In this document: positions 1-64,000 of the stretch, piece after piece
How the letters are laid out: each line of letters begins with the position of its first letter
Position numbering within the stretch: the stretch's first letter is position 1
DNA from: Candidatus Cloacimonadales bacterium
GTDB lineage: Bacteria; Cloacimonadota; Cloacimonadia; Cloacimonadales; JAIOQZ01
DNA: 64,000 nucleotides
Direction of reading: 5' to 3'
Assembly (NCBI GenBank): GCA_963674825.1
Contig: OY771587.1
Location: 224,001 to 288,000 of the forward strand
Translations under genes and position numbers: made by a program
The notes under the pieces: model-generated
What the model saw: the letters and a program-made list of their open reading frames with translations, nothing else
Told to the model about the DNA's origin: nothing
Database searches by the model: none

Positions 1-290
1 TGCTCTTCAAGCTCGGTTCCCACTTCATGATGGGACCTCGCGGTGGTGTGGTATTCTATGCACCGTCCTGGCTTGCAGTCGACGGCGATGTTACATTGAC
101 GGCTGACGAACCGGGATTCATCGCTGGTTTCGGTGCTTATGGCGCTTGGAGCAAGATCAAAGTCGGTGGAAGCATCGAGTATCAGACAGGTTCATTCGAT
201 GTAGAAACGGGTGATGGTTGGTACGCCAACGACGATGAGATCGATATCTCGGGTGTAGCGATCCGCCTTGGCGTGACATTTACATTCTAA
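1..290 (+). CDS. Outer-membrane beta-barrel protein, 3' part (5' end outside the window)
   Basis: Frame is open from base 3. Amphipathic strands and a C-terminal ...RLGVTFTF beta-signal ending in Phe. Confidence 0.65.
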   Translation, partial: LFKLGSHFMMGPRGGVVFYAPSWLAVDGDVTLTADEPGFIAGFGAYGAWSKIKVGGSIEYQTGSFDVETGDGWYANDDEIDISGVAIRLGVTFTF

Positions 291-308
291 GCAAGCGAAG
301 TATGTTAT

Positions 309-335
309 AGGCAGCTATATTGGCTGCCTTTTTTA
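309..335. terminator. Intrinsic terminator between convergent genes
   Basis: aggcagc-tatattg-gctgcct hairpin followed by a T run. Confidence 0.6.
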
Positions 336-1010
336 TATCTTCATCGTCGCGAAATTGAGCAGTATCTTTTCGTTCTGTCTAAAATGCGGCTGCGTGACAT
401 CCGAGTGTTGCAGCAGATCGGCCACTTTCGGGTCTTTCAGCACCTTGCGGCGCATCATGTCGCGACCCTGTTCCAGATTGTACTCCGGATGAAACTGCAT
501 GCCGAACACAGGTAGATCCTTGTATTGAAAGGATTCCATACCTACTTTCGCAGAGTGCCCGAGTATTTTGAAATCATCGGTGTAGTGCTCCACCGCTTCA
601 TAGTGCGACATCAACACGACATACGGCTTAGCCATCCCTTCGAAAATCAGCGAAGACTCGAGATTAATCTCGACAAAGCCGAATTCGGCATTCCAGTCGA
701 TGCACTGCACGCCGAGGATTGATCGCGCGATAGACTGATGCCCGTAGCAAATCCCCAAGATACCTTTTTCAGCTCTGATGAACTTCTGAATGGCGTCAGA
801 ACACAAGTCATGGATGATATGCTCGTCGTGATGCATAAGAGAAGACCCTGAGATTAGCATGCGATCGTATCGGTCGATATTGGCCAGAGGTTTGTTATAT
901 TCGTCGAGCTTGATCGTCTCGAACGGTATGTTGTTGCCGGAAAAAATTCGATCCATCGAGTGATCGAAATTACCCGATGGACCTACTATACAATTTAATA
1001 CAAGCAGCAT
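333..1010 (-). CDS. Class I glutamine amidotransferase-like protein
   Basis: GICYGHQ nucleophile elbow and QFHPE give an intact Cys-His-Glu triad; MSHYEAV motif. Confidence 0.9.
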   Translation of the reverse strand: MLLVLNCIVGPSGNFDHSMDRIFSGNNIPFETIKLDEYNKPLANIDRYDRMLISGSSLMHHDEHIIHDLCSDAIQKFIRAEKGILGICYGHQSIARSILGVQCIDWNAEFGFVEINLESSLIFEGMAKPYVVLMSHYEAVEHYTDDFKILGHSAKVGMESFQYKDLPVFGMQFHPEYNLEQGRDMMRRKVLKDPKVADLLQHSDVTQPHFRQNEKILLNFATMKI

Positions 1011-1019
1011 TCGCTGTCC

Positions 1020-1265
1020 TTATTCCTCTTCGCTGTACCCCGAGAATTCTTCGTTTTCTTCTTCTTCATCCTCTTCAGCCAGCTCAGCCTGGTTGTCCAG
1101 CAATTCTTCCATTTCGTCAAAGACGTCCTCGTCCTTGATATCGATATCGTAAATATAATCGCCACCTGTGTACGCGCCTTTTACGATTCTAACTTCCGCA
1201 CCCTCCGGAAGATTATCAAGCACATAGATCACTTCATCCATATACAATCCGGTCAATACAGACAT
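1020..1265 (-). CDS. Small, highly acidic hypothetical protein (81 aa)
   Basis: GGAGG RBS before ATG 1265. Asp/Glu-rich C-terminus. Only 9 nt from the GATase gene. Confidence 0.7.
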   Translation of the reverse strand: MSVLTGLYMDEVIYVLDNLPEGAEVRIVKGAYTGGDYIYDIDIKDEDVFDEMEELLDNQAELAEEDEEEENEEFSGYSEEE

Positions 1266-1503
1266 GGTCGCCTCCTTGATTTTATAGATGCCGCATGTTG
1301 TATATCGATTCGTTTCTGTCAAATAAAATTACGCACGATTCCGTAATCAATGCTATCCGTTATGATCGCAGCATGTTACATCACTCACATAAATGCTCCT
1401 ATGTCACTTAGATTGCCACAACTTTTGTAGAAACCTGCCCACCGATCATCAATTCCATTGACGCAACAAATAGCACCAGCTTTCCTGATTCTGGAGGTAT
1501 AAC

Positions 1504-1971
1504 ATGAAGATCGACATTCCAGGCATGGAAACCATGGAAATCACCGATGTGGTGATGGACTTCAACGGAACCCTCGCTAGCGAAGGCAGATTGATCGATG
1601 GTGTTCGCGAACGCCTTATCGAACTCAGCTCAGAATTGCGTCTGCACGTCGTCACTGCAGATACTTTCGGCAAGGCGACCTCAGAACTCGAGGGTCTTCC
1701 GGTAACCCTCCATATACTGACCCCGGGAGAGCAGTCACGCCAAAAAGCAAGGTACGTTTCAGATTTGGGCACATCGTCAACGATCTGTATCGGAAACGGA
1801 CGCAACGATACCGAAATGTTACAGATTTGCCGGCTGGGATTCGCATTGATTCAGAAAGAGGGTGCAGCATGGGACGCAGTTGCAGCTTCGGACGTAATCT
1901 TCACAAGTATCACGGATGCACTGGATTCACTGTTGAATATTAAATTTCTGCAAGCAACCCTCAGGACATGA
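1504..1971 (+). CDS. HAD-superfamily hydrolase (soluble P-type ATPase-like)
   Basis: DFNGT motif I, TADTFG and IGNGRND motifs; GGAGG RBS. Confidence 0.88.
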   Translation: MKIDIPGMETMEITDVVMDFNGTLASEGRLIDGVRERLIELSSELRLHVVTADTFGKATSELEGLPVTLHILTPGEQSRQKARYVSDLGTSSTICIGNGRNDTEMLQICRLGFALIQKEGAAWDAVAASDVIFTSITDALDSLLNIKFLQATLRT

Positions 1972-2074
1972 GCCCTACTCAATAATTAATTTTCATATCA
2001 TTTATCACTCTAAACCTCTTTTGGACTTCTTTTTGCATGTATTGTGAATGGTTTCACACATCAAAGGAGGAATA

Positions 2075-5000
2075 ATGAACACGAAACTTGTTATTACCGC
2101 AACCCTGATCCTGTTACTGCTTGCGGTAGCAGGGTTTGCACAGGACCAGGGCGGACCTGACACTTTTGGTTACACCTGGAAAAACAGTAATGTGGATGAT
2201 GGACCAGTTTACACTTGGATTGAGCCCAACACCACCAATGATGCAGTAGCCTTGTACACGGAATTTGATGACGACGGAAACACACCCATGATTCCGCTGA
2301 ACTTTAATTTCCCCTACTACGGAAATGTCTATAGTGAAATCTGTATTGGAACGAACGGTATCCTCGGTTTTTCAATCGAAAATATGAGCCATCGTTTCTC
2401 ACAGGATTTCCCGGATGCAACCGAACCGGACAACATTATTGCATGGCTTTACACAGACTTGAATCCTCTCTATACCTGGGCGGATTCGCACTGTTACTTC
2501 GAAAATATCGAATACAACGATCAAGATGCATTCATGATCACATTCGTCGATTACGCGGAGTATTACTATTCCGGAACGTCTCCCGAATACACGGTCGACG
2601 TACAAATCATCCTTTCAGAGAGCGGTGACATCATTTTCAATTATCAGCGGATTGGCACATCGGTAAGCCTTGCCGACGTTTCGATCGGTATGGAGAACGC
2701 AGACGCGACCGATGGTCTTTGCTATGTTTGTGACGATGCAGGATTTTCGATTCCGGATAACTTCGCGATCGAATTCTATCGTCCGGCTGCAACCACGATT
2801 GACCTCGTTGCAAGCTCCATTTCTGGCAATACTACCCCGTCTGTTGGTGCAGACACCGATTACACGATCAGCATCACCAATCAGGGTGTCGAGACACAGT
2901 CCACCTACACCGTTTACTTAAAAGATGCAAACGGCAATGAGCTTGGCTCCGCTGCGGGAACTGAAATTGCTCAGTATGAGTCTGCCGATATCGTCGTAAC
3001 CTGGGCTCCAGAGACTGAAGGCGCGATGGGAATTTACGGTGAAGTAGTCGTTACCGGTGACGAAAACGATACCAATAACACGACCAATGAGATGATCGTA
3101 ACCGTACAACCTCAGGGTATTACCGTTATCTCTCTTGGTACTGATCAAACCACCTCGAACTACATGCCGTTCAACTACTACTATCGCAACAGCCTTTCCG
3201 AGACTATCTTCTATCCGGAGGAGCTCGGGCTTGAAGGCGGTGGCTTGCTCACCGCCATTCAGTTCTACAATCATTTCCCGACTGATGAAACTGTGATCGA
3301 CACAGTCGTCAATATCTGGGTCGGCGAAACAGAACTTAACGATCTCGCTGATGGCTACATTCCATCGACGGACCTCACACAGGTCTTCTCGGGGCTGGTC
3401 AATTTTCCCGCTGGTGAGAACGATATTCTGATCACATTTGATGAGCCCTACGAGTACACTGGTGGCAATCTCGTTATTATGACCCACAGACCATGGGATC
3501 CGAGTTATTATGACTCGAACTGCCATTTCTACTATTCGGTTACTGAAGAATATCCGAATCGTACAGCTTCGAGCCCGGATGACACAACCGAATTCGATCC
3601 GGCAAACCCGCCGACCGATGACCTCACACTGTACGATCGTATCCCAAATATCAGCCTGTTCTTCGACAGCTCTGCTGCAACCGGCGTGACTGGTTATGTA
3701 TATGACGACCAGACTTCACCGATTTCTGGCGCAACTGTCACGATGACCCCGGGTGATGTTGAATTCACAACCGGACCGAGTGGCGCATTCTCGTTCCTCG
3801 GAATTGAACCGGGTACCTATAGCTTTGAAGCTGTGGCTGAAGGCTATGTCACCGATACCATCGAAGACGTTGTCGTTACCGAAGGCGAAACCTCTGAGAT
3901 CACCTTCTTCCTCGATCCTGTTATGACCGTGACCATCACTGTCACAACAAACGCAGGTTCACCTGAAGGCGCAGAACTCGTTTTCAGCAATGGCACCGAT
4001 ACCTACGAAGAAACTGTGCCTGAAGATGGAATCATCCACTTCTATGAAATCGCAAACGGAACCTACACCCTCGGTATCACGCTCGAAGGTTTCAGCTACT
4101 ACTATGATGACAGCGTCGCTATCGACGGCATGACCGACATCGATGTAGAGCTCACAGAAACGACCGAACCTCCGACCAATCTCGAATGCGATGATGAAGC
4201 CTACTTCACATGGGAAGCTCCAGCAGATCCGGACATGCTTGTTCGCAGCACATCTGCCCGTAAGCAGATCGTCCAGAACGTAACCCGCAACACCAAGGGA
4301 ACCCGTCAGGAGATACTGGATCGTCCGCTTCAGAACTATCGTGTGTACCTTGATGGCACATTCTTATCCACTACCAACAACCTGAACTACCAGTTCGAAA
4401 CAGAAGGCATGACCGTAGGCCAGACCTACACCGCCGGTGTTTCGGCTCAATATGTCAGCGGCGAATCTGAAATCGTCACCGTTGACTTCATCTATGGTTA
4501 CGAAGAACTCTACGCGCCAATCAACGTCGCTTGCGATTCGCTTGGTCACCTGACCTGGGAATCCGGTCAACCGGCTTCTCTTCTTCGCAAGAACGCTGGT
4601 TCGAAAGACGTTCAGACTATGGATCGTGACTTCATCCAGTATCGCGTATATCTGGACGACGAATATGTCGACTGGACACTTGCTACCGAATTCACATTTG
4701 ATGACCTCGAAGTGAACACCACTTACACGGCTGGCGTTTCCGCGTTCTATACCGCCGGTAACTCCGAAATCATCGAAGTCGAATTCATCTATATGCCTGC
4801 AAGTACCAGCCAGACTGATGTGACTCCTGCGACCACCGCGATCGTGGGTAACTTCCCGAATCCGTTCAATCCGGAAACAACCATTCAGTTCTCCACCTCC
4901 AAGCCGGGCCATACTACCCTCACTATCTTCAACGTGAAGGGTCAGAAGGTGAAAACGCTTGTTGACGCGAACCTGGATGCAAACGTTCATAGCGTTATCT

Positions 5001-5110
5001 GGAATGGACAGGATAACAGCGGCAAGAATGTCACCAGTGGTGTCTACTACGCCGTTCTAAAAGCAGCTGGCGAAAATCCCGCTGTTCAGAAAATGATCCT
5101 GCTGAAGTAA
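2075..5110 (+). CDS. Large secreted protein: GGPDxFGY N-domain, CARDB, carboxypeptidase-regulatory-like and FN3-like modules, C-terminal FlgD-Ig/T9SS-type sorting domain
   Basis: AAGGAGG RBS and signal peptide. GDENDTNN (CARDB), PISGATV...GTYSF (CarboxypepD_reg-like), C-terminal NFPNPFNPETTI...IFNVKGQKV...WNG...KMILLK. Confidence 0.85.
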   Translation: MNTKLVITATLILLLLAVAGFAQDQGGPDTFGYTWKNSNVDDGPVYTWIEPNTTNDAVALYTEFDDDGNTPMIPLNFNFPYYGNVYSEICIGTNGILGFSIENMSHRFSQDFPDATEPDNIIAWLYTDLNPLYTWADSHCYFENIEYNDQDAFMITFVDYAEYYYSGTSPEYTVDVQIILSESGDIIFNYQRIGTSVSLADVSIGMENADATDGLCYVCDDAGFSIPDNFAIEFYRPAATTIDLVASSISGNTTPSVGADTDYTISITNQGVETQSTYTVYLKDANGNELGSAAGTEIAQYESADIVVTWAPETEGAMGIYGEVVVTGDENDTNNTTNEMIVTVQPQGITVISLGTDQTTSNYMPFNYYYRNSLSETIFYPEELGLEGGGLLTAIQFYNHFPTDETVIDTVVNIWVGETELNDLADGYIPSTDLTQVFSGLVNFPAGENDILITFDEPYEYTGGNLVIMTHRPWDPSYYDSNCHFYYSVTEEYPNRTASSPDDTTEFDPANPPTDDLTLYDRIPNISLFFDSSAATGVTGYVYDDQTSPISGATVTMTPGDVEFTTGPSGAFSFLGIEPGTYSFEAVAEGYVTDTIEDVVVTEGETSEITFFLDPVMTVTITVTTNAGSPEGAELVFSNGTDTYEETVPEDGIIHFYEIANGTYTLGITLEGFSYYYDDSVAIDGMTDIDVELTETTEPPTNLECDDEAYFTWEAPADPDMLVRSTSARKQIVQNVTRNTKGTRQEILDRPLQNYRVYLDGTFLSTTNNLNYQFETEGMTVGQTYTAGVSAQYVSGESEIVTVDFIYGYEELYAPINVACDSLGHLTWESGQPASLLRKNAGSKDVQTMDRDFIQYRVYLDDEYVDWTLATEFTFDDLEVNTTYTAGVSAFYTAGNSEIIEVEFIYMPASTSQTDVTPATTAIVGNFPNPFNPETTIQFSTSKPGHTTLTIFNVKGQKVKTLVDANLDANVHSVIWNGQDNSGKNVTSGVYYAVLKAAGENPAVQKMILLK

Positions 5111-5129
5111 TCGGCAGTCACTCAATATC

Positions 5130-5161
5130 AAAGCCGCTCCAAATAGGAGCGGCTTTTTTTT
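5130..5161 (+). terminator. Rho-independent terminator
   Basis: aaagccgctcc-aaata-ggagcggcttttttt. Confidence 0.85.
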
Positions 5162-5300
5162 ATTGTGAAGGTTACCCAGACGGCCGCGCTGTAGATTCGT
5201 TCGATCGCACCGGCCGTGGTGTTACACGACGAAGGCGTGTTCATTCACGGCGTGCGGGATCGGGCGAATATGCACGTGGCTGCAATCTGTAAAATACCAC

Positions 5301-5345
5301 TCCCTTCTCCTTCTCCCGAATGTGGGAGAAGGCTCGGGTGAGGGC
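5301..5345. repeat. REP-like palindromic element
   Basis: ccttctccc-gaatgt-gggagaagg hairpin plus a gggtgaggg tail, between convergent genes. Confidence 0.45.
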
Positions 5346-5384
5346 CTCACTCTTAAATAAACACGAAGAATGTACCCAAAGCAC

Positions 5385-5415
5385 AAAAAAAGCCCAAGGT
5401 GAAAACCCTGGGCTT
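5385..5415 (-). terminator. Rho-independent terminator of the ferredoxin/beta-barrel operon
   Basis: Minus strand aagcccaggg-ttttca-ccttgggct-tttttt, 21 nt after the stop at 5437. Confidence 0.8.
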
Positions 5416-5436
5416 GTATCAAGATATTCTAACGAA

Positions 5437-6603
5437 TCAGAATCCGTATTCGATATTCAGGCTATGGACGGTCGTATCGTCCACGTACCTGGCATCGATA
5501 ACAGAAAAACCATAATAAACGCGAGTCTTGTATCGTGGCAGATAATAGGACAAATCGACACCCGCTTTGTATTCGTTCATGCGATCGCTGCCAAAATAGC
5601 GGTGATAAGCACCGTAGAGACTGAACGGACCAAAGTAGTACATCATCCCCATTCGAGCGATGGTAACATTCTCATTAAAGTGAGTCTTGATCGCGACCAG
5701 AAAGCGGTCGATGTGGTTGTCCTTATCGAAATTGAGATTATGCTGCAAGATACCCTCGTAGAAACCATTTCCCCACGCTTTCTGACTGTCGTCCTCGTTA
5801 TACCAGTATTGCTCTGTCACGCGGTTGATCATCATCCAATCGTGGAAATATTTACTGGTAATGCGCAGATCAGCCTCGCCGTACCAGGGCAGGTTTTCAT
5901 AAGCATCGGTGTTCACGGCAGCGAGCTCGATCTGCACCGTATGCACGGCATCGACCTTCTTCAGCATGCGGTTACCGAAACGAGTCTCGGTGTAATCGTA
6001 GGTATCGATATCGTTCATGTCGTTGAAATGCTGGACTTCCACAAACGGCTTCACCCAGTCGGTGAATTTATAGGCGATGCTCGCCTTGCCGTAACCGTCG
6101 CTGTCGATCCAGTAGTCTTCATCCTTGACCATCTCGTTGGTTGCGGCGTCGTACCGGTAACGGTCGTAGTAATTAGCCAGAAACTTCGCTTCCAGCATCG
6201 TTTCGAGTCCATTCCAGGTTCCAAACCAATCCAGTCCGCCGGAATATGAACTCTTCAGCAGAAACTGATCATCTGCGCCGACGATACGGGTCTCAAAATC
6301 GTCTTTGCTGTAGTTTTGCAGGCCGAACCAGGTGGAAATGTAGTAGTTGTCCGAGTATAAAGCGAGTCTCAGCTTATCACGAAGATAGGTACGCTTGTAA
6401 TCGCGTTCGAGTTCGTCATCGCTGTTACTTACCTTGGCATAAAGTGTGTTGGTCAGTTCAAGGCCGTCGCCACCGATACGCTCGAAATCGTACAAGCGTT
6501 CCATGAAGCCTTCGCGGCTATCCGATTCGATGCTGAGTGTTGCTTGCCGTGCGTAAAGAAAACCAGCACTCAGGATTGCGATGAGGATAATCAGCTTTCT
6601 CAT
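5437..6603 (-). CDS. Predicted outer-membrane beta-barrel protein (388 aa)
   Basis: Signal peptide MRKLIILIAILSAGFLYA. Alternating aromatic-rich strands; ends SLNIEYGF. ATGA overlap with the upstream gene. Confidence 0.7.
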   Translation of the reverse strand: MRKLIILIAILSAGFLYARQATLSIESDSREGFMERLYDFERIGGDGLELTNTLYAKVSNSDDELERDYKRTYLRDKLRLALYSDNYYISTWFGLQNYSKDDFETRIVGADDQFLLKSSYSGGLDWFGTWNGLETMLEAKFLANYYDRYRYDAATNEMVKDEDYWIDSDGYGKASIAYKFTDWVKPFVEVQHFNDMNDIDTYDYTETRFGNRMLKKVDAVHTVQIELAAVNTDAYENLPWYGEADLRITSKYFHDWMMINRVTEQYWYNEDDSQKAWGNGFYEGILQHNLNFDKDNHIDRFLVAIKTHFNENVTIARMGMMYYFGPFSLYGAYHRYFGSDRMNEYKAGVDLSYYLPRYKTRVYYGFSVIDARYVDDTTVHSLNIEYGF

Positions 6604-6872
6604 TGAATCGCATCCTTCGGGCAGATGGACACGCATTCGCCGCACTGTTTGCATCGTGTCTGGATGATCATCGGTTTCTCGCCATCGTATAGAATCGCGT
6701 TGTATGGGCATACATCAACGCAGCGTCCACATGCGATACAGGCGTCTTCATCGATCTGATAGAACGCGGACGGTGAAGCTGAGGTTGTGATAGTATCTTT
6801 CTTGTCGCAGGCAACGATGAACGCGCCTAATACAGCGATCATGATGAGCGAATAGATCATGAACTTTCTCAT
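6600..6872 (-). CDS. Lipoprotein 2x[4Fe-4S] ferredoxin-like protein
   Basis: Lipobox FIVA-C(DKKD); CIACGRCVDVCP and CKQCGECVSICP; ATGA overlaps at both ends. Confidence 0.85.
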   Translation of the reverse strand: MRKFMIYSLIMIAVLGAFIVACDKKDTITTSASPSAFYQIDEDACIACGRCVDVCPYNAILYDGEKPMIIQTRCKQCGECVSICPKDAIQ

Positions 6873-7105
6873 TTGATCGCTCCGAAGGTGCAGGTTGTCG
6901 TGCAGAGCTTGCAATCGATGCACTTCGATTCGTCGATCATGGCTTTACCAGAGTGAACTTGAATCGCCTTGACCGGGCAGGCTTTGACGCAGTCACCGCA
7001 ACCCGTACAGTCAATGCGCGATACTTCCGGCTTGTTCTGGACCGCGGCGATCAGCATCGTAAACGCGACCAGCAGAATCATCGAGATGATAGCAATACGT
7101 TTCAT
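6869..7105 (-). CDS. Signal-peptide-bearing 2x[4Fe-4S] ferredoxin-like protein
   Basis: MKRIAIISMILLVAFTMLIAA leader; CTGCGDCVKACP and CIDCKLCTTTCT; AAAGGA RBS. Confidence 0.85.
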   Translation of the reverse strand: MKRIAIISMILLVAFTMLIAAVQNKPEVSRIDCTGCGDCVKACPVKAIQVHSGKAMIDESKCIDCKLCTTTCTFGAIK

Positions 7106-7121
7106 GAGCATCCTTTATCGG

Positions 7122-10100
7122 TTAATTATTATAAGCAACAACACCCGGATCGATAGCGTTATAAGGGCAATAGGGCTCGCAATCGCCACAACCGATGCAG
7201 AGATCAGGATTGATCAGCTTGTAAGGGCCTGCATCGTATATCGCATCCTGATCGCAACGGTTGATACAGTTATTGCAATCATGGCAGCGATTCGTGGTGA
7301 TCTTATAAACAATTTTGCCGGCAGGAGAATTGGAGCAGCCGCTCACATTTCCGATCTCGTCGTAAGTCTTGATGGCGAAGTAGACAAGTTCGCCTTCGTC
7401 CAGACCGTTGATGTTGCATGTCTGCGTGGTTCCCGCGGCAGCAGGATCGGGCGGACTGGAGAACAGCGTCGCGCTTGCCCAGTTTGCTTCCGTGATGGCG
7501 GAACTGGAATATCGGATCTCATAATGATCGGCAGTTCCGGTTGCGCCGTCATCCCCGGGAGCGGTCCAACTGATACGGATGGTGGACATATTGACGTAGG
7601 TTGTCGTCACGGTCAGGTTATCGATTGTCTCAGGCGCAGTCGTGTCGTCTCCCAACGTCAAATCAACAATGTTGGATATCTGGGACTGGTTGTCTGCGTC
7701 GTCAGTTGTCTTGATTCCGAAATAATATTGAACATCGGATGACAAGCCGGTCACCGTATATTGCTGCTGCGTTCCCGCAACTGCCGGTGTCGGTGGATCA
7801 GACAGAAGTGTCGCGCTTCCCCAGTTTGTTTCATCGATAATCGTCGTAGCATAGCGGATTTCATAGCTTTCCGCAGTGCCAGTGTTTCCATCATCGCCAG
7901 GCGCAGTCCATGAAAGGAGCGCATCGTTTCCAGATTGTATAGCTTCCAGATCGTCAATATCTGCCGGTGCGGTGGTATCGAATATTCCGGATTCTGCAAC
8001 GTTGGAGATCTGGGCAATATTACCGCCGTTGTCGGTAGCTTTTATCGCGAAATAGAGGGTGACATCCTGTTCCGGTGAAACGACCGTATATTGTTGCGTC
8101 GTTCCAGCTTCGAGCGGATCAGGCGGATTATCGAGCGTCTCGGCATCTTGCCAATTGCTTTCTGTAATCTGCTGCGTGGACATGCGGATCTCATACGATT
8201 CAGCGGTGCCGGTATCGGCATCGTCGCCTGGTGCGGTCCACTGAAGCGTGATATCCGAACCATCGACTGCTGCTTGAAGATCGGCGATCGCAGAAGGCGC
8301 AGTGTCGTCCACAATTTCCGCATTCGCAATATTGGAAAGAGAAGAAACGTTCGCAGCGTCGTCAAATGCCTTGATCGCGAAAAAATAACTTGTATTATCA
8401 TTGGCGCTAAGCCACTCGAATTGCTGCTGTGTTCCGGATTCTTCCGGTGATGGCAGGCCTGTGAGTAGTGTTGCGTTTGTCCAGTTATCGTCATTGATAG
8501 AACTTTCCGATACGCGGATTTCATAGTACGCCGCGGTTCCAGTATCCTCATCGTCACCCGTAGCGGTCCAGGTCAGCATTATCGACTGTCCCTGGGCGAC
8601 AGCGGCGAGGTCGTCGATCTGTGAAGGAGCAGTTGTGTCCGCGTTCGAGTTGGTCTCACCCTGTGCGATATTGGATAAGTTGCTTACGTTCTCCATCTCG
8701 TCCATAGCCTTGATGGCAAACCAGTACGCGGTTTCCGGTTCAAGTCCGGTTACGATTATACTTTCCTGAGTCCCTGCAGGTTGAGGCGTAATCATCTCGT
8801 CAATCGCGCCGATACTGTTCCAGTTGCTGTCGGTTATCGGTTCGGTATAGACTTTGATGATATAGCTTGAAGCTGTACCGGTATCGCCGTCATCGCCGGG
8901 AGCTGTCCAGCGGATTTGCGCCGTGGAAGCCGACGTGTTGGTAACCGTAAGATCATCGACCGCAGAAGGTGCGATGTGATCAGGGATGGCGGATGTTTCA
9001 GCCGATACGACGTTGGATAGCGTCGATTGGTTCTCGCTATTATCGATCGCCTTAACGGCAAAGTAGTAGGTTGTGCTGCTTGTAAGGCCGGTAACCATGA
9101 GCATTTCCGATACTCCAGCCATTTGTGGATCGAGATCGTTGTCGAATGTAGTTGCCTGGGCCCAGTTCTGTGGCGTGATTTCCGATGTGGAATAGCGCAC
9201 GATGTACGCATCTGCTGTACCTGTTGTTCCATCATCTCCCACGGCTGTCCAGCGAAGCGAGATCGATTCCATCTCGATAGTCTCGACTTGCAGCGTGGTA
9301 ATCTGCGCCGGAGCAGTTGTATCCGGGCTGAAAGACGCCTGTGCGTTGTTGGAGACACCTGATTCGTTATCACTGCTGTCGTAAGCACGGATGGCGAAGT
9401 AGTGAATCGCTTGATCAGGCATATCGGTAACCATGAAGCTCTCGGGTGTACCGGCTTCGGACGGGGTGATATCGCTTTCGACCAAAGTTGCTTGCAACCA
9501 TGTCGCATCAGTGATGGCACTGCTCGCATAGCGAATCTCGTAGCGATCTGCGGTGCCTTCGTCGCCATCATCGCCGGGAGCAGTCCAAAGCAGCGTGATC
9601 TGATCCTCGTCGGAAAGCGCTGTAAGGTCTTCGATCGCTGCCGGAGCTGTTTCATCCGCTGCTTCGTCGGAGATCATGACGGAAATAGTCTGCGACTTCG
9701 CATATTGACCGCAATCGTCGAACGCGTGCACTGCAACCTGAACCGTCTGCTGCGGTGTCAGGCCAGAGATATGCCAGGTTTCGGTGAGACCGGCAATCTT
9801 GGGTGGATTGGGAGCAAAATTGTTTTGGATCGCGGTTCCGCTGGCGGTTTTAAGTATGAGCTCATAGCGCCAGGCAATACCCGAAGTGGAGTCATCGCCG
9901 GTTGCAGTGAACTGGATATCCAGCGTTCCGATTGAATCGGAGATTGCGCACAAATCGGTTATTGGAGAAGGCGCGATGGTATCTTCTGTGTATGTAAACG
10001 CGTCGTATTGGCATTGGAAATCGGTAATACAGCGCATGCACTGGACGCATTTATCAGGATCGATGGTCGCTGTCCCGCGGACTTCATCAATGTAGATCGC

Positions 10101-10298
10101 ATTCTGCGGACAATGGAATTCTTCGATACACTCGTAGCAGGCAGTACAATTCGAGTATTCGATGCGGACATCGCCATCGTTACTTGCGTTCTTGCTTATA
10201 TCATCGGTGCAGTAAAAGAGGAGCAATGAAAGAAACGGTAGCAGGAACAGCAGTAAACGATGTTTACGGTTTGCATGCTGAGAAGTTTGTTTGCGCAT
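7122..10298 (-). CDS. Lipoprotein: ferredoxin domain - 8x fibronectin type III-like repeats - ferredoxin domain (1058 aa)
   Basis: Hydrophobic leader ending LLFY-C(TDD). N-terminal [14 protein letters not shown] and [13 protein letters not shown]. Eight DxxAP...WTAxGDD...Y.IR repeats. C-terminal [11 protein letters not shown] and [12 protein letters not shown]. Confidence 0.88.
7320..9983 (-). repeat. Eight tandem ~110-aa FN3-like coding repeats
   Basis: Repeat starts DTIAP, DETAP, DTTAP, DHIAP, DTTAP, DDTAP, DTTAP, DTTAP, each with (W/F)TA(P/T/V)GDD. Confidence 0.85.
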
Positions 10299-10301
10299 GA
10301 C

Positions 10302-10835
10302 CTACTCCCCGGCAACCTCAACCGCGATAGCATCAACCGGACAAGCCTGGTCGCAGATGCCGCACTGGATACACTTTCCCTGATCGATCTGCGCGATACC
10401 CTGCTTCATGCTGATAGCTCCTGTAGGGCATTTTTTCTTGCAGATCTTGCAGCCGATGCACTTGTCTTCCTGGACCGCGTAAAGCTTGGATGCCTCTTCT
10501 TCTTGCGCAGGTACCTGAACGGAAGAGGTCTTCTTTTCCACCGGAACCGAGGTACTGTCCGGCTTTGCAGCCGTGGTATCCGCAGCAGCGGTTTCTTCAA
10601 CAACCGAGATCGCCGCAACCGGGCATGCCTTCACGCAAAGTCCGCACTGGATGCACTTTTCACGATCGATTATGGCTTTGCCGTCAACCATCGTAATGGC
10701 CTTCACCGGACATTTCTGTACGCAGAGTGTGCAGCCGATGCACTTGTCGGGATCGACCTTGTGGTATGTTGCCGAAGTGGCCATGAGCATCACGACCATA
10801 AGCGTTGCCAGCAGCATAATAATATATTTCTTCAT
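10302..10835 (-). CDS. Signal-peptide-bearing polyferredoxin (four [4Fe-4S] motifs, two domains, flexible linker)
   Basis: AAGGAG RBS; MKKYIIMLLATLMVVMLMATSA leader. CIGCTLCVQKCP, CIQCGLCVKACP, CIGCKICKKKCP, CIQCGICDQACP. A/T/S/P/E-rich linker. Confidence 0.88.
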   Translation of the reverse strand: MKKYIIMLLATLMVVMLMATSATYHKVDPDKCIGCTLCVQKCPVKAITMVDGKAIIDREKCIQCGLCVKACPVAAISVVEETAAADTTAAKPDSTSVPVEKKTSSVQVPAQEEEASKLYAVQEDKCIGCKICKKKCPTGAISMKQGIAQIDQGKCIQCGICDQACPVDAIAVEVAGE

Positions 10836-10942
10836 TCTTCTACTCCTTCGTATGAATCGAGTCCATTTATTACATAGGGACAAACAATGCAAGAAAAAAC
10901 CGTGCCGAAATGCGGATATTACTGGAAAATAACGCGGAATTG

Positions 10943-13141
10943 TCAGTCGTCGATGATCAACTCGCCCTCGAGCAGCGTCTTCCACAAACCCGGGATTCTC
11001 ATCTTACCGTCGTGCGTATCGAAGGGTTTCGCCTCCAGGTCCCTGACCATGCTGAGGTAGATCGTCGGATCTGCGGTGCCGTCGTAGTGTCCGTCCGGCG
11101 TATAGGCAAGCCACTGCTTCCCATTTTTCACGTAGATGAGCGACGCCAGATGTTCACCCGTCGTGGAATCGAACAGGAAATACTCGCCGAGTAACCCGTT
11201 CGTGACAATCCTGCTACCGTCTTCGGTGAAGTGGGGATGGAGCTCATAGCCTTCTTCGCCAAAATCACGCGATAGATAGCTATTATACTGAAGCGAATCC
11301 AAATACGTCAGAGAATCGCCCCGATAGATGTTGCCATATCCGACGATCTTGTCGAAATCCCTGGAAAAGGCGAAATTATCCCAACTACCAAGGTTGCAAT
11401 GACGCTCTGGATTCATGCGATCGAAGAGGCAGTAATAGGATATCGTTTCCGAAAGGTCTGTCGCCAGGACAAGCGAACCGCCATTCATGATTTTGTATGG
11501 ATAGTAGCTGTATTCAAAGTATCTTAATTGGTTTGTTTTTTTACCATACATATCGTTTTCAATTTTGTAATAGAGTGGTTTTGCCTGCATGGAATCCAGG
11601 CATGTACCGGTTTCGATATCCCAGCGCTTGTAATATCCAGGCTCTATTATCGTATCCGCCGAATAAGTAAGAAGAATATTGGCTTTATCCGTAAAGCAAA
11701 CCATCCGGCTTGCTTCAGGCAATGTTCGATAAGGCGTATCCCATTCACCATCTTTGTAGATAACGGTGCTATCGGCTTCAGCAATTGCATGCCACTGCTG
11801 GTCAATGCTTTGCCCTGAGTAATTACCGAAATATCGATGTTCCTCAGATAAAAAGTTCGAATATACCAGATATTCATCATTGCTCTCATGGGCGGAATAA
11901 TCGTACTCGTCCGGCAAACTGGACGGCGTAATTGTACCTCTATCATTGTCGGTGAATATCTCGATTTCCATACTGTCGGTAAAACGAATAGAAGCCCATG
12001 GATTATCATCAGGTATGAATTCTGTATATCTACCAGAGCATTCCATTGTTGCAAGCAATGAGAGTTCGTTGGTTGTGGCATTGTAACGGTAAATCTCATT
12101 GTCTATGGTCTTAATGAGAACCTCGTCCGGATCATTGGTTGGATATGCGGAAGATACAGCCGTGATGATTCCTTTCATGCAGTCTACCTGATTCGTTTCG
12201 GTATCAATCACCACAAATGGATATTCGAATGTGCGCCAATTATACCATTCGGATGGTGGCGCAACGAAGATCTTTCTTCCATTGCTTAACGGGATGTTTA
12301 TTGTCCTGTCAGTCCAGGGAATATCATATACGCCTTCGCGTGCTCCCGTCTCGATATCATAGAGCTCAAGTTTCTTGTCATGCGTGTTTATGCATTTGCC
12401 TATGTTTATCAGTTCCGGATTATTTTCACCCCAAGAGTTTACTCGTACAGGAGAAAGGGCCTTCTTCTTGAAGTTCCAGAATCCCCTTTCTTGATTTACA
12501 TTTATTGGTCGAAAATCACCCTTGAGACGGTAGTATTTGTATCTGGCCATTCCATATGACTGACTCAGATCAACCTGCTCCAGCGTTTCACGTGCCGTTG
12601 TGTGCAGCAAAATATTTCCCCGTCCAAGTGATATTATTTCGTTCAGATCAGATGAAAGGATGAGCCTTCTATTGATATCTATATAGGGAAACGTTTTCTC
12701 AGTAAACGTTGTATCGGTTGATCGCAGCTTTGTCTGGTCTCTATCAATACGCTGGGCATAATACATTTCACCTTCCTTGAAAATGAGGACGCTAACATTG
12801 AAATACTTACTTTCCCCTGTTTCAAGATTGCGTTTTACGACCCATGCCACATCTTGATCATGAATAATGTAAAGACTTATTGAGTCCGGTGAGAACTGGA
12901 TATCTTGTATTATCGTCGTCGAATCATAGCCGGGTGGATAGCTGAAGGTTTGGATCATGTGTTTGAAATCACTCGTCCAGATCTGAAATGAATGACCATT
13001 CGAGATCGCTACCAGTTTTCCATCCGGGCTGAAAGCGAGCCATCCAATCCTAATTGAACGGTTGGGCGATACGACCCAGTCGGATGCGATAATGGGCGTA
13101 AGAACGCACAGCAGTAGCACAAATGTGAGGATTCTTTTCAT
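10943..13141 (-). CDS. Secreted WD40/beta-propeller repeat protein
   Basis: Signal peptide; LAFSPDGKLVA, IQFSPD and FAFSRD blades; C-terminal WLAYTPDGHYDG. Confidence 0.75.
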   Translation of the reverse strand: MKRILTFVLLLCVLTPIIASDWVVSPNRSIRIGWLAFSPDGKLVAISNGHSFQIWTSDFKHMIQTFSYPPGYDSTTIIQDIQFSPDSISLYIIHDQDVAWVVKRNLETGESKYFNVSVLIFKEGEMYYAQRIDRDQTKLRSTDTTFTEKTFPYIDINRRLILSSDLNEIISLGRGNILLHTTARETLEQVDLSQSYGMARYKYYRLKGDFRPINVNQERGFWNFKKKALSPVRVNSWGENNPELINIGKCINTHDKKLELYDIETGAREGVYDIPWTDRTINIPLSNGRKIFVAPPSEWYNWRTFEYPFVVIDTETNQVDCMKGIITAVSSAYPTNDPDEVLIKTIDNEIYRYNATTNELSLLATMECSGRYTEFIPDDNPWASIRFTDSMEIEIFTDNDRGTITPSSLPDEYDYSAHESNDEYLVYSNFLSEEHRYFGNYSGQSIDQQWHAIAEADSTVIYKDGEWDTPYRTLPEASRMVCFTDKANILLTYSADTIIEPGYYKRWDIETGTCLDSMQAKPLYYKIENDMYGKKTNQLRYFEYSYYPYKIMNGGSLVLATDLSETISYYCLFDRMNPERHCNLGSWDNFAFSRDFDKIVGYGNIYRGDSLTYLDSLQYNSYLSRDFGEEGYELHPHFTEDGSRIVTNGLLGEYFLFDSTTGEHLASLIYVKNGKQWLAYTPDGHYDGTADPTIYLSMVRDLEAKPFDTHDGKMRIPGLWKTLLEGELIIDD

Positions 13142-13294
13142 GACCCGATCTCCTGTGAAAAGCGATGCCTGATATGTACTTTTATCACAGTATGTGTCAA
13201 GCGGAATTAAGGCGCCACAAGAAAAAAAACCTTGCCCGTATGCCGCGTTCCGATATTTTGTCATCAAAATCACAAAGGATGGTTGAAACTAGGT

Positions 13295-13352
13295 ATGATC
13301 AACTAAGTACTCTGGCCCGTAAGAATAACTCGAACATCAGGGAAGGAGTACT
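13295..13352 (+). promoter_or_regulatory. Putative translational attenuator: MIN uORF plus SD-sequestering stem
   Basis: ATG ATC AAC TAA at 13295-13306. agtactct (13306-13313) pairs with ggagtact (13345-13352), which covers the ABC-F RBS. Confidence 0.6.
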
Positions 13353-13353
13353 C

Positions 13354-14967
13354 ATGCTGCGTTTTGAACACGTAACGTTTCGCTATCCAAATCACGTAGA
13401 ACCTGTTATCGAAGACCTCTGTGTCGATATCGTCGAAGGGGATCGTATTGCCATAATCGGCAAGAACGGCTGCGGTAAAACCACCTTCGCGAACCTCATC
13501 CTGGGTAGATTGCATCCCTCCGAAGGTAGAATCCACGTACCCAAAGACAAGCCCGTCATCGGCTACCTGCCGCAGCACTTCGACGCCGATTTCGAAGGCA
13601 CTGTGCTGGAGATCTGCCACGGGGCATTCCCCGAGCTTCGCAGCATCGGAAAGCAACTGAAGTCCCTCGAGCAGCGCATCAGCCGGGAGCCGGATAACCC
13701 GGATATCCAGCAGGAATACGGAACCCTGCTCGATCGCTACACCCGCGATGGCGGATGGGAGATCGACGCCCGTTGCGCCCGTGCTCTTGCCGAAACCGGA
13801 CTCGACGAATCCTTCCTGCAACGTGAATACGATACCCTATCCGGTGGTGAAAAGACGCGCGTCGCTATCGCCGGACTGCTGGTCAAGGCGCCTGACATCC
13901 TCCTGTTGGACGAACCCACCAACCACCTCGACCTGGAGATGGTCGAATGGCTGGAGCGGTTCATCAAACGCTTCAGCGGCACTGTCATCGCCATCTCGCA
14001 CGACCGTGCTTTCATCGACAACATCGCCGAACGGCTCATCGCTTTCGAGCGGGAAGGCGTCCTTATGCGGCGCGGTAACTACAGCCTCTACCGCGATGAA
14101 CGGCAGTACGAGAAAGAGCACCAGATGGAGCAGTGGTCCGAGCGCCAGAAGAAGATGCGCCAACTGCACGACGCGGCCCTCAAGCGCAAACAGTGGGCCC
14201 AGAAATTTCAGCCGGAAACCCGCTCCGAAGGCGGCGGCGCAATCTACGAATCGATCGTGAATCCGGCAAAGACCCAGATGCAGCAGGCAAAGCACATCCT
14301 CGAGCGCATGAAGATGCTGGAGGAACGTTACCCCATCGAAAAGCCGTGGATCGAGAAGAAACGACACATACATTTCGACATCGCACAGCCACCCTCGAAC
14401 GTCATCTTCGGCGTGGTGGGCGTCTCGCATCGGTTCGGCGAGAAGCAGGTGTTCAACGACCTCAGTCTCCACATTTATCGCGGTGAGCACGTCCACCTGA
14501 AAGGCCCCAACGGATCCGGCAAGACAACCCTCCTGCGCATGCTCAATGGCGATCTGTCGCAGGATCAGGGCGATATCTCGCGCAGCGGCAGGCTCAAGAT
14601 CGGCTACTACGATCAGGAACACCGACAGCTCGACCGCGACGCTATCGTCATTGACTTCCTCATGCGGCATAACGAGGACGCCGTCTTCGTTCGAACGATG
14701 ATGGGCTGCCTGAATATTGGCGACGATATCGTGAACCGGCCCATCGGAAGCCTCTCGGTGGGCGAGCGAAGCAAGGTCGCGCTGGGTACGCTGCTTGTTA
14801 CTCGCTGCAACGTGCTGCTGCTGGATGAACCGACCAATCACCTTGATCTGGCCACCCGCGAGCTCCTCGAAGAGGCCCTGCGGGATTTCCCCGGAACCAT
14901 TCTGTTCGTCTCGCACGACCGATGGTTTATCGATAAACTGGCGACGGGAACGATTGAGCTGAGGTAA
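13354..14967 (+). CDS. ABC-F family ATPase, ribosomal protection (ARE)-like
   Basis: Two ABC domains (GKNGCGKTT/LSGGE/LLDEPTNHLD and GPNGSGKTT/LSVGE/LLDEPTNHLD), no TM segments, long interdomain linker; GGAG RBS. Confidence 0.92.
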   Translation: MLRFEHVTFRYPNHVEPVIEDLCVDIVEGDRIAIIGKNGCGKTTFANLILGRLHPSEGRIHVPKDKPVIGYLPQHFDADFEGTVLEICHGAFPELRSIGKQLKSLEQRISREPDNPDIQQEYGTLLDRYTRDGGWEIDARCARALAETGLDESFLQREYDTLSGGEKTRVAIAGLLVKAPDILLLDEPTNHLDLEMVEWLERFIKRFSGTVIAISHDRAFIDNIAERLIAFEREGVLMRRGNYSLYRDERQYEKEHQMEQWSERQKKMRQLHDAALKRKQWAQKFQPETRSEGGGAIYESIVNPAKTQMQQAKHILERMKMLEERYPIEKPWIEKKRHIHFDIAQPPSNVIFGVVGVSHRFGEKQVFNDLSLHIYRGEHVHLKGPNGSGKTTLLRMLNGDLSQDQGDISRSGRLKIGYYDQEHRQLDRDAIVIDFLMRHNEDAVFVRTMMGCLNIGDDIVNRPIGSLSVGERSKVALGTLLVTRCNVLLLDEPTNHLDLATRELLEEALRDFPGTILFVSHDRWFIDKLATGTIELR

Positions 14968-15061
14968 AAGATTCACACAAGTACTGCACAGTTATACAGC
15001 ACTAAATCAGACTTGACATCCGAAGTACTCTTTTACTCCATCTGCGCAAAAGGAGGACATT

Positions 15062-16090
15062 ATGCGCACAACCATCACCATCGCTCTGTTATTGCTCGTT
15101 TCGGCTATCTTCGCTTATCCCACACTACAGGGAGAAGGAATAACCAAGTTCACCGAATATGCAGAAGATCATCTTGAACTTATTGATGAAATTACCCTCG
15201 ACGACAAGTCTGTCGTAGTGCGCCGCGCACCGGCAACGAAACATGCCCTTGGCGAAGTGACGATCGAGAAAAGGAAAAAAGAACGAGAATATGTATTGAC
15301 CAAATCTTCAGACCTCGGCGTTACCCTGCGGAAATCCGAGGATCATCAATATTGGGAATGGTATGACGCCAATAACAATCTGTTGAATCGCTGCCCGGCC
15401 AACCCATACATATCGAAAATTGTGCCTGTAAACACCAATGGCTACTGGCTCATGTTTGAAGAGCCAAAAGAAGATCCATACGATTTTATCGAAGAACAGT
15501 ACAATTACGATGGTCCCTTGATCTATGCTGCAGATTTCAGATGCAATGTCGAATCCAGCAACTTCCCCAGCCAGTCCGGTGTCGTTATTTTCGACCAGGA
15601 TGGCAATAAAATGACGCAGGTTGAGCTTGCAGGAGGAAGCATCACAGACATAGATATTAGTCCTCTTGGTAAATATTTCAGGGTTGCAGCCTGGCCAAAT
15701 ATTGTTATAATGACCATCAAAGGGAGTATTGTCTGGCAGAGCGATACAGAGGGCTCACGAACGATAACCTTTTCCCCAAATGAGGAGCTGGCGTTTCTTG
15801 GTGTTGGTCAATGTAAGGTACTGGATTTATCAAATGGGAAATATCTCGCCAATATCCCATGCTTTTTCGAACAAACGACCTCAGTTGCAATTAGCGACAA
15901 GGAGGCTGGGATTGTCGCAGTACCAGGATATAACGAAATTCTTGTTTTCGATATATGGGCCGGGAAACAGATCGCAAGATTCAGACAAAAAGGAACAAAT
16001 ATTCAGCTTTCAGGTGATGGACGGCTCCTATCATTCAGAGGGATAGGGAAAGTTGTTACATATCGGCTTGATGGAATAGATGGAGAATAA
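15062..16090 (+). CDS. Secreted hypothetical protein with beta-propeller-like C-half, paralog copy 1
   Basis: AGGAGG RBS, signal peptide; ISPLG/FSPNE/LSGDG blade-like motifs; N-half nearly identical to 19544..20578. Confidence 0.8.
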   Translation: MRTTITIALLLLVSAIFAYPTLQGEGITKFTEYAEDHLELIDEITLDDKSVVVRRAPATKHALGEVTIEKRKKEREYVLTKSSDLGVTLRKSEDHQYWEWYDANNNLLNRCPANPYISKIVPVNTNGYWLMFEEPKEDPYDFIEEQYNYDGPLIYAADFRCNVESSNFPSQSGVVIFDQDGNKMTQVELAGGSITDIDISPLGKYFRVAAWPNIVIMTIKGSIVWQSDTEGSRTITFSPNEELAFLGVGQCKVLDLSNGKYLANIPCFFEQTTSVAISDKEAGIVAVPGYNEILVFDIWAGKQIARFRQKGTNIQLSGDGRLLSFRGIGKVVTYRLDGIDGE

Positions 16091-16092
16091 AC

Positions 16093-16197
16093 ATGAGAAG
16101 CTGCACACTAATATTGGCAATAATCCTGATAATGATTCTCGGTGCAGCCGTTCTTTTGGCAGAGGAAATCGAAGATGAAGAAAAAACACAAAATTAA
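16093..16197 (+). CDS. 34-aa signal-peptide minigene or gene remnant (MRSCTLILAIILIMILGAAVLLAEEIEDEEKTQN)
   Basis: Manual translation; GGAG RBS in the tail of the upstream gene; paralog at 19376. Confidence 0.45.
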   Translation: MRSCTLILAIILIMILGAAVLLAEEIEDEEKTQN

Positions 16198-16436
16198 CAA
16201 ACCGAAAAATATTGACACCTGAAATATACCATTTCCTCATCTGCACAAGAGGAGAATATCATGCGCACAACCACCACCATCGCTCTATTGCTGTTCGTTT
16301 CGGCTATCTTCGCTTATCCCACACTACGGGGAGACGGAATAACCAAGTTCACCGAATATGCAGAAGATCATCTTGAACTTATTGATGAAATTACCCTCGA
16401 CGACAAGTCTGTCGTAGTGCGCCGCGCACCGGCAAC
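16144..16436 (+). repeat. ~293-bp direct repeat, copy A (copy B at 19427..19719)
   Basis: Near-identical sequence at a constant offset of 3283 bp, covering the minigene tail, TTGACA, RBS and the paralog 5' end. Confidence 0.9.
16261..16436 (+). pseudogene. 5' fragment of paralog copy 2, interrupted
   Basis: Matches copies 1 and 3 up to RRAPAT, then runs into unrelated sequence (ORF stops at 16602). Confidence 0.8.
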
Positions 16437-16967
16437 TCAAGCAAGATTTCGGATGGGAGCAAATTCGCCTTTTACAGTACCACAGGCTGAAAAATCTGAA
16501 TGCGATTTTCTGGCTCGCTGTATGTTTTCTTTACTCGATGATTACGGATGTGCCCGGATTACAATCGATAATGATGTCGGCATTTATCGAACGAAAAAGT
16601 GACTGGAAGCGCCGTGGATTCGGTATCTACTACAGGTTAACCTACGTCATTTCGGAGTGTTTCCTATGGTTTGACTGGTACTGGATAAAGCCCGATAAAG
16701 GAAGGTGGAAAGAGCATTTACAGCTCAAGGTCAGGTTCGAATGAAAAAATGGGGGTATACCTGATTGTGTAAGAAAAAGATTGACAAACATCATGAGCTG
16801 GATTCATTTTAGAAGTTGTCTCATGGCAACGTTCCATGACAAAGCAGTTTTGCAAAATGGGGTGAAGTTGTGATTCGCAGCCTTCGATTCGATGAGGAAC
16901 AATTTGTTGGGATTAACACCAACCGTTGAAACGAAATAACTAATTTTCAATAAACAAGGAGAAAATT

Positions 16968-18224
16968 ATGAAGAAAATTACTTTGTTTTTGTTGTTTGTT
17001 CTTGCTGGTCTGTTGTTTGCCGAAGTTTCAATTCAGGAAATAGCTAACCTATTGAATCATGACCCATTTGATTTAACAGAAACATTGCTGGAAAGAGCTA
17101 AAAATGCAAGGGATCTTTCCCTTTCAGAAAAGCTTATTCAGACTTGGCAAGATGGCGCATGGGTAAATCAGGGAAGATATACGTATTCATATGACGAAAA
17201 TGGTTTTCTTGTGGTTGAACTGTTTCAAATATGGTCCGAAGAACAATGGATCAACGCAGGGAACACAAACTACTCCAACAATCCAGATGGACAGCCAGCG
17301 GAAATTATGTTACAGCAATGGGACGGCACCAATCAAGTTTGGGTTGATTATTTTTGGGCAACATATGAATATGATGAAAATGACAACTTGTTGCATGGGT
17401 TACTACAAGTAAACATGGGAGAAACCTGGGTCAATTGGGTTTACGCTACCAATACTTGGAGTAACGATAATCTCCTCATGGAAGTCTTTAAAGAAGAGTG
17501 GAGTAGTGAGTCCAATAATTGGGTAAATTATGAGATAAACACCTACACTTATGATAATGGGAATCTTATTTCATACATGGAACAAGAATGGCAGGACGGC
17601 GCCTGGCTAAATAAAGGGCTGGATACATACACAAACAATGCTGAAGGGTATAAAATCGAAATGATCTTCCAACAATGGCAAGAGTCAAATCGAAGCTGGG
17701 ATAATGCTTATCAAGAATTGTTTGAGTATGATGGGGATTGGAACATTACAACAGAATATCGAAATAACTGGAGTTGGAGCGGTCAAACCTGGACAGATTA
17801 TAGGGTGAAGTATAACACTTGGGAAGATGATGTCCTGGTAGAAACGCTGGAACGTGAGTGGAATGATTCACGTGAATGGATTGATATCAGCAAAACCAGC
17901 AATACCTATATGTTAGGTATTGATAGTGAAGAGGAAATGAATCCGATCAGCATTGTGTTGACTAATATGCCCAACCCATTCAATCCAACGACTACCATTA
18001 TGTTTTCACTGGTAGCCAACAGCAGAATTGAACTGGCGGTGTATAATATCAAGGGTCAGTTCGTGAAGATGCTTGCCCGTAATCCTTTCGACAAAGGAGA
18101 CCATCGTGTTACTTGGAATGGCGATGACGTAAATGGAAAACCGGTTAGCTCAGGTGTTTATTTCTTCAGGCTGAAGGTTGATGGTGTAACTGAAGTCGTG
18201 AGAAAAAGTCTGCTTCTGAAATGA
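16968..18224 (+). CDS. Secreted Trp/Tyr-rich repeat protein with C-terminal FlgD-Ig/T9SS-type sorting domain
   Basis: AAGGAG RBS, signal peptide. Repeats of Q.W....W.N.....Y.YD..GN. NMPNPFNPTTTI...YNIKGQ...KSLLLK. AT-rich. Confidence 0.85.
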   Translation: MKKITLFLLFVLAGLLFAEVSIQEIANLLNHDPFDLTETLLERAKNARDLSLSEKLIQTWQDGAWVNQGRYTYSYDENGFLVVELFQIWSEEQWINAGNTNYSNNPDGQPAEIMLQQWDGTNQVWVDYFWATYEYDENDNLLHGLLQVNMGETWVNWVYATNTWSNDNLLMEVFKEEWSSESNNWVNYEINTYTYDNGNLISYMEQEWQDGAWLNKGLDTYTNNAEGYKIEMIFQQWQESNRSWDNAYQELFEYDGDWNITTEYRNNWSWSGQTWTDYRVKYNTWEDDVLVETLEREWNDSREWIDISKTSNTYMLGIDSEEEMNPISIVLTNMPNPFNPTTTIMFSLVANSRIELAVYNIKGQFVKMLARNPFDKGDHRVTWNGDDVNGKPVSSGVYFFRLKVDGVTEVVRKSLLLK

Positions 18225-18583
18225 TGGATTGTTTGGGCAAGAGCCAGTAGATAAACCGCGTTCTTCAAAAACCATATAGGGAGTGTGAGACGCTGAAAAA
18301 AAGTCTTAGCTCCCTCTTTTTTCAAACCGTGTGAATAAATTGCCAGCAGCTCGTGACCTCCCGTACGTTACCCCCAGGATTCAGAAGAGTCTCTGGCGCG
18401 ACCCATTTGGAAGTCGGGATTATACGGTTTTCCGAATGAGATTTCATGAACGCCATTGATATCTCGTTCAGAAAATACTCTCCAATAGAAGTGGTCTCGG
18501 AAATTAGGACTTGCGTATAAGTGGAAATCTTGCTCCATTGAACCAGAGATAAGAGAGAGTATTTAAGGAGTAAGAGAATGAGG

Positions 18584-19373
18584 AGACCTCGGCGTAACCC
18601 TGCGGAAATCGGAAGATTTGCAATACTGGGAATGGTACGACGCCAATAACAATCTGTTAAATCGCTGCCCGATCAATCCGTACATCTCCGAAATCGTGCC
18701 TGTCAACACCAATGGGTACTGGCTCATGTTTGAAGAACCCAAAGAAGATCCATACGATTTTATCGAAGAACAGTACAATTACGATGATCCCTTGATATAT
18801 GCTGCAGATTTCCGTTACAACGTCGAGTCCAGCAATTTCGCCAGCCAGTCCGGGGTCGTTATCTACGACTCGTACGGAAACAAAATGACACAGGTTGAGC
18901 TCGGGTGTGGGAATGTCAGTTCTGTTAAATACAGTCCATCAGGCAATTACTTCATTGTTGCAGCACATCCCAAGAACTTCCTCATGAGTATCGACGGACA
19001 CATTATACGAAAGTTCCAGAAAAGTGGGGGCATTTCCATCGTGTTTTCCCCCAGCGAAGAACTGGCAGTGCTCGCCCCTCCTTTTCCGTATGTAATCGAT
19101 CTCGAGACGGGGGAAATACTTGCCGAGATTTTTTCTTCATACGGATCATCAACGGTTGCTATCAGTGACAGAGAGGCTGGAATTGTAGCGGTTAAAAACG
19201 GTGGTCGTGGAAGTGGTATCCAAATATTTGATATATGGAAGGGAAAACAAATTGCACATTTCAAGCGAGATGGCACATATATTCAGCTCTCAGGTGATGG
19301 ACGGCTTATCTCATTCAAATCAAAAGGAGATATAATGCGTTCATACCTACTTGATGGCATAAGAGGAGAATAA
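18584..19373 (+). pseudogene. 3' fragment of paralog copy 2
   Basis: Homology to copy 1 resumes at agacctcggcg (DLGVTLRKSED) and is open to the stop at 19373; no signal peptide or RBS. Confidence 0.78.
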
Positions 19374-19375
19374 TC

Positions 19376-19480
19376 ATGAAAAAAAATACACTGTTTTTCG
19401 TTTTAACCCTCCTGATGATTATTAGCGCAGCCGTTCTTTTGGCAGAGGAAATCGAAGATGAAGAAAAAACACAAAATTAA
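19376..19480 (+). CDS. 34-aa signal-peptide minigene or gene remnant (MKKNTLFFVLTLLMIISAAVLLAEEIEDEEKTQN)
   Basis: Manual translation; AGGAG RBS; C-half identical to 16093..16197. Confidence 0.45.
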   Translation: MKKNTLFFVLTLLMIISAAVLLAEEIEDEEKTQN

Positions 19481-19719
19481 CAAACCGAAAAATATTGACA
19501 CCTGAAATATACCATTTCCTCATCTGCACAAGAGGAGAATATCATGCGCACAACCACCACCATCGCTCTGTTTTTGCTCGTTTCCGCCATCTTCGCTTAT
19601 CCCACACTACGGGGAGAAGGAACAACCAAGTTCACCGAATATGCAGAAGATCATCTTGAACTTATTGATGAAATTACCCTCGACGACAAGTCTGTCGTAG
19701 TGCGCCGCGCACCGGCAAC
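19427..19719 (+). repeat. ~293-bp direct repeat, copy B
   Basis: Matches 16144..16436. Confidence 0.9.
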
Positions 19720-20578
19720 GAAACATGCCCTTGGCGAAGTGACGATCGAGAAAAGGAAAAAAGAACGAGAATATGTATTGACCAAATCTTCAGACCTCGG
19801 CGTTACCCTGCGGAAATCCGAGGATCATCAATATTGGGAATGGTATGACGCCAATAACAATCTGTTGAATCGCTGCCCGGCCAACCCATACATATCTGAA
19901 ATTGTGGACGTCAACACCAATGGCTACTGGCTCATGTTTGAAGAGCTAAAAGAAGATCCATACGATTTTATCGAAGAACAGTACGATTTCGATGGTCCCT
20001 TGATATATGCTGCAGATTTCAGATACAATGTCGAATCCAGCAACTTCCCCAGCCAGTCCGGGGTCGTTATTTACGACCAGAATGGCAATAAAATGACGCA
20101 GGTTGACCTTGAGTGTGGAGATGTAAGTTATATTGAAATGAGTCCTTCTGGAAACTACTTCATTGTTGCAGCACACCCCAAGACCTTCCTTATGAGTATA
20201 GATGGACTCATTAAAAGAGAATTCATGAAAAGCGGAGGAGTTTATATCAGTTTCTCTCCCAGCGAAGATCTGGCAGTACTTGGTCCTCCCCTGCCGTATG
20301 TAATCGATCTTGAGACAGGCGAAATACTTGCCAAGATTCATGGCACTTACGATTCATCAACGATTGCGATCAGCGACAAAGATGCTGGAATTGTTGCAGT
20401 GAGAGGAAATATCGGAATTCTTGTTTTCGATATATGGGCTGAGAAACAGATCGCAAGATTCAGACAAAACGGAACGAATATTCAACTCTCAGGCGATGGG
20501 CGGCTCCTATCATTCAGAGGGATAGGGAAAGTTGTTACATATCGGCTTGATGGAATAGATGGAGAGCAGTCAGAGTAA
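19544..20578 (+). CDS. Secreted hypothetical protein, paralog copy 3
   Basis: AGGAG RBS, signal peptide; homologous to 15062..16090. Confidence 0.8.
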   Translation: MRTTTTIALFLLVSAIFAYPTLRGEGTTKFTEYAEDHLELIDEITLDDKSVVVRRAPATKHALGEVTIEKRKKEREYVLTKSSDLGVTLRKSEDHQYWEWYDANNNLLNRCPANPYISEIVDVNTNGYWLMFEELKEDPYDFIEEQYDFDGPLIYAADFRYNVESSNFPSQSGVVIYDQNGNKMTQVDLECGDVSYIEMSPSGNYFIVAAHPKTFLMSIDGLIKREFMKSGGVYISFSPSEDLAVLGPPLPYVIDLETGEILAKIHGTYDSSTIAISDKDAGIVAVRGNIGILVFDIWAEKQIARFRQNGTNIQLSGDGRLLSFRGIGKVVTYRLDGIDGEQSE

Positions 20579-20588
20579 TCGAGCTCTA

Positions 20589-21452
20589 TTACAGAACCCA
20601 CTCTTCGCCGAGGTCGCGGAGCGTTTCCTGCGCGTACTGGTTGCCAAGACGAGCTGCCTTGCGGAAATAATGGATCATCTGCGCACGTTCGTCTTTCATG
20701 TAGTAAACCGTACCGATAATGGTGTAGCAATTCTCCAGCTCAGGATCGAACTCCAGCGCTTTCTCGCAAGCTTCGATCGCCTTGTCCAGATCGCCCTTGC
20801 TCAGGTAGGCCGTACCGAGATTCGCGTAGGCTTCGGCGTAGTGCGGATTGTATTCGATCGCGCGCTTGCAGACGTCGATAGCTTCTTCAATCTTGTTTTC
20901 TTTCAGATAGACATCGGAAATGTATTTGTAGGGTTCCGGGAGATTTGCCTTGAGCTGTATCGCGCGTTGACAGTATTTCAGGCAACTGCCGTCATCCTCA
21001 CGCATGAGTAGCGCCTTGCCCATAACGCTGTAGGCAATCGCCAGTGTTGGCTTGAGCGAGATAGCCTTGCGCGTATTGGCGATGCCTTCTTTGATCATAC
21101 CCTTCTGAATATACGCCATACCGAGATTGCAATAGGCCTCAGCCAGTTGCGCGTTCAGGCTGATCGCGCGCTTACAGTTCTCGATTCCCTGATCCAAGTC
21201 GTGCATCAGGATATGCGCCCACCCCTTGACGCTGTATAGCTCCGCGTAATGCGAATCCATCTGCATGGCGTGACGGCAATAGTCGATGCCTTTTTCGGGA
21301 TCACCTTCCATAATGTGCGCAACGGCGATGCTTGTGTAGGCCCTTGCAGCCAGATCGCGATACGGGATCACGCGCTTGCAGTAATCGATCGCCTTTTTGT
21401 ATTCTCCACGTCGGATGTGTTCGTTGCCGATATGGAGGAACTCTTCAGCCAT
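20589..21452 (-). CDS. Tetratricopeptide repeat protein
   Basis: Repeated AEAYxNLG...AI..C.KA motifs. Confidence 0.9.
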   Translation of the reverse strand: MAEEFLHIGNEHIRRGEYKKAIDYCKRVIPYRDLAARAYTSIAVAHIMEGDPEKGIDYCRHAMQMDSHYAELYSVKGWAHILMHDLDQGIENCKRAISLNAQLAEAYCNLGMAYIQKGMIKEGIANTRKAISLKPTLAIAYSVMGKALLMREDDGSCLKYCQRAIQLKANLPEPYKYISDVYLKENKIEEAIDVCKRAIEYNPHYAEAYANLGTAYLSKGDLDKAIEACEKALEFDPELENCYTIIGTVYYMKDERAQMIHYFRKAARLGNQYAQETLRDLGEEWVL

Positions 21453-21513
21453 TTTCCTGTCGATAGGTCAAACCTCCGATTATGAGGAAACGATAACCAA
21501 AACAGTCTTGATG

Positions 21514-21873
21514 TCAATTCATTTTCGAGACATCTTCACGTTCGGATCGTTTTAGCGATTTGAACACAAGCAGATACGAATCATCAATCATATGTTTTAT
21601 ACGATCATCAGGTATCGTGCCATCCACCCACACCGTATTCCAGTGCTGTTTGTTGAGGTGATATCCGGGTTTGACCGCGCTGAATTCTTCGCGTAATTGC
21701 AGCGCGATTTCCGGGTCGCACTTGAGCGAAATCTTGGGTGTTCCATCCTCTTCGGCAAGGATAGCGAACATCTTCGATGCGACCTTGATAACCAGCACAT
21801 CATCACCGAAAGGGAAACCTTCGTTGGCACCCGTTTTCATCATGCAATAGGCACGTAATTCGTCGGAGTTCAT
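21514..21873 (-). CDS. MmcQ/YjbR family DNA-binding protein
   Basis: FPFGDD, KMFA, LKCDP and PGYHLNKQHWNTV motifs. Confidence 0.92.
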   Translation of the reverse strand: MNSDELRAYCMMKTGANEGFPFGDDVLVIKVASKMFAILAEEDGTPKISLKCDPEIALQLREEFSAVKPGYHLNKQHWNTVWVDGTIPDDRIKHMIDDSYLLVFKSLKRSEREDVSKMN

Positions 21874-21875
21874 AA

Positions 21876-22811
21876 CTATTCCTGCACTTTGCCGAGTTTC
21901 TTCATCCGATCGAGTCGCGGCTTCTCGTTCTGCTGAAGCCAGTCGTCCTTCTTCAGAAGGTTGTATGCCAGGCGGAAGTAGATCTTTGCCTGCTCGGTAT
22001 CGCCAGCCTCTGTATAAAGCTCAGCGAGTTCTTCATATACGTATCCATCTTCGGCAAGCTTATTATCCTTAATTTCCTGCTCGATCTGGTGCTGAAGAGC
22101 CAGCGCGTCATCCATACGACCCAGTGCACGATACATACGGGCTGTTGACCACTGGGCCACGCGACGTCCATGATCGTCTCCCACCTCTTTACGGAACGCG
22201 ACATCCTTGAGGAAATAGATCAGCGCTGTATTGGGATCACCCTGATCGAAATAGGTCCAGCCGATGTTGTTGTAGAGCGGACCTTTCCAACCGATTAACG
22301 CGGGGTCCTTGGATTTCTCGACGAGGCTCAGCGCTTTCAGGTTCCACTCGAGTTGCTGATCCGTCGGCAACGTAATCGCCAGCATATGTGCGGCATCGAT
22401 AGCGAGGTTGTCGTTCCCCTTTTCGTTGGCGAGACGCCATGCTTCTTCGAAGAGTGGTGCTGCGTTCTTGGGATCACCCGCACTGTTGAAAAGCCTTCCG
22501 CGTTCGAGCAACGATCGGATGCGCGCATCGTTGATCTCGCTGCCAAGTTTACCATCGACTTCGTCCAGCAGCTTGTGTCCCTCTTCGAACATCCCGCGCA
22601 ATCCCATCGTACGCGCAATCTGCGTCTTGATCTCGAGCGAATATTCTTCATCGCCTTCTACTTTGATCAGAAGTTCCTGGAATCGCGCTTCGGTTGCCGC
22701 AGGATCATTGAAATCCCACATTTTTCTCAAATCAACCCGTTTATCTTCCTTTTTACCGATGCATCCGGTAAATATTAGCATCGCGACCAGCGCAACGATC
22801 ATCAATCTCAT
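21876..22811 (-). CDS. TPR-like lipoprotein
   Basis: Lipobox FTG-C; WDFNDP, LERGR, DAAHMLA and LYNNIGW helical repeats. Confidence 0.8.
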   Translation of the reverse strand: MRLMIVALVAMLIFTGCIGKKEDKRVDLRKMWDFNDPAATEARFQELLIKVEGDEEYSLEIKTQIARTMGLRGMFEEGHKLLDEVDGKLGSEINDARIRSLLERGRLFNSAGDPKNAAPLFEEAWRLANEKGNDNLAIDAAHMLAITLPTDQQLEWNLKALSLVEKSKDPALIGWKGPLYNNIGWTYFDQGDPNTALIYFLKDVAFRKEVGDDHGRRVAQWSTARMYRALGRMDDALALQHQIEQEIKDNKLAEDGYVYEELAELYTEAGDTEQAKIYFRLAYNLLKKDDWLQQNEKPRLDRMKKLGKVQE

Positions 22812-22986
22812 CCACCACTCCTTATCGTATGTTTTACCGTAACATCCCGCCGTTTCATCTCGTTATACTATCAGGATGCAACGAAGGCATTTTCGCCGCA
22901 GATCGTTAAGAATGTAAAACTATTTCTTCGGTTTTGTGGAAAACAGCCGCTGGATTCAAGGCTTTCGATGCTACTTAATAGAATAA

Positions 22987-23068
22987 CGTCGCTTGGAGAT
23001 CGGCGCGTACGTAAAGAGAAGGGCCTTTGGCTTCGCGTTTCTTTGCTGGTGCCGATCTCCAAGCGACG
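22987..23068. repeat. Long intergenic inverted repeat (REP/MITE-like)
   Basis: cgtcgcttggagatcggc (22987-23004) and its perfect reverse complement at 23051-23068. Confidence 0.75.
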
Positions 23069-23155
23069 CAGACTTTGGATAGATTCTTTACGGATTATAT
23101 TTGACAAAAAAACGCGGACGATAGATTTTATAATCAGGAAATAAATTGGGAGACT

Positions 23156-23629
23156 ATGATGAAACGAGTGGTAATCATTACAGCGATCCTTATGGCGATC
23201 TTCTCACTCAGCGCGCAGCAAACCGTTGCGGGTAGCAGTTTCAAGCCGAGTTTCGACCTGCCCAGGATGGGCGGATTGCAAAGCTATTCGCTGTTCAATC
23301 CCAATAACCTCACCATCAACCACTCCATGGGCTTCACCAGCGGTTTCATGGGCGATCAGAGTTACTACCAGTCGCGCTATACAACGCATCTGGGGTACGC
23401 GCTCGCCAAAAACCTCGACTTGCAGCTCGACCTGAATTTCGTCAACGACGGCACCGCCACCATGAACGGCGGTTTCGATATCGAAGGTAACGGCGACAAC
23501 GACAGCCAGATACTGCCAAATATGTCGCTCGAATACCGTCCCTTCAAAAACACCGTGATCCGGCTCGACTATCGTTCATACAACGAATATTCTCCCTACG
23601 GGCGGTACGGTTACTGGCGTCGCTATTAG
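23156..23629 (+). CDS. Secreted hypothetical protein (beta-strand rich)
   Basis: GGAG RBS, signal peptide ending LSA; overlaps the next gene. Confidence 0.75.
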   Translation: MMKRVVIITAILMAIFSLSAQQTVAGSSFKPSFDLPRMGGLQSYSLFNPNNLTINHSMGFTSGFMGDQSYYQSRYTTHLGYALAKNLDLQLDLNFVNDGTATMNGGFDIEGNGDNDSQILPNMSLEYRPFKNTVIRLDYRSYNEYSPYGRYGYWRRY

Positions 23630-24405
23630 TGATACTGCTCCTGCCAATCTACGTTCTCGTATTCTTCTTCGGAGCCGCCTTCGGCAGCTTCTTCAACGTC
23701 TGCATTTACCGCATTCCGCGTAAAGAATCGATCGTCTCTCCCCCATCGCACTGCCCGGGTTGCAACACACCCATACGTCCCTGGAACAACGTCCCCATCC
23801 TGAGCTACATCGCCCTGCGCGGTAAATGCCGCGTCTGCGGGATGAAGATCCACTGGCACTATTTTCTGGTGGAACTGCTCACGGCCATCCTCTTCCTGGG
23901 ATTGTTCCTCTTCAACGGTAGCCGCGTAGATCTGTTCTTCATCAAATACCTGGTGCTGTTTTCCATCGGCATGATCATCATTTTCATCGACGCGTTTCAT
24001 ATGATCATCCCGGATTCGCTGTCCCTGCCGCTGATACCGCTTGGGATCATCTTCGCGCTACTTCCCAACAGCGATGTCACTATCTTCTCGTCTGTGACCG
24101 GCGGCGCAATCGGGTTTATCCTGTTCTACGGGCTCGGCTGGCTATACCTGAAGATGAAGAATATCGAGGCCATGGGCGGCGGTGACGTGAAGCTCATTGC
24201 TGGGCTGGGAACGTTCCTCGGATTCCGTGGCGTGCTGCTGACCATCTTCTTTTCATCGATCCTCGCCATCATCGGATTTATCCTCATGCGCCTGCAGAAA
24301 GACAGGCACTTCCCCTTCGGCCCGTTCCTCATCCTCGGCGCGCTGGTGTATGTCCTCGCCGGCGACTGGATGATCGACGCTTATCTTGGGCTGTTTGGGG
24401 TGTGA
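23629..24405 (+). CDS. pilD: Type IV prepilin peptidase / N-methyltransferase (A24)
   Basis: GSFFNVCIYRIP, two CxxC pairs, catalytic ID and MGGGDVKL, PFGPFL. Confidence 0.93.
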   Translation: MILLLPIYVLVFFFGAAFGSFFNVCIYRIPRKESIVSPPSHCPGCNTPIRPWNNVPILSYIALRGKCRVCGMKIHWHYFLVELLTAILFLGLFLFNGSRVDLFFIKYLVLFSIGMIIIFIDAFHMIIPDSLSLPLIPLGIIFALLPNSDVTIFSSVTGGAIGFILFYGLGWLYLKMKNIEAMGGGDVKLIAGLGTFLGFRGVLLTIFFSSILAIIGFILMRLQKDRHFPFGPFLILGALVYVLAGDWMIDAYLGLFGV

Positions 24406-24435
24406 GGTAATTTCACTTCAGAATCATTTTTTGAT

Positions 24436-25542
24436 TTGGCAAGCAACTCTTTTCATGCATCATATATTAGTGATTTAATATCTAATTCACTCTCAATTAT
24501 GCAATATAAAAATCAAGGATACCATATGGATTATTCCAGTAGTAAATTACATGCCCAAGATGAAATTGATTTACTCAGAAAATCGTATTCAAGTGAATAT
24601 TGCATGCATCCTGAAAACACATGCTCTGGACAGATTGTCAGGGCCCATGTGATTTCAAAATACATGCTTAAAAAGATTAGCGTGAACTCACAAGTATATT
24701 GTCCTCCTAACTCACAACAGTACTATCGTTTCAATCTCAGAGATGAGCCAATTGATTTACAACTTCGAGGAATAAACCAAGCCACAACATTCACTGGCTT
24801 TTGCCAGAAACATGATACAGAATTATTCTCATCATTCGAGAATAGTACGTTAGAACTCAAGGACGAACACATTTTCCTACTAGCTTATAGAGCCGCTAAC
24901 TCTGCTTTATTCGGACAAACGAGTAAGACGGAATATTATGACATTAAAAGGAAGCAATTGCGAAATCCGAGAAAATATCAATACCTATATGAATATAGCA
25001 AGAGTGGGATATTGGACTTAGCAACTTTAAAGAAGAGCATGGATATCATGTTGATTAACTCAGACTATTCTTCTCTAAATTACAAATACATTGTGTTCAA
25101 ATCAATACCTGAGTTTTTTGTATGTGGTGTCACATTACCATTTATGGATTTCTCCGGTAAGGATTTATTAGGACAAAATGAAATTAATAATGATAGTATA
25201 GCACTTCCTTCTATTTCTTTCTCTCTTCTTCCATATGGTAATAAGGGTGTTGCAATCTTCTCATGGCTTTCTGATGATAATCGACCAAGTAAAATAGTAA
25301 AGACATTACTAAGATTGAGAAGGCAACAGATACCTAATGCCATTTTAAGATATGCATTCTCTCTTTATGACACAATTGCAATAAATCCAATATGGTGGAA
25401 CAACTTACATCCCATTTACAAACAATTAGTACTACATAAACTTGGCGACTTCAACCCAGAATTGAATCAAGGAAGTATAATTGATGATGGTTGGAAGATC
25501 GTTGACTGGCAAATCGAGGAAATAGGCGGGAATTTCCCATAA
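24436..25542 (+). CDS. AT-rich hypothetical protein with Cys/His motif (start uncertain, possibly 24499)
   Basis: 368-aa ORF; C...C....AH and ATTFTGFCQKHD..LF motif; composition visibly more AT-rich than the flanks. Confidence 0.65.
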   Translation: MASNSFHASYISDLISNSLSIMQYKNQGYHMDYSSSKLHAQDEIDLLRKSYSSEYCMHPENTCSGQIVRAHVISKYMLKKISVNSQVYCPPNSQQYYRFNLRDEPIDLQLRGINQATTFTGFCQKHDTELFSSFENSTLELKDEHIFLLAYRAANSALFGQTSKTEYYDIKRKQLRNPRKYQYLYEYSKSGILDLATLKKSMDIMLINSDYSSLNYKYIVFKSIPEFFVCGVTLPFMDFSGKDLLGQNEINNDSIALPSISFSLLPYGNKGVAIFSWLSDDNRPSKIVKTLLRLRRQQIPNAILRYAFSLYDTIAINPIWWNNLHPIYKQLVLHKLGDFNPELNQGSIIDDGWKIVDWQIEEIGGNFP

Positions 25543-25546
25543 AGAA

Positions 25547-25573
25547 ATCGCCCTCCGTTTCCGAAGGGCGATC
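25547..25573. terminator. Hairpin between convergent genes
   Basis: atcgccct-ccgtttccga-agggcgat. Confidence 0.5.
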
Positions 25574-25603
25574 GATGTATCACACAGTTGATTACATTTC
25601 GTG

Positions 25604-26551
25604 CTATTGCGTCTGTTGCAAGTCGAGGTTTCGGGTCTTGAAGCCGTATCCCATGACGTCGTGGACGTCGGTCACGATCATGAAGGCTTTGGGGTCGATG
25701 TCCTGCACGATATCGCGGATCATGGGAACCTGGCGACGGTTCATGCAGCAGAACAGGATGTCCTTGTCCTTCTTGGTGTATCCACCCTGCGCCTTGATGA
25801 AGGTAACACCACGGTTGAGCCGTTCGTAAATGGCGTCCTTGATTTCCTCTTCGTAGTCGGAGATGACGTAAACGCCCTTGACGTACGGAAGACCCTCGCT
25901 GGCAAGGTCGGTAATCTTGGTGGAAATGAAGAGGTTGACGTAACCCCAGATGATCAGCTTGAGATCCTGGAACACCAGCCCGACGGTGAGGATGATGAGA
26001 GTCTCGACCACCCAGTAACCGGTACCGATGGAGATGCCAGTCTTCTGCTTGAGAACGGCTACAGGGATATCGGTTCCGCCTGTGGAGCCACGGAAACGGA
26101 AGATCACGCCCAGTCCCAAGCCGAGCAGCACCGAACCGGCGATCGCCGAGAGATAGATATCGTCCGGGCCAAGCATGGCTGTAATTGTCTCGCCATTGAC
26201 CGTGAACGTGTATTTTGCGATGTCTTTGATTATTCCAAATTTGTGCAGGTTCTGCAGCGCCAGAAGGTCTGTCAGCGCTGATGAAACCATCATGCCGTAG
26301 AACGACCGGATCCCGAAGTGCTTACCCAGCATAAGAACACTGATGATGAACAGTGGGATATTGATCGCGATCATACTGACACCCATGGGGATTCCCATGA
26401 GGTGATAGAATATCTGTCCGATGCCGCCAACGCCGCCCGGTACCAGTTTATAGGGCACCAGGAACCACGAGTAACCCATTGCGAACAGAATACTTCCAAG
26501 GATTATTCCCGCATACTGAATGATGCTGCGAAAAATCCGATGCTTTATCAT
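25604..26551 (-). CDS. YitT family membrane protein (DUF161/DUF2179)
   Basis: PGGVGG, NIPLF, GSTGGTD, RGVT, DPKAF..V...DVMGYGF. Confidence 0.92.
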   Translation of the reverse strand: MIKHRIFRSIIQYAGIILGSILFAMGYSWFLVPYKLVPGGVGGIGQIFYHLMGIPMGVSMIAINIPLFIISVLMLGKHFGIRSFYGMMVSSALTDLLALQNLHKFGIIKDIAKYTFTVNGETITAMLGPDDIYLSAIAGSVLLGLGLGVIFRFRGSTGGTDIPVAVLKQKTGISIGTGYWVVETLIILTVGLVFQDLKLIIWGYVNLFISTKITDLASEGLPYVKGVYVISDYEEEIKDAIYERLNRGVTFIKAQGGYTKKDKDILFCCMNRRQVPMIRDIVQDIDPKAFMIVTDVHDVMGYGFKTRNLDLQQTQ

Positions 26552-26808
26552 GTTTACCTCCGATATTTTCTCGATTTCATTGTCGAGAATGGCAGACTTT
26601 CCAGCGCGCCTTATAGGTCAATTTCTTTTTGGTTTTTTCTTGGTGAAGAGGGAAATCCTCACACCGTCCCTCTACGCAAAACAGGAAAATGCCAGGTGTT
26701 TTTTTAAAAATCACAGCGGAAAATAATTCCATATATAAAACCGCCAACCAAGTTCAATATCATCCATATTCCACTGTCATATTTGCATTTACAACGACAA
26801 TATAGTCA

Positions 26809-26825
26809 TTGGCACCGCTCATGCA
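26809..26825 (+). promoter_or_regulatory. Sigma54 (-24/-12) promoter of the flg operon
   Basis: TTGGCAC-cgctc-ATGCA with exact GG-N10-GC spacing, 26 nt before the flgF ATG. Confidence 0.75.
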
Positions 26826-26851
26826 AATAGATTACGCGGAGGTACTGTATT

Positions 26852-27640
26852 ATGGTCAGAGGCCTGTATCAGAATTCATCGTCCATGCAGCTGCTGCAAG
26901 ATCGCATGGATGTCATCGCCAACAACATGGCGAACGTGAGCACCAACGGCTACAAGCGCCAGGGGGTTTTCTACCGGCAGTTGATCGGAGCCGAACAGGC
27001 TCTGCAACGCAATCAGATAACGCTCAAGGAGTTGCGAGACCATCCGTTTACCTACCAGAACAGCGAATGCTGTACCAAGCGCGGTCAGCTCCGGCGTCTG
27101 GAAGGCGATATCTCCACGTATACCGACTACTCCAACGGCCCTATTCAGCAGACGGGTAATCCACTGGATGTAGCTATCAACGGCAAGGGCTTCTTCACGG
27201 TACAGACACCTGAAGGAACCGGCTATACACGCGATGGCCAGTTCAAAATCGACCAGGACGGAAACCTCGTTACCAGTGAAGGTTATCTCGTCCAGGGCGA
27301 GGCTGGGCCGATCCAGATCACCGGTAATATGGTCGATATCAACCAGAACGGTGAGATGGGCCAGGACGGCGTGATCGTGAACAAGCTCATGATACGCGAT
27401 TTCCCGGATGACACCCTGATGGAAATCCGCAATGGCGTGATGTATCCCCAAGGGGAAAATGTTTCCGCATCCGAAGCGGATGTGACCATACAGCAGGGGT
27501 ACCTCGAGACCTCGAACGTGGTTGTTGTGAAAGAGATGGTTGATATGATCTCCACTCAACGCCATTTCCAAGCGAACGAACGCGTGATTAACGCAATGGA
27601 TACCACCCTGCGCAAAACGGCAAATGATATTGGCAAATAA
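26852..27640 (+). CDS. flgF: Flagellar basal-body rod protein FlgF
   Basis: ANNMANVSTNGYK, TGNPLDVAI.G.GFF, YTRDG.F, LETSNV; directly upstream of flgG. Confidence 0.85.
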   Translation: MVRGLYQNSSSMQLLQDRMDVIANNMANVSTNGYKRQGVFYRQLIGAEQALQRNQITLKELRDHPFTYQNSECCTKRGQLRRLEGDISTYTDYSNGPIQQTGNPLDVAINGKGFFTVQTPEGTGYTRDGQFKIDQDGNLVTSEGYLVQGEAGPIQITGNMVDINQNGEMGQDGVIVNKLMIRDFPDDTLMEIRNGVMYPQGENVSASEADVTIQQGYLETSNVVVVKEMVDMISTQRHFQANERVINAMDTTLRKTANDIGK

Positions 27641-27651
27641 AGGAGTTTAGT

Positions 27652-28440
27652 ATGATCCGTTCCCTCTACAGCGGCGCAAGCGGCATGTATGCCCAGCAGA
27701 TGAACATCGACAGCATCGCTAACAACATGGCGAACGTCAACACGACCGGCTACAAGAAGACACGGATCCAGTTTCAGGATCTGATCTACCAGACCTATAA
27801 GGAAGCCGGAGCCCCGACATCCGAAAGCACCCAGCGCCCCACAGAACTCTCCGTCGGCGTCGGTGTACGTCCGATCGCGACGCAGAAAGAACACATGCAG
27901 GGCACGCCAACCCAAACCGGTAATCCGCTTGATATCGCCATCATCGGCGAAGGCTTCTTCCAGATGGTCAACGGCGACGGCGACGTGGTCTATGGTCGTG
28001 ACGGTAGCTTCAAGCTCAGTGGCGATGGCGAGATCGTCAACGCCCAGGGTCTCAAGATCGAGCCGGAAATAGTACTTCCGGCAGACACCGAATCGATCTC
28101 CATTACCGGTGACGGCCATGTCTATGCGCAGATCTATGGCCAGACTGAGCAGGAAGAGATCGGACAGATCGAGCTGGCGCGCTTCATTAACCCAGCCGGA
28201 TTAAAGAGTCACGGCGGTAACTACTACACTGCCACCGACGCTTCCGGTGATCCGATCGTCGGCGAACCCGGCACCGAAAACCTGGGTACGCTGGAGCAAG
28301 GCTACGTGGAAGCAAGCAATGTCGTGATCGTCGAGGAAATGGTCTCCATGATCGTCGCACAGCGTGCGTTCGACCTCAATTCGAAGATGGTCCGCACCTC
28401 AGACACCATGCTGGAAACCGCAAACAATCTCAAGAGGTAA
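27652..28440 (+). CDS. flgG: Flagellar basal-body rod protein FlgG
   Basis: ANNMANVNTTGYKK, FQDLIYQ, F.NPAGL, EASNV..VEEMV.MI.AQRA. Confidence 0.95.
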   Translation: MIRSLYSGASGMYAQQMNIDSIANNMANVNTTGYKKTRIQFQDLIYQTYKEAGAPTSESTQRPTELSVGVGVRPIATQKEHMQGTPTQTGNPLDIAIIGEGFFQMVNGDGDVVYGRDGSFKLSGDGEIVNAQGLKIEPEIVLPADTESISITGDGHVYAQIYGQTEQEEIGQIELARFINPAGLKSHGGNYYTATDASGDPIVGEPGTENLGTLEQGYVEASNVVIVEEMVSMIVAQRAFDLNSKMVRTSDTMLETANNLKR

Positions 28441-28443
28441 TCC

Positions 28444-29385
28444 ATGAGAGCTGGTCTTCTCGCTTGCATCCTGATCCTTCCGGGGATTCTTCTCAGCGTT
28501 GGGCTGTCGGTTGAACTACAGAACCGCGTGTGGATTGAGAACCCAGTGGTTACGCTGGACATGATCACAAACAACTACTCCGGCTCCGACTCGCTCTATC
28601 AGCAGATTCGCAACATCACAGTGGTGGATCTCCCCTATCAGGAGCGTTTCAGGAATCTTTACGAAGTGGATATCCGTAAGGTCATCCCGAAGTCGTTGCG
28701 CAAAGAGATCAACATACAGGGCGGATTCTGCGTGGTACGCTGGAAAAAGCAGACTCTCGATCAGAATCGCGTCTATAAGGCCGCACGTGAGTATGTCTCA
28801 CGAAACTATCCAGACGCGGACAGCTTACATGTCGAGATAGGTGACCTTCCCGATATGGACACGCCGCCTGACGGCTACACTCTACAGGTGGAATTCCCTG
28901 ACGGCATCCGCAAGATGGGAAATATCCGTATGATCGGAACTGTATATTATAATAACGAATTGGTGAATCGATTCACGTTTCCTCTTTATATCGGCGTATA
29001 CCGAGACGGTTACCGCCTCACATCGCTGAAACGGCGAGGAGAAGGCTTTCACGAGGGTGATTTCACGAAAATCAGCATCAATATCTCCGAAGAGGGCAAT
29101 GCCATTACCGATAGCCTCGAGCTTCAGACCCGAATCGCGGCCCGATATCTTCCCGCCGGAACCGTCCTTACAGAATCGAACACGCGCCCTATCCCCGATA
29201 TTCATCGCGGTGATCGGGTCAGCGTACTCGTCAATAGCGGAAGCATTATGCTCGAAACTGTAGCAATTGCCAAAGACACTGCCTATATCGGCGAATCGAT
29301 TATCTGCGAAGACCCGTCAACCGGAAGACGCTACCGGGCCATTACCTCCGGCAAGCGTCAGGCCATCATCAATCTGGGAGACTGA
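28444..29385 (+). CDS. flgA: Flagellar P-ring formation chaperone FlgA
   Basis: Signal peptide; SAF/ChapFlgA-like C-terminus (RGDRVSV...A..GE.I); position between flgG and flgH. Confidence 0.8.
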   Translation: MRAGLLACILILPGILLSVGLSVELQNRVWIENPVVTLDMITNNYSGSDSLYQQIRNITVVDLPYQERFRNLYEVDIRKVIPKSLRKEINIQGGFCVVRWKKQTLDQNRVYKAAREYVSRNYPDADSLHVEIGDLPDMDTPPDGYTLQVEFPDGIRKMGNIRMIGTVYYNNELVNRFTFPLYIGVYRDGYRLTSLKRRGEGFHEGDFTKISINISEEGNAITDSLELQTRIAARYLPAGTVLTESNTRPIPDIHRGDRVSVLVNSGSIMLETVAIAKDTAYIGESIICEDPSTGRRYRAITSGKRQAIINLGD

Positions 29386-29386
29386 T

Positions 29387-29983
29387 ATGCGTAACTATAA
29401 CATATTTAGCCTGATAGAGAGCCGTAAGACCTGGTCTCTATTCATCACACTGCTTACCGCATTGACCATGCTCGGAGCACGACAGGTTCCGTCCCTCTTC
29501 TCCGATCATAAAAGCTTTAACGTCGGCGACGTTATCACCATTATCATCGAAGAAAGCACCTCTGCCGAAGCCGCGGCCGGTACAGATACCGATGTGAGCG
29601 CTGGCTTGGATTTCTCCGTATCTGGTACCGGATTCATGGACAAAATGTATCCTGGCGGATATGGCGCATCTCTGGGTGGAAGCAGCGCAGGTGATGGTAA
29701 AACCAGCCGAAGCGGCAAGATCGAAAGTAAGATGACCGCTAAGATTATCGATATTGACGACATGGGTAACCTGGTCATCAAAGGAAGCAGAACCGTCGAG
29801 ATCAACGGCGAAAAGGAGATTACGGAATTGCAGGGCGTGGTTCGCCCCGAAGACGTGAAGTCCGATAACTCGGTCTATTCGTACAGCATCGCCGACGCGA
29901 AAATCAAATACGACGGAAAAGGCGCGATCAACGAAACCGCGAAGGTGGGGATTCTCAGTCGCATTATCAACTGGCTGTTCTGA
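29387..29983 (+). CDS. flgH: Flagellar L-ring protein FlgH
   Basis: SLFSD.K...VGDVITI, GNLVIKG, GVVRPED...DNSV.S..IADA.I.Y.G.G. Confidence 0.9.
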   Translation: MRNYNIFSLIESRKTWSLFITLLTALTMLGARQVPSLFSDHKSFNVGDVITIIIEESTSAEAAAGTDTDVSAGLDFSVSGTGFMDKMYPGGYGASLGGSSAGDGKTSRSGKIESKMTAKIIDIDDMGNLVIKGSRTVEINGEKEITELQGVVRPEDVKSDNSVYSYSIADAKIKYDGKGAINETAKVGILSRIINWLF

Positions 29984-30008
29984 TCCAGTTGCAATTTTTT
30001 ATCTTCTG

Positions 30009-30038
30009 AAAGGGCAATCCACAGCGATTGCCCTTTTC
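30009..30038 (+). terminator. Rho-independent terminator after flgH
   Basis: aaagggcaatc-cacagc-gattgccctttt. Confidence 0.8.
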
Positions 30039-30163
30039 TATGCCTTAGACTTCATATATATAATAGATCGCATACCATTGACACACCGAGTCTTACCTCA
30101 TTCAAATCGTCTCCCCCGAAAATTTTTTCCAAAATCTATTTGCCAAATAGCACATCGTAATTT

Positions 30164-30194
30164 ATCCTATTTAGGAATGATTACTAAATAGGAT
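30164..30194. promoter_or_regulatory. Palindromic PerR/Fur-type operator
   Basis: atcctatttaggaat-g-attactaaataggat, a 15-1-15 inverted repeat with one mismatch, just upstream of the Fur-family gene. Confidence 0.65.
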
Positions 30195-30202
30195 GGTCGC
30201 AG

Positions 30203-30667
30203 ATGAAAAGGAATGACGAAACATACATGAGCCAGATGATGGAGATGCTGCAAGAAAAGCTCCGCGACGCGGGTATCAAAGTAACGCATCAGCGCATGGA
30301 GATTTTCAAAGAAGTGCTGAAATCCTACGACCATCCGGACGCTGAGATGGTTTACAAGAAAGTTCGGCAGAAATTGCCAACCGTATCGCTGGATACTGTC
30401 TATCGTACCCTGTGGATGTTGGTCAACATGGGGATTCTGCAATCGTTGGGAAATTCACGTGAAAAAACCAGATTCGATGCGAACCTTGATAGCCACCACC
30501 ACTTCACCTGCAGAGAATGCGGGAATGTTTTCGACTTCCATAACCGTGAACTGAACTGCCTGAACATCCCACAAGATTTGCCTGAAATCGGAAAAGTTGA
30601 ACAGATTACCATCGAAGTCCGGGGCATCTGTGACCAGTGTATAGAATTACAAAGCACAAACAAATAA
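30203..30667 (+). CDS. perR: Fur-family transcriptional repressor, PerR-like
   Basis: HPDAE, SLDTVYRTL, RFDAN...HHHF.CxxC and C-terminal CxxC; next to peroxiredoxin. Confidence 0.82.
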   Translation: MKRNDETYMSQMMEMLQEKLRDAGIKVTHQRMEIFKEVLKSYDHPDAEMVYKKVRQKLPTVSLDTVYRTLWMLVNMGILQSLGNSREKTRFDANLDSHHHFTCRECGNVFDFHNRELNCLNIPQDLPEIGKVEQITIEVRGICDQCIELQSTNK

Positions 30668-30685
30668 CAAATAAGGAGAACCTAA

Positions 30686-31366
30686 ATGAACGAAGAAAAC
30701 ACACCAAGAATTCCACTCATCGGAGAGGAAGCACCAGCATTTACAGCTATGACCACACAGGGCGTGATCAATTTCCCGGAAGATTATAAGGGGAAATGGG
30801 TCATCCTTTTCAGCCACCCGGCCGATTTCACACCGGTTTGCACCACAGAATTCATGACATTCGCATCTATGGAAAAGGATTTCGAAACGCTTAATACCAA
30901 GCTGATCGGACTCTCCATCGACAGCCACTACTCCCACATCGCATGGCTCAGAACCATCAAAGAAAAGATTCAGTGGAAAGACATGAAGAACGTCGAAGTG
31001 AAATTCCCGGTCATCGCCGACCTCAAAATGGATGTCGCAAAAGCTTTTGGCATGGTTATGCCCAACGCATCCGACACGCAGGCAGTACGCGCCGTGTTCT
31101 TCATCGATCCCGAATCGAAGATCCGCGCACTGGTCTATTATCCCCTGGCTAACGGCAGGAACTTTGACGAGATCAAGCGCCTGCTCATCGCGATGCAAAC
31201 TTCTGACAAGCACGGCGTGGCTACACCCGCAGACTGGCGCCCCGGCGACAAAGTCATCATCCCGCCGCCCGGATCATGCGGACAAGCAGCCGAACGTGTT
31301 CAAGGGGCTGGCGAAGAATATGAATGCCTGGATTGGTTTCTCTGCTTCAAGAACCTTGAAGCTTAG
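30686..31366 (+). CDS. Peroxiredoxin (Prx6/archaeal-type)
   Basis: SHPADFTPVCTTEF, GRNFDE, TPADW.PGD, C-terminal CLDWFLC. Confidence 0.95.
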   Translation: MNEENTPRIPLIGEEAPAFTAMTTQGVINFPEDYKGKWVILFSHPADFTPVCTTEFMTFASMEKDFETLNTKLIGLSIDSHYSHIAWLRTIKEKIQWKDMKNVEVKFPVIADLKMDVAKAFGMVMPNASDTQAVRAVFFIDPESKIRALVYYPLANGRNFDEIKRLLIAMQTSDKHGVATPADWRPGDKVIIPPPGSCGQAAERVQGAGEEYECLDWFLCFKNLEA

Positions 31367-31393
31367 TCCATAGAACGTCTCTGCATACTACCG

Positions 31394-31428
31394 AAACGAC
31401 GTCCCCGCCCCGGGACGTCGTTTTTTTT
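31394..31428 (+). terminator. Rho-independent terminator
   Basis: aaacgacgtccc-cgccc-cgggacgtcgttttttt. Confidence 0.85.
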
Positions 31429-31479
31429 GAAATCATCTTTTGATTATAGATTCCTGGGGTTGCCGTGTCGAGCTTTGAT

Positions 31480-31616
31480 ACAACCCGACAAGTCGGGTCA
31501 CTCAGCATGACACAGAATACGCATTCTGCTGTAGGGGCAGACCACTGTGTCTGCCCTTCTCTTCATGGTATGCAGACGAGGACGTCTGCGTACCCAGGCA
31601 GAGAAAGAGATGCAGT
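31480..31616. repeat. Cluster of REP-like palindromes, related to 58890..59102
   Basis: actcagcatgacacag; gtaggggcagac-cactgt-gtctgccc; ggtatgcagacg-agga-cgtctgcgtacc. Confidence 0.6.
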
Positions 31617-31644
31617 CAAGGGTGCTCGTGCTCCTAGGGTTACA

Positions 31645-32415
31645 TCAAATCGTATCCCACAGAATCTTGATGAAAAGCATGACCAGCACTGTGATGAATA
31701 CCGGCCTGATCACCTTGCCGCCCTTCTTCAGAACAAAGCTGGAGCCAACCACATTGCCCAAAATCCCCATAAACACCGCAGGAATACCTACGTAGAACAG
31801 CACCTTGCCCGATATCAGGAACGAGATTAGCGCGGCGACGTTGGATGAGAGATTGACGACCTTTGTATTGGCGTTGGCGGTGATGAAATCGTATTTGAGC
31901 ATGACGGTATAGAACAGAATCAGGAACGAACCTGTTCCGGGGCCGAAGAAGCCGTCGTAGAATCCCACGATGAAGCCGGCCAGTATGGCGAGCTGGATGC
32001 GCCGCTTGCGCGTAATAGTGCCGGAATGATTCTCATGCCCCAGCTTACGGTTCATCAGGTAGAGAATCGTCACAATGGGTAGCATCACAAGCAAGATGTA
32101 GCGCACAAAACCTGGATTGATAATCAGCACCGTGCGCGAACCACTGAACGACCCAATCAACGCGAACGCAGCGCTGAATAGCGCGATTCGAATATCGATC
32201 AAACCGTGCTTAAGATAGCGAAGCGTGGAGAAGAGCGTCCCGAAAGTTGACGAAAATTTATTGGTTCCGAGTGCGAAATGCGGCGGCAGTCCGGCAGCCA
32301 GGTAGGCTGGAACCGTGAGCAAACCACCACCACCGGCGATCGAATCGACCATACCAGCCAGAAAAACGGATGGCAGAACGATCAGATAGATGTGAAGCAG
32401 ATCGGTGGGGATCAT
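31645..32415 (-). CDS. TSUP (TauE/SafE) family transporter
   Basis: DSIAGGGGL, ALGTNK, GFYDGFFGPGTG. Confidence 0.93.
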   Translation of the reverse strand: MIPTDLLHIYLIVLPSVFLAGMVDSIAGGGGLLTVPAYLAAGLPPHFALGTNKFSSTFGTLFSTLRYLKHGLIDIRIALFSAAFALIGSFSGSRTVLIINPGFVRYILLVMLPIVTILYLMNRKLGHENHSGTITRKRRIQLAILAGFIVGFYDGFFGPGTGSFLILFYTVMLKYDFITANANTKVVNLSSNVAALISFLISGKVLFYVGIPAVFMGILGNVVGSSFVLKKGGKVIRPVFITVLVMLFIKILWDTI

Positions 32416-33377
32416 TCATCGGTATCAGGCGCAGCCGGTAGATCGACCTTCAAATCCGGTGAAGGTTTGAATCCAGGCTTGCCTTCGGTGACGTTGTTGT
32501 AGAAACGACTTGTGGGATATGCCAGATCGATGTCGTTACACTTCGCGAATTCGTCCAACACACTCTCCCACAATTTTTCCGTCGTACCGCGTCTGCTTCG
32601 AACCTTACAAAGGTAACGTATGGTAAGCAGAACACCGCTATTTTCGACAGATGTATAGACAATCGGCGTGAGATTTTTGTAGAAAATCATATACTTTCGG
32701 GCCGCTGACTGGATTTGGGAAGCTACGTCCTTGCTTAAATCCTTGGAATGATCGAGCGCGATATCGGTCAGGATTTTCTTGGCCTTCTTCCAGTTGCTCT
32801 CGAATGTTATCATGATGGGGATTTCGTTCCAGATATAATCAAACCCCTTCTGGTAATTGGATAGTGGATACTGGAAGACCATACCGTTTGGGATATTGAT
32901 CATGCGACCGGTACTCTGGTCGGCATGCACCCAGTTTCCGATCTCGAGAATGGTGAACATGAACGGCGCTTGGTCAATCACATCACCGGCAAAATCGCCG
33001 ATCTGAATTCGATCACCGACCTTGAATGGCGTACGGCTAAGGATGAAAATCCATCCGGCGAGATTCACCAGGAAATCTTTCAGCGCAATCGCCACACCTG
33101 CAGAAAGTAAACCAAAATATGTTGCCAGCGACTGCATACCCGCGAACCACTGCCTGCCGATCAGGATTAGACCAACAAAAACAGTGATGTAAGACACTGT
33201 TTTACGCCATCTGTAACGAAGCTTCACATCCGATATTCGAGAAAGAAGCCAACGACTGATAACTAACCGTACCACCGTTAAAATTACGATGATAAGAATG
33301 CTAACAATCAGTTTCTTAAACGACCCTTCGTCGAATTTGAGAAACATTCCCTGCATTTCTTTCAGCATTTCATTCAT
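32412..33377 (-). CDS. Small-conductance mechanosensitive channel (MscS family)
   Basis: N-terminal TM helices, PFKVGDRIQIG, QSTGR.I.IPN, IDLAYPT. Confidence 0.9.
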   Translation of the reverse strand: MNEMLKEMQGMFLKFDEGSFKKLIVSILIIVILTVVRLVISRWLLSRISDVKLRYRWRKTVSYITVFVGLILIGRQWFAGMQSLATYFGLLSAGVAIALKDFLVNLAGWIFILSRTPFKVGDRIQIGDFAGDVIDQAPFMFTILEIGNWVHADQSTGRMINIPNGMVFQYPLSNYQKGFDYIWNEIPIMITFESNWKKAKKILTDIALDHSKDLSKDVASQIQSAARKYMIFYKNLTPIVYTSVENSGVLLTIRYLCKVRSRRGTTEKLWESVLDEFAKCNDIDLAYPTSRFYNNVTEGKPGFKPSPDLKVDLPAAPDTDE

Positions 33378-34551
33378 GCAATAGATCCTCGACTGCCTGC
33401 TTGAGTCTGTCAAGCGCTGTTTTCAGCACCGACCTCGGACAAGCAAAATTGATCCTCGCAAAACCGCTACCGTTCTCGCCGAAAATGGTTCCCGGATCGG
33501 GTGCGACCTTCGCTTTCTCGAACCATAACAATTCCAGCTCTTTATCTGAAAGTCGGAGTTCACGGCAATCCAGCCACGCCAGGTAGGTTCCTTCCGGTTC
33601 GATCAGCTTGATTTGCGGAAGCTTGTCGATAAAAAATTCTTTCATGTAGCAGAGGTTTCCGGCGAGGTACTCCAGAAGCTGTTCGAGCCATTCCTCTCCT
33701 TCATCATAAGCACTTTGGAGTCCGATAGCCCCGTAGAGATTGCCGATATATACAGCGGTACGGAAGAGCACGTTGTTGAATTTCTCGCGCATCTCCTTGT
33801 CCGGTATGACGATGAAAGACGCCGTCAGTCCCGCGAGATTGAAGGTCTTGCTAGGTGCGAAACATGTGATTGAGTTTTGTAGAATCCGATCATCAAGCTT
33901 CGCAATCGGTGTATAGCGATTCGGTTTGAAGATGATATCAGAATGGATGTCGTCAGAGATGAGCGGAACATTGTATTTCAGGCAAAGCTCACCGAACTTG
34001 CGTAATTCATCCTCGTTCCAGACGCGTCCGACAGGATTATGTGGATGACAGAGGATCACCAGCGAAACGCCTTCCTTGAGCTTCTTCTCGAGATCTTCGA
34101 AGTCCATGAAGTAGCTACCGTCGCGGTAGATGAGTGAATTTTCGACCACCTCGCGTTCATTCGCCTGGATCACCTCAAAGAAGGGGCGATAGACAGGTGT
34201 CTGGATCAGAACGCGGTCTCCGGGCTTCGTATAAGCCATAATGCTGAACGCAAGCGCGGGGACCACGCCCGGCGTTGTACAGATCCAGTCTTTCTCGATT
34301 TTCCAGCCGTGACGTCGCTCCAGCCAATTCATGATCGCGTTGTGAAAGGCTTCCGTGTGACCGGTGTAGCCGTATACGCCATGCTTTGTTCGCTCGAGTA
34401 GTGCATCGATAACCGGCTGTGGACACATGAAATCCATGTCTGCAACCCACATCGGCAACGCGTCGCCACAGCCAAGAAAAGCGTCTGCGAAATCCCATTT
34501 GATCGACGCGGTATCACGCCGCTCGATAATCCGATCGAAATTATATTTCAA
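33370..34551 (-). CDS. patB: PLP-dependent cystathionine beta-lyase / aminotransferase, MalY/PatB family
   Basis: PMWVADMDF, PHNPVGRVW, SDDIH, APSKTFN, PEGTYLAW; TTG start with AGGAG RBS. Confidence 0.92.
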   Translation of the reverse strand: MKYNFDRIIERRDTASIKWDFADAFLGCGDALPMWVADMDFMCPQPVIDALLERTKHGVYGYTGHTEAFHNAIMNWLERRHGWKIEKDWICTTPGVVPALAFSIMAYTKPGDRVLIQTPVYRPFFEVIQANEREVVENSLIYRDGSYFMDFEDLEKKLKEGVSLVILCHPHNPVGRVWNEDELRKFGELCLKYNVPLISDDIHSDIIFKPNRYTPIAKLDDRILQNSITCFAPSKTFNLAGLTASFIVIPDKEMREKFNNVLFRTAVYIGNLYGAIGLQSAYDEGEEWLEQLLEYLAGNLCYMKEFFIDKLPQIKLIEPEGTYLAWLDCRELRLSDKELELLWFEKAKVAPDPGTIFGENGSGFARINFACPRSVLKTALDRLKQAVEDLLHE

Positions 34552-34589
34552 CGTTATACTCCTGATTGTTTTTCAGGAGCATATCAGCC

Positions 34590-35138
34590 TTATTGCGGAT
34601 ACCTGTCAATAAAAACGAATTCCTCGAAATCCTTCCTCGGTGCCCTGGCATTTTCCTCTTTCTGCGCTTCCGGATCGTGCGAGAGATCCATCTTCTTGCC
34701 TATGCCGATCAACGTGATGACGTTGTACTCGTCCGGGATGTCCAACACCTTACGTACCTTTTGGGGACTGTATCCCGCGATTGCGTGCGCTACATAGCCA
34801 AGCTCCGTGGCCCGTAGCATCAGAAAGCCCGTACTAAGCCCCGTATCGAACAGGTAGTACTCACGATCGTGAATGACGCAATCGTCATCCTTGCGGCTGA
34901 ACACGACCACAACCATTGAAGCATCATGAAGCCATTCGTTACCCTTGGAATAGGCTTCTTTCATCTCTTCAAGCTTGGCCTCGTCTTTCACAAAAACATA
35001 GCGCCAGGGTTGGTTGTTGTAGCAGGAAGGCGCAAGTTGCGCAGCTTCTGCGAGCTGCTCTATGAGTGTATCGTTTATTTCACTTTTCACCAGTTTCCTG
35101 TGTGACTTTCTTGTATGTATTGTATCAATAACAGACAT
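34590..35138 (-). CDS. Nitroreductase family protein
   Basis: RKSHR, LAPSCYNNQPW, FDTG; GGAGG RBS. Confidence 0.92.
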   Translation of the reverse strand: MSVIDTIHTRKSHRKLVKSEINDTLIEQLAEAAQLAPSCYNNQPWRYVFVKDEAKLEEMKEAYSKGNEWLHDASMVVVVFSRKDDDCVIHDREYYLFDTGLSTGFLMLRATELGYVAHAIAGYSPQKVRKVLDIPDEYNVITLIGIGKKMDLSHDPEAQKEENARAPRKDFEEFVFIDRYPQ

Positions 35139-35344
35139 TTTATCCTCCATTCAACAGATATTGCTTTTATGGAAATTACGCATCCATACATATTTTTATA
35201 ATATGAATTTTTGATATATGCAAATGTTATTTCTCTCAGAGGGGTTCTGCTGAACAGAGAAGCCCTTCTATCTCCCATATCTGAAAGACCAGATCGATCT
35301 GTCCGTACTCGTACATCTCTGAATATGGAGGTATAAGAAGAAAA

Positions 35345-36085
35345 TTATTTTACAATTGGCAGATGCGAATGCAATATGTTTGTTTGTGCCGCCATAAGGC
35401 TGTTTTTTATCCCCGGGTATGTTTCTGAAAGCATCTCGATCAGAGTCTTCATCTGAGCGCGCTGATTTTCATCGGCATACTTGCATCGGTTGTGTATTAC
35501 AGGCAATCCCGATTGTTGAATATATGCCTTGATATCATCCTCCGCTGTGAGAGCCAGTGGACGGATTACTTCAACTAGATGTCGCTCGATCTGGTATTTG
35601 ACCGGCATACTCGCCAGCGTACCGGAGAAGAAAAGATTCATGAGCAGGGTTTCGTTGAAATCTTCACGGTGATGCCCGAGCGCGATTTTATTGAAGCCGT
35701 TCTTAACGGCGTGGGTTGTCAGGAATCCACGTCTTAGTCGCGCACAGAACGCACAATGCGATTTATTCTGGTTGATATTTTGCGAGATAATCTCTTCGAT
35801 ATCGGTTTCGATCAGCATAAAATCGGTCAGGATCTCTCGGCATGCGTCTTCGATAATGCGGTTATCTTCAACAGTGTGGGGATAATCAACTTTCGCGGCG
35901 TGAAGCTCGAAATGGACCGGCGCTTTTTTTTGCAGCATGACCAACGTTTTGAGTAGAGCCCAGGAATCTTTTCCGCCGGATATACCGATCAGGATGCGAT
36001 CCCCATCTTCGATAAGCTTATAATCGGCAATAGCTTGGCCGGTTTTCTTGAGGATTGGCTTTAACAGTACGTCAGGAACTTTCAT
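35345..36085 (-). CDS. ttcA: tRNA 2-thiocytidine(32) synthetase TtcA-like
   Basis: SGGKDS PP-loop, CAFCARLRRG, ALGHH.ED, IRPL. Confidence 0.85.
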   Translation of the reverse strand: MKVPDVLLKPILKKTGQAIADYKLIEDGDRILIGISGGKDSWALLKTLVMLQKKAPVHFELHAAKVDYPHTVEDNRIIEDACREILTDFMLIETDIEEIISQNINQNKSHCAFCARLRRGFLTTHAVKNGFNKIALGHHREDFNETLLMNLFFSGTLASMPVKYQIERHLVEVIRPLALTAEDDIKAYIQQSGLPVIHNRCKYADENQRAQMKTLIEMLSETYPGIKNSLMAAQTNILHSHLPIVK

Positions 36086-36092
36086 GCAGCAA

Positions 36093-37154
36093 TCAGATCA
36101 GGTTTTCTTTGATTGTTATCAGTTGAGGTTTGACGTCAAAGAATAGCTCAACCAGCGTCGGATCGAAGTGGTACCCAGCGCTTCCGCGGAAATAATCGTC
36201 AATCTCCGGTTCGTTGAACGCATCTTTGTAAACTCGTTTGAATGAAAGTGCGTCATAGACGTCAGCCAGGGTCACGATGCGTGCTTCGAGCGGAATTTCT
36301 TCGCCGCGGAGCCGATTGATATAGCCCTTGCCATCCCATCGCTCATGGTGATACAGCACAATGTTCTTGGCCATGACATCCACAGCCGGCGTATTGAGCA
36401 TCTCGAACCCGTAGCGCACATGCTGTTCGATCACTTCGAACTCTTCCGGTGAAAGCGGGCCAGGTTTTTTTAGGATATTGTCCGGAATCCCAAGTTTACC
36501 AACATCGTGCAACGAGGCGTAATTTTCGATGCGGTTGACAAAATCGTGGTCACAACCATATTCCTTTGCCAGCAGCGATGAATAACGGCTAACTCTGCGG
36601 ATATGATTGCCAGTATCCAGGTCGTTGTAATGATTCGCATTCTCCAGCGCTGAGACCATTGCCATGGTGATCTGCTGGTTTTTACGCGTCTTTTCTTCAA
36701 CCAGCGCTGAGAGGTGCATCTCGCGGTCTTGCAATAGCATGTTCTTGTATTTGAGCTCGTCCTGCGTGCGTTTGAGTGTAAGCTGAGCGCGCACCCGTTC
36801 GAGTAATACACGAGTATTCATCGGCTTGGTAACGTAGTCGATACCGCCCAGCCCGAAAGCCTTCACCATGAAATGCTCATCTACGATGCCAGTCATGAAA
36901 ATGATGGGGATATGCTGGAAAAGTAGGTTTGTCTTCACTTGCTTTGCGACCTCGAAGCCATCCAGCTTGGGCATCATGATATCGAGAAGGATAAGATCGA
37001 CATCATTCGACCCAATGAGCTCAAGCGCTTCCTCACCATCATGAGCGATCAGGATGCTATAATCGGTAAGTGCTTCGAAAATATCTTGGAGTAGTTCGAC
37101 GATGGATTCGCTGTCTTCGGCGATGAGTACCTTGCAATTCGTAAGATCGACCAT
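36093..37154 (-). CDS. Response regulator with HD-GYP phosphodiesterase domain (RpfG-like)
   Basis: REC domain (LLDIMMP..DG, YVTKP) plus H..RV, LHDVGK, HHERWDGKGY, ADVYDAL. Confidence 0.92.
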   Translation of the reverse strand: MVDLTNCKVLIAEDSESIVELLQDIFEALTDYSILIAHDGEEALELIGSNDVDLILLDIMMPKLDGFEVAKQVKTNLLFQHIPIIFMTGIVDEHFMVKAFGLGGIDYVTKPMNTRVLLERVRAQLTLKRTQDELKYKNMLLQDREMHLSALVEEKTRKNQQITMAMVSALENANHYNDLDTGNHIRRVSRYSSLLAKEYGCDHDFVNRIENYASLHDVGKLGIPDNILKKPGPLSPEEFEVIEQHVRYGFEMLNTPAVDVMAKNIVLYHHERWDGKGYINRLRGEEIPLEARIVTLADVYDALSFKRVYKDAFNEPEIDDYFRGSAGYHFDPTLVELFFDVKPQLITIKENLI

Positions 37155-37221
37155 GAGTTCTCCGTATCCCGTTCATGCACCTGAGAATTAATGGACCCTT
37201 TCAGAGAATATAATCCGAAGT

Positions 37222-38184
37222 TTAGTAGTAGCCACCGAATCGCAGGATCAAAATGCCATCCGTACAGGCAGCATAGATGACATCGTAATCGACATCGAGC
37301 GCCCAGGCGTTGCTCGATGTGTAATAGGAATCAACCTGTGAAGGTGAAACCGGATTTGAAATATCCAGCGCAACAATACCATTGACGCCTGCTGCGACAA
37401 ATAGCTTGGACCCTGCTGCAACAACATCGTAGCATGGTGAGAAGAAAGCATAACCGCCTACGTCCTGCGGATGCTCCACATCGCTGATATCCAGCACCGT
37501 GATTCCTGTATCGGTTGCCAGATAAGCATAGTTTCCGTAAACCGTCAATGCATTCGTGTCGTACTCTGTATAATCCGAGATCATATCGGGTTGCTGCGGA
37601 TGATCCACATTGATAATCCACATGCCCGAATCATAGATGCCTAAGATATAAGGATATTTGTATTCAATCTCGATGATCTCGCGGCCCGTGAAATAGCTGC
37701 CGATTTCATAGATGTAGTTCGGGTCACTCACATCGAGAATTCTCAGCCCGTAATCGACATCCGCCAGATACGCCAGGCCCCCTTTGACAATCACATCCGA
37801 GGCATTGGTTCCGTAATACTCGTTTTCGTAGAAGATATCGTCGAACCATGTGATGTTTGCCACCTCGAGTCCATCACCCGCGAGAAAAGCATAATCGCCC
37901 GAGATATCAAAGTCGGATGCGACATTCGAATAGTAGCCGAGTACTTCGGGAGATGAAGGGATGACGACATCGTACACCATCAGGCCGTAGTCGTCGTTCA
38001 TGGTGAATAGATAGCCCGAATCCATCTTTACGCGGTAGGTAATCCCACTGACGGAGAAATCTCCAAGCCTGTAAAGATACCCTGTGCTTCCGTTTCCGGT
38101 TCCGGTCGATATATCATCGCAGGATACAATCATCGCAAGGATCGCAAGTGCAATAAATATCCTCAGAACCGGGAGTTTTCTCAT
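37222..38184 (-). CDS. LVIVD-repeat lipoprotein
   Basis: Lipobox IVS-C(DD); repeated YAYLA...GL.ILDVS.P motifs. Confidence 0.85.
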   Translation of the reverse strand: MRKLPVLRIFIALAILAMIVSCDDISTGTGNGSTGYLYRLGDFSVSGITYRVKMDSGYLFTMNDDYGLMVYDVVIPSSPEVLGYYSNVASDFDISGDYAFLAGDGLEVANITWFDDIFYENEYYGTNASDVIVKGGLAYLADVDYGLRILDVSDPNYIYEIGSYFTGREIIEIEYKYPYILGIYDSGMWIINVDHPQQPDMISDYTEYDTNALTVYGNYAYLATDTGITVLDISDVEHPQDVGGYAFFSPCYDVVAAGSKLFVAAGVNGIVALDISNPVSPSQVDSYYTSSNAWALDVDYDVIYAACTDGILILRFGGYY

Positions 38185-38186
38185 AG

Positions 38187-38651
38187 CTAATCCTGATAGA
38201 AGAAAGTCAGACCGGTGTAGTAGTCCACGATCAGGATGCGGACGAAATTAGCTGCGTCGTCGTTGTTGAACACTTCGAAGTTTTCGGGGTCGATTTTCCG
38301 ATACTTTCTTCCCTTCTCGATATCTTCCGCTGTGATCCGCTTGAAGGCATAGTAATCACCTTTCCTGAGCTCGATCATGTCCCCTTCAAGGACTTCCCGA
38401 TAACCATCGCCCAGCTCTTCCGGTGCGTCCATCAGCTTCAAATAGCCACCCATCTCTGTCTTTCCGATCAGCTTGCTATTGAAGTAAACCTCTATATCGT
38501 CGAGATTCGGATCATAGTCATTGGCGGCTTTTCCGCTGGTAACTTGTAAATGGAATTCCGGTGCGGGTGAATTGTACATCCAGTTTGCACAGCCTGTGAT
38601 CATTGTGAGAGCGAGAAGGATGATCCCGATTGCGAATATGTTTCTGGTCAT
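38187..38651 (-). CDS. Hypothetical lipoprotein
   Basis: AGGAG RBS; lipobox ITG-C. Confidence 0.7.
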   Translation of the reverse strand: MTRNIFAIGIILLALTMITGCANWMYNSPAPEFHLQVTSGKAANDYDPNLDDIEVYFNSKLIGKTEMGGYLKLMDAPEELGDGYREVLEGDMIELRKGDYYAFKRITAEDIEKGRKYRKIDPENFEVFNNDDAANFVRILIVDYYTGLTFFYQD

Positions 38652-38860
38652 TGATGCGACTCCTGATTTCATTTCGAATATATTGACCGATAAACCTTAT
38701 TGCTGTCAACGAATATTTGAATGTCCGTCTGCTTTATCCGGTTCGATCTCCTCTATATAGCGCACGAAATGAGATTTTGTTACAAGCGGAAGCCGCAATA
38801 AATCTTGACAGATTGGATTTCTTCAGCTTTTCTTTAATCATCACTAATTGGGATGACGAT

Positions 38861-39322
38861 ATGAAGATTTCGAAAAAGACAGACTACGCGCTTCGAGCAC
38901 TTGTCTTTCTGGCGCTTAAGCCGGATAAGCTCTTCTCCATTCGTCATATAGCTGAAGCAAACGATATCCCGAAGCGTTTTCTGGAGCACATCATGCTCGA
39001 TCTCAAAGATGCCGGGTGGGTAAAAGGCATCCCCGGTCGCGACGGTGGTTATCATCTACTCGTCGATCCCGCCAAACTCACCATCGGAAAAGTCGTGAGA
39101 TTTTACGATAGCATGCTCGCACCCATTTCCTGTGTCTCGAGCTGTGAATACGAAAAATGCTCCCAAGAAAAGTCCTGCCATTTCAGACGCTTGTTTCTCG
39201 ACATTCGCAACCACATCGCACAGATGCTGGATCGCGTTACCATACAAGATCTTGCCAGTTTCGATCCCGTGAACGAAGAAGAATTAAAGGAACCGGTGTG
39301 TTCTGACGATAATAGGGTGTAA
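38861..39322 (+). CDS. Rrf2 family transcriptional regulator (CymR/IscR-like)
   Basis: MKISKKTDYALRAL, FLEHI...LK, G..GGY.L, Cys-rich CVSSC....C.....C; heads the sulfate operon. Confidence 0.9.
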   Translation: MKISKKTDYALRALVFLALKPDKLFSIRHIAEANDIPKRFLEHIMLDLKDAGWVKGIPGRDGGYHLLVDPAKLTIGKVVRFYDSMLAPISCVSSCEYEKCSQEKSCHFRRLFLDIRNHIAQMLDRVTIQDLASFDPVNEEELKEPVCSDDNRV

Positions 39323-39377
39323 TTTTTTTTACCAGAAAACATACACCGATAAGATCGTGATTATAAAAGAGGTGGTT

Positions 39378-40448
39378 ATGAGATTTGCCAAATATGCTTT
39401 CTATATTTGCCTGATGGTTACCTTACTGTCATGCAAGGGCACGAGTAATAAACTGGAGCTACTGAATGTCTCCTACGACCCGACAAGAGAATTCTACCAA
39501 GACTACAATCAAGCCTTTTCACAGTATTGGAAAGAGAAAAATGGCCAGGAAGTGACCATCCGGCAATCGCACGGTGGCGCTGGCAAACAAGCTCGCAGTG
39601 TTATCGATGGGCTGCCGGCCGATGTTGTAACCCTCGCGCTTTCCTATGATATCGACGCCATCAGCGAAAAGACAGGGCTTCTCCCCCAAGACTGGCAGAA
39701 ACGACTGCCCAATCGCTCCTGTCCATACACATCAACCGTCGTTTTCCTTGTGCGTCGTGGCAACCCGAAAGGAATAAAGGATTGGGACGATCTGCTCAAG
39801 CCGGACGTGGAAATCATCACGCCGAATCCCAAGACCTCAGGTGGCGCTCGGTGGAACTACCTGGCTGCATGGGGTTACTTCCTTCAGAAGGAACTCGGAG
39901 ACTTCTACAAACTGGGTAATCCATATTATAAAGAGGAGCAGTTCGAAGCCGAGAAGAAGGTTCAAGCCATTATCGCCGAGCTTTACAATCAAGTACCCGT
40001 CCTCGATACCGGTGCAAGAGGTTCCACAACTACATTCATCCAACGCGGAATCGGCGATGTCCTCCTCACCTGGGAAAACGAAGCCTATCTGGCAATCAAC
40101 GAGTTTGAGCCCGATCAATTCGAAATTATCGTCCCGTCGCTCAGCATCCTCGCAGAACCCCCCGTTGCATTGATGGATAAAAACGCAGAAAAACACGGAA
40201 CTACTGAACTCGCCAATGCGTATCTTGAATATCTCTATTCACCAGTAGGGCAACGCCTCGCAGCGAAGCATTATTATCGTCCCTGCCGTCCCGAACACGC
40301 CGATCCGGTCGACAACAGCCGGTTGGGGCATGTTGAAACATTCTCGGTCAACAACGTTTTCGGTGGCTGGAAAAATGCGCAGCAAACCCACTTTGCCGAC
40401 GGTGGAATCTTCGATCAGATCTATCTGAAAGGGAAATCGAAGGAGTAA
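39378..40448 (+). CDS. sbp: Sulfate ABC transporter substrate-binding lipoprotein
   Basis: LLNVSYDPTRE, QSHGG.GKQ, PNPKTSGGARW, WENEA. Confidence 0.95.
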   Translation: MRFAKYAFYICLMVTLLSCKGTSNKLELLNVSYDPTREFYQDYNQAFSQYWKEKNGQEVTIRQSHGGAGKQARSVIDGLPADVVTLALSYDIDAISEKTGLLPQDWQKRLPNRSCPYTSTVVFLVRRGNPKGIKDWDDLLKPDVEIITPNPKTSGGARWNYLAAWGYFLQKELGDFYKLGNPYYKEEQFEAEKKVQAIIAELYNQVPVLDTGARGSTTTFIQRGIGDVLLTWENEAYLAINEFEPDQFEIIVPSLSILAEPPVALMDKNAEKHGTTELANAYLEYLYSPVGQRLAAKHYYRPCRPEHADPVDNSRLGHVETFSVNNVFGGWKNAQQTHFADGGIFDQIYLKGKSKE

Positions 40449-40451
40449 CCT

Positions 40452-41276
40452 GTGAAACGGAAGAACATCCTGCCGGGATTCGGCATCAGCCTCGGGTACA
40501 CACTGTTGTACCTGGGCTTGATCGTCCTGCTCCCACTAACCGCGCTTGCAGTCAACAGCAGCAAGATCGGCTGGGCAGGCTTATGGGACATCCTCACGGA
40601 TGCACGCGTTATCGCATCTTTCAAGCTCACAATCGGAACCGCTTTTACCGCAGCGCTGGTCAATGCGGTCTTTGGGCTGATCATCGCCTGGTTTCTGGTG
40701 CGAATATCCTTCCCGGGTAAACGCATCCTCGACGCCATCATCGACCTCCCCTTCGCCATGCCTACGGCAGTCAGCGGAATCGCACTCACGGCTATCTACG
40801 CGCCAAACGGATGGCTGGGTAAGCCGCTTATCGACGCGGGAATCAAGGTCGCATTCACTCCCATCGGGATCACAATTGCCATGATTTTTATTGGACTGCC
40901 GTTTGTAGTACGAACCGTTCAACCAGCGCTGGAAGAACTCGACCAGGAAGTTGAAGAAGCATCGCTGAGCCTGGGGGCAAGCCGCTGGAAGACATTCTAC
41001 AGAGTGATGATTCCCATGATTCTGCCATCGCTTCTGACTGGCTTTGCTATGGCGCTGGCGCGTTCACTTGGCGAATATGGTTCCGTGGTTTTCATCGCCG
41101 GCAATATGCCCATGAAAACCGAGATCACATCGTTACTGATTATCACACGCCTTGAGCAATATGATTATTCCGGCGCTACGGCGATTGCTCTGGGTATGCT
41201 CGTCATCTCGTTCATCCTGCTTTTCTCGATCAATTTGCTCCAGTTCTGGAGCGCAAGGCGATTGAAGGAGGCATAA
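40452..41276 (+). CDS. cysT: Sulfate ABC transporter permease CysT
   Basis: LPGFG, DLPFAMPTAV.G, EEAS.SLGA, GEYGSV.FIAGN.P. Confidence 0.95.
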   Translation: MKRKNILPGFGISLGYTLLYLGLIVLLPLTALAVNSSKIGWAGLWDILTDARVIASFKLTIGTAFTAALVNAVFGLIIAWFLVRISFPGKRILDAIIDLPFAMPTAVSGIALTAIYAPNGWLGKPLIDAGIKVAFTPIGITIAMIFIGLPFVVRTVQPALEELDQEVEEASLSLGASRWKTFYRVMIPMILPSLLTGFAMALARSLGEYGSVVFIAGNMPMKTEITSLLIITRLEQYDYSGATAIALGMLVISFILLFSINLLQFWSARRLKEA

Positions 41277-41277
41277 G

Positions 41278-42117
41278 GTGAATCATGTAACCGTCCGTAC
41301 CGGCATCCAGACTTCGCGTTTCGTGAATATCGTTATTATTCTGCTCGCATTGGGATTTCTGGGAGCCTTCCTGATTCTGCCGCTTATTGTCGTTTTTGGC
41401 GAAGCTTTCAGGCAGGGTATTGTTGTATGGCTCAAAAGCGTTACCGATCGCGATGCCCTCTCCGCCATCCGAATGACGCTGCTTGTCGCCGGTATATCGT
41501 TGCCCCTGAATATCCTCTTCGGGCTCGCAGCCGCATGGTCGCTTTCCAAGTTCAGGTTCAAGGGTCGCAACCTCATCATCACGCTCATCGACCTGCCTTT
41601 CGCCGTATCGCCGGTAATCTCCGGTCTCATTTTCGTTCTGCTGTTCTGTGCACGTGGCTGGCTCGGTCCGTACCTTATCGAGCATGACATACACATCATC
41701 TTCGCTGTACCGGGCATCATCATCGCAACGCTGTTTGTCACGTTCCCCTACATCGCACGTGAGCTGATCCCGCTGATGACCGAGCAGGGAAACGAAGAAG
41801 AACAGGCTGCGCTAACCCTTGGCTCCAGCGGCTGGAAGACATTCTGGCGCATCACGCTGCCAAATATTAAGTGGGGCCTGATTTACGGCATCATCCTGAG
41901 CAATGCACGGGCAATGGGCGAATTCGGTGCCGTTTCCATCGTCTCGGGGCACATTCGCGGCGAGACCAATACACTACCGCTTCACACAGAAATCTTATAC
42001 AACGAATACCAGTTCACTTCAGCGTTCGCAGTCGCCTCTCTTCTGGCACTGCTGGCCCTGGTGACGATCGTCTTCAAATCTTCCATCGAATGGAAAATGA
42101 AGGAGAAGCAAGCATGA
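41278..42117 (+). CDS. cysW: Sulfate ABC transporter permease CysW
   Basis: [43 protein letters not shown]. Confidence 0.95.
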
Positions 42118-43154
42118 GCATCACGCTGAGCAATATAACCAAAACCTTCGACCGCTTCCAAGCGCTCAAGGACATCTCCATCACCTTTAAAAATGGTGAA
42201 CTCACTGCCCTGCTCGGGCCTTCAGGATCGGGCAAGACCACCCTTCTGCGACTCGTTGCCGGGCTCGAACTGCCGGATGATAATCCCGAATCGCACATAC
42301 TCTTTCATGGTGCGGATGTCTTAGGAAAGCCGGCAAGCCAGCGACAGGTAGGCTTCGTTTTCCAGCACTATGCACTCTTTCGTCACATGACCGTTTTCGA
42401 GAATATAGCCTTCGGTCTGCGCGTGATGAAGCGCTCCGAACGGCCATCCAAGGCTGAGATCAAAGACCGGGTGAATGAGCTCCTGAAGATGATCCAGCTC
42501 GAATCGATGGCGAGAAGAATGCCCTCGCAGCTCTCCGGTGGGCAGCGTCAACGTGTCGCGCTCGCAAGAGCGCTGGCGATCCAGCCACAGGTTCTTCTGC
42601 TGGACGAACCCTTTGGCGCGCTGGACGCGAAAGTCCGCGCTGAATTGCGTCGTTGGCTGCGTGAACTGCATGACAAGTTGCACGTCACCAGCATTTTCGT
42701 TACGCACGATCAGGAAGAAGCACTGGAGGTTTCCGACCGCATCGTTGTGATGAACCAGGGTATGATCGAGCAAGTTGGTTCGCCAGACGATGTCTTCCAT
42801 CACCCTGCCAGCGAGTTTGTGCTGAAGTTTCTGGGCGACGTCAATGTCTTCCATGGCCGATTCGATGAATCGCAGACGATCTTCCATGGCCATTCGGAGG
42901 AGAAATCGTCCCGTATGCTGGTGCGATCTTACGAGATCGAAGTACTGCTCAATCCGCATGGTATCCGCGACGTACTGCCCGTGCAGACGCAACGGGTGCT
43001 GACCGCCGGCTCGATGGTCAAGCTGGAGTTCACCGACGCCATGCATCAGATTATCCAGGTTCACCTCTCGCATGCCGATTACACCCGCACGCCGCTTGAA
43101 CCCGGTATGAAGGCTTACCTCAGGCCCGTTCGGAGCATGCCGTACTCGATATAG
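42114..43154 (+). CDS. cysA: Sulfate ABC transporter ATP-binding protein CysA
   Basis: [47 protein letters not shown]-type coupling. Confidence 0.95.
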
Positions 43155-43263
43155 TCAGAGGATTCGGTAGTATTGAAATGCAAATAGAGTCCACAATTTC
43201 TTTTCATTGACAAACAATCGCACCGGTTTTTTCTATCCGAAAAATCGCTATGAAAGGTTACCC

Positions 43264-44058
43264 ATGAAAGAATTTGACGAACTGAGAGAAGTTGTGGCTC
43301 GGCTGCGCGACCCCGAAAAAGGTTGCCCGTGGGACTTGAAGCAGACATCCCGCTCCCTTGTGCCAAACTTCATCGAAGAGCTATATGAAGCAATCGAAGC
43401 CATTGAACACGACGATCAACCTCATCTTGCCGAAGAACTCGGCGATATCATGTTGCATGTCGTGATGCAAATCCGCATTGCGGAAGAACAAGGTTTTTTC
43501 ACAGCTGCGGATGTTCTCAAGCGAATCTGCGAAAAGCTGATCCGTCGTCATCCGCATATCTTTGGAGATACGACCGAGACCGATGCAGACACGGTTAAGA
43601 TGAATTGGGAAAGGCTCAAGCGGCGCGAGAAGGAGAAAAAGGATCGCTCCGCCATCGACGGAATCCCGCACAGCATGCCTGGACTGATCGTCGCGCAGCG
43701 TATGCAGGAAAAAGCGGCGTCTGTAGGATTCGATTGGGGAAAACCACAGCCTGTGTTCGATAAGATGCGCGAGGAATTCGCTGAGTTCGAAGAGGCTTGG
43801 GAAACCGAGCCACAGGAGCGCATCGAAGAAGAGATCGGGGATATCCTGTTCACCGTGGTGAACCTTGCCCGTAAGCTTCACATCGATAGCGAAGCCGCGC
43901 TACGCGGTTCGATCCGTAAGTTCGATACCCGTTTCCGGCAGGTGGAAAAAGAATTCGCCAATGCCGGGCTTGACATGCATGAGCAAACACTTGAGCAACT
44001 TGATGAAGTTTGGGATGCAGTCAAACGAAAGCAAAAAGAAGCCATTGAGCAGGAGTAG
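43264..44058 (+). CDS. mazG: Nucleoside triphosphate pyrophosphohydrolase MazG
   Basis: LRDP..GCPWD..QT, EELGD, RRHPH.F, GFDW, EE.GD.LF. Confidence 0.95.
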   Translation: MKEFDELREVVARLRDPEKGCPWDLKQTSRSLVPNFIEELYEAIEAIEHDDQPHLAEELGDIMLHVVMQIRIAEEQGFFTAADVLKRICEKLIRRHPHIFGDTTETDADTVKMNWERLKRREKEKKDRSAIDGIPHSMPGLIVAQRMQEKAASVGFDWGKPQPVFDKMREEFAEFEEAWETEPQERIEEEIGDILFTVVNLARKLHIDSEAALRGSIRKFDTRFRQVEKEFANAGLDMHEQTLEQLDEVWDAVKRKQKEAIEQE

Positions 44059-44062
44059 TTAA

Positions 44063-45358
44063 ATGAAGTTCGGGAAGATACTAAAGGGAAGTGATCGAAA
44101 CCTGCTGTTGAAACTCTATTTCATCTTCGGCAGTGCATTGATCATGATCTTCTTCGTGATCTATTCAAACACCCTGATTTATCACGCCCGTAAGGACGCG
44201 CATATCGTCCCGAATCTTTTCGCACGTTATTTTACTCTGCTGACGGATAACGACTGGGAAAGCGAGATATGGAAAGATCGCCTCGTTGAATACATTCAGG
44301 AGCATATCTTCCAGAATATAGATTACACGATTATCGTCACCGACAATAGAAACCAACCCATCGCCTGGAAAAACATCGATGTCGATATCCTGCCGTTCGA
44401 GTACTTGAACGAAGAACAGCAATCCATCCTTCGTGAAGAGCTCCATAAAATGCACAGCGCGAATAAAATTCTCCTGCAATACACCGCGACCGACAGCCTT
44501 TACGCCGAACCGCTTGGAGAAGCGTTGCCCGACAGTATGCACGCTCCGAATGTATTCGGATACGTATATTACAGCGAGCCTTTCAGCATGAAGCAATTGC
44601 GCTATATGCCGATCTTTGAGATGGCGCTGGTTCTGGTTTTTGTTATCTTCGGTCTTCACGGCGTTTTCCTGGTCAAAAAGCGCGAGAAGGACAAGCTCTG
44701 GATTGGCCTCGCCAAGGAAACCGCGCATCAGTTCGGAACGCCGATATCATCGATGCTTGCCTGGCTCGACCTCTTGAAGATGCGCATCGAGAGCAACTGT
44801 CAGGATGTCGGCATGGCTGATATGATCGATCACATGAAGGCGGATGTATCACACCTCCAGAAAGTTGCGAATCGCTTTGGAAAGGTCGGCTCCGTGGTGA
44901 AGCTGAAACCCAGCAACATCCACGAAATCCTAGAAGAAACCATCGCTTATTTCAATACGCGATTGCCCAATCTCGATAACGAAATCGAGATCCATCTGAT
45001 CAGTAAAATCGAGGATAAGGTCATCAATATCGATCCGGACCTTATCCGCTGGACAATCGAAAATCTGGTAAAGAACAGCATCGATGCCATGAAAAACAAA
45101 GGCGGTAACATCATTCTCACAGCCGCCTGCAAGAATAGTAACACCTACATCCAGGTGCGCGATGAAGGAACCGGCATCCCGAAATCGCAGTTCTCCAAAG
45201 TATTCGAGCCGGGAATCACTTCGAAAGCACGCGGTTGGGGGCTCGGCTTGAGTCTGGCCAAGCGTATAATCGAAGATTACCACAAAGGCCGTATCAAAGT
45301 GCTCGAAAGCACCATCGGAGAAGGTACGACCATCGAAATTATGCTTCCCGAAAAATAA
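44063..45358 (+). CDS. Membrane sensor histidine kinase
   Basis: Two TM helices; ETAHQFGTP H-box, NLVKN, DEGTGI, GWGLGL. Confidence 0.93.
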   Translation: MKFGKILKGSDRNLLLKLYFIFGSALIMIFFVIYSNTLIYHARKDAHIVPNLFARYFTLLTDNDWESEIWKDRLVEYIQEHIFQNIDYTIIVTDNRNQPIAWKNIDVDILPFEYLNEEQQSILREELHKMHSANKILLQYTATDSLYAEPLGEALPDSMHAPNVFGYVYYSEPFSMKQLRYMPIFEMALVLVFVIFGLHGVFLVKKREKDKLWIGLAKETAHQFGTPISSMLAWLDLLKMRIESNCQDVGMADMIDHMKADVSHLQKVANRFGKVGSVVKLKPSNIHEILEETIAYFNTRLPNLDNEIEIHLISKIEDKVINIDPDLIRWTIENLVKNSIDAMKNKGGNIILTAACKNSNTYIQVRDEGTGIPKSQFSKVFEPGITSKARGWGLGLSLAKRIIEDYHKGRIKVLESTIGEGTTIEIMLPEK

Positions 45359-45370
45359 GGAGTATCCACT

Positions 45371-46876
45371 ATGTTTATCCTATCCCGTGAAGAGATGCAA
45401 GAGCTCGATCGCCACACAATGGAAGATTTCGGCATTCCCAGTTCTGTGCTGATGGAAAACGCAGGCAAGAGCTGCGCAGAGAAGATTATCGAGGATATCG
45501 AGGATGACGAACCCTTCTTCGGTATCTTTTGCGGACACGGCAACAACGGCGGCGACGGCTTTGTTATCGCCCGTTGGCTGGACAGTGCCGGCTATAGCGT
45601 CGGAATCGTATTCGTCGGCGATGAAGAAAAAATGACGCCCGAAACCCGCACCAACTACGAACTCTGCCGCAAGCTGGATATTCCCTTCTTCGAATTCGAC
45701 AAGGAGAACCTGCCCGACTTCGATATGATCATCGACGCGATCTTCGGAATCGGTTTCCATGGCGAGATGCGCGAAGAATACCAGAAAGTCATCCACTGGA
45801 TCAACGAGAGCCCGGCAGAAGTCTATGCTATCGATATTCCTTCCGGACTCGACGCCAATACCGGCGAAGGCGATTGGGCGATTGTCGCGGACGAAACCAT
45901 GACCATGGCCGCTCCCAAATACGGGCATTTCCTGTGCGACGGTGGAGCCTGTACCGGCGAACTGACCGTCATTGATATCGGAATCCCGCCACAGTTCTTT
46001 TATGAGCTGCGACCGCGAGCGAGCATCAATGAACTGCCGCCACTCCCCATCCGCACCGATTTCTCACACAAAGGCGTCTTTGGCCGCGTATCCATTTTCG
46101 CAGGTTCGCCCGGATTTTCCGGTGCGGCGGTACTGGCTTCCAGAGCAGCGCTTCGCAGCGGAGCCGGGATCATCAAGCTTTATCATACACCAGGAATGGA
46201 TACTATTTACGAGACCAAACTGACCGAAGTCATGACACATCCTATTCCCTACCTCGAATCCGGCGCACTCGACCGCGATCGGCTCATTACCGAGCACGAG
46301 AAGACCGACGCCATTCTCATAGGACCCGGCCTTGGAACCGGCGATAAAGCGATGGAGCTCATGGAATTCGTCCTCAACGGCAGTATCCCGACCGTTATCG
46401 ACGCCGATGGTATCAACTGCATTGCGCAAAACGAGACACTCCAGGAGCTTCTCAAGGAACACCCCGATGTGTTGCTCACTCCGCACATGGGTGAATTCGC
46501 ACGTCTGATGGATGTCGATCTGAGCGAAGTCGAGACCAACGTGATCGGCTTACTGATGAAATTCCATGCCGAATTCGGTTGCCCCATCCTGCTCAAAAGC
46601 AATGTCAGTGTATTCTTCGACGGCGAGCTTTTCACCTTCAATATCAATGGCAACAATGGCCTCGCGACCGGCGGTAGCGGCGATGTTCTCGCGGGAATCA
46701 TCACCTCGTTCGTCGCACAGGGACATACTTGCGACATGGCTGCTGTAGCTGGAAGCTGGTTGATGGGGTTCACCGCCGACAGCCTCGCGCTCAAACGCGG
46801 CACGGCATCCATCATTCCATCCGATATCATCGATCACCTGTTCGATTACGACTACCTCGCGCCACAAATCGACTGA
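45371..46876 (+). CDS. nnr: Bifunctional NAD(P)H-hydrate epimerase/dehydratase
   Basis: LMENAG, GNNGGDG, DIPSG, HKG.FG, DADG, TPH.GE, GGSGDVLAG. Confidence 0.95.
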   Translation: MFILSREEMQELDRHTMEDFGIPSSVLMENAGKSCAEKIIEDIEDDEPFFGIFCGHGNNGGDGFVIARWLDSAGYSVGIVFVGDEEKMTPETRTNYELCRKLDIPFFEFDKENLPDFDMIIDAIFGIGFHGEMREEYQKVIHWINESPAEVYAIDIPSGLDANTGEGDWAIVADETMTMAAPKYGHFLCDGGACTGELTVIDIGIPPQFFYELRPRASINELPPLPIRTDFSHKGVFGRVSIFAGSPGFSGAAVLASRAALRSGAGIIKLYHTPGMDTIYETKLTEVMTHPIPYLESGALDRDRLITEHEKTDAILIGPGLGTGDKAMELMEFVLNGSIPTVIDADGINCIAQNETLQELLKEHPDVLLTPHMGEFARLMDVDLSEVETNVIGLLMKFHAEFGCPILLKSNVSVFFDGELFTFNINGNNGLATGGSGDVLAGIITSFVAQGHTCDMAAVAGSWLMGFTADSLALKRGTASIIPSDIIDHLFDYDYLAPQID

Positions 46877-46893
46877 TTATAGAGCTTTGTTAC

Positions 46894-46930
46894 GATCTCC
46901 GGGTAGCAATTTATTGCTCGCCCGGAGATC
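46894..46930. terminator. Strong hairpin after nnr (terminator or REP-like)
   Basis: gatctccggg-tagcaatttattgctcg-cccggagatc. Confidence 0.5.
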
Positions 46931-47041
46931 AATCCTTACTACCACTTGTCTCTATCCGTTTCCCTCCCGATTCTCCTTGACAATCCTGAACCATTTATGT
47001 CTTTCTATTAACTGGTAAAAAACATTGTATAAACGGACATT

Positions 47042-50000
47042 ATGGGCATGAACGACCACGACATGAAAACGCGACGCAAACCGGCCAACGCCACCAGAGT
47101 GAGGGCTTATTCCTTTGGTGAAGCGGAAGTTGAACGTCCGGAGATCGAAGCAGGCGAGCTACTTGACGACCGTTATCAGATCGTCCGGAAAGTCGGCGAA
47201 GGCTCTTATGGCGCTGTGTATCAGGTGTTCGATCGCAAGATGGACATCCCAAAAGCGCTCAAAGTTTTCGGTCGTCGAGAAGAAAGCCTGCACATCATAC
47301 CCGATCTGCGTGACGAAGCTCGTACCATGGCAAGGATCAACCATCCAAACATCGTTCGTATCTACGATCTTCATGAAGACGGCGATTTCATCTACCTCGA
47401 TATGGAGTACGCCAACGGTGGTAACCTGGACAAGAATCTCGACAGCATACGCAAGAACAGCAAGATCATCCGCAAGACTGCGTTGCAGATCGCAGAAGGA
47501 TTGAAAGAAGCGCACGATCAGGGCATCGTTCACATGGATGTCAAGCCGTCCAACCTGCTGCTGGACAGCGCGCGCAATATCAAGATCGCCGATTTCGGAA
47601 TCGCCGGGCAACTTGGGCTTAAGCTCACAACCACTGCCGGCACCCCGGCCTATATGGCACCTGAGCACATCGAAGGCAATCCCGCCGACAAGCGTTCGGA
47701 TATCTTTTCCTTTGGCGTAGTACTCTACGAGCTGGTTTACGGCCATTACCCCTTCAAGCTGGATGAGAGCGACAACTATATCTACGATGTTCCCCGGCAT
47801 CTCCTTGCCGAGTCCTCCGACCTCAATCGTATCATTCTGAGGTGTATCGCGGCCAATCCAGAGCATCGCTACAACGACTTTTCGAACATCATCAGAGACT
47901 TGAATGAATCGAAAGAACTGCCAACAAAAGAAGAAGACAAACGCGGTTTTCGTGCCATATTCATGCGGCAGATGCGCGACATTGGTAGCGATCTGCGCAA
48001 AGAAACCCGCAACCTGATGATCCTGCTGATCCTGCTTCTCTTGATTATACCCTTTTACCTTCGCATTATCCGACGCCTGACCGAAGAGCAGAATCCCGCA
48101 CACATCGATGGTCCGCCCATGAGTACATCGGTCAATTTCCAACCGGATTCCAAGCTATCACCGGATCAACTGGAGCCGGGAGACCTCGTACAGCTTCGCG
48201 ACCTGCGCAAAGGTGGAGAGCCGGCCTTCGAATTCATCTACAACGGCGAAGATCCTCTCGACATCCGTTTCGAAGAAAATCGGATTTATTTAAGCGACAG
48301 GCTTGCCGGCATTCACGTACGAGACCGTAGCGACCTGCCGCTACCACCGAATCTCGATTTCGTACGCAGCGATATCGAACTAACGCAGAACGATCTATGG
48401 AACCAGCGCAATCCAAATCTGGCAGTTCACCTCGGCGAGATGGTCTCACCGCGAACCATCGAGAATCTCCCGTCCAATACACGCTTCCTGGATCTGTGGA
48501 AAAACAAGCGTATCTCCGATCTACACAGCCTTGACCATCTTGAAAATCTTGAAGGGCTCGACCTGCAAGGTGTAAGGGATTTCTATCCCGAAGGCTTGAA
48601 ACAACACGAGCGAATGAAGTGGCTAAACCTCGCAGATACTGGCCTGGAATCAGATGAATCGCTCCGAAGCCTGCAAGCATTAGAGCATCTGGATATCTCG
48701 AGAAATCGCCTGCAAAATCTCGCGACGCTCTATCGGCTTAAAGCGCTGCAGTCGGTTAAAAACGAGAGCAATTCGCAACTTCCCGAACTGGACCGCGCCT
48801 GGTTAGACGAGAAGAACCACAGCTATTACGCAGATAGAAATCAGGAACAATCCACAAAACGACAGATCCTCTGGCAGCGATCCAATGTCATGGATAAAAT
48901 CGTTTTTGGCCTTGCACTGATCGTGCTTCTGCTGGTCATATATCAGCTTTTCCGCTTACTCAGGCAAAATATTCCAACCATGATAGCAAAGAATCAGAAG
49001 AAGAAAGAAGAAGCTGTCCTGCCGCCAGAATTTCACGATCGTGTCAAGAAAGCCGACGATCAGGAGAGTGAGAATAAACTTTGGACACCAGCAGAAGACA
49101 ACGCGCTCCGTACTCTGCATGAGCTCTCCGTGGAATATCCGAACGAAAAGGTGCTTGAGAAGCGCAAAACGCAGATCCTGCGCAATGCTGAACGTAAGAT
49201 CCGGCAATATATGTCACGCGATGAATACGAACCGGCGTTCCTCACCCTTCAGCAGGTAACGGCCATCACCACCAATAACACCCTGAAAAGGTACCGCCAT
49301 CGCTGCCTCACCAACCTGGTACACGACGAACCGGTAAAGATGATCGATATCCCCGGCGGCAGCTTCACGATAGGTGACTTCGAAAGCGAATCGCTCTCCA
49401 CCGCCATCCCGTTGCATGAAGTGAATCTATCCAGCTATAGCCTCAGTGAGACCAACGTAACGAACAAGCAGTACTGCGAGTTTCTCAACGCCATGGGCAA
49501 GCATTCCGAACCTCTTTATGACTGGATCAACCTCAGCAGTCCCTACTGCCGCATCAAGAAAACCGAACGCGGCAAATACGAGCCGATCGAGCCCTATAGC
49601 TCCTTCCCTGTAATAGAAGTGAGTTGGTATGGAGCTAAGCGTTATTGTGAGTGGTTTGGCGGAAGGCTCCCTTCAGAAGCGGAATGGGAGTTTGCAGCTC
49701 GGAATCGAGGCAAGAAGATTCTCTTCTCGCAGGGAAACACTGCTGATCGCGCTAAGATGAATTTCCTGGTGGATAAAAACGACAACCTATGGCACTCTGT
49801 TTTCCCGGTTAAATCGCTGCCAGCCAACGCACTGGGGCTCTACGAAATGTCCGGCAACCTGTTGGAGTGGTGCCAGGATTTCTTCGACGCGAATTACTAT
49901 CAGGATTTGGAATCAGAAAACCCGCGAGGCCCGGAAAAAGGCAGCTTGAAATCGGTGCGTGGCGGTGCATGGTGCTTCCCATCAAAAAACATGAAAACCT

Positions 50001-50065
50001 ATTACCGCGGTTCGGCAAAACCTTCCGCGCGTAACAACTTTATCGGATTCCGCGTCGCCAGATGA
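47042..50065 (+). CDS. Ser/Thr protein kinase - TM - LRR - TM - FGE-sulfatase (SUMF1-like) domain protein
   Basis: GEGSYG, ALK, HMDVKPSN, DFG, GTPAYMAPE. Two hydrophobic helices. LxxLxxLxL repeats. RLPSEAEWEFAAR, GLYEMSGN..EWC, RGGAW, GFR. Confidence 0.9.
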   Translation: MGMNDHDMKTRRKPANATRVRAYSFGEAEVERPEIEAGELLDDRYQIVRKVGEGSYGAVYQVFDRKMDIPKALKVFGRREESLHIIPDLRDEARTMARINHPNIVRIYDLHEDGDFIYLDMEYANGGNLDKNLDSIRKNSKIIRKTALQIAEGLKEAHDQGIVHMDVKPSNLLLDSARNIKIADFGIAGQLGLKLTTTAGTPAYMAPEHIEGNPADKRSDIFSFGVVLYELVYGHYPFKLDESDNYIYDVPRHLLAESSDLNRIILRCIAANPEHRYNDFSNIIRDLNESKELPTKEEDKRGFRAIFMRQMRDIGSDLRKETRNLMILLILLLLIIPFYLRIIRRLTEEQNPAHIDGPPMSTSVNFQPDSKLSPDQLEPGDLVQLRDLRKGGEPAFEFIYNGEDPLDIRFEENRIYLSDRLAGIHVRDRSDLPLPPNLDFVRSDIELTQNDLWNQRNPNLAVHLGEMVSPRTIENLPSNTRFLDLWKNKRISDLHSLDHLENLEGLDLQGVRDFYPEGLKQHERMKWLNLADTGLESDESLRSLQALEHLDISRNRLQNLATLYRLKALQSVKNESNSQLPELDRAWLDEKNHSYYADRNQEQSTKRQILWQRSNVMDKIVFGLALIVLLLVIYQLFRLLRQNIPTMIAKNQKKKEEAVLPPEFHDRVKKADDQESENKLWTPAEDNALRTLHELSVEYPNEKVLEKRKTQILRNAERKIRQYMSRDEYEPAFLTLQQVTAITTNNTLKRYRHRCLTNLVHDEPVKMIDIPGGSFTIGDFESESLSTAIPLHEVNLSSYSLSETNVTNKQYCEFLNAMGKHSEPLYDWINLSSPYCRIKKTERGKYEPIEPYSSFPVIEVSWYGAKRYCEWFGGRLPSEAEWEFAARNRGKKILFSQGNTADRAKMNFLVDKNDNLWHSVFPVKSLPANALGLYEMSGNLLEWCQDFFDANYYQDLESENPRGPEKGSLKSVRGGAWCFPSKNMKTYYRGSAKPSARNNFIGFRVAR

Positions 50066-51873
50066 TCAGACGAACCTGTATCTTTATCATGCTGCTCTTA
50101 GCAGTTACAATCCTGATAGCACAAGACGGCTACAAGCTGCGCGACATCCGGTTCGTTGGCAACGAATCCATCTCCACTTCCGAGCTAAAAAAACAGATGG
50201 AGCTCAAAGAAGACGATTTCCTCTACCGGCTTCAGTTCTGGAAGGAAGACCGCCTATTCGACGAACCTGCACTGGAGCGCGACACTACGCGCATTCTATA
50301 TCATTACCGAACAGAGGGATTCCTCGACGCGAAGCTCTCCTTGGAGCTCGAAACCCTGCACGAAAAACAGCGAGTCTATCTCACCATCACGATCGATGAA
50401 GGCGAGCCGATCCTGATCGACAGGATCACGACCTCATACTCACCTGCAGATTCCAATCGCTTCCGTACGATCGTGCAGGAAGTGAAAGCACCCCTTCAGC
50501 CTGGTGAACGCTTCCGTGATGCCGATCTAATGTCACGCCAGGAAAAGCTGCGAACGGGCTTCGAGGAAAACGGCTATCCTATGGCGGAAGTAGAGTTCAC
50601 GCTCGATGTATCGCCCGAGCAGCACACAACGGATATCCGGTGGGATATCAAGCCGGACAAACACTGCAAGTTCGGCAAAATCAGGCTCACCGGGCTCGAA
50701 AACGATATCGATGAATACGTGCTTCGGCAGACGGAATCCATCGATAGCGGAGAATACCGGCAATCGGCGCTGAAAACAGCACAACGTCGCATCTACGAGT
50801 TGGGGATGTTCAAGTCGGTGACGGTGAAATCAATGCTGAGCGAAGAAGAAAACGGCGAAATCCCCATCGAGATCATGATGATCGAGTCACCACGCCACAA
50901 TCTAAAAGTCGGTGTAGGCTGGGGTATCGAGGATCGTTTCCGCGTCTTCGCGGACTACCGCAAGCTCGGTTTTCTCGGCGGTGTTCGCAGACTCCATATC
51001 TACCTCAAGCACTCCTATCTTGAGCCGGTTAATGCCAGCCTCAAGCTCGTGCAGCCGGACTTCCTGAACTCCAACGGCGACATCAGCATTAGTCCCTACT
51101 TCAAGCAGCAACGTGAGCTGAGCTATACTATCAACCGCCTGGGCGCGACGCTTGGTTACCAGAAATCTTTCACAGGAAATATCGCTGGTTACTCCAACGT
51201 CACTTACGAAAAGAACGACCTGGTGGAAATTCGACTTTCGGACGAGGATGTCTTTGGCGAAACCGCTGATGACATCTATGAGAAAACCGTCTTCACCGTC
51301 GGCAGCTTCTACGACTCGTCGGCTCCACCGCTGGACCCCGAAAAAGGCGTCTACGCCGGCGTAATCTATTCCGTTGCCCCCATCCGAGAGGTCAGCGACT
51401 ATGAGTTCTACAAGATCGTGCTCGACACCCGCGCCTATCAGCGGCTTGCAAGTTGGATGGTTCTTGCCCTGAAACTCAAGGGTGGCGCAATGGAGCCTTT
51501 CGGCGAAAGCCACGCCACGCCGGTGGAGGATCGCTTTTACGCAGGGGGCAGCTACTCGGTGCGCGGCTGGCAACGCTATCAACTCGGCCCCAAGAACGAT
51601 AGCGGTTATCCCATTGGCGGGAACAGCATGATCGAAGGTAGCATCGAGCTGCGTTACCCCATCTACGACATCTTCTCGGGCGTTCTCTTCCTGGATGGCG
51701 GAAATGTCTGGAAGGATTCTTACGTTTACATCGCAGACCAACTGCATTTCGCCAGCGGCGTGGGCCTGAGAGTTAATACTCCGGTAGGGCCCATTCGGCT
51801 CGACTTTGCTTCACCGGTTTTCGAGAAAAAGAAGGAGCTGCAGGTTCATGCAAGCATCGGGCACGCCTTTTAA
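50062..51873 (+). CDS. Omp85-family protein with three POTRA-like domains (TamA/BamA-like)
   Basis: Signal peptide, POTRA repeats, RFYAGG..SVRGW, G.GLR..TPVGPIRLD, terminal IGHAF. Confidence 0.9.
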   Translation: MIRRTCIFIMLLLAVTILIAQDGYKLRDIRFVGNESISTSELKKQMELKEDDFLYRLQFWKEDRLFDEPALERDTTRILYHYRTEGFLDAKLSLELETLHEKQRVYLTITIDEGEPILIDRITTSYSPADSNRFRTIVQEVKAPLQPGERFRDADLMSRQEKLRTGFEENGYPMAEVEFTLDVSPEQHTTDIRWDIKPDKHCKFGKIRLTGLENDIDEYVLRQTESIDSGEYRQSALKTAQRRIYELGMFKSVTVKSMLSEEENGEIPIEIMMIESPRHNLKVGVGWGIEDRFRVFADYRKLGFLGGVRRLHIYLKHSYLEPVNASLKLVQPDFLNSNGDISISPYFKQQRELSYTINRLGATLGYQKSFTGNIAGYSNVTYEKNDLVEIRLSDEDVFGETADDIYEKTVFTVGSFYDSSAPPLDPEKGVYAGVIYSVAPIREVSDYEFYKIVLDTRAYQRLASWMVLALKLKGGAMEPFGESHATPVEDRFYAGGSYSVRGWQRYQLGPKNDSGYPIGGNSMIEGSIELRYPIYDIFSGVLFLDGGNVWKDSYVYIADQLHFASGVGLRVNTPVGPIRLDFASPVFEKKKELQVHASIGHAF

Positions 51874-54800
51874 GCGCTTCGCCACGCGATTCATTAAAGC
51901 GCTGATCGCCATCGTGCTGATCGTGCCGCTCGTCGCGTGTTTCCTCTACCTGATGCTGCAAGCCGGTTGGCTCAATCCGATTATTCGCTATACCAGCGTG
52001 AAAATCGCCAACTCTATCTTGGATGCGGAACTCTCCATCGAGTCAATCCACGGCAATCCTATGCAACACCTTGAGATATCCGGCATCGAGCTTCGGAAAG
52101 ACGATCGCAAGCTGGCCGGTATCTCGCTGATCCGCCTCGATTACAACCTCGACCACGCCCTGGATATGCAGTTCACCATCAACGAGATCCTAATCGATTC
52201 GGTTTATGCCTACGCGGATCAGCTACCGGATAGCACCTGGAACCTCGCCCATATCGTGAAACCCTCCGAGCCCAAGCCTGAAGAACCGGATTCCCTATCG
52301 CAACCGCGCAACCTGAGCCTGCTTCTTCACTCGCTGCGGATCACCAATTCCAGCTTCGACATTCACGCCCTCGATCCGCGCATCCCGAAGCAAGTCCGCG
52401 ACTTCAATCTCGATTTCAATTTCGCGATGTTACCGAACCTTATTCACGCCAGCGTGAACAACATCTCGTTCACCGCCGACAGCTTGCACCTGAAGACGCT
52501 CCGAACAGAATTTACATGGCAGGATTCCACGCTGCTTCTTCAAGACTTCCTGCTCGAGACAGACCGCAGTAAAATCAAAGCCAACGGGCAATATAGCGAT
52601 GCTGCATCCAACATCAAACTGCGGTTGACGCCTTTTGATTTGCGAGATGTAGAAGCATTTCTGCCGGAATTCCAGCACCCTGACACATTATTTCTGTTCC
52701 TGGACGCACAAACCCAGGAGACAGAGCTGACATGCCATTTATCGTCATATATAGGTGAAAACCATTTTTCGTGTTCTCTCAAAATGCCCGATTACCAAAG
52801 CCTGGATAACTTCTCGATTTCAATCAACAGCTCCAAACCTGACTTACTCAAGGACTGGGGGATTCCTTTTTCCTGCCAATTTGCTACTATCAAAGTTGAT
52901 AACACCGACGGCCTTATTCCCGATGGGAATGCCAAGATCAGGATTCAGGGGACCCGTATTCAATATGAGCAGTACAAGCTGGATATTGCCACGCTGGACG
53001 TCGATTACACACCCGATATGCAAAAATTCACTTTAGATGTTGGTGAACCTCTGGGCAACTCACTCTACATGAAAGGCAACATCGATGCTTTTAATCCCAA
53101 ACGTCCTTATAAATTGAATGGCAATCTCTCTTTCAATACGCGGCGAGAAAAGATTCCACTGCTTCCTTTTGATGTTTCGGGAGGATTGAGATTCACTGCG
53201 AATGGAGAGCTACGCTCTTTCAAGTATCTTCTGACACGATTCGACATAAATATCAAAAACCTGACAATCGACGACTATCGAATAAAGACCGGAACAATTT
53301 GGATCAACATCGAAGATGGTCGCTACGAGCTGGCCAAGTTCGACATCAACACTGAAGATGGCGGCGCAACAGGCATGGGATACGGTTCATTCGAAGGTCC
53401 GCATCACATCGAGTTCGATACCAGCCTGCCAGACTTATCGAAACTCCAGAGTCTGACCGGCCTGGACAACCTTGCCGGCAGCCTGGACCTCTCTGCCAAA
53501 GTAGATGGCATGCCCGATTCCATGCGTTTCTCAGCAGATGTAGAAGCGTCCGACGCCCAGGTGAACGATCTATCCATAGAGAAAGCTCAGCTTCACGCCA
53601 ATGGCACGATCGACGGCAAAGACATTGATGCCGAAGCCACAGTTCAGCTTCAAAACATCCGATACAAGGATCTCACTCTGGAGCAATTGTCGCTCGACGG
53701 ATCCTATCATGACCAGAAAGCTTCGGCACAGCTCGAAGTGAAACAGAATCGGGAGCGCTACGGAGCGCTTCATGCCACGTACAAGCCCGGCGAGATCGAG
53801 CTTCCCATGCTCGACTTCCACTTCGACGGAGAGTACTGGCAATTGGCGCACGATTCGACGCGCGTCCGCTTCAACAGCGATGGCTATTTCATCAACGATT
53901 TCTCTCTTGCCTCAAATGAACAGCGCATCGGCGCAAAGGGCTATTACCGGCACGACGGCTCGATGGACGCGGATGTACGCATCGATTCGCTCGACCTCTC
54001 CATCCTCAACAGCTTCCTGCCAGAAGAAACCGAAGCAGACGGGATTCTGAACCTGGACATGAAGCTTCGCGGCAACCTCGATCACCCGGATGCCGATGCC
54101 ACACTGCGGCTGAATAATCTCGCCTGGGGACCATACGAAATCGCCGGTGTGAATGCCAACCTCGCAACAGCCGATAACTCGGCCAGCTTTCACTCAGCCG
54201 TGCGTTTCACTACCGATGAGCAAATTACACTCGATGCCCGAGTACCGCTTGGGCGCTTCCTGAAGAACATCCCGCTACCAGCTGATTCCCTCATCACCGC
54301 CAACGTGGTGAGTGATTCCATCGACATCGGCTTTGTAAATGAATTTACCGATCAGATCGCGCTGGACAAGGGCCATCTGGTCATGGATATCTCGCTCGAA
54401 AGCGATCTCAGGCAGCACAATGTGGAAGGCCGCATCAAAGTGACAGGACAAGCACTCACCATCCGCCAACTCAATACACGCTACGAGGATTTCTTCCTTG
54501 AACTTCACGGCGACAACAGCGCTGTCCGACTCGACACCCTCTATGCGGAAGGCGGCTCGGGAACGCTGTCCGCCACCGGAACGATCAACCTCGGCGACAT
54601 GAAGGAGAAATTCGTCGATTCTTTCGACATTCAGCTTCTGGCAAACCACTTTCAGTTCTCACGCAAGCGGCAACTGCGTCTGGTCTCCGATATGGACATC
54701 CACCTCTTCGGAGACATGGAGCGACAGAATTTCGACGCTGATGTGAAAATCATCGAATCGCGGGTTGATATCGACCAGTTTACCGGCGGATCGGGGCCAG

Positions 54801-55663
54801 CGCTTCCCAGCCAGAAACCGCTCCTTGTGCAGGCATTGAACGGGACAACGGATGTTGAACCGCCGCAGAAAAGAACAGAGATAAACATCTCGAAATCCAG
54901 CTATGGTACCGCCAAAGTAAATATCCCGCGTAACAGTTGGATTTATGGTAAGGATATGTCCGTCGAGTATTCGGGCGACATCAAGGCTGTTAAAGAAGCG
55001 GAGAATATTTATCTGACCGGAACTGTCGCCACCATCCGAGGCTACTACAACCTCTATGGACGCAAATTCACGATATCCGAAGCGAAAGTCACCTTCACCG
55101 GCGGCAAAGAAATCGATCCGATCCTGGATATAACCGCCGATTACACCTTCCGGGACATCGAAGAGAATCGCCGCACGCTGAGCGTTGTTCTCACCGGACG
55201 TGCATCCGATCCGCAGGCGGAATTCCTGCTGGACGGAACGCAGATCGAACAAGCTGACGCGATTTCGTATATTATCTTCAATCGCAGTACCAGCGAATTG
55301 ACCCAGAACGAGAAGAGCTCCATGAACGAAAGCAGTTCCAGCAGTGGCTTTGCGCAAGGGCTTATCATCAAGCAACTCTCCTCGCAACTTACCCGTTCCA
55401 TCCAGGAGCAGCTCGATCTGGACGTACTGGAAATCCAGGGGAACGAAGACCTCAGCAAGACCGCCATCGTCGTAGGCAAATACATCACGAATCGCCTCTT
55501 CCTGAGCTATGAAAGGCGACTCAACAATAGCAGTTCCAGCGATACCGAGATCGAAATCCTGACACTCGAATACCAGATCAACCGGGCTTTTTCGATCCAG
55601 GCGACGCGCGGAAACGACAGTTCCACCGGCATGGATCTCATCTGGAAGTATGAACATAAATAA
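51848..55663 (+). CDS. tamB: Translocation and assembly module TamB-like (AsmA-like) protein
   Basis: AAGGAG RBS before ATG 51848, N-terminal TM anchor, long beta-rich body, C-terminal DP.LDI.A...VGKYI...L (DUF490-like). Confidence 0.85.
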   Translation: MQASGTPFKRFATRFIKALIAIVLIVPLVACFLYLMLQAGWLNPIIRYTSVKIANSILDAELSIESIHGNPMQHLEISGIELRKDDRKLAGISLIRLDYNLDHALDMQFTINEILIDSVYAYADQLPDSTWNLAHIVKPSEPKPEEPDSLSQPRNLSLLLHSLRITNSSFDIHALDPRIPKQVRDFNLDFNFAMLPNLIHASVNNISFTADSLHLKTLRTEFTWQDSTLLLQDFLLETDRSKIKANGQYSDAASNIKLRLTPFDLRDVEAFLPEFQHPDTLFLFLDAQTQETELTCHLSSYIGENHFSCSLKMPDYQSLDNFSISINSSKPDLLKDWGIPFSCQFATIKVDNTDGLIPDGNAKIRIQGTRIQYEQYKLDIATLDVDYTPDMQKFTLDVGEPLGNSLYMKGNIDAFNPKRPYKLNGNLSFNTRREKIPLLPFDVSGGLRFTANGELRSFKYLLTRFDINIKNLTIDDYRIKTGTIWINIEDGRYELAKFDINTEDGGATGMGYGSFEGPHHIEFDTSLPDLSKLQSLTGLDNLAGSLDLSAKVDGMPDSMRFSADVEASDAQVNDLSIEKAQLHANGTIDGKDIDAEATVQLQNIRYKDLTLEQLSLDGSYHDQKASAQLEVKQNRERYGALHATYKPGEIELPMLDFHFDGEYWQLAHDSTRVRFNSDGYFINDFSLASNEQRIGAKGYYRHDGSMDADVRIDSLDLSILNSFLPEETEADGILNLDMKLRGNLDHPDADATLRLNNLAWGPYEIAGVNANLATADNSASFHSAVRFTTDEQITLDARVPLGRFLKNIPLPADSLITANVVSDSIDIGFVNEFTDQIALDKGHLVMDISLESDLRQHNVEGRIKVTGQALTIRQLNTRYEDFFLELHGDNSAVRLDTLYAEGGSGTLSATGTINLGDMKEKFVDSFDIQLLANHFQFSRKRQLRLVSDMDIHLFGDMERQNFDADVKIIESRVDIDQFTGGSGPALPSQKPLLVQALNGTTDVEPPQKRTEINISKSSYGTAKVNIPRNSWIYGKDMSVEYSGDIKAVKEAENIYLTGTVATIRGYYNLYGRKFTISEAKVTFTGGKEIDPILDITADYTFRDIEENRRTLSVVLTGRASDPQAEFLLDGTQIEQADAISYIIFNRSTSELTQNEKSSMNESSSSSGFAQGLIIKQLSSQLTRSIQEQLDLDVLEIQGNEDLSKTAIVVGKYITNRLFLSYERRLNNSSSSDTEIEILTLEYQINRAFSIQATRGNDSSTGMDLIWKYEHK

Positions 55664-55684
55664 CCGCATCTGGGCCATTTTGAT

Positions 55685-57505
55685 ATGAACACAAATAGTC
55701 GCCCCATCTTGCTTCTGCTGGTTGTTCTCGCAGCTTCCTGGCTTTTCGCTGACGATCCTGAACAAGCCACGGAACCCCTGATCAACGAAAAGAAGGTACT
55801 CGATACTTTTCGTGAGATGTCCAGCAAAGACACCTGGAGCTCCCGCCTGCTGCGTAGCATCTTCATCTTTGAGCGCGAGACGAAAAAGACCGACGAGAGC
55901 ATGCCCGAAGATCCGATTGAATCCTTCCTCAACTATCAGGGCAAGACCATCGGTAATATCCGCATCCTCGTGCTGGACGTCTTCGGTACCTCGGTGAAGA
56001 ATCTTTCCAGGAAGCCGGATTACTGGCTGGAAAAAACCGGAAACGCCCTGCACGTAAATACACGGAAACGAATCATACGCAATCAACTTCTTTTCCATAC
56101 GGGCGACAAGCTCGATCCTCTGCTCATCGCAGAATCCGAGCGTATTCTCCGTAACAACCGCTATATCTACGACGCCCGGATCAAGGTCTTTAAAAATCCT
56201 GACGGCTCGGTCGATCTGGATGTCGTCGTACGCGATGTCTGGACACTGAAGGCGGAAGTCGCCATGTACAGCGTCGATAAGTGGAATGTCTCGATCTCCG
56301 ATGAAAACCTGGCCGGCCTCGGCGGAAGGCTTCACACAAAGGTGAAGTTCGATCCCGAGTACAAAGATGGCTGGAACTGGGATGCGAGCTACAGGCAGCA
56401 AAATCTTTTCAAGGACAACATCACAGCCGAGGTTTACCGTAAAGTGAAAGTGGGCAGCAGAAACAAGGGATTCGGCATTAACAGGGAGTTCAAGTCGTCA
56501 CTCATCCGTTGGCTATATGGCACTAACTTTGAGTGGAATCGTAACGAGGTCAGCATCCTCCGTGACGATACTGACCCGGTCGTGGAAGAGGTACGCTACA
56601 CCAGACAAGACCTATGGCTGGGGCGCACCATCCCGATCAATATCGAGAACGAAGAAGGCATGGCAAATTATATCACCGGTGCAGCTCGCGTTATCCGTAC
56701 CGATCAAACCCTGAAAGCTGCTTACGATCCCGAGGGCCATATCCAGGACTCATACATGGGCGTATTCAGCCTGGGATACCTGATACGATCGTTTCGGAAA
56801 GTCAGCTACCTGTTTCGTTTCGGTGTCACGGAAGACGTCCCCGTTGGGAGTAAGCTGGAACTCACTACGGGCTTTGAAGACGGCAGCAAAAATGATCGCA
56901 CCTATTATAGCCTCTATTATCTCTACAGCCTCTACGAGCAGGATTACGGCTATTTCTCGGGTGAGCTGTCCGCATCGGGATTCAAACGCAGCAGCACCTG
57001 GGAAAGCAGGCAGTTTGAGACAAGCCTCAAAGGTATTTCCCGGCTACTTTATATCAAGGATTACCGAATCCGTCAATATGCGATGCTACAATACAACGTC
57101 ATCGAAAACCCGATCTACTCTAACCAGATGCTGTCGATCAGCGACAAAGAAGGGATTCGTGGCCTGAGCAGCGACAAAAGCGGCGACAAGCGTCTGCGAT
57201 TGAACCTCGAAACCAATTACCTGATGCCGTTCCAGTTCCTTGGGTTCAATTTCTCGGTAAGTGTTTTCGGCGATTTCGCGCTCCTCGCACCCGAAAACGT
57301 GAGCATTTCATCTAGTAAAGTCTATCAAGGATATGGCATCGGACTGCGTTTTAAAAACGAACATTTGGTGTTTAAAACCATCGAGATCTTCCTGGGTTAC
57401 TACCCCGTGATGGACAGCAGTCAGGATTGGAATCTTTTCTCACGCTCAGCCAGCTACTACAACTTCAGTGGCATGGGCTTCGGCAAACCGGAGGTAATCG
57501 AATAA
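55685..57505 (+). CDS. Outer-membrane protein with a POTRA-like N-domain (second Omp85-like)
   Basis: Signal peptide; IIRNQLLF..GD...ESERILR, VRD.W, NLAGLG, GIRG, GYGIGLR. Confidence 0.7.
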   Translation: MNTNSRPILLLLVVLAASWLFADDPEQATEPLINEKKVLDTFREMSSKDTWSSRLLRSIFIFERETKKTDESMPEDPIESFLNYQGKTIGNIRILVLDVFGTSVKNLSRKPDYWLEKTGNALHVNTRKRIIRNQLLFHTGDKLDPLLIAESERILRNNRYIYDARIKVFKNPDGSVDLDVVVRDVWTLKAEVAMYSVDKWNVSISDENLAGLGGRLHTKVKFDPEYKDGWNWDASYRQQNLFKDNITAEVYRKVKVGSRNKGFGINREFKSSLIRWLYGTNFEWNRNEVSILRDDTDPVVEEVRYTRQDLWLGRTIPINIENEEGMANYITGAARVIRTDQTLKAAYDPEGHIQDSYMGVFSLGYLIRSFRKVSYLFRFGVTEDVPVGSKLELTTGFEDGSKNDRTYYSLYYLYSLYEQDYGYFSGELSASGFKRSSTWESRQFETSLKGISRLLYIKDYRIRQYAMLQYNVIENPIYSNQMLSISDKEGIRGLSSDKSGDKRLRLNLETNYLMPFQFLGFNFSVSVFGDFALLAPENVSISSSKVYQGYGIGLRFKNEHLVFKTIEIFLGYYPVMDSSQDWNLFSRSASYYNFSGMGFGKPEVIE

Positions 57506-58809
57506 TGGCAAAGAAAATCCGCTTCGAGGATCATATAGAAGCGCTTCTGGGAAAAGTAGAAGCAAGTCAGCTTATGGAGGCAATCAAAGGCTTCGCACCT
57601 CGAGCAGTGCGTTATAATTCGCAGCGCAACCAGCAAGGTCAGCTTCCTGGTGAACCAGTGCTCTGGTACCCGGAGTTCGGACGCTACTGGCACGATGACA
57701 ACAATCCCTCGCAGGCAATCAGCTATCTCACCGGTGATTTCTACATCCAGGAAGCCAGCGCAATGCTCTTGATTTCTGCTTTGAGCCGCGTAATCGATCC
57801 GCAAGGACTTCGCATCATCGACCTGACCGCAGCACCAGGCGGAAAGGCGACGCAAATCGCGGAGTTGGCAAAGGATGGCTTGGTTGTCGCAAACGAGGTG
57901 ATCAAAGGCCGTGCCGATGCGCTTTTATGGAACGTAATCCGTCATCGGCTACAGAATACCATAGTCTGCAATCTTCCGCTCAAACCTCTTGCAGAACAGC
58001 TTGAAGGCTGGTTTGATGTGGTGATCGTGGACGCTCCATGTAGTGGCGAGGGACTGTTCCAGAAGAAAAAGCACAACCCGAATGCCTGGAGCTATAAGAA
58101 CGTCCAATTCAACAGCACCCGTCAGCGCGCAATCCTCAGCGACGCCATGAGCCTGCTGAAACCAGGCGGGGTTCTGGCCTATTCTACCTGTACGTTCGGA
58201 GTCGAGGAGAACGAGGATCAGGTCGCGTTTCTGCTCGAAAATGGCTTCTCCCCCATCGAATTCCCCGATCTCGAAGGCGTATCGCCAGCCATAACGGACG
58301 ATCCCGCAATTGCATCCTGCGCCAGACGACTCTTCCCACACAGACAGAAAGCCGCCGGTGCCTTCGCAGCATTGGCCAGAAAAGAATCAGACGACAGCGG
58401 TCATCGCGTAAAGATGGTCTCAACCATAGATAAAAAGCTAAGCAGCCTATTACCCGAGTCGATCGAAATCCCAGATAACATGCACCTGTATCGTGTCGGT
58501 GACACCATTCACACGATCGGGCAAGAAGAGCTTCCCAAGCTATTGCACGACAGTGCAATCCAGATTGGTTCGGCAATCTGCACCTTGAAGCCCCTGCTTG
58601 AGCCCATGCATGGCGGCATACTCTATCCCGCAACATCACATATCATCCAGATGACAGACGAGCAGACACGAAATTACCGGCAGGGCAGCAACCTGAGCTT
58701 CGATAAACCGGATGGATTCTACTTCGTTCAGTCAGAGGGGAATGTGTTGGGGCTGGTCAAGATCTCGGGCGGTCGCGCTGTTAATCGCTTGCCGAAGCCG
58801 TTACGATAA
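57505..58809 (+). CDS. RsmF/NOL1/NOP2/Sun family RNA m5C methyltransferase
   Basis: YIQEASAM, AAPGGK, VDAPCSGEG, YSTCTF..EENE; TAATG coupling. Confidence 0.9.
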   Translation: MAKKIRFEDHIEALLGKVEASQLMEAIKGFAPRAVRYNSQRNQQGQLPGEPVLWYPEFGRYWHDDNNPSQAISYLTGDFYIQEASAMLLISALSRVIDPQGLRIIDLTAAPGGKATQIAELAKDGLVVANEVIKGRADALLWNVIRHRLQNTIVCNLPLKPLAEQLEGWFDVVIVDAPCSGEGLFQKKKHNPNAWSYKNVQFNSTRQRAILSDAMSLLKPGGVLAYSTCTFGVEENEDQVAFLLENGFSPIEFPDLEGVSPAITDDPAIASCARRLFPHRQKAAGAFAALARKESDDSGHRVKMVSTIDKKLSSLLPESIEIPDNMHLYRVGDTIHTIGQEELPKLLHDSAIQIGSAICTLKPLLEPMHGGILYPATSHIIQMTDEQTRNYRQGSNLSFDKPDGFYFVQSEGNVLGLVKISGGRAVNRLPKPLR

Positions 58810-58889
58810 ACGGGTTGCCCAGAGGTGAATGAAATCATCTTCCGAATGTTGATTTCATGAATGGCGAAAATCCGCATGACTTTGTGGGC

Positions 58890-59102
58890 GTTGATGCTTC
58901 GACTCTTGGGGGATTCGAGTTTATGCTTCGCAAAACTCACAACTCAGCATGACACAGCAGCGCTTTCTCTGGCTCGCTATCGTTTCACTCGGGATGATGG
59001 AGAAGAGGGAATGCCAAGCTAGAGCTTGGCGATCCGAAGGGGAAAGAGATTGCAGCCACGGACATCTGCGTACCCAGGGGAGCAGCGCCCCGTGTCTGCC
59101 CG
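58890..59102. repeat. Cluster of REP-like motifs, related to 31480..31616
   Basis: actcagcatgacacag (58942-58957), ggacatctgcgtacccagg, gtgtctgccc. Confidence 0.6.
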
Positions 59103-59129
59103 TTTAATACGTCACGACTTCAAATTCGC

Positions 59130-59161
59130 AAAAAATCCCCGACGACCTAAGCCATCGGGGA
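59130..59161 (-). terminator. Terminator of the tldD-pmbA operon
   Basis: Minus strand tccccgatgg-cttagg-tcgtcgggga-tttttt. Confidence 0.7.
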
Positions 59162-59181
59162 CATATAATCTTACGTTACAA

Positions 59182-60513
59182 TTAGTTACTGATACTGAGC
59201 TTCGCGACCAGTGTTGATGAACAACCAACCGCTCCCATTCCGAAACGGAAGTCATTCGCGATAAGTTCAACGTTCTTCAGCATATCCAGGAAGTTCCCGG
59301 AGATGGTGAACTGCTGGATGGCGTGCTTCTTGATCCCCTTTTCGTAAAGGAAGCCTTCAGCGGAGAGGGAGAAGTCGCCGGAAATATCGCTGGCACCGGA
59401 GTGCAGACCAGCCAGTGATACAATCTCGATCACCTTGTCGTGCTTTGCGAAAAGCGCGTCACGGTTGACCTTTCCCTGTTGCAGGTAGAGGTTCGAGGGC
59501 GAAACGTTCAGGTTACCCTTGTAACTGCGGCTGCCGTTACCGGTAGATTTCTTGCCTTCTTTGGCAGCAGTCTGAGTGTTATAGAGCAGGTTGGTCAGCT
59601 TGCCTTTGTCGATCAGAATGGTCGTCTGCGAAGGATATCCCTCGTAGTCGAACGGCCGGCTGGCTTGTCCACCCGGATAGAGCGCGTCATCGACGATCGT
59701 CACGTGATGATTTGCCACTACTTCACCGAGTTTGCCTGCGAGCAGCGACTGTCCTTCCTGCGCACGCTTCGAGCTGAAGATGCCCGAGAATGTTGCAAGC
59801 ATGGACGACATGGTGTCGTTATCGAACACAACCGGATAGGTTCCCGGTGGGATCGGCTTGGGATTAAGCAGTTCAACAGCCTTGTTGACCGTCTGGCGAG
59901 CCAGCATTTCCGGATCGATATCGCGGAAATCGCGGGTTGAGATATAGTCGCCATAGGATTGTTTATCTTCGCCGTCTTTCACCAAAACGCCGATATACAA
60001 TGTCGAAAGGTTGGCCTTGTATTCTTTGTGCAGACCTTTTGTGTTCGCGATCTTGATATAGTGTGAGCCATCGCCGTACATGCAGTGCGAAACGCTGAAT
60101 ACGCGCTTGTCAAATGCACGCGCGACACGTTCAAGCTCCTTGGTGCAGCGAATCTTCTCTTCGATATCTACGTCGCCCAGTTCGGGATTATAGATATCCA
60201 GGTTTTCCTCGGAGTCAGGATAGCTTTCGACCAACATGACGCCTTCGCCTTCGAGGTAATTGCTGTTCTCCAGCGCTTCGTTGACGATCATCTCGAACGC
60301 CTGGTCGCTGAATTCCTCTGTGTAAGCGTAACCGACTTTTCCGTCACGGATGATACGTATTCCGATACCCTTGTCGTCGGCGTAATCAAACGATTCGATT
60401 TCCTGATCGTGCACGCGAACCCGGAACGACTTGCCCATCGAGAGCATGATCTCGACGTCGTCCGCTTTACCTTTGGCTAACTCGAAGATTTTCTCGAATT
60501 CTTTTGAATACAT
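59182..60513 (-). CDS. pmbA: TldE/PmbA family protein
   Basis: FD.EG, STGN, SG.FSL.AEGF, TISGN; no HExxH; follows tldD. Confidence 0.9.
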   Translation of the reverse strand: MYSKEFEKIFELAKGKADDVEIMLSMGKSFRVRVHDQEIESFDYADDKGIGIRIIRDGKVGYAYTEEFSDQAFEMIVNEALENSNYLEGEGVMLVESYPDSEENLDIYNPELGDVDIEEKIRCTKELERVARAFDKRVFSVSHCMYGDGSHYIKIANTKGLHKEYKANLSTLYIGVLVKDGEDKQSYGDYISTRDFRDIDPEMLARQTVNKAVELLNPKPIPPGTYPVVFDNDTMSSMLATFSGIFSSKRAQEGQSLLAGKLGEVVANHHVTIVDDALYPGGQASRPFDYEGYPSQTTILIDKGKLTNLLYNTQTAAKEGKKSTGNGSRSYKGNLNVSPSNLYLQQGKVNRDALFAKHDKVIEIVSLAGLHSGASDISGDFSLSAEGFLYEKGIKKHAIQQFTISGNFLDMLKNVELIANDFRFGMGAVGCSSTLVAKLSISN

Positions 60514-60514
60514 A

Positions 60515-61903
60515 TCAGTTCTCCTTTCTGCCGCCAACAACGATTTCATCGATCTTGATTGCAGGCTGACCAACGCTGGTTGGTACGCTTCCGCTGACAG
60601 AGCCGCACATACCGGCTGCGAAATCGAGGTTATCGGCCACCATGCTGATCTTATGAAGGACAGCCGGACCGTTTCCGATCAGGGTCATGCCGCGCACAGG
60701 CTCGGCGATCTTGCCATTGCGGACCATGTATCCTTCCGCAACTGCGAAGTTGAAATTACCGGTTCCGGGCATAACCGAACCACCGCCCATCTTCTTGGCA
60801 TAAATTCCGTAGTCGATGGATGCGATGAGGTCGTCCAGCTTGCTCTTACCGGCTGCAATATAGGTGTTACGCATGCGGGATGCGGGTGCAAATTTATACG
60901 ATTCACGGCGTCCACTTCCAGTCGCTGCATAGCCGGTTTTAAGGCTTCCAATGCGATCGACCATGAACGATTTGAGGATACCGTCTTCAATGAGCACGGT
61001 GTTCTTTGTCGGCAGGCCTTCGTCGTCAATGTTCTCGCTACCCCACATGTTGGGCATCGTACCGTCGTCGATCGCTGTGACCACCGAATTGGCGATCTTC
61101 TTGCCGAGCTGGTCGGAGAATACCGACACGCCCTTGGCAACCGATGTCGTTTCCAGGCCGTGGCCGCATGCTTCGTGGAAAATCACACCGCCGAAACCGT
61201 TGTCGATAATCGCCGGGAATTTTCCGCTCGGTGCGTAATCCGCCTCAAGCATAGTTATTGCGCGCTTGGAGGCTTCGTGCCCAAGCAATTCAGGATCGAG
61301 ACCTTTGAAGAATTCGTAACCGATCAGTGCGCCCGGGCTCTCGCTTCCTGTCTGCATCTCGCCGTTCTTCTCCGCGATCGAGGTCACGCGAATCCGCGAG
61401 TAATGGCGGTCGTCTTCTACAAGCAGACCTTCGCTGTTCGCGATAAGAACATGCTGCATACGCTCGTAGATTCCGAGGTCGGCCTGCACGATCAGGTCGC
61501 TGTAGTCGCGAGCGTGTTTGTTGATTTTCTGGAGAAATTCGATCTTTTCTTTCTTGGCGATGTCGTTCGCCATAATCTCGTAAGGATGCAAGTCCTTATA
61601 TTCCAAGCGGGTAAGGTCAAGCGCTTTCACGCGGCAATCGCTACGAGCAGCTTTGCTAACAGCATCAGCAGCAGCCAGTAAAGATGCCTCGGTGAGATCG
61701 TTCGTATAAGCATAAATCGCCAGAGTCCCGTAAATTACACGGATGCCAGCGCCGAAATCTCTTCCCACAATGGATTGTTTGACCTTGCTGTCGTTGAACG
61801 CGATGTTGGACTGGTACTGGTTCTCGACGAACAGTTCAGCAAAATCCGCACCACGTGACAGTGCCTGGTCGATCACTTTCTCGATGAGTGGCCTTGGTAG
61901 CAT
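60515..61903 (-). CDS. tldD: TldD metalloprotease
   Basis: HEACGHGLE, DDEG, GSGRRESY, RMRNTY, MCGS.SG..P..VGQP. Confidence 0.93.
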   Translation of the reverse strand: MLPRPLIEKVIDQALSRGADFAELFVENQYQSNIAFNDSKVKQSIVGRDFGAGIRVIYGTLAIYAYTNDLTEASLLAAADAVSKAARSDCRVKALDLTRLEYKDLHPYEIMANDIAKKEKIEFLQKINKHARDYSDLIVQADLGIYERMQHVLIANSEGLLVEDDRHYSRIRVTSIAEKNGEMQTGSESPGALIGYEFFKGLDPELLGHEASKRAITMLEADYAPSGKFPAIIDNGFGGVIFHEACGHGLETTSVAKGVSVFSDQLGKKIANSVVTAIDDGTMPNMWGSENIDDEGLPTKNTVLIEDGILKSFMVDRIGSLKTGYAATGSGRRESYKFAPASRMRNTYIAAGKSKLDDLIASIDYGIYAKKMGGGSVMPGTGNFNFAVAEGYMVRNGKIAEPVRGMTLIGNGPAVLHKISMVADNLDFAAGMCGSVSGSVPTSVGQPAIKIDEIVVGGRKEN

Positions 61904-62071
61904 GGTTCCTCCACAGTATTTCTATCTTCGTGCCACAAATTCGATGGAAAATGATATCCGTCAAGGAATTCATGCGTGTTCAATGTCTATCGTTCAACCA
62001 ATATTTATCGTTAAACGTCTTTTGACCGCTCGCAGTGCAGATTTAAATACTTCAGTAAAATTGATTAAAAC

Positions 62072-62101
62072 AAAAAAAAAGCGGCTGATTGCTCAGCCGC
62101 T
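62072..62101 (-). terminator. Rho-independent terminator
   Basis: Minus strand agcggctga-gcaa-tcagccgct-tttttttt. Confidence 0.85.
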
Positions 62102-62121
62102 CAATATGGATCAGGTAATAT

Positions 62122-63450
62122 TTACCACTTGGTTTGTGCGCCAACACACCAGCCAAATGCTGTGTCTTCGCCATAACCCGGGTAATCCTTGTTTGGCATG
62201 ACAAAAGCAAATGTGGTGTACAGGCAGGTCTTCTTTGCGAGATCATAGCTGAGGTCGATATCGAGCTCATTGCACATGTTTTCGCCAGAGATTTCCTTTC
62301 CATTGACCTTGTAGTTAGCAGAATTATCGTTGAACATGAAGAAGTTCAGACCTGCACGGAAATTCTCGATCGGGGTGATACCGCCACCGATGTTGAACAT
62401 CATGAGACCAGCAGAGCCGACATTCGCGATGTTCCAATCATTGTAACCAACTTCGTGGTTACCGGTACCGGTTCCATTCCAGCCTTCCCATTCGTCGGCG
62501 GTATCAGCATCGTCACCAGAAGCCATGTAGATTTCAAGGTTTGCGTCAACCGCCATGTTGCCAAGGTCTTTTTCGAAGTCGGCACCAAGGTCGATCATGT
62601 AGCCAGAATAGGTGTAATCGTCGCCACCGGCAGCAGCTTTTTCATTTGCACCAAACTGAACTGCAAATTCTGCGTACGGCATGAGCATGTCATCCATAAG
62701 GCTGAATTCGCCACGTGCGCCAAAGATGCTGTGCATATCAGCGACAACTTCTTTTGCATCGTCCGGATCCTGCATCGGCATGTAGTTGAGCCAGTAGTAA
62801 ACGTTCAGGTCAACCATGTCGGCAAGGTTATCCATACCGCCATTAAGACCCCAGATGGTGTACTGAACAGCTGTTTCGTTCATAGCATAGTTCGGATACT
62901 GTTCGCGAAGCATGTAATGGAAGTTAACATAGAATACATCGCTCTTGTAACCGATTCTCCAGCCATCAACCTTATCCAGGTCGCCCATGACATTTCCTGC
63001 GCCATAGACATAAGCCTTACGACCGATTTCAGCATTCAGACCATCAAAGAACAGTTTCTTGAAGCCAATGTAGGCTTCCTGAAGCTTCGGAGAGGTATCC
63101 TGCATCTTGCTACCGTCATCGTTACCGTTGCTATCGTAGTTCTTACCAAAACTGAGCCATTTGTTGCCGTTTCCATTCTCGAAACGAGTACTGATAACAG
63201 CACAAATGTCATCGTTGATCATGGTCTTGAAGTTCAGATCTGCACGAGCGCGTCCATAGGATTCAGCATCGTTGCCAGCTCCGGTATCTTCATCGAAGTC
63301 GGTATAGTCGTTCATGTTGTTCTCATAAATGAGTTCCATCGTGATACGACCACCAAATTTGAACTGCGGATAGTCTTTATCCCCAGCGATGAGAGCGGAT
63401 GTAATCGCCATCAAGCTGATTACAATGACGAAAAGAGTAATTTTCTTCAT
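62122..63450 (-). CDS. Outer-membrane porin-like beta-barrel (alginate-export-like)
   Basis: AGGAGG RBS, signal peptide; LQEAYI, IGR....YG.G, ASGDD, NELD; terminal Trp. Confidence 0.75.
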   Translation of the reverse strand: MKKITLFVIVISLMAITSALIAGDKDYPQFKFGGRITMELIYENNMNDYTDFDEDTGAGNDAESYGRARADLNFKTMINDDICAVISTRFENGNGNKWLSFGKNYDSNGNDDGSKMQDTSPKLQEAYIGFKKLFFDGLNAEIGRKAYVYGAGNVMGDLDKVDGWRIGYKSDVFYVNFHYMLREQYPNYAMNETAVQYTIWGLNGGMDNLADMVDLNVYYWLNYMPMQDPDDAKEVVADMHSIFGARGEFSLMDDMLMPYAEFAVQFGANEKAAAGGDDYTYSGYMIDLGADFEKDLGNMAVDANLEIYMASGDDADTADEWEGWNGTGTGNHEVGYNDWNIANVGSAGLMMFNIGGGITPIENFRAGLNFFMFNDNSANYKVNGKEISGENMCNELDIDLSYDLAKKTCLYTTFAFVMPNKDYPGYGEDTAFGWCVGAQTKW

Positions 63451-63740
63451 CTTTCCTCCTGTTTTGGATCTTTGTTTCCTCAGTCTTATTTTTTTTTCTG
63501 ATAACCTATCTATGAAATGCGAGGCAAGTCTGTCAAGAACGAAATTTCTCTGAAAATCGCTCCACGACGAACATTCATGGATACACACCCCATGTTAAGC
63601 CCTGACAAATTGCGCGTTAATGAAAGCTTAACCAACAGACCCGGCTACGCCGCATGACTATAAACTATTTACATACAGTCGATTACAACACAAAGTACTG
63701 AATTGGGAATAATCTCGCAAACTGGCGAATTCATTGAAAA

Positions 63741-63771
63741 CAAAAAAGAACCGGAATCTGAGTTCCGGTTC
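63741..63771 (-). terminator. Rho-independent terminator
   Basis: Minus strand gaaccggaa-ctcaga-ttccggttc-tttttt. Confidence 0.85.
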
Positions 63772-63795
63772 ATTATATTGAAATTTTCTTGTGAC

Positions 63796-63969
63796 TTACG
63801 CTTGCTGAGGGAGCTCACGCTTGCGACAAAGCTTGCAAACTTTGGTCTTTTTGTCTGCGCCTTTCACTTCGTACAGCAGCTTGACGCCGGTACGACTACA
63901 GATCGGGCAAGTACCACGTGCGTGGTTCGGAAATTCGTTGAGTCCTTTGCCTCTATGTGCTTTCGCCAT
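63796..63969 (-). CDS. Small basic Zn-ribbon protein (57 aa), not in the ORF track
   Basis: Manual translation MAKAHRGKGLNEFPNHARGTCPICSRTGVKLLYEVKGADKKTKVCKLCRKRELPQQA; GAGGTG RBS and its own terminator. Confidence 0.8.
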   Translation of the reverse strand: MAKAHRGKGLNEFPNHARGTCPICSRTGVKLLYEVKGADKKTKVCKLCRKRELPQQA

Positions 63970-64000
63970 AACTTCACCTCTTTATTGATATTACATATAG

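Follow-up and report, generated by a model that had tools for sequence, protein, structure and literature searches.

The window, a stretch of 64,000 nucleotides from contig OY771587.1 of a Candidatus Cloacimonadales bacterium, contains four same-strand ferredoxin genes (P0001–P0004; 10835-6600, minus strand) that together code for six 2[4Fe-4S]-type domains. The sequence-only reading, which placed the locus at 6600..10835, captured these four genes and omitted the barrel gene that adjoins them (6603-5437). P0001 (10302..10835, minus strand; 177 amino acids) has a Sec-type leader and two 2[4Fe-4S]-type domains, recognized by Pfam (Fer4) and by their Cys motifs and joined via an Ala/Thr/Glu-rich linker. 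Its ATG at 10835 is preceded by a ribosome-binding site sequence (10843..10849, minus strand; 7 nt upstream), and the promoter scan scored no sigma-70-like promoter in the gap upstream of the gene. P0002 (7122..10298, minus strand) codes for a predicted lipoprotein of 1058 amino acids (Cys30) with a Fer4 domain, eight fibronectin-III repeats and a C-terminal ferredoxin domain. Two core members follow: P0003 (6869..7105, minus strand; 78 amino acids), with a Sec-type leader and one 2[4Fe-4S]-type domain, and P0004 (6600..6872, minus strand; 90 amino acids), a predicted lipoprotein (Cys22) with one such domain. The start of P0004 overlaps the stop of P0003, and the barrel gene (P0005) is coupled to P0004 by the same type of overlap. 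A hairpin of 11 pairs with a T run (5390..5415, minus strand) resembles an intrinsic terminator at the operon end; such sites are about as frequent in shuffled sequences, and the support for this one is its position.

The ferredoxin domains carry two four-Cys motifs each, which is the pattern of 2[4Fe-4S] ferredoxins. Complete motifs number four in P0001, four in P0002, two in P0003 and two in P0004, all in proteins with Pfam Fer4 matches. The N-terminal domain of P0002 (residues 51-97; 10008..10148, minus strand) has a variant spacing, with two additional residues ahead of the fourth Cys; when the N-terminal part of P0002 was modelled with AF2, confidence over this domain was low. Among the orthologues with a usable ATG start, the ligands are unchanged: Cys30 and all eight N-terminal ligand Cys in 17/17 aligned P0002 proteins, the eight ligand Cys of P0003 in 19/19, and Cys22 plus eight ligand Cys of P0004 in 18/18. 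The distal, C-terminal domain of P0002 (residues 1005-1045; 7164..7286, minus strand) belongs in the tree to the same subfamily as ferredoxins with a type IX secretion tail. The fibronectin spacer has 3-14 motif repeats across 29 orthologues and no cofactor site.

P0005 (5437..6603, minus strand; 388 amino acids) is a predicted outer-membrane beta-barrel that ends in a C-terminal Phe. The model (pLDDT 86.8, pTM 0.74) is a barrel of 20 strands with no plug. P0005 matched no Pfam or NCBIfam family, and a family assignment was rejected because the Foldseek and VIA matches were generic barrels alone. For example, its resemblance to TonB receptors is of a generic kind (TM 0.5-0.6, Z 17, rmsd about 5 Å), and MtrB (6r2q_B; Z 15.3, rmsd 5.9) is tied with many unrelated barrels. 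Its Atlas features point toward unnamed and alginate-export-like barrels, with recognition below threshold. One Atlas cluster that is commonest in Fermentibacterota (score 0.87) may be a lead. Prediction of a P0005–P0004 complex scored 0.48 versus 0.00 for the best of three controls, weakly suggesting that the two proteins associate; scores that pass at or below 0.60 account for 18 of 157 solved complexes, and two of 215 mismatched pairs passed, both at or below 0.60. At least 82% of the contacts agree between runs and the partner pLDDT is at least 63, with no interface given. The barrel is present in 111/232 genomes of the phylum, taken to be Cloacimonadota from the names of homologues. The two small ferredoxins precede it in 38/39 loci opened (18/19 in clade 1 and 20/20 in clade 2, the latter picked out of 91), and the two barrel clades never occur in the same genome.

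In all four leaders, the n-region is basic and the hydrophobic stretch contains no charged residue. As the sequence-only reading had described, none (0/4) has a Tat consensus, and none is supplied by an upstream start in any of the in-frame extensions. A 56-codon open stretch upstream of P0001 has Arg pairs that do not form a Tat consensus, and five orthologues do not conserve it. Furthermore, the genome, a single contig with 99.57% completeness, lacks TatC and TatA (controls, 11/14) and has no Tat-like leader anywhere. TatC is found in 9/232 genomes of the phylum (one below cut-off) and in two of the 111 with a barrel. The orthologous leaders follow the same trend, with a Tat consensus in 0/183 and a net-positive n-region in 179/183, in a survey of ATG leaders that set aside 30 ferredoxin-bearing ORFs (NapH-like, unrelated enzymes, contig ends, non-ATG starts). 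A bare RR pair occurs in 7/183 of them versus 6/86 control leaders. By reading the 51 six-frame ORFs of the genome with a CxxCxxCxxxC motif, we identified a leader directly before the ferredoxin only in P0001–P0004 and in the unlinked P0009. At 5/51 in the genome, and with recurrence across the phylum, the arrangement appears to be more than chance.

The polarity of the leader charges is N-in/C-out, unlike the genome's own RnfB anchor, and argues against uncleaved anchors with domains facing the cytoplasm; the leader classes were assigned by our own heuristics and conservation, the polarity test is partly circular (start sites were picked for a hydrophobic stretch), and two small Sec-type rows were sorted as lipoproteins. 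Independent evidence places the ferredoxin domains outside, because the lipobox Cys is invariant and a paralogue carries a type IX secretion tail. The genome has the genes for Lgt, LspA, SprA and PorV. Export of the four ferredoxins out of the cytoplasm is thus very likely from these sequence features. The signal for the final location differs between the lipoproteins. K-(D/E)2 at +3, which marks lipoproteins for export in Bacteroidota (PMC5080379), occurs in 0/54 small and 0/29 large lipoproteins. The large lipoproteins have an acidic +3 residue in 28/29 cases and C-[ST]-acidic-acidic in 9/29, a pattern of SDD-type likeness that P0002 fits. The small ones are net negative at +2..+6 in just 3/54 and have the SDD-type pattern in 0/54. 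The suggestion that both lipoproteins carry a Bacteroidota-type surface signal therefore survives as a likeness for P0002 and does not fit P0004.

Frequent partners of the cassette are a NapH-like membrane protein (PF12801), a DsbD_2 protein (PF13386) and a type-IX-tailed ferredoxin. All three are unlinked to the operon in this genome, where the NapH-like gene lies at genome positions 3058124-3058903. A polyferredoxin related to P0001 directly follows the NapH-like gene in 15/20 loci, suggesting that P0001 probably works with the NapH-like protein as its partner in the periplasm. The NapH-like gene is present in 172/232 genomes and has a polyferredoxin beside it in 11/14 barrel-less genomes opened; judging by these loci, the inner pair also occurs independently of the barrel. 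An invariant His/Cys site lies outside the cluster motifs of the NapH-like protein. The DsbD_2 gene comes after the barrel in 16/20 clade-2 loci and is present in 77/111 barrel genomes, missing from the other 34, and found in 17 genomes without a barrel match. Its product has four invariant Cys, and no solved structural relative of the subfamily was found. A role for DsbD_2 in cytochrome c maturation was ruled out, as the genome has no PF01578. In PMC8238504, both the NapH-like and DsbD_2 classes are described as transmembrane electron carriers.

Fusions of a ferredoxin to Por_Secre_tail were identified in P0009 (27.5 bits, cut-off 27) and P0055 (49.7 bits). P0009 combines a leader and a C-terminal sorting domain in a genome with SprA and PorV, as is characteristic of type IX cargo. 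A tailed ferredoxin lies within the operon in 11/80 loci, and none of these 11 shows the large lipoprotein upstream; the relatives covered number 80 of 99. The tree groups 13/14 distal P0002-type domains and 10/10 tailed domains on one branch with 99/96 support, on an alignment of 51 columns with unsettled bootstrap and two mislabelled rows. Cross-scoring of profiles gave a mixed picture, with the distal class as the best match of 7/10 tailed domains but the tailed class as the best match of only 4/14 distal domains. By a crude measure, N-in charge polarity is favored in just 3/11 tailed ferredoxins.

The accepted view is that iron-sulfur clusters enter their proteins within the cytoplasm, so that export has to proceed by Tat (PMC10924467). 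The genome has no Tat system and, therefore, the ferredoxin chains likely cross the inner membrane unfolded and gain their clusters outside. The sequence-only reading had inferred such loading outside the cytoplasm, and the two observations that could have overturned it, cytoplasmic anchors and upstream Tat starts, did not materialize. We consider it likely that the clusters are loaded outside, judging from leaders and gene content. The genome encodes NifS and NifU as its only Fe-S assembly proteins, with SufBD (including SufB) and DsbB absent. A signal-peptide-bearing Fe-S scaffold homologue, which the sequence-only reading had suggested looking for, was not found; the sole NifU_N gene is leaderless. 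With no DsbB, cysteines would remain reduced, and the small domains could build clusters from FeII and sulfide in the periplasm, with reductant, sulfur or metal given by the DsbD_2 protein where present. In the E. coli cytoplasm, sulfide still requires the IscU scaffold and does not support direct assembly on apoproteins, according to PMC13015791.

The cytochrome c assembly protein (PF01578) is absent from the genome and present in only 5/232 genomes of the phylum, and no ORF of the genome has several CxxCH motifs except a DnaJ-like one with two. As to quinol as a possible donor for the NapH-like protein, the genome has one UbiA-family gene, which adjoins a polyprenyl-synthase-like gene. A covalent flavin is a candidate cofactor in some lineages. 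The P0004 linker contains Thr-Ser-Ala-Ser (6774..6785, minus strand), a variant of the [S/T]GA[S/T] motif and a putative ApbE flavinylation site, and the motif is found in 14/40 homologous P0004 linkers versus 1/101 lipoprotein-like ORFs of the genome. It is missing from lipoprotein and barrel alike in 40/52 loci and never occurs in both, given imperfect barrel starts; two of the 10 barrel matches have no upstream Asp and could have arisen by chance. The genome has ApbE, unlinked to the operon, and RnfG and RnfD likewise need this enzyme.

The function that best fits these features is a haem-free electron conduit across the envelope, a sequence-based reading to which we assign an even chance. 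The NapH-like Fe-S protein of the inner membrane would exchange electrons with periplasmic P0001, and P0003 would carry them on to P0004 at the outer membrane. P0004, perhaps with covalent FMN in some lineages, would dock on the P0005 barrel, as weakly predicted. Outside, a distal ferredoxin would be displayed on the P0002 fibronectin stalk or, as P0009, leave through type IX secretion, and would touch a partner cell, a mineral or a soluble carrier. P0002 is not a continuous wire because its fibronectin spacer has no cofactor site; the distal domain would need either to swing or to work by itself. The combined explanation, from Tat-independent export and outside loading to the haem-free path, has in our estimate equal prospects of holding and of failing.

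Porin-cytochrome conduits such as Shewanella MtrCAB also have an outer-membrane barrel gene adjoining genes for periplasmic and lipoprotein redox carriers. However, their carriers are multihaem cytochromes rather than 2[4Fe-4S]-type ferredoxins, their MtrB-type barrel has 26 strands versus 20 in P0005, and here cytochrome c assembly is absent and the barrel has no Pfam match. NapGH, MauMN and NosR-type modules share the gene order, in which a leader-bearing polyferredoxin comes after a PF12801 membrane protein. NapG is exported by Tat, whereas the partner here carries a Sec-type leader and the genomes are Tat-less; a barrel module joins the set, and no terminal reductase is linked. RnfB resembles the ferredoxins in having a hydrophobic N-terminus before ferredoxin motifs, consistent with weak NCBIfam rnfB scores, yet the RnfB of this genome lacks a basic n-region and lipobox and its gene lies elsewhere in an rnf operon. 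The ApbE-flavinylated extracytosolic systems (Meheust et al. 2021, PMC8238504) attach their cofactor after export and use the same classes of membrane partners, and some lipoproteins and barrels here have a flavinylation-like motif. However, the carriers named in the sections of that paper drawn on here are FMN-binding, DUF2271 or DUF3570 proteins, with no exported ferredoxins among them; here apbE is unlinked and the motif is missing from most loci. Ferredoxins exported by Tat (HybA, HmcB and tail-anchored ferredoxin/cytochrome b pairs) likewise place ferredoxin-type Fe-S proteins outside the inner membrane but require a twin-arginine leader or a Tat partner (PMC10924467), and this genome has neither.

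The earlier alternatives of scavenging and sensing are retained as rivals, though not as the best fit, because they were proposed with the barrel, NapH-like and DsbD_2 partners overlooked. The operon could serve to acquire or manage iron, sulfur or some other metal, which we regard as unlikely. Surface domains would catch FeII, sulfide or FeS clusters, the barrel would admit them, periplasmic ferredoxins would transport or store them, and their reduction and import would fall to the NapH-like and DsbD_2 proteins. The bait-like, stalked distal domain, the invariant His/Cys site and four invariant Cys of the membrane partners, and a genome with NifS/NifU and no SufBD are consistent with such a role. 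CcoG and NapH are linked as a family. CcoG, like the NapH-like protein a membrane protein with ferredoxin-like Cys motifs, acts as a cupric reductase (PMC8267372). Yet the barrel has no plug and its TonB-receptor matches are generic, TonB, Feo and ABC metal-uptake genes were not seen as regular neighbors in loci inspected by eye, every small domain keeps eight ligands at canonical spacing, and the flavinylation-like motif would be superfluous. A redox or oxygen buffer and sensor, in which exported clusters are sacrificial targets or oxidant reporters recharged by the NapH-like protein, would make sense of the many outward-exposed copies and of a distal domain that a cofactor-free stalk holds far away from the membrane. 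Furthermore, small clostridial-type clusters are oxygen-labile. We nonetheless hold this role to be improbable: kinases, regulators and peroxidases are not among the conserved neighbors in the loci inspected, scavenging poorly explains a dedicated barrel and fixed gene order, and recharging by NapH is itself electron transfer.

A supply of reductant to the periplasm, with electrons going solely to envelope enzymes or cysteine-rich secreted proteins and ferredoxins replacing thioredoxin-like carriers, would fit the frequency of DsbD_2 near and with the barrel and the retention of the inner pair in barrel-less genomes. It leaves the barrel and the type-IX-tailed ferredoxin unexplained, and the operon has no conserved periplasmic enzyme, so we give it little probability. 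Finally, the domains could be cytoplasmic, on uncleaved RnfB-like N-out anchors, or exit folded by a non-Tat route, with the usual cluster loading. This would respect the textbook rule (PMC10924467). Some P0001-type leaders do resemble uncleaved anchors, and in some orthologues basic residues flank the leader of a small ferredoxin on either side (n-side larger in 46/56). However, the genome's RnfB lacks the basic n-region found in 179/183 leaders, neither the invariant lipobox Cys nor the type IX tail would make sense facing the cytoplasm, and an N-in anchor would likewise leave the domain outside. No candidate exporter of folded proteins is linked, and Tat hitchhiking was ruled out by the lack of TatC. 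This last alternative is very improbable.

A limited literature search, with the gene-cluster table of PMC8238504 outside its scope, returned no description of Sec-exported ferredoxins or of a ferredoxin-barrel conduit. The proteins are small and easily expressed, making the rule of cytoplasmic insertion directly testable on Sec-exported ferredoxins. If the envelope conduit is real, it would be a third chemistry of extracellular electron transfer, besides haems and flavins, and genome surveys that count multihaem cytochromes would overlook such systems in a phylum nearly devoid of cytochrome c assembly. Cloacimonadota are abundant in digesters and anoxic waters, and direct interspecies electron transfer is suspected in them via pili only (PMC8892533, PMC7382037). 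In its most specific and tentative form, short of an even chance, the proposal is a haem-free porin-ferredoxin conduit in which apo-ferredoxins exported by Sec would acquire their [4Fe-4S] clusters, in the periplasm or on the cell surface, along a route not yet described (this may be self-assembly or a step assisted by DsbD_2 or NapH), some carriers would hold covalent flavin, and a dedicated 20-strand barrel would lead to a surface ferredoxin. Through it, Cloacimonadota, together with one or more other lineages, could exchange electrons directly with partners or minerals. A remote barrel selected by profile score alone (E 7.6e-4; hhalign 97%), on a contig probably from another lineage, comes after three leader-bearing ferredoxins.

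The ferredoxins are encoded in a minus-strand operon of five co-oriented genes with intergenic gaps of 3 and 16 nt and two 4-base start/stop overlaps. The first four genes (P0001, 10835-10302; P0002, 10298-7122; P0003, 7105-6869; P0004, 6872-6600) carry six ferredoxin-type domains with complete cysteine motifs. The fifth codes for a predicted outer-membrane barrel (P0005, 6603-5437) that lay outside the region considered in the sequence-only reading (6600..10835), and a terminator-like hairpin (5415-5390, minus) follows. All four leaders combine a basic n-region with a hydrophobic stretch, closed by a cysteine in the predicted lipoproteins P0002 (large) and P0004 (small). This cysteine is invariant in the orthologues (18/18 for P0004 and 17/17 for P0002), most of which have ordinary lipoboxes, and the residues around it vary. 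The absence of a Tat motif noted in the sequence-only reading held for the four leaders and extended to the in-frame sequence upstream of them. Furthermore, none of 183 orthologous leaders has the Tat consensus, and 179 have a net-positive n-region. In a heuristic, partly circular comparison that excluded 30 ORFs without a found leader, the ferredoxin leaders resembled those of 86 type IX-tailed control proteins of the source genome and not the genome's RnfB anchor. The proposed Bacteroidota-type surface-export signals after the lipid cysteine fared less well against the forms in PMC5080379: the SDD-type form partly fits P0002 but not P0004, and the K-(D/E)2 form was not found.

We also identified a ferredoxin unlinked to the operon (P0009; G000:C1:683901-683119, minus; L043:3120-3902) with a leader, a type IX sorting domain and a carboxypeptidase-regulatory-like domain. 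Its gene has four flagellin-like genes at a distance of 3-8 kb. Type IX-tailed ferredoxin genes are within the operon in 11 of 80 loci, and the large lipoprotein is visible in none of the 11. In a tree of 51 columns, their ferredoxin domain shares a branch with the distal one of P0002 (23 rows, support 99/96); one distal domain falls outside this branch. Hence, two outward routes appear to be used for one ferredoxin subfamily. The invariant lipid cysteine, leader polarity and type IX-tailed paralogue agree in placing the ferredoxin domains very likely outside. We regard the cassette as real and conserved and very likely exported.

The source genome (3.89 Mb, single contig, 99.57% complete) yielded neither TatC nor TatA, and a pattern search found no Tat-like leader in it. 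Names of homologues point to Cloacimonadota as its phylum, nearly the whole of which is without Tat (TatC in 9 of 232 genomes), so its absence is background rather than a correlate of the cassette. Cytochrome c assembly proteins (PF01578 in 5/232 phylum genomes) and DsbB were not found in the source genome either, nor was SufBD, which is present in all 14 control genomes. Its one NifU is leaderless and beside a NifS-like gene, and Fe-S assembly seems to rest on this two-gene system. Lgt, LspA, SprA, PorV and ApbE were all found.

The AlphaFold2 model of P0005 (19-row alignment, pLDDT 86.8) is a 20-strand barrel with no plug and generic structural matches. By barrel geometry its C-alpha diameter would be 35-38 A, which should accommodate a domain of 55 residues. 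Relatives of P0005 were found in 20 of 232 genomes, and a profile search (43 clusters) revealed a second clade in 91 others; the clades never share a genome and together cover 111. In 18/19 clade-1 loci and in 20/20 clade-2 loci chosen for long contigs, the barrel comes after a small Sec ferredoxin (like P0003) and a small lipoprotein ferredoxin. The weakest profile match (P0051) matched the 232 genomes only marginally, yet aligns with the barrel family (97%). Its one recovered contig (L185, metagenome, 6.7 kb), probably from a lineage outside Cloacimonadota, has three leader-bearing ferredoxins directly upstream of the remote barrel (L185:2265-4667), and no DsbD_2 or NapH-like gene within it. 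Complex prediction hints that P0004 might dock on the barrel (0.48, whereas the best of 3 controls had 0.00; contact agreement of 82% or more; partner pLDDT of 63 or higher). In calibration, passes of this low grade came from 18 of 157 solved complexes and from both of the 2 passing mismatches among 215, so most such passes are wrong unless the pairing is likely beforehand.

A DsbD_2 protein with four invariant cysteines is encoded in 94/232 genomes, and these include 77 of the 111 barrel genomes. The barrel is upstream in 61 of 80 DsbD_2-centred loci (63 with two that a script had filtered out). A NapH-like PF12801 protein is present in 172/232 genomes; a P0001-type gene follows it in 15/20 loci (leader visible in 13), among them 11 of the 14 loci from barrel-less genomes. 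In the source genome, both partners are unlinked to the operon. The system is thus modular: to its inner pair and outer triple are added a DsbD_2 that is optional and a distal ferredoxin that varies. This makes a single obligate chain less likely and shows that DsbD_2 is not a universal loading factor. The DsbD_2 of this genus (G000:C1:3413436-3414803, minus, L044; also L024) has two copies of its C-terminal domain with a three-cysteine linker between them, possibly an extra metal or cluster site. The NifS/NifU pair is about 8 kb away and does not share an operon with it.

Sec would carry the operon's ferredoxin chains across the membrane unfolded, so any clusters would have to be built outside the cytoplasm, as the sequence-only reading proposed. 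Without DsbB, exported thiols should remain free. According to PMC8505563, iron, sulfide and cysteine form clusters in water at alkaline pH. Against self-assembly, PMC13015791 indicates that sulfide in the E. coli cytoplasm still requires IscU. Ferredoxin domains that stay in the cytoplasm, or are exported folded, are very improbable.

The best functional reading, to which we give an even chance, is a haem-free electron path. We prefer it because the barrel, lipoprotein carrier, periplasmic carriers and NapH-like protein match the layout of porin-cytochrome conduits and NapGH, and because the cells cannot make c-type cytochromes. The proposed working is similar to both, but the operon system departs from the conduit on haem and from NapGH on Tat. 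The fibronectin-III stalk of P0002, with 8 repeats where orthologues have 3-14, is cofactor-free, which excludes this protein as a continuous wire. Uptake of metal or FeS through the system is unlikely, and roles as an oxidant buffer or sensor or, equally, in internal reductant supply are more doubtful still. A limited literature search found no description of such a system.

One lead for a redox function is the Thr-Ser-Ala-Ser in the P0004 linker, similar to the [S/T]GA[S/T]-like ApbE flavinylation site described in PMC8238504. Of 40 homologous linkers, 14 contain such a motif (in some cases with the canonical Gly), versus 1/101 lipoprotein-like ORFs of the genome, a contrast that is only a lead because homologues are kin. 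The motifs are also in the first loop of 10/39 clade-2 barrels, and 40/52 loci have the motif in neither lipoprotein nor barrel. The clade-2 barrels P0038, P0041-P0045, P0049 and P0050 (loci L091, L099, L100, L102, L105 and L110), which carry it in the first loop, could be flavinylated outer-membrane barrels, unrelated to DUF3570 by Pfam.

Reduced or rearranged cassettes have a truncated barrel behind a polyferredoxin (L037), a barrel moved upstream (L130) or DsbD_2 directly after the polyferredoxin (L085, L087, L101). A further operon member (L028:84-662, L032:341-862, L033:5256-5777, L067-L072) has a leader, a beta-rich domain of ~90 aa and a ferredoxin, of which Pfam names only the ferredoxin. 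An Atlas search with P0004 returned a 76 aa ferredoxin cluster (score 0.87), commonest in Fermentibacterota, which could represent exported ferredoxins of this type in a second phylum. Flanking the operon are a 776 aa beta-propeller-like protein encoded upstream (10943-13273, minus) and a convergent 1020 aa type IX-tailed protein (2048-5110, plus), also beside the operon in L021 and L022; the tail motif occurs in 99 ORFs genome-wide. A secreted protein of ~340 aa has tandem paralogues (15062-16090, 16261-16602, 18618-19373 and 19544-20578, plus) whose N-termini are almost identical; two of these paralogues are fragmentary.

Follow-up and report, generated by a model that had tools for sequence, protein, structure and literature searches.

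To our knowledge, the electron conduits that cross bacterial outer membranes are haem systems, and bacterial extracytoplasmic iron-sulfur proteins are held to be loaded inside the cell and exported folded by Tat. NapG, NrfC and MauM are such Tat-exported periplasmic ferredoxins, their extracytoplasmic 4Fe-4S domains being paired with a NapH-like membrane protein. The Pcc conduit of Geobacter (OmbB-OmaB-OmcB) and MtrCAB of Shewanella are each encoded by a single operon, in which the gene for a barrel is accompanied by those for a periplasmic redox protein and a redox lipoprotein, with Pcc porins of 18-22 predicted strands in the sections of PMC4245776 covered here. PgcA of Geobacter sulfurreducens, as described in parts of PMC10570954, is a haem-tethered string whose extracellular redox domains are separated by non-redox stretches and which exchanges electrons within and between molecules. 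Lastly, the sections of PMC8238504 consulted present PF12801 proteins as membrane electron feeds for extracytosolic systems, with NapH-like (PF12801) and DsbD modules both feeding extracytosolic redox partners that are flavinylated or thioredoxin-like.

The window analysed here, a 64,000-nucleotide stretch from a Candidatus Cloacimonadales bacterium (GCA_963674825.1 OY771587.1:224001-288000), holds an operon (Table 1) that resembles each of these systems and differs from each. Like Pcc and MtrCAB it encodes a predicted barrel (E) together with candidate periplasmic and lipoprotein redox proteins, but it has no haem c motif or maturation gene. Its candidate redox centres lie in 2[4Fe-4S]-type domains, no family match links E with MtrB itself, and the outer head is apparently presented either on a stalk of FN3 repeats or by a type IX tail. 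Read as a conduit, the operon would work like a porin-cytochrome system, but in our analysis it falls outside that class on account of haem. Protein B recalls PgcA in the separation of its redox domains, although folded FN3 repeats and ferredoxin domains stand where PgcA has low-complexity stretches and haems. Two associated membrane proteins, N (PF12801) and F (DsbD_2), are of the NapH-like and DsbD types, but the partners here are Sec-tagged ferredoxins and a barrel, and F belongs to PF13386 whereas the family treated in the covered sections of PMC8238504 is PF02683. The reading that we favour, and to which we give about an even chance, is that B would be the tethered terminal shuttle of a predicted haem-free porin-ferredoxin conduit across the outer membrane. 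We found no description of this operon in the open-access papers and main-text passages that our search covered. Two papers on Cloacimonadota have no occurrence in their main texts of cytochrome, secretion or quinone (PMC12590816) or of fibronectin or outer membrane (PMC8542988), and the consulted sections of PMC8238504 do not describe the operon.

Table 1. Features of the operon, in window coordinates
Feature	Position	Strand	Description
Gene A	10302..10835	(-)	177 aa; Sec-type signal peptide, two 2[4Fe-4S]-type domains, low-complexity linker
Gene B	7122..10298	(-)	1058 aa; predicted lipoprotein, ferredoxin - 8 FN3 - ferredoxin
B leader, aa 1-30	10209..10298	(-)	ends LLFY-C, then TDD; twin-arginine motif absent
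B proximal ferredoxin-type domain	9999..10169	(-)	Cx2Cx2Cx5C twice; two-residue insertion vs RnfB
B stalk	7311..9983	(-)	eight WTAPGDD-type FN3 repeats, aa 106-996
B distal ferredoxin-type domain	7125..7310	(-)	canonical spacing; groups with ferredoxin of sorting-tail protein G
Gene C	6869..7105	(-)	78 aa; Sec-type signal peptide and one 2[4Fe-4S]-type domain; core gene; alternative ATG 7111
Gene D	6600..6872	(-)	90 aa; predicted lipoprotein (IVA-C-DKK), one 2[4Fe-4S]-type domain; core gene
Gene E	5437..6603	(-)	388 aa; signal peptide and predicted plugless 20-strand beta-barrel ending in Phe; core gene
Terminator-like hairpin	5390..5415	(-)	11 pairs and T tail, directly after E

Architecture and distribution of protein B

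A preliminary description had ascribed to B the unusual architecture of a ferredoxin at either end of eight FN3-like repeats, and this is real: it is borne out by the open reading frame, by the Cys motifs and by Pfam matches to fn3 (PF00041; E 1.6e-41, 140.8 bits) and Fer4 (E 6.6e-14). The motif spacings given there can be read directly from the Cys positions, with Cys51/54/57/63 and 84/87/90/96 forming Cx2Cx2Cx5C twice in the proximal domain and Cys1005/1008/1011/1015 and 1034/1037/1040/1044 forming Cx2Cx2Cx3C twice in the distal one. The latter pair, which defines the 2[4Fe-4S] motif, is also found in A, C and D, and the x5 spacing of the proximal domain aligns with RnfB (9eri_B) as a two-residue insertion. 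The acidic WTAPGDD-type repeats are likewise present as claimed, with W-T-A-[PTV]-G-D-D in seven and FTATGDD in repeat 1, and repeats 1-7 carry a net charge of -8 to -20 each. Repeats 2-8 are mutually 41-53% identical, repeat 1 only 26-32%. A model of aa 30-325 built from 24 sequences (pTM 0.49) predicts two beta-sandwiches at a pLDDT of about 85-95, which together with the PF00041 match points to an FN3 fold, while the proximal ferredoxin is poorly modelled (pLDDT 33-64). Animal CLCA1 has an FN3 region near its C-terminus that the repeats (7311..9983) also match (TIGR00868, model positions 738-863, E 1.5e-72, 6 stretches), but at 244.7 bits against a cut-off of 900.85, the FN3 module alone being common to both. 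The leader is hydrophobic and ends in LLFYC30; B is likely lipid-anchored, with an atypical lipobox (LFY-C).

Misassembly or chance fusion was ruled out as an origin of B, since three congeneric genomes have versions of 1046-1049 aa with eight repeats. When proteins of 581-1852 aa were searched with aa 25-215 of B, 23 further homologs came up, and the three of these that are named belong to the Cloacimonadota. Homologs lacking the ferredoxin ends would have counted against the design; instead all 23 keep both, of which only the C-terminal ferredoxin's retention is independent, the N-terminal one being the search query. Comparing repeat number among homologs, as the preliminary description had proposed, gives a range of 4 to 14: four repeats in 15 proteins, five in 3, six in 2, eight in 2 and 14 in 1. 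In a genome survey covering 232 genomes of this phylum, the N-terminal profile of B matches 53, with one copy each. The 25 genome copies of B have 2-14 repeats; the copy in G005 is short and without a distal domain, and that in G059 fails the ferredoxin pattern at both ends. A stop interrupts B near its N-terminus in G219 (L118), and in G212 (L149) B is a 58-aa stub in a rearranged locus. A metagenome scan with the B N-terminus returned 68 loci, 3 of which match most of the query and 64 of which are short ferredoxin matches; the remaining one (L048) is weak and unrelated.

A conserved core of ferredoxins and a predicted barrel

The gene order in the window is A, B, C, D, E, followed by the hairpin; such sites are no more frequent than in shuffles, and the argument for this one is its position after E. 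A promoter scan was uninformative (9 sites vs 7.1 expected). To compare loci we read 49: the window, 28 picked by hits to E and 20 from the 93 of 232 phylum genomes in which F is present. For these 20, genomes in which we had failed to find B were mostly preferred, and the sample is therefore not random. C, D and E stand in this order in 41 of the 43 loci with an E hit (39 by automatic listing, plus G002 and G003, which were set by hand as their overlapping frames had been mis-sorted), and F, a membrane protein with four invariant Cys, adjoins E in 36 of the 43. The operon core in Cloacimonadota is C, D and E, usually with F, and B is optional. N, with an invariant Cys and His, lies within the locus in 19/49; in the host genome (G000) N (C1:3058124-3058906) and F (C1:3413436-3414800) are both unlinked from the operon. 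The preliminary description had recognised the small ferredoxins A and C, which stand, and was silent on the core genes D (6600..6872) and E (5437..6603) and on the absence of Tat.

Conservation extends to the putative cluster ligands. Neither D nor the proximal domain of B shows any variation at its eight Cys, and the spacing is canonical in 27/27 C and 27/27 D sequences. An Asp in place of the second Cys (CxxDxxC), which also occurs in true [4Fe-4S] ferredoxins, is seen in A of L129 and L131 and in L137:3418-3975, L138:2915-3166 and L140:8590-8838 (A, G and D homologs). In many A homologs the first ferredoxin is replaced by a domain of ~90 aa without a Pfam match (L017:323-865, L124:6513-7091, L127:1539-2081), which we take to resemble an OB-fold. 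Operon neighbours vary within the genus, one congeneric genome having an open reading frame, presumably transposase-like, directly upstream of A (L011:1834-3357).

The small ferredoxins had also been called Lys-rich and basic. They are mildly basic at most, and the statement was exaggerated: net charge from residue 23 is -1 for A, +2 for C and -3 for D. It had been suggested as one possibility that basic small ferredoxins line the acidic repeats of B and form a continuous wire, a docking arrangement that we consider highly improbable. The repeats are indeed acidic, and the second domain of A and that of C average +2.6 and +1.4, compared with -2.6 in 8 other ferredoxin-type domains of the host genome. 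However, the first domain of A averages +0.6 and D -1.7, so that the small domains are near neutral (+2.6 to -1.7), and the acidity of the repeats (-0.129 per residue) is ordinary for this genome, whose sorting-tail proteins, 132 in this comparison, have a median of -0.120 (quartiles -0.134 and -0.102). The repeats of the homolog in G016 reach only -0.051 per residue, C and D persist where the stalk is absent, and C has no surface tag.

E has no match in Pfam or NCBIfam. Its AF2 model (370 aa, pLDDT 89.7, pTM 0.77) has 20 strands and no plug, a predicted strand number that lies within the 18-22 of Pcc porins and the 18-28 of Pcc and Mtr barrels. Fold matches are led by TonB receptors (Z 18.7, rmsd 3.9, 324 aligned), below which MtrB ranks (Z 14.0, rmsd 5.5, 337 aligned); the best of them, metal and cobalamin receptors at 6-11% identity, are generic and reflect barrel size, and the absence of a Slam or Pcc porin among the 50 matches listed excludes nothing. 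The E profile matches 108 representatives; we looked up 10 of them, and all four clusters that carry a taxon name belong to Cloacimonadota. Among 51 distant homologs, one passes the MtrB_PioB (PF11854) cut-off (26 bits vs 23), another two match barrel families below threshold, and the remaining 48 give no hit. Two identities for E were rejected. A TonB-dependent receptor would have a 22-strand barrel with a plug, and E has 20 strands and none. The Slam/SlipAM translocon (PF04575) is a 14-strand barrel with a TPR domain, whereas E has no PF04575 or other Pfam match, 20 strands and no helical domain, and is kept where B is absent; an Atlas feature likeness to Slam/SlipAM of 0.95, at low recognition, is weak.

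The likeness of E to metal receptors bears on an unlikely alternative, reductive acquisition of metal or iron-sulfur, in which the exported Cys domains would capture Fe, sulfide or another metal, E would import it and N and F would give reductant. The families of N and F and the invariant Cys of the latter are in keeping with this, and CcoG, which acts in copper delivery and has ferredoxin-like motifs, is a cupric reductase according to the sections of PMC8267372 consulted. Against it, E has no plug domain, its receptor matches are those that reflect barrel size, and in the loci inspected by eye we recognised no TonB, ABC or metal-regulator gene that constantly accompanies the operon. Moreover, the ferredoxins fall into four to six classes, distinct and each conserved in its own right, and such a set fits a relay better than a sponge. 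By their sequences, these classes carry Sec, lipoprotein or type IX tags.

Probable surface display in the B slot

Within the operon B behaves as an exchangeable module, probably one for display. The 49 loci hold B in 29, B' (a short lipoprotein with one C-terminal ferredoxin) in 4 and G in 7, two of these with B'; 5 have the core alone, and 6 either have no core or are themselves fragments. G consists of a leader, Fer4 and Por_Secre_tail, the tail match being above its cut-off (Pfam, copy L126:8421-8960), and it occupies the slot of B in its 7 loci, whereas none of the 29 loci that hold B contains it. Neither a word-index search (1 protein at 96% identity among 12 candidates) nor the Atlas (sorting-tail clusters only, feature scores under 0.9) shows the range of G. 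In a quick tree of 151 domains over 57 columns, the distal domain of B and the ferredoxins of G form one group with an SH-aLRT of 87, which is below the starred level, and the mean score of B distal domains against G is 119, compared with 72 against B's own proximal domain. As the slot of B, where B is absent, often holds a type IX-tail ferredoxin that groups with the distal domain, this domain is probably a surface-displayed head, and the same ferredoxin head may be displayed on the surface in two ways, by FN3 stalk or by type IX tail.

The host genome also has a G-type gene outside the window (C1:683119-683901, (-)), with a Sec-type leader, a ferredoxin and a type IX-like sorting tail. PorV is present in this genome (two matches), and a crude sorting-tail pattern finds 136 open reading frames. 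Within the window, type IX-like C-terminal tails occur on the proteins at 2048..5110 and 16968..18224 (+). The window further contains tandem paralogous secreted-looking open reading frames of about 340 aa (15062..16090, 16261..16602, 18618..19373 and 19544..20578, (+)), which share near-identical stretches and two of which appear truncated or split.

The residues that follow the lipidation Cys lend themselves to a further comparison, one that crosses phyla, the lipoprotein surface signal being established in Bacteroidetes only. B begins C-TDD, showing the polar +2, Asp at +3/+4 and net negative charge of the Bacteroidetes export signal, and S-D-D is given as a surface signal of Bacteroides and Flavobacterium lipoproteins in the sections of PMC5080379 covered. 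Residues +2 to +4 have a net negative charge in 20 of 25 sequences of B and 0 of 27 of D. On the other side, a crude pattern finds [ST]D[DES] in only 2 of 111 lipoprotein-like open reading frames of the genome. B is likely, from its sequence features, to be a surface lipoprotein. A stalk presenting a redox head past the cell surface, one of the roles first suggested for B, gains ground from these acidic residues and from the grouping of the distal domain with sorting-tail ferredoxins. A swinging arm, another of those roles, is a possible one as well.

An FN3 domain is about 3.5-4 nm long, and the head of B would stand ~30 nm from the proximal end if the stalk were extended. At this length per domain, eight repeats would also roughly equal the width of the periplasm, and the surface sorting of B is argued from another phylum only, both of which would suit a periplasmic B whose stalk carries the redox head between inner and outer membrane. 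We hold this to be very unlikely: full-length forms vary from 4 to 14 repeats, the head groups as described above, and the soluble A and C already span the periplasm.

Export, putative cluster loading and a candidate haem-free conduit

The host genome, a single contig that is 99.57% complete, was searched for the machinery that would load and export these domains. A simple twin-arginine pattern matches none of the 102 sequences of A, B, C and D examined, and a search of G000 in which 11 of 14 controls were positive found no TatC; in both respects the operon differs from NapG, NrfC and MauM. Across the phylum, 9 of 232 genomes have TatC, and among the 53 that carry B only 2 do. No match to cytochrome c assembly (Cytochrom_C_asm) and no multihaem protein were found in G000, DnaJ alone having two or more CxxCH. 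SufBD was not found in this genome either, and the one NifU, beside a NifS-like gene, is cytoplasmic-looking, neither gene having a leader. With no TatC found and no twin-arginine leader, clusters, if there are any, would be loaded after Sec export, for which we know of no route. A separate full DsbD is present, so that F looks dedicated. Another iron-sulfur protein of the genome, presumably DUF362-like, has an N-terminal hydrophobic stretch and is possibly exported (C1:2536805-2537980, (-)). The single UbiA-family gene (C1:2599309-2600967) follows a polyprenyl synthase; its role may lie in the making of archaeal-type ether lipids, which are associated with this phylum, and not in that of quinones. 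From this context, quinones may be missing from G000.

These observations would also suit exported ferredoxin-fold domains that are free of clusters and instead hold Zn or undergo thiol cycling, as parts of a system fed by F that maintains or senses the redox state of the envelope. The lack of Tat and SufBD, the cytoplasmic-looking NifS/NifU pair, the thiol-relay type of F and the non-canonical, poorly modelled proximal motif of B speak for such a role. We nonetheless think it quite improbable, given that the Cys of D and proximal B are invariant and the spacing of C and D canonical throughout, that a full DsbD exists separately, and that a dedicated barrel E would be left unexplained.

In the conduit that we favour, apo-proteins would cross unfolded by Sec, with F keeping their cysteines reduced, and clusters would be loaded outside the cytoplasm. 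Electrons from a cytoplasmic reductant would pass through N to periplasmic A and C, from these to the lipoprotein D at or in the barrel E, crossing the outer membrane, and from D to the proximal domain of B. Transfer to the distal domain would be by bending of the stalk or by hopping between neighbouring molecules, making B a tethered shuttle and not a wire; the FN3 stalk would keep the iron-sulfur head at a distance from the cell, and from this final station electrons could reach sulfur, a mineral, a partner cell or some other acceptor outside. In a fermenter, electrons would be more likely to flow outward than inward. By our own estimate, one two-cluster domain is short for crossing the membrane, and several would have to stack. 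The observed side of the conduit is the gene order, the domain content, the Sec-type leaders and the finding of no TatC or cytochrome c assembly gene. Against it stand the linkage of N in just 19 of 49 loci, the unlinked N and F of the host genome, and the dispensability of B, 5 loci keeping the core without B, B' or G. More tentatively, and as a proposition that we think somewhat less likely than not, Cloacimonadota may build a complete haem-free conduit of Sec-exported iron-sulfur domains loaded in the periplasm or at the surface, with the terminal ferredoxin on an FN3 stalk of tunable length or displayed via type IX, for exchanging electrons with minerals, sulfur or syntrophs.

B would be the most accessible test object, being large, probably surface-exposed and equipped with a separable 60-residue head. 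If the exported domains hold clusters, then an undescribed extracytoplasmic iron-sulfur maturation exists. If they conduct, fermenters without cytochromes would have a route, open to testing, by which electrons could pass to the outside or to other species and, if this is true, gene surveys that search for cytochromes would miss such a conduit.
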